The notes under the pieces: generated by a model
What the model saw: only the letters and a program-made list of their open reading frames with translations
What the model was told of the DNA's origin: nothing
Databases searched by the model: none
Assembly (NCBI GenBank): GCA_039589315.1
Contig: JBDHHQ010000136.1
Span: 1-10,212 of the forward strand
Length of the DNA stretch: 10,212 nucleotides
Source: Gemmatimonadota bacterium
GTDB taxonomy: Bacteria; Gemmatimonadota; Gemmatimonadetes; Longimicrobiales; Gaopeijiaceae
Reading direction: 5' to 3'
Position numbers and translations under genes: made by a program
In this document: in pieces, positions 1 through 10,212 of the stretch
Layout of the letters: each line of letters begins with the position of its first letter
How positions within the stretch are numbered: the stretch's first letter is position 1

Positions 1-2
1 CG

Positions 3-134
3 GAGCCCGAGATCGTGCGGCGGCTGCCGAACGATCCCGCCAAGCTCCGGAGGTTCTTCCAGCGCTGGAGCCGGCAGGGCCAGATCCGGTCCTGCTATGA
101 GGCCAGCGGCGCCGATCCCATCGACGACTCATAG
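3..134 (+). pseudogene. Truncated IS110-family transposase, N-terminal fragment (start outside window)
   Basis: Frame from base 3 reads EPEIVRRLPNDPAKLRRFFQRWSRQGQIRSCYEASGADPIDDS*. The PND and CYEASG pattern resembles the IS110 DEDD N-terminal domain. Similarity ends after YEASGA and a TAG follows at 132-134. Confidence 0.7.
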
Positions 135-171
135 CAGAAGCCACGGCATCCGGGCTGCGGGTCTGCTGAAC

Positions 172-585
172 CTACAGATGGCCCTCGCTGTGACCCCGAA
201 GGCCTACCCGGATCGTTACGCGTCCAGACCCGTGATCGACCTCCAACGAGCCTGGTTTTGGCTCTCGGACGGGACCCAGCGTCGCGAGCGCTTCGCGATA
301 CACGTCTAGACTTTGCTCTGCCGGCTCCCCTGTTCTCCAGAGCCCGCCTCGTCGCAACACTCCCGACAGTGCTTGCTGGAACTCCGCGTCCGACGGAAGC
401 GGCAGTGACAACTCGGGCCACCCTTCCTCCGATTGAGCTAGGTACAACGTCGGCCAACCGTCGTCCGTCTTGACCGCTATCGGCTCGACACCTGGGTCGA
501 TCAAGCGGAGGAAACGACCGAAACTCTGCACCGCCACATATACCTCATCACCCACCGTCAGCAGCGATCTGGTGAGAAATCCCAT
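172..585 (-). CDS. Hypothetical cassette protein (137 aa)
   Basis: ATG 46 nt downstream of the GTTAGAC core of site 632-791, GGGGG RBS-like motif, plausible protein composition; no family recognised. Confidence 0.65.
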   Translation of the reverse strand: MGFLTRSLLTVGDEVYVAVQSFGRFLRLIDPGVEPIAVKTDDGWPTLYLAQSEEGWPELSLPLPSDAEFQQALSGVLRRGGLWRTGEPAEQSLDVYREALATLGPVREPKPGSLEVDHGSGRVTIRVGLRGHSEGHL

Positions 586-631
586 GTGAGACCCCCTAAG
601 GTTCCTAATTCCAGCCCGCAGTCCGCCGTTC

Positions 632-791
632 GTCTAACGCGCTCCAGGCTTGCGACGTCGCGCCGCGGGCGAGGCGCACCTACGAAACCCCGACAGGCCA
701 CCATTCGCACCACGCCTCGACCGCACGCTTGGCGCGATGTGCCGAAGGCCCGAGGAGCCGAAGGCGACGAGGCGCAAGTCATTCGTTATCT
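632..791 (-). repeat. attC-like site 1 (long family, 160 bp)
   Basis: Plus strand GTCTAAC...GCTTGCG-A-CGTCGC...GCGACG-AGG-CGCAAGTC...GTTATCT; closely similar to the sites at 5096, 9103 and 10003. Confidence 0.88.
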
Positions 792-832
792 GACTTGCGC
801 TTCCAGCACGTCCACGGCTTCCCTGGCGCCTA

Positions 833-1162
833 TCATGAGTAGTCCGAGGGATCTACCTCCTCGTACGCCAACAGCACATTCTGTAATCGCTCGAACAAGC
901 GATCCAATCGCCGGCGCAACCGCTGGTCCTCCGTGTGATTCGCCTCAAACGCTACGTATCCCATCAGCTCATCCACGTCGTCCAAGGAGAGATTCACACA
1001 CAGCTTTCCGGAAGAGACGGTCGCACGCTCGAGCGGCTCTGTGAACTCGGGATCAGCAAAGGTGTGCTCGACGATCAACCCCCGTTCCTCCAGCGTGAAC
1101 GATACAGGGACTGGTTCGCCGAACCTGATCCGCTTGACCCTTCGCGACCGTTCATGGATCAT
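833..1162 (-). CDS. Hypothetical protein (109 aa), second gene of a two-gene cassette
   Basis: ATGA overlap with the upstream gene at 1159-1162; helical C-terminus with LDDVDELMGYVAFEANH; stop 41 nt before the next site. Confidence 0.8.
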   Translation of the reverse strand: MIHERSRRVKRIRFGEPVPVSFTLEERGLIVEHTFADPEFTEPLERATVSSGKLCVNLSLDDVDELMGYVAFEANHTEDQRLRRRLDRLFERLQNVLLAYEEVDPSDYS

Positions 1163-1497
1163 CGCTCAGCCTCGAAACTCGACTCGTCGCCTAGGTGAAA
1201 GAAGATCCTTCCCTTCAGCGTCCAGCCTTCAAGTCTCACAAGGCCCCTGCCTCCACACGGCTCTCCATCATCGAGGCCTGCCCACGTGAACCGAGCCAAC
1301 GATCCCTCCGCACCGCCCTCGACTCGGTAGTCCAACTCTCCCTGCACTGCCAGGAACTGAAACCCACCCAGTCCCTCCGGCTCGAACGCAATGAACGGTG
1401 GGCCTAACAGATCCAGTTCCTCGGAGCCCCAGAACTCCATATCGGTGATTCTCCAGACACCCAAGAACGGGTTCTCAGGACCGGACAAGTCATCCAA
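1159..1497 (-). CDS. Conserved-looking hypothetical protein (112 aa), probably beta-rich
   Basis: TTG start 46 nt from the core; Gly/aromatic pattern GVWRITDM...FTWAGLDDGEP..GRG...GRIFFHLGDESSFEAER that I recall from a widespread hypothetical family (unverified). Confidence 0.8.
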   Translation of the reverse strand: MDDLSGPENPFLGVWRITDMEFWGSEELDLLGPPFIAFEPEGLGGFQFLAVQGELDYRVEGGAEGSLARFTWAGLDDGEPCGGRGLVRLEGWTLKGRIFFHLGDESSFEAER

Positions 1498-1543
1498 TGG
1501 TCGTCATCGTGCAACCGATCCCCCCAACGGTCGTGTGCATGTC

Positions 1544-1631
1544 AAATAACCAATTGGCCACTGGCGACGCCCGCCGCAGGGGGTGTTCGCGGAGGGCCGA
1601 AGGCTCGCAGCCGCCAGTGGACCCGTTAGCT
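1544..1631 (-). repeat. attC-like site 2 (short, 88 bp)
   Basis: Plus strand AAATAAC...CCACTGGCG(1558-1566)...CGCCAGTGG(1612-1620)...GTTAGCT; both ends match the partner ends of the neighbouring cassettes. Confidence 0.8.
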
Positions 1632-1801
1632 GACGTCGTCGCCCGCAAAGCAGGCCGGGATAGACCCTAACGGCTACGCAGTTCCGCTGCGCACCAGCCT
1701 CCACCCGCAGCGCGAGCTGCTACACGGGCGCTCCGGGTCCTCCACCCGACCGCTAGCTAGGTTGTGCGGGGCTCGAAGGGTCTGGTCGGAGAAGACCCTT
1801 C

Positions 1802-4800
1802 TCAGCGCTGCCGGATGGCCCTCGCCTCCGCCGCAAGCTCCTCCGGGTCGAACAGTCGACCGCCCTTGATCACGCGCCAGATGCTTTGTGTGTTCCGTAT
1901 GTCCTCCAGCGGGTCAGCGTCGAGCAAGACGATGTCAGCCAGCTTGCCGACCGTCAGACTGCCCAGGTCACCGTCCACGCCCAGCGCCTCCGCCGCGCCC
2001 AGGGTCGCGATCTTCAGCACTTCGGCGTTCTCAATGCCCGCCTCGACGAAGTGCTCCAGCTCCCAGTGCAGCGTGGCGCCACCGAGCCCCTGTTGGCCGA
2101 AGCCGAATGGACGCCCATCGGTCCCGGCGAGAAGTCTCACCCCTCCCTCGTAGGCTTCGCGAACCGAAGCAAGTTGACCGAGCCACCATCCCCGCAACGC
2201 GTTCGTGGGTCGAAACGACAATGCGTTCGTCCCGGCGTCCACCGCAGACGGCGACGCGAACGCCTTCAGCAACTCGGCATCGAGACGTTCGGGCGCCTCT
2301 CTGAGCAGCAGCGCCCAACCACCCGCCACACCGAGATTGGGATCCCAGCGCACGTCAGCCGCTGACATCAACCCGAGGATGTCCTCGTAGACTCGCTCGC
2401 CCGAGGACGTATGCTCGAGAGATGCGTAGCCCACGGTGACGTGCTTCACGATTTCCTCGGCGCTCATGCCGTGACCTGCCACGGGGATCCGGACGCGCCT
2501 CGCCTCTTCTGCAACAGCGCGAGCGAGCCACCACGGCCTCGTGTCGAGCGCGTAGTCGAGCTGGTAGGTCTTGATCCAGTGCGCTCCGCGACTCTTCCAC
2601 TCCGCGACGTACTTCTTCGCCTCATCCGCGTCGTGGAGCTGGACTTCCTCGTCTTCCGGGCTCGGTCGGGCGCCCATGAAGAGCCCTCCGGCGTAGAAGT
2701 AGCGAGGCTCGGGAGCCGCCGTCAGGTCGCCGCGATCGGCCAGCAACTCCAACCAACGGATGGCGTTCCCGACCTCCCGGACGGAGGTGATCCCGTAGGC
2801 AAGAAGGCCCTCCCCGGTGGTGCGGGTGGAGACGTGAACGTGCATGTCGAAGAGACCGGGGATCGCGAACCGTCCCCCACCGTCGATGATGCTCGCGCCT
2901 TCGGGCGCCAACGTTCTCTGCGGGCCCAGGCGAGCGATCTTGCCGCCCCGAACGAGTAGGTCCACGGGCGCTCCGAACGCCCCCGCATTCAGGTCCAGGA
3001 GTCGCACGTTCCGAAGCACTGTGGCATTCGGTGTACCCGTGCCGGGTTGGACGTCCAGCCGGATTTCGGTCGGCTCGCCCTCCGGCAAACTCCGCCGCCA
3101 CACGCGATCGCCGATGGAGTAGACAACTGCATGACCATCGGGTGTAAGCGAGAACCTGTCGCCTCCTGTGCGGGTGAGCCGACGCACATCCTCCTCTGTG
3201 ATGGGGGCGTCCTTCATTCGGGCGGTCCAGATCTCGGTGCCACGCCGAAAGACGAGCCACTCGCCGTCCGCAGATACTTGACCGTCGCTCAAGTGGCGGT
3301 CGAGATCCGTCAGGGCCTCGGTACTCGCCGAGTCGTTCACGCGGACCCGCCACAGCGAGCCCGTACCGCTGCTGGCAGCCGTGTAGTAGACCCATTCGCC
3401 GTCTGCGGAGTAATGGGGCCGAGCCCTCCACAGGTTGCGCTCTGCTGTGCTCGCGAGCCGGTGGATGTCCCTGGTGGCCAGTTCTAACCGGTCGACGCCT
3501 CTACCCGCCGGGTTCCAGAAGACCAGATGGCTGCCATCCGGACTCCACGCGGGCTGTCCGATCCGTTGGTCTCCAGTCAGTACCGTCTCGCTCCGGCCGG
3601 TCGAAAGATCCAGCACGCGCAGCTCATGCCGCCCGGACCGGGTGGCTGCGTACGCGACGTGCTGGCCGTCCGGGCCCACGGCGGGGCTGTGAGCAATCCA
3701 CTTCCAATCAGTCAGGCGCCGAGCTGCGCCCCCCCGATCTTCCTGCAGCCACAACTCGCCGGCACGTACGAAAACGATAGCGCCATCGGGTGAGATGACG
3801 GGCGTGCCGGTCGCCCTGGGTCCGACTGACTCGGCCGGCCCAGCTACCCGCCGTGGGGGAGGCACCACCGACGGATGGACCATCAGGCGCACCCGGGCCC
3901 GGAAGGGAATCGGCTTTCGTACGGCATCGGTCAGGCGCCAAAGACGCCCCCCGGTGCCCACAAAGAAACTCCGGCCGTCGGGGCTCACGGCCGTGTGGGA
4001 CGGTGGTGGCATGCCCCCCGGATACGTCCCATCAACGACAAACGTGACGAGGCGCTCGGTGCTTCCGTCGAGCGGCGAGGAGATCCAGGCCAGTTCCGAC
4101 AGGCCCTCGAAGCTCTGTCTGATCAAACGACGATGGTAGAACAGACGCTGGCCGTTGGCGGGAGCGTACACATCGGCCGCCTCGCCGTCGAGCGTCGCAA
4201 CCGTGTCGGCCACGCCGTCGTCGCCGAGCGTGACGATGGGGGTCACCCATCGCGGCGCCCGCCACATCCCGTCAGGCGCCCAGGCGGGGCGGCCGTCGGG
4301 CATGTAGAACCACGCGCGCACCAAGGCAGTATCGGGAACGACGGTTCTCGCCTTCCCCTCGGGCACCGTGATCTCCTTGAGCACGGAGGGCACGTATTGA
4401 CCCATTCGGCCGCGGTACGCCTGAATCACGAACGAGCGGTACGCCAGGCGCCTTCCATCCGGGCTCCAGACCGGCTCGCCCGCCCACGGCTCCCTGGTCA
4501 GCTGCCATATCGAGTCCGTGGCGACATCCAGGATGAACACGTTGCCCTCGCCACCATCCCGGTCCGACACGAACGCGATCGACCTCCCATCCGGGGAGTA
4601 TGCCGGCTCGGTATCCAGATAGGGTCCGAAGGTGAGCTGTACGGCCTCCCCTCCTTCCGCGGGCACCCGAAACAGGTGCCCCAACATCGTGAAGACGAGC
4701 GTCTCACCATCCTGGGAGACCGTAACGTGTGGGGCGGTCACTTCGGTGGTCTCGAACTCGATCGTGCGGAGGGTATCAGGGGCTTGCAGCGCAATCCCGT

Positions 4801-4864
4801 CGCCGACGTCGTACCCAAACGTCACGATGGCGGCCAAGGCCGCCCGCTTCAGCAGCCGTTGCAT
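1802..4864 (-). CDS. Probably secreted amidohydrolase-family protein with N-terminal TolB-like (PD40/WD40-like) beta-propeller repeats (1020 aa)
   Basis: GGGAG RBS; signal-peptide-like N-terminus; repeated (W/Y)SPDG motifs; C-terminal metal-dependent hydrolase motifs PGLFDMHVH, GH, SLEH, AGTD and G.LADIVLLDADPL.DI.NT. Confidence 0.93.
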   Translation of the reverse strand: MQRLLKRAALAAIVTFGYDVGDGIALQAPDTLRTIEFETTEVTAPHVTVSQDGETLVFTMLGHLFRVPAEGGEAVQLTFGPYLDTEPAYSPDGRSIAFVSDRDGGEGNVFILDVATDSIWQLTREPWAGEPVWSPDGRRLAYRSFVIQAYRGRMGQYVPSVLKEITVPEGKARTVVPDTALVRAWFYMPDGRPAWAPDGMWRAPRWVTPIVTLGDDGVADTVATLDGEAADVYAPANGQRLFYHRRLIRQSFEGLSELAWISSPLDGSTERLVTFVVDGTYPGGMPPPSHTAVSPDGRSFFVGTGGRLWRLTDAVRKPIPFRARVRLMVHPSVVPPPRRVAGPAESVGPRATGTPVISPDGAIVFVRAGELWLQEDRGGAARRLTDWKWIAHSPAVGPDGQHVAYAATRSGRHELRVLDLSTGRSETVLTGDQRIGQPAWSPDGSHLVFWNPAGRGVDRLELATRDIHRLASTAERNLWRARPHYSADGEWVYYTAASSGTGSLWRVRVNDSASTEALTDLDRHLSDGQVSADGEWLVFRRGTEIWTARMKDAPITEEDVRRLTRTGGDRFSLTPDGHAVVYSIGDRVWRRSLPEGEPTEIRLDVQPGTGTPNATVLRNVRLLDLNAGAFGAPVDLLVRGGKIARLGPQRTLAPEGASIIDGGGRFAIPGLFDMHVHVSTRTTGEGLLAYGITSVREVGNAIRWLELLADRGDLTAAPEPRYFYAGGLFMGARPSPEDEEVQLHDADEAKKYVAEWKSRGAHWIKTYQLDYALDTRPWWLARAVAEEARRVRIPVAGHGMSAEEIVKHVTVGYASLEHTSSGERVYEDILGLMSAADVRWDPNLGVAGGWALLLREAPERLDAELLKAFASPSAVDAGTNALSFRPTNALRGWWLGQLASVREAYEGGVRLLAGTDGRPFGFGQQGLGGATLHWELEHFVEAGIENAEVLKIATLGAAEALGVDGDLGSLTVGKLADIVLLDADPLEDIRNTQSIWRVIKGGRLFDPEELAAEARAIRQR

Positions 4865-5095
4865 GATGGTCTCCCTCGCGGATCCAGGGGGACGCCGCTG
4901 TGCCCGACCGAGTTGGAGGGTGCCTCCTTAGCGCCTCTACTCAACGTTGCTGCGATACCCGGCGCCTGGTCGAACGGATCGGTAGCAGTCGTCGATAGAG
5001 CCTCAAAGCACCTGCCCCAGCAAAGACTACGTAACAACGGTGCTTCACAGCAGCCTCCTGTATCGGGCAAGCTACGGTGATGTTGAGACCATGTC

Positions 5096-5262
5096 AGCTA
5101 ACGCCAAACCGGCTAGAGCGACGTCGCGCCGCAGGCGAGGCGCGCCTATGGAACCCCGCGAGGCCACCCCTGGAACCCACGCCTCGACTGCACGCTTGGC
5201 GCGATGTGCCGTAGGCCCGAGGAGCCCCACAGGGCGACGAAGCGCTAGACGAACCGTTAGGC
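5096..5262 (-). repeat. attC-like site 3 (long family, 167 bp)
   Basis: Plus strand AGCTAAC GCCAAACC...GCG-A-CGTCGC...GCGACG-AAG-CGCTAGACGAACC GTTAGGC. Confidence 0.88.
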
Positions 5263-5315
5263 GAGACTGGCTGGTGGCACTACACAGCCGAAGCCACGCG
5301 GATTCCATCCGCCCC

Positions 5316-5540
5316 CTATCGGTGCTTCAAGAACTCCTCGGACGTCAACCCGATGTCCTTGATGATCTGTCGCAGCAGGATCGGTGAGATGTCTCGACCC
5401 GGGTGGAATGGCACGGTCGTACCGCGTCCGTCCGGGTGGCGAAACTGCTTGTGGGAACCTCTCTGGCGAACCTCCACGAACCCCAGACGCTCAAGAATGG
5501 CTGCCACCTCACGAGGCTTGAGGACCGGGAGACGCGCCAT
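5316..5540 (-). CDS. hicA: Type II toxin, HicA family mRNA interferase (74 aa)
   Basis: [31 protein letters not shown] contains the HicA GSH motif and TVPxH; starts 3 nt after the hicB stop. Confidence 0.95.
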
Positions 5541-5543
5541 CGA

Positions 5544-5753
5544 CTAGGCGACGTCCACCACCTGGATCCCAACGAACTCTCCCTCGAGCTCTGGATCGCC
5601 ATCCTCGAGCAGCATCGCTACCACCTCACGGAGGTTCTCTTGCAGCTCATCGAGGGTTTCACCTTGTGAGTGAGCGCCCGGGAAACCGGGGACGTAGCCC
5701 ACGTACAGCCCGGTGTCACGATCCCGCTCGACCACTGCACTGTAGGACTTCAT
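5544..5753 (-). CDS. hicB: Type II antitoxin, HicB family, short form (69 aa)
   Basis: MKSYSAVVERDRDTGLYVGYVPGFPGAHSQGETLDELQENLREVV is a typical HicB N-domain; GAGGTG RBS before ATG at 5753. The longer ORF call to 5918 runs into the attC site. Confidence 0.93.
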   Translation of the reverse strand: MKSYSAVVERDRDTGLYVGYVPGFPGAHSQGETLDELQENLREVVAMLLEDGDPELEGEFVGIQVVDVA

Positions 5754-5793
5754 GTTCACCTCGCCGGGACGCCTGGATGGCCGCTGTCCAACA

Positions 5794-5823
5794 ACGATAA
5801 CCTGACCACGGTGTCCATCGGAA
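5794..5823 (-). promoter_or_regulatory. Possible sigma70-type promoter for hicBA
   Basis: Minus strand TTCCGA-N18-TATCGT in the 111-nt leader. TA cassettes usually carry their own promoter, but the match is weak. Confidence 0.25.
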
Positions 5824-5864
5824 GCAGCAGATGGGTCGCCGCACAGCACCGACTCGCCAGTTTC

Positions 5865-6037
5865 GCTTAACGCCTGACAAACTGCCGACGTCGCGGTAGG
5901 CCGAGCCCAAGGCGCCACCTACTGATCGCAGCCGTTAGGCCCTGCACGAAACCACGCCGCCCGGGCTCGGCCGTTAAGCCGCGATGTGCCACAGGCCCGA
6001 GGAGCGAAAGCGACGAGGCGGCAGTTGTGCGTTATCC
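5865..6037 (-). repeat. attC-like site 4 (173 bp, mosaic relative of the long family)
   Basis: Plus strand GCTTAAC...AACTGCCG-A-CGTCGC...GCGACG-AGG-CGGCAGTT...GTTATCC; internal 10-bp perfect stem 5899-5908/5963-5972. Confidence 0.85.
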
Positions 6038-6048
6038 GAAGCTCCAAT

Positions 6049-6558
6049 CTATCCCGGTGGCCACACCACTTCACCAAGCCGCTCGTCCGGCTCCAGGAGA
6101 ACCACTGCCTTCTCGGCCAGGAACCTCGCCGTGGTCGACCTGGGCCTACGGAGGTAGCGCCGAATCGCGACTGCGGGGTCTGTATCTGGAGCGCATTTGA
6201 TCGCCCTTCCCTGGAGGTCAACCCGGCGACCGATGAAGCTGGGCTTCGTGACCTCCGAACGCCCGAACTTCGGATCCCCAAAGTCGACTTGCCGCATCCG
6301 CTTTGCGTACCAAACGCGCGCTGGGTGGTGGGCGTAGAATGTGTACAGATCGAAGTCGTTGATTCCTGTCACGCCGTCGATGTAGTGCGATGCACCACCC
6401 TGACAGAGTGCGCTACCCAAGACGCGACTCTCGTACAACTCGGCCCAATCCGGGTGTTTGCGGAAGAACTCTTCCCGGTCCGACCGAACGAGATCGCGAA
6501 GACGTTCAAGATCTTCACGCTCGATCGGGAGCAGTGATCGCTTTGCCGGGTCCTTCAT
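6049..6558 (-). CDS. Hypothetical protein with nucleotidyltransferase-like (Pol-beta fold) motif (169 aa)
   Basis: Start MKDPAKRS 26 nt after the core and stop 11 nt before the next site. LCQGG-x12-DFDL plus a later RVDL fits hG[GS]x9-13Dh[DE]h with a third acidic residue. Confidence 0.75.
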   Translation of the reverse strand: MKDPAKRSLLPIEREDLERLRDLVRSDREEFFRKHPDWAELYESRVLGSALCQGGASHYIDGVTGINDFDLYTFYAHHPARVWYAKRMRQVDFGDPKFGRSEVTKPSFIGRRVDLQGRAIKCAPDTDPAVAIRRYLRRPRSTTARFLAEKAVVLLEPDERLGEVVWPPG

Positions 6559-6584
6559 GCAGTTCTCACGCTCCCGGGACTCTC

Positions 6585-6682
6585 GTCTAACGGTACCGGG
6601 GTTGGCGACCCTCGCGCAAAGCGAGGGTGCTATAGGCCCGGAGCGAGCCCAAGCGAGCGGAGGCGCCAACCTGGCGTTATCG
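6585..6682 (-). repeat. attC-like site 5 (short, 98 bp)
   Basis: Plus strand GTCTAAC...GGTTGGCG-A-CC...GG-AGG-CGCCAACC...GTTATCG, with internal hairpin ACCCTCGC-GCAAA-GCGAGGGT. Confidence 0.82.
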
Positions 6683-6917
6683 GATCGTGCACCCGGTCGA
6701 GTCACCGAGACGGGTACGCTTGTCAGGCAACTTCCGGTCGCAGGGGTAGCCTCCAGTACGGCGCCCCCCGTTTACCCGCCATGCCTTCGGGCGACTGCTT
6801 ACGGTTGCCGAGCGAACGCAACCGAGAAACCGGCGACCGCGTGGCCATATCCCGTCTCCTGCCCATGCCGTACGTTCGGTATTGCATGGCGCCCCTACGG
6901 TTACCCGGCCGAGCGCA

Positions 6918-8624
6918 TCATGGCTTGGCATCCGCGATGCCGTTACCGGCATTCCGCTCCCATGCCTCTCGAACCTCCTCGAACATGGCCCGGAACGGCG
7001 GGTCGTCCCGGTATTGGGTGAGCCACGGGTCGTGCGTCAGCCACGGGTAGTTCCGAAAACCGCCGGCCACCATGTGGCGAAGCCATTCCCGCGTCTGCTC
7101 TCGGAGGCCAGCCAAAGCGTAGATCTGGGTCGTGTAGAAGCACAACTGCAGATCCCGAGCCACCTTGGCGCGAAAGCTCTCGGTCATGACCCCATGCATC
7201 CGCTCCGGGGCGTCCTCCAACGCCGCCCTCAGCAAGGGGGCTACGGAGAGGAACGGAACGGGGGAGTCGGATGCGAACTCTCTCCGCAGGATGGCCAACG
7301 CATCTTCCCCCCGCCCGACCATCGCCAGGGCGTGGGCGTAGAAGAAGCTCTCTGCCGAGCCTTCGGGGGAGCCTCGGTACGACACCTCCATGTCTTCCAG
7401 CCCTCCTTTGAGGTCACCCCCGACCTGTCGCGCGAGGCCAAGGAGCGACCGGGAGAGCGGATTGAGCGGGTCCACCTCCACGAGACGGGTGGCCGCAGCC
7501 ATCATCTCCTCGTTGCGGCCCGCCAAGGAGAGGGCGATGGCCCACCAGGTCAGGGTGTGGGGGTCGTCAGGCTTCACCGCGAGCGACCGCTCCAAGTGGT
7601 GTAGGGAGCGGTCGACGTCCTGAAGGCCCTCCTGGAAGAGAAAGCCCAGGACCATGTGGGCCTCGGGATTGTCCGGATCGAGTTTCAAAGCCCGGCGCGC
7701 GTACTCCTCGGCCAGAGCGACGTAGTCGCGATCGTCGGCGCCGATGTTGGAGAACTGCGAATACACATACCCGATACCGGCCAGAACGACCGCGTTCTCT
7801 CCGATGCGAGCGTGAGCCTGCTCCAGATGTTCCAGAGCGTGTTCGAGCGCCTCCGGGGTCCATTTGAGGGAGGCCTCACGGGCCTTGAGGTAGGACTCGT
7901 AGGCTCTTATGTCGTCCATCGGACGGGCGGCGAGTCGCCGCGCCTCCTCCGGCCGCAGGTGGAGCTCGAGCGTCCGGACGATGGAGCGCGCCACCTCCTC
8001 CTGAACGCCGAACACATCGCTCAGCGCCCCATCGTATCGTTCCGACCAGAGGTGCTCATCGGTTTCGGTACGGATCAGCTGCGCCGTGACTCGAAGGGCA
8101 TCCCCTGCCTTTCGGACACTGCCTTCCAGCACATAAGCGACGCCCAGCTCCGCGCCGATGGCCTGGGTCCCCTTGCCGGCACGCTTGAACACCGTAGCGG
8201 AGTTGCGTGACGTGACGCGGAGGTCTCGAACCCCGCAGAGGCTCGCCGTGATCTCCTCCGTGAGGCCATCGGCGAAGTAGGCGTCGGACGGATCGGGAGA
8301 GATGTTGTCGAAAGGGAGGACGACGATGGACGCCCTGTGGTCCGACGAGCGGTCCTCATCGGTCCAGGGCACCCCCGGCCGGGGTGCGGCCTGTCCGCCC
8401 GACGACGTCTCCTCCGGGCGGAGTTCGTAGGCCCAGGCCAGTACGAGAGCGACCGGCAGCCCAAGGAGCAGCACGATCGCGACGGCCCGAGATGCCACGA
8501 CCGGAAGCCCGGCAAGCTCGAAGAGGTACTGGGCGCCCTCGGCCACGGCGTAGCCCACGACGATGTACACGGCGCCGACCTGGTAAACCTTCCGGCGCTT
8601 CAGCTCGCGGGTAAAGGCCTTCAT
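6918..8624 (-). CDS. Membrane-anchored TolB-like (FlgO-like) domain plus TPR-repeat protein (about 568 aa; alternative start 8651)
   Basis: N-terminal ELKRRKVY followed by two hydrophobic segments; SIVVLPFDNISPDPSDAYFADGLTEE...YVLEGSVRKAGD.LRVTAQLI...HLWSERYD signature; TPR-like helices. No kinase or cyclase domain. Confidence 0.9.
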   Translation of the reverse strand: MKAFTRELKRRKVYQVGAVYIVVGYAVAEGAQYLFELAGLPVVASRAVAIVLLLGLPVALVLAWAYELRPEETSSGGQAAPRPGVPWTDEDRSSDHRASIVVLPFDNISPDPSDAYFADGLTEEITASLCGVRDLRVTSRNSATVFKRAGKGTQAIGAELGVAYVLEGSVRKAGDALRVTAQLIRTETDEHLWSERYDGALSDVFGVQEEVARSIVRTLELHLRPEEARRLAARPMDDIRAYESYLKAREASLKWTPEALEHALEHLEQAHARIGENAVVLAGIGYVYSQFSNIGADDRDYVALAEEYARRALKLDPDNPEAHMVLGFLFQEGLQDVDRSLHHLERSLAVKPDDPHTLTWWAIALSLAGRNEEMMAAATRLVEVDPLNPLSRSLLGLARQVGGDLKGGLEDMEVSYRGSPEGSAESFFYAHALAMVGRGEDALAILRREFASDSPVPFLSVAPLLRAALEDAPERMHGVMTESFRAKVARDLQLCFYTTQIYALAGLREQTREWLRHMVAGGFRNYPWLTHDPWLTQYRDDPPFRAMFEEVREAWERNAGNGIADAKP

Positions 8625-9102
8625 CCGTGCAAACGTCGATGACTTAGGCATGCATGAGAGTGCGGTCCTCGACCGACTCCGTCCACCCTCGCCCGTGGAG
8701 CGAGCGGTGAATGAGCACGAGTGGGCATCCTTGCCGGCGCGAGCTCTCACGGACTGCAGGACGTTACTGGGCCCTCCGGATGCGTCTCACTCTCGGGATC
8801 CTTCAGACCATCCGTAGGAATGTTGGCTAACTCGTTTCTTAGCCGCAGCCTGAGCCCACTCCCGCGCGGATTCGGCTGCCTTCGAGCGCAGCTTGAGCCG
8901 TGACCCGTGGCGGAGCCAAAACACCTGCGTTTCCGGGGGGCGACCGGTGAATGCGCTCCTGCCGCCAACGGGATTCGGCTGCATACGGCGGCTGGCTGAT
9001 CCCGCGACCTCGCGAACGAGGTCCAAGCTGCCACATCCCAGGCGGAGTCGCATGGGAGGATCCATGCCCACGGTTGGGCGAAGCCGCCTAAAGGTGCTTG
9101 TC

Positions 9103-9265
9103 CGATAACGCCAAACCGGCTGGCGACGTCGCGCCGCAGGCGAGGCGCACTTACGAAACCCCGATAGGCCACCTACGGAACGCACAACCTCGGCTGCACG
9201 CTCGGCGCGATGTGCCGCAGGCCCGAGGAGCGAACAGCGACGAGGCGCTAGACGAATCGTTATCC
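9103..9265 (-). repeat. attC-like site 6 (long family, 163 bp)
   Basis: Plus strand CGATAAC GCCAAACC GGCTGGCG-A-CGTCGC...GCGACG-AGG-CGCTAGAC GAATC GTTATCC. Confidence 0.9.
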
Positions 9266-9316
9266 GAACTGCGACACCACGCGTTCACGATTGCCGGGCC
9301 GACACTTGCGAGACGC

Positions 9317-9979
9317 TCAGATTTCCACCCATTGGCTGAACGTTCGTGCATCGCCCGGGAGCTTGAAGTGCCGGACGCATTCGTTGCGAAGCAACTGCGG
9401 CTCCAGGGGCGCGGCTGCGAACCTGTTGTGAAAGAAGTCAAGCTTCAGGCCGCCCTCATCCTCAGTGAGTATGGCGACGGCACTCAGCGACGTGTTCATC
9501 GACTCGGTCGCCGTCTTATCACGGCCGAACACCGTTGCTCGATGTCTGGGCGGCTGTGCTGGGTCCTCCGACACCGCTAGTAAGTGGGTCTCGAACCCAT
9601 ACATCCCAACCAGGACGAAGTAAGGATTCGTGTGGGCCGCTACGTACGACCTGTTCACAAGAAGGAGAATCCCCGGGACTTCCCCATCAGTCAGCTCCTT
9701 GAGTTGCGGGACCGCCTTCTTGATCTTCCGCCGTATTCGATGTCCGGGGCTGGTGCCTATCGAACCAACTTGGCCTCGCTCGAAGGCAGCTTCTGCCTCC
9801 CGCTCATCCGGGTTGTTCTCGATCTCCTTGACTTCGACAACTACCCGCTGCGCCCCGAGCTCGATCTGGTAGTCGGGAGAACGCCGCTCACCCTGAACGA
9901 TTTTGGCAAACGGAATAGACAGCTCCCCACATGCGCGTTCGAACAGTTCCTCTGATACGGTCTTGTCTTGTTCAGGCAC
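9317..9979 (-). CDS. PD-(D/E)XK nuclease-like protein (220 aa)
   Basis: GTG start 23 nt after the core; SEELF...SPDYQI...VVVEVKEI matches the E...PD...ExK catalytic arrangement of restriction-endonuclease-like folds. Confidence 0.8.
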   Translation of the reverse strand: MPEQDKTVSEELFERACGELSIPFAKIVQGERRSPDYQIELGAQRVVVEVKEIENNPDEREAEAAFERGQVGSIGTSPGHRIRRKIKKAVPQLKELTDGEVPGILLLVNRSYVAAHTNPYFVLVGMYGFETHLLAVSEDPAQPPRHRATVFGRDKTATESMNTSLSAVAILTEDEGGLKLDFFHNRFAAAPLEPQLLRNECVRHFKLPGDARTFSQWVEI

Positions 9980-10002
9980 GGCTCTCTCGCTGACCGCTGT
10001 TC

Positions 10003-10164
10003 GGATAACGCCAAACTGGCTAACGACGTCGCGCCGCAGGCGAGGCGCACCTACGAAACCCCGTCAGGCCACCTCTGGAACCCACGCCTCGACTGCACGC
10101 TTGGCGCGATGTGCCGCAGGCCCGAGGAGCGATCAGCGACGAGGCGCTAGACGAATCGTTATCT
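10003..10164 (-). repeat. attC-like site 7 (long family, 162 bp)
   Basis: Plus strand GGATAAC GCCAAACT...CG-A-CGTCGC...GCGACG-AGG-CGCTAGACGAATC GTTATCT. Confidence 0.9.
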
Positions 10165-10212
10165 GATGTGGGAAACCACCCGCTCGTGCGACCAATCGAA
10201 CGGTAAGTCTAC
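10159..10212 (-). CDS. Possible 3' end of the upstream cassette gene
   Basis: Minus frame VDLPFDWSHERVVSHIR* ends on the TAA inside the inverse core AGATAAC, a common cassette arrangement; only 18 codons are visible. Confidence 0.4.
   Translation of the reverse strand, partial: VDLPFDWSHERVVSHIR

What the first reader, a model, noticed from the sequence alone, without database searches (positions are those of the whole stretch)
632..10164. Cassette array built on a non-canonical attC architecture, possibly served by a divergent integron recombinase
Seen: on the plus strand all seven sites read AAC, then 16 nt (18 in site 3) ending in CG, then A and an inner stem; on the return arm a 3-nt AGG (AAG in site 3, AGC in site 2) lies opposite that A, followed by 12-13 nt starting CG, then GTT. 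The outer stem sequence covaries between sites (CTTGCG/CGCAAG, CCACTGGCG/CGCCAGTGG, AACTGCCG/CGGCAGTT, GGTTGGCG/CGCCAACC), so structure rather than sequence is conserved. Established: classical attC sites have about 5 and 6 nt spacers and one extrahelical base inside L''. Here the spacer loop is more asymmetric (about 7-8 vs 4-5 nt), I see no single bulge in the L box, and the extra bases lie further in. Several cores are GTTAT rather than GTTRRRY. Inference: a distinct class of folded single-strand recombination site recognised by a divergent IntI-like enzyme, which standard attC models may miss.
Basis: partly seen in the sequence, partly recalled or inferred. Interest (0 to 1): 0.85.

Follow-up and report, generated by a model that had tools for sequence, protein, structure and literature searches.

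The report
Junction-shaped integron sites, insertion-less recombinase
This is a real row of swappable gene cassettes whose docking sites fold into branched DNA junctions instead of carrying the flipped-out bases of textbook integrons, and such rows are headed by a recombinase that lacks the integron-defining insertion, which points to a second way of building an integron.

Summary
The seven sites are real cassette boundaries (Gemmatimonadota-type MAG, whole contig C136). Arm lengths, covarying stems and the missing L-box bulge are confirmed. The conserved fold is a branched junction 12-13 nt from GTT: outer stem, a long arm, and a side hairpin with tandem G·A mispairs that can form on one strand only (7 of 7 here, 99 of 113 in kin, 8 of 252 canonical sites). 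No recombinase lies on this contig. The genome has two candidates: an ordinary IntI (C97), and a tyrosine recombinase without the I2 insertion and with a HARP-like N-terminal domain (C248), joined by a contig overlap to two sites of this family. In other genomes 113 of 117 sites behind the I2-less enzyme are bulge-free; 252 of 261 behind IntI carry the bulge. A proxy canonical attC model scores the window sites at most 17 bits (held-out canonical 36-73). The scan found this enzyme-array pairing before on other DNA; the junction/G·A fold is added here. I found no paper on it. No biochemistry exists.

The parts
632..791 (-). attC-like site 1 (last complete site of the array). Plus strand = bottom strand. 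Long arm helix 655-740; mini-hairpin plus G·A side hairpin 741-772; inferred crossover 637|638
   Evidence: 41.8 bits in the model built from other genomes' sites, 12.2 bits in the canonical proxy
833..1497 (-). cassette 1: two overlapping ORFs (1159-1497, 112 aa; 833-1162, 109 aa), no Pfam/NCBIfam/PADLOC family
1544..1631 (-). site 2, short three-way form: arm helix 1567-1586, 2-nt linker and G·A side hairpin 1587-1611; crossover 1549|1550. Near-identical outer stem to sites behind the I2-less recombinase of G448
   Evidence: 22.2 bits
1802..4864 (-). cassette 2: 1020-aa PD40 beta-propeller + amidohydrolase protein; cassette ends complement over 10 of 10 nt
5096..5262 (-). site 3 (2 extra nt in the 5' arm): arm helix 5121-5207, junction side 5208-5242; crossover 5101|5102
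   Evidence: weakest model score, 11.1 bits
5316..5753 (-). cassette 3: HicB (5544-5753) - HicA (5316-5540) toxin-antitoxin pair; near-identical pieces lie in contigs of other public runs
5865..6037 (-). site 4: arm helix 5888-5987, junction side 5988-6018; crossover 5870|5871
   Evidence: 32.1 bits
6049..6558 (-). cassette 4: 169-aa ORF, no family
6585..6682 (-). site 5: perfect 8-bp arm helix 6608-6628, mini-hairpin and GGA/GA side hairpin 6629-6663; crossover 6590|6591
   Evidence: 51.9 bits, 16.6 bits canonical proxy
6918..8750 (-). cassette 5: up to 610-aa TPR-repeat protein (start uncertain); a homologue lies in the G495 array
9103..9265 (-). site 6: arm helix 9126-9213, junction side 9214-9245; crossover 9108|9109
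   Evidence: 30.7 bits
9317..9979 (-). cassette 6: 220-aa ORF, no family; cassette ends complement over 11 nt
10003..10164 (-). site 7: arm helix 10026-10112, junction side 10113-10144; crossover 10008|10009. Its cassette is cut by the contig end, so the array goes on to the right
   Evidence: 32.3 bits

Best explanation
The contig is the distal part of a cassette array of a second, integron-like system. Shown by sequence comparison: each cassette runs from the G|TT of one site to the G of the next, genes lie on the minus strand, the site downstream of a gene travels with it, and the sites fold on the plus (bottom) strand into R box - unpaired spacer - bulge-free L stem - branched junction (long arm, here also a 3-bp mini-hairpin, and a side hairpin with tandem G·A mispairs). 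Shown by association: such arrays are headed by a tyrosine recombinase with intact R-K-H-R-H-Y residues, no I2 insertion and an N-terminal HARP-like domain on a flexible linker, followed by an attI-like site; this genome has that gene on C248. Inferred: the enzyme recombines the folded bottom strand with the double-stranded attI-like site by one strand exchange and replicative resolution, as IntI does; the G·A hairpin, which becomes T·C mismatches on the other strand, marks the strand and the L end in place of the extrahelical bases; the HARP-like domain reads the junction in place of the I2 helix.
For: Cassette ends complement (29 of 36; kin 4.8 of 6 against 3.0 within a site, n=100 and 117). 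Duplicated cassettes with unlike upstream neighbours keep the downstream site and switch at GTT (G622, G398). Covariation of outer stem, arm helix and side hairpin, 0 of 500 shuffles. G·A side hairpin 7 of 7, 99 of 113, against 8 of 252 canonical and 65 of 565 shuffled; T·C form 0 of 113. Enzyme-site match: 113 of 117 against 4 of 261 bulge-free; G346 has both enzymes, each with its own site type (8 of 9; 8 of 10). Blind test: of 20 regions chosen by site hits alone, 7 hold a recombinase motif, 6 measurable, all I2-less. Among 60 kin, sites in 13 of 20 with the enzyme and 9 of 40 without; 5 of 14 with IntI and 17 of 46 without. In this genome C248 overlaps C211, which holds two such sites, one 70-72% like window sites 1, 6, 7. 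I2 missing: VchIntIA aligns in two pieces; K-to-H spacing 61-62 against 102-105. HARP-like: Pfam HARP in 6 of 19 members, best E 6e-4; SMARCAL1 HARP top PDB hit, E 0.064; T4 UvsW N-domain Z 5.1, rmsd 2.6 over 55 residues.
Against: No recombinase and no assembly link on this contig; the genome also has an intact IntI (343 bits, cut-off 265) whose own array is not assembled. Site types mix: a canonical site next to a junction-type remnant on C171 and among junction sites in G001. G031 and G036 have junction sites and IntI but no I2-less enzyme found. G023 sites have the junction and also a bulge at the canonical position. Six of 20 I2-less loci had no site downstream. ViennaRNA gives almost no strand preference (bottom minus top -4.2 to +1.5 kcal/mol); the G·A pairing is read from sequence symmetry and general knowledge. 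All HARP scores are weak. IntI1 still integrates an EHB-less VCR at only about 6-fold lower rate (PMC2727003, passages).
Confidence: 0.72

Rival explanations
1. The array belongs to the genome's ordinary but relaxed IntI (C97), whose extrahelical-base pockets are degenerate; the I2-less enzyme is a bystander or a helper.
For: C97 IntI passes TIGR02249 and has Y210 to D and H240/H241 to R/S relative to VchIntIA (contact residues named in PMC3053210, section 0 part 1). Mixed arrays exist (C171, G001). Two kin have junction sites with IntI only.
Against: The closest relatives of the C97 IntI with the same Y-to-D change head canonical arrays (G016 7 of 7; G346, G353, G406). Only 4 of 261 sites behind IntI are bulge-free. 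No association of junction sites with IntI across 60 kin (36% against 37%). The two sites physically linked to a recombinase in this genome are linked to C248.
Confidence: 0.13
2. Same enzyme, but the sites are used as double-stranded Xer/Cre-type sites (two core boxes are read, both strands exchanged); the folding is a relic or serves another purpose such as cruciform extrusion or RNA structure.
For: The enzyme is as close to archaeal XerA as to IntI by profile and fold and lacks the domain that blocks the second exchange in IntI (PMC4792948, passages).
Against: Sequence next to the crossover is not shared between sites, while pairing between arms 70-150 nt apart covaries; the G·A pattern is strand-specific; there is no second box at dif-like spacing beside the crossover (what the sequence shows). 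No Rfam match.
Confidence: 0.1
3. One reading: an unbranched stem with a 1x3 internal loop whose extra bases act as shifted extrahelical bases.
For: A 5-bp inner stem is possible in sites 1, 3, 4, 6, 7 and is the lower-energy constrained fold in site 6.
Against: Absent in site 2, 3 of 5 pairs in site 5, and in 110 of 113 related sites.
Confidence: 0.05

Closest known systems
Sedentary chromosomal integrons (IntI + attI + attC; VchIntIA/VCR, PDB 2a3v; IntI1/attC aadA7), in particular those with intI co-oriented with the array
   Same: AAC/GTT core, unpaired central spacer, L stem, promoterless genes upstream of their site, crossover at G|TT of R', attI-like site after the recombinase gene, toxin-antitoxin cassette; SAM_4 + catalytic domain; VchIntIA is the top Foldseek hit.
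   Different: No single extrahelical base in L'' and no second one; branch point right after the L stem; five of seven sites are 160-173 nt, above the 57-141 nt quoted for attC (PMC5027507, passages); enzyme lacks I2 and carries a HARP-like domain.
Canonical attC sites with a hairpin just after L'' (e.g. gcu9, aadAX, IMP-2, catB6 rows of the IntegronFinder attC_4 seed alignment)
   Same: By eye these rows carry a short TC-rich self-complementary stretch after L'', i.e. a possible side hairpin; 8 of 252 canonical Gemmatimonadota sites also score a G·A hairpin.
   Different: They keep the 8/7-nt L boxes with the bulge and are served by IntI; there the hairpin is occasional, here it is near-universal.
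'Integron-like' subgroup of simple tyrosine recombinases (Smyshlyaev 2021, PMC8138268)
   Same: [quoted passage not shown]
   Different: The passages read call the insertion essential for integron function and give no arrays, sites or extra domain for insertion-less members.
XerC/D acting on the folded single-stranded attP of CTXphi
   Same: I2-less tyrosine recombinase on a folded single strand with replicative resolution (PMC5027507 and PMC4792948, passages; CTXphi detail recalled).
   Different: Host Xer and dif, one phage site; here a dedicated gene, GTT cores and tens of shuffled cassettes. The genome's XerD/XerC-like proteins form a separate branch.
HARP domain of SMARCAL1 / T4 UvsW substrate-recognition domain
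   Same: Weak sequence and fold matches for residues about 20-85.
   Different: Fused to a recombinase, not a helicase; fork/junction binding by HARP is recalled, the paper was not held.

Membership tests
Integron cassette array | Tandem genes in one orientation, each followed by an imperfect palindrome with AAC...GTT ends | tested here: met
   8 ORFs in 6 complete cassettes, all minus strand, 7 sites
Integron cassette array | Cassettes are units cut at G|TT of R', their two ends complementary, and are gained, lost or reordered | tested here: met
   window and kin; duplicates in kin switch context at GTT; HicAB cassette and site bodies in other contexts. Not shown for this very array by reads of its own sample
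Canonical attC | Single extrahelical base in L'' (position 16) and a second one 6-8 nt further | tested here: not met
   0 of 7 on the gene strand; definition from PMC2727003 and PMC5027507 passages
Canonical attC | Scores in the standard covariance model (IntegronFinder attC_4) | tested here: inconclusive
   attC_4 could not be run. A proxy from 59 canonical Gemmatimonadota sites gave 9.8-16.6 bits for 4 of 7 sites, none for 3, against 36-73 bits for 7 held-out canonical sites; attC_4 is broader and may score them higher
Canonical attC | Unpaired central spacer of about 5-6 nt per arm (up to 10 in HattCI) | tested here: met
   unpaired part about 4-8 against 2-5 nt; range in PMC7370490 passages; same-phylum canonical sites reach 8-9 nt
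Canonical attC | Recombines as folded bottom strand, replicative resolution | not testable with these tools
   inferred from covariation and strand asymmetry
Integron integrase (IntI), C248 protein | IntI-specific I2 insertion in the catalytic domain | tested here: not met
   TIGR02249 224 bits, below 265, model positions 177-234 unmatched; two-piece alignment to 2a3v
Integron integrase (IntI), C248 protein | Tyrosine recombinase with SAM_4 domain and R-K-H-R-H-Y | tested here: met
Integron integrase (IntI), C97 protein | I2 insertion and TIGR02249 above cut-off | tested here: met
   343 bits; its link to this array is not shown
Integron platform | attI site beside the recombinase gene, first cassette starting at its GTT | tested here: met
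   purine-rich, non-palindromic GTTA box about 170-760 nt after the stop, matching the first cassette's R'', in 9 of the 14 arrays by my reading; in the other 5 the top candidate was a missed attC; C248:108-123 here. For the window's contig itself: not present
Integron platform | Pc promoter and SOS control | not tested
   no call
HARP domain | Pfam PF07443 above its cut-off / HARP fold | tested here: inconclusive
   6 of 19 members at E<=1, best 6e-4, none for the C248 member; beta-beta-alpha-beta-beta-alpha at pLDDT 85-94; UvsW N-domain Z 5.1
XerC/XerD/XerA | Above the curated cut-off of a Xer model; groups with Xer | tested here: not met
   below all cut-offs; separate from the genome's own Xer pair, though the deep forks are weak

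The most novel reading that the evidence does not exclude
A second, parallel integron chemistry: an I2-less recombinase uses an appended HARP-like domain to read a three- or four-way DNA junction, built with sheared G·A pairs, as the strand and orientation mark of a folded single-stranded site. It would show that single-strand cassette recombination does not need the I2 helix or extrahelical bases, offer a living intermediate for the I2/EHB chicken-and-egg problem, and mean that many arrays are invisible to, or filed as integrase-less by, current tools.
Probability: 0.5. Interest if true: 0.88.

Novelty: new variant of a known kind. Interest (0 to 1): 0.75.

Why it matters
The field defines integron integrases by the I2 insertion and attC sites by their extrahelical bases, and IntegronFinder finds both by those marks (PMC4889954 and bioRxiv 2022.02.06.479319, passages). 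Here large, shuffled arrays go with an enzyme and a site that lack both marks; the enzyme was found in 100 of 300 genomes of the family. Escudero 2016 (PMC4792948, passages) calls the joint origin of I2 and EHB a chicken-and-egg paradox awaiting intermediates: this system makes that testable with standard assays. It also gives a candidate owner for some integrase-less arrays, a large pool of unannotated cassettes, and a new structure-specific recombinase for engineering.

Tried and rejected
Rfam at E<=1: no match. First assumed the C97 IntI was the partner because of its altered base pockets; dropped when relatives with the same change proved to head canonical arrays. A narrow DNA pattern found nothing in 60 kin (gap range too tight). 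Viral contigs: no relative of the C248 enzyme. ESM Atlas on the N-terminal domain: unnamed clusters at 0.88-0.89 only. Single-sequence fold was poor (pLDDT 44); fold searches with the good model were filled by the recombinase domain. First site classifier called shifted-bulge canonical sites 'new'; replaced by a like-for-like score. The detector needs TAAC...GTT[AG] and good pairing and missed window sites 6 and 7, so all array counts are lower bounds. The I2-less integrase beside a canonical array in G010 is not a counter-example I could use: it has no HARP-like part, occurs in 7 copies, precedes an IS91-like transposase (label recalled from its motif) and sits behind an intI. PADLOC: only a weak HicA-like hit. 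Public runs held at most 7% of the words; uncovered cassettes in them prove nothing and the run habitats are not used. No contig end links C136 to any other. Nine literature searches gave no description of arrays with I2-less or HARP-fused enzymes or of junction-type sites; subscription journals, bioRxiv supplements and the appendix of PMC8138268 were not seen.
Full report
Setting. The window is the whole of contig C136 of a 6.67-Mb, 288-contig MAG. The three named records that hold a relative of the genome's IntI are Gemmatimonadota MAGs, so I treat the genome as of that phylum (inference). Eight ORFs between the sites lie on the minus strand: two unknown ORFs, a PD40/amidohydrolase protein, HicB-HicA, an unknown ORF, a TPR protein and another unknown ORF. 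In integron terms minus is the top strand and plus the bottom strand.

The observation. None has a single bulge in the L box when read on the gene strand; site 4, and more weakly site 5, can be given a bulge if read on the opposite strand, but then with a 2-nt spacer. The segments between sites behave as cassettes: the six nucleotides beyond the core at the two ends of each segment match at 29 of 36 positions against a mean of 3.3 of 6 for other pairings; 22 of 5040 permutations do as well. The spacer asymmetry and the GTTAT cores are not distinctive.

The fold. That stem is possible in five sites, but the same bases pair with a segment further in at 6.5-8 of 8 positions in all seven. What then lies between that long arm and the outer stem is, in six sites, a 3-bp mini-hairpin followed by a hairpin whose stem alternates Watson-Crick pairs with opposed GA/GA or GGA/GGA steps; site 2 has the latter hairpin only. 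AGG is the foot of this hairpin. The result is a four-way (site 2: three-way) junction 12-13 nt from the GTT. A score that credits tandem G·A found such a hairpin in 7 of 7 window sites, 99 of 113 related sites, 8 of 252 canonical sites and 65 of 565 shuffles; the T·C mirror, which would mean G·A on the other strand, was found in 0 of 113 (and as a second-best option in 1 of 7 here). The arms continue to pair past the L stem in 3 of 113 related sites but 215 of 252 canonical ones. On a MAFFT alignment of 44 related sites, 20 of 26 pairs of the junction structure show double-sided changes, above all 500 shuffles and all slid controls (the sequences are related and the structure was read from this alignment, so this overstates). 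That tandem G·A steps form sheared pairs in DNA is general knowledge; ViennaRNA shows little strand preference.

The enzymes. The genome has 10 tyrosine-recombinase matches, none on C136. One, on C97, is an IntI above the TIGR02249 cut-off, with changes at three residues that contact extrahelical bases in VchIntIA; a candidate attI follows it and the contig ends 180 nt later. I first took it as the partner. Earlier notes of this scan pointed to I2-less, HARP-fused enzymes in Gemmatimonadota, and C248 encodes one: 405 aa, SAM_4 and catalytic domains, all catalytic residues, no I2. C248 overlaps C211 by 114 nt, the overlap length typical of this assembly, each end having one partner. The overlap begins at the G of a GTTA box that follows a purine-rich stretch like the attI-like sites of relatives, and whose next bases match the R'' of the first site on C211 at 8 of 9. 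C211 holds two junction-type sites, one of the window's own sub-family. More sites or remnants of this sub-family lie on C37, C23 and C171; single canonical sites lie on C2, C73, C154 and C171.

Which enzyme goes with which site. Relatives of the C248 protein were found in 100 of 300 genomes of the family. I fetched 20 of them chosen for long contigs and, as control, 20 IntI loci chosen likewise from 116 other genomes with a match. Fourteen I2-less loci had sites downstream (11 with four or more); two contigs ended within about 500 nt; four had none in about 18 kb. Of 117 sites, 113 were bulge-free, 2 bulged, 2 tied. Nineteen IntI loci had sites: 252 of 261 bulged, 4 bulge-free, 5 tied. G346 carries both systems, each with its own type. 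A model built only from 44 sites of other genomes scores six window sites at 22-52 bits and site 3 at 11, and canonical sites at 14 or less. A model from 59 canonical sites scores seven held-out canonical sites at 36-73 bits and four window sites at 9.8-16.6, the level of wrong-strand matches; three were not reported. As a blind test I searched 60 kin with the junction model (22 positive), fetched 20 regions by site hits alone and looked for recombinases: 7 regions had one; the 6 that could be measured were all I2-less, four of them in another family; one was a fragment. In G023 the enzyme points away from its array. At genome level, junction sites were found in 13 of 20 kin with an I2-less match and 9 of 40 without, and in 5 of 14 with IntI and 17 of 46 without (kin are not independent, the 20 include two or three IS-type matches, and the tallies include the unpublished G037 and G056). 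In a tree of 45 proteins the 18 IntIs form one branch (100/100); the I2-less proteins lie outside it and their deep forks are weak. Among 80 metagenome loci, several AT-rich ones with I2-less enzymes are followed by long bulge-free sites (for example L141, L177); I did not test those for the junction.

Polarity and mobility. In the G622 and G398 arrays, near-identical cassettes occur behind unlike upstream sites (site identity 0.19-0.55) but keep their downstream site (0.78-0.97), and the sequences part at the GTTA of R' (27 duplicate pairs among 91 cassettes, 21 of them from one repeated family). This is canonical polarity. In four public contig sets (three studies), the HicAB cassette occurs at 98-100% identity in short contigs, and bodies like sites 4 and 7 occur with other flanks.

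Against this reading. The window's contig is not linked to either enzyme. Site types mix in C171 and in G001, the closest genome, so one enzyme or both accept the other type at times; IntI1 is known to integrate an EHB-less site at only about six-fold lower rate, though it cannot excise between two such sites (PMC2727003, passages). G031 and G036 have junction sites and IntI with no I2-less gene found. G023 sites combine the junction with a bulge at the canonical position. A side hairpin after L'' also seems present in a few rows of the IntegronFinder seed (by eye). The HARP assignment rests on weak hits.

Mechanism. Most likely the enzyme works like IntI: four subunits, cleavage at G|TT of the folded bottom strand and of a double-stranded attI-like site, one exchange, replicative resolution. 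IntI tells the strands and the R and L ends apart by binding extrahelical bases with I2 and the beta-4,5 strands (PMC3053210 section 0 part 1; PMC4792948 passages). Here both are absent, and two things are present instead: a junction that only one strand can complete, at about the place of the second extrahelical base, and a HARP-like domain on a disordered linker of about 45 residues. That the one reads the other is my inference (about even odds).

Literature. Seen: PMC2727003, PMC5027507, PMC4792948, PMC4889954, PMC7370490, PMC8618304, PMC8138268 and bioRxiv 2022.02.06.479319 as passages; PMC3053210 part 1 of 6; PMC8352920 parts 1-2 of 5; supplement 7 of PMC4889954, part 1 of 2. None of what I saw describes arrays with I2-less enzymes; PMC8138268 notes that the insertion is not fully conserved in its integron-like subgroup. 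Nine searches found no such description. The scan itself reported the enzyme-array pairing before on other genomes; a word search of its notes for the junction and G·A hairpin returned nothing.

Verdict. It works like an integron; it is not a canonical attC/IntI system, since both defining marks were tested and not met. New variant of a known kind, interest 0.75.

Noticed in passing
G000:C248/C211 junction (L002:1-114): The 114-nt contig overlap starts exactly at the G of the attI-like GTTA box, as if the assembly graph branched at the crossover (the first cassette in a second context). About 107 such overlaps exist in this assembly, so it may be chance.
   Followed up: partly
window 1-133: Short open frame ending the contig's left side with a motif like the start of an IS110-family transposase (label recalled; the Pfam check failed on a frame slip).
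   Followed up: no
window 197-222: A stretch 73% like the 3' arm of the sites with a GTTA box, without a clear partner arm: perhaps a decayed eighth site.
   Followed up: no
window 9317-9979: The 220-aa cassette protein has a PD...(D/E)xK-like motif suggesting a nuclease (recalled motif; no Pfam, NCBIfam or PADLOC match).
   Followed up: partly
L001:385-1353 and L027, L029, L033, L035, L042: A branch of IntIs in this family has lost the tyrosine and both histidines that hold extrahelical bases in VchIntIA, yet those with assembled arrays keep single-bulge sites; in canonical sites of this phylum the first bulge is mostly C on the bottom strand (203 of 233).
   Followed up: partly
L235:1188-2678 and L245:12508-12634 (G023): Hybrid sites: junction-type body plus one extra base at the canonical bulge position, beside a divergently oriented I2-less recombinase; a possible intermediate form.
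   Followed up: partly
G000:C37:37500-38750: An attI-like box, two cassettes and a truncated second site with no recombinase gene upstream.
   Followed up: partly
G000:C211 end / C131 start: The last cassette of the C248-C211 array is interrupted by what looks like an IS630-type element (label recalled).
   Followed up: no
L099:2821-19447 (G622): One roughly 590-nt cassette family is present in seven or more diverged copies in one array.
   Followed up: partly
L141, L148, L150, L156, L158, L177: AT-rich metagenome loci with related I2-less recombinases and long bulge-free AAC...GTT hairpins downstream; the system probably extends beyond this phylum.
   Followed up: partly
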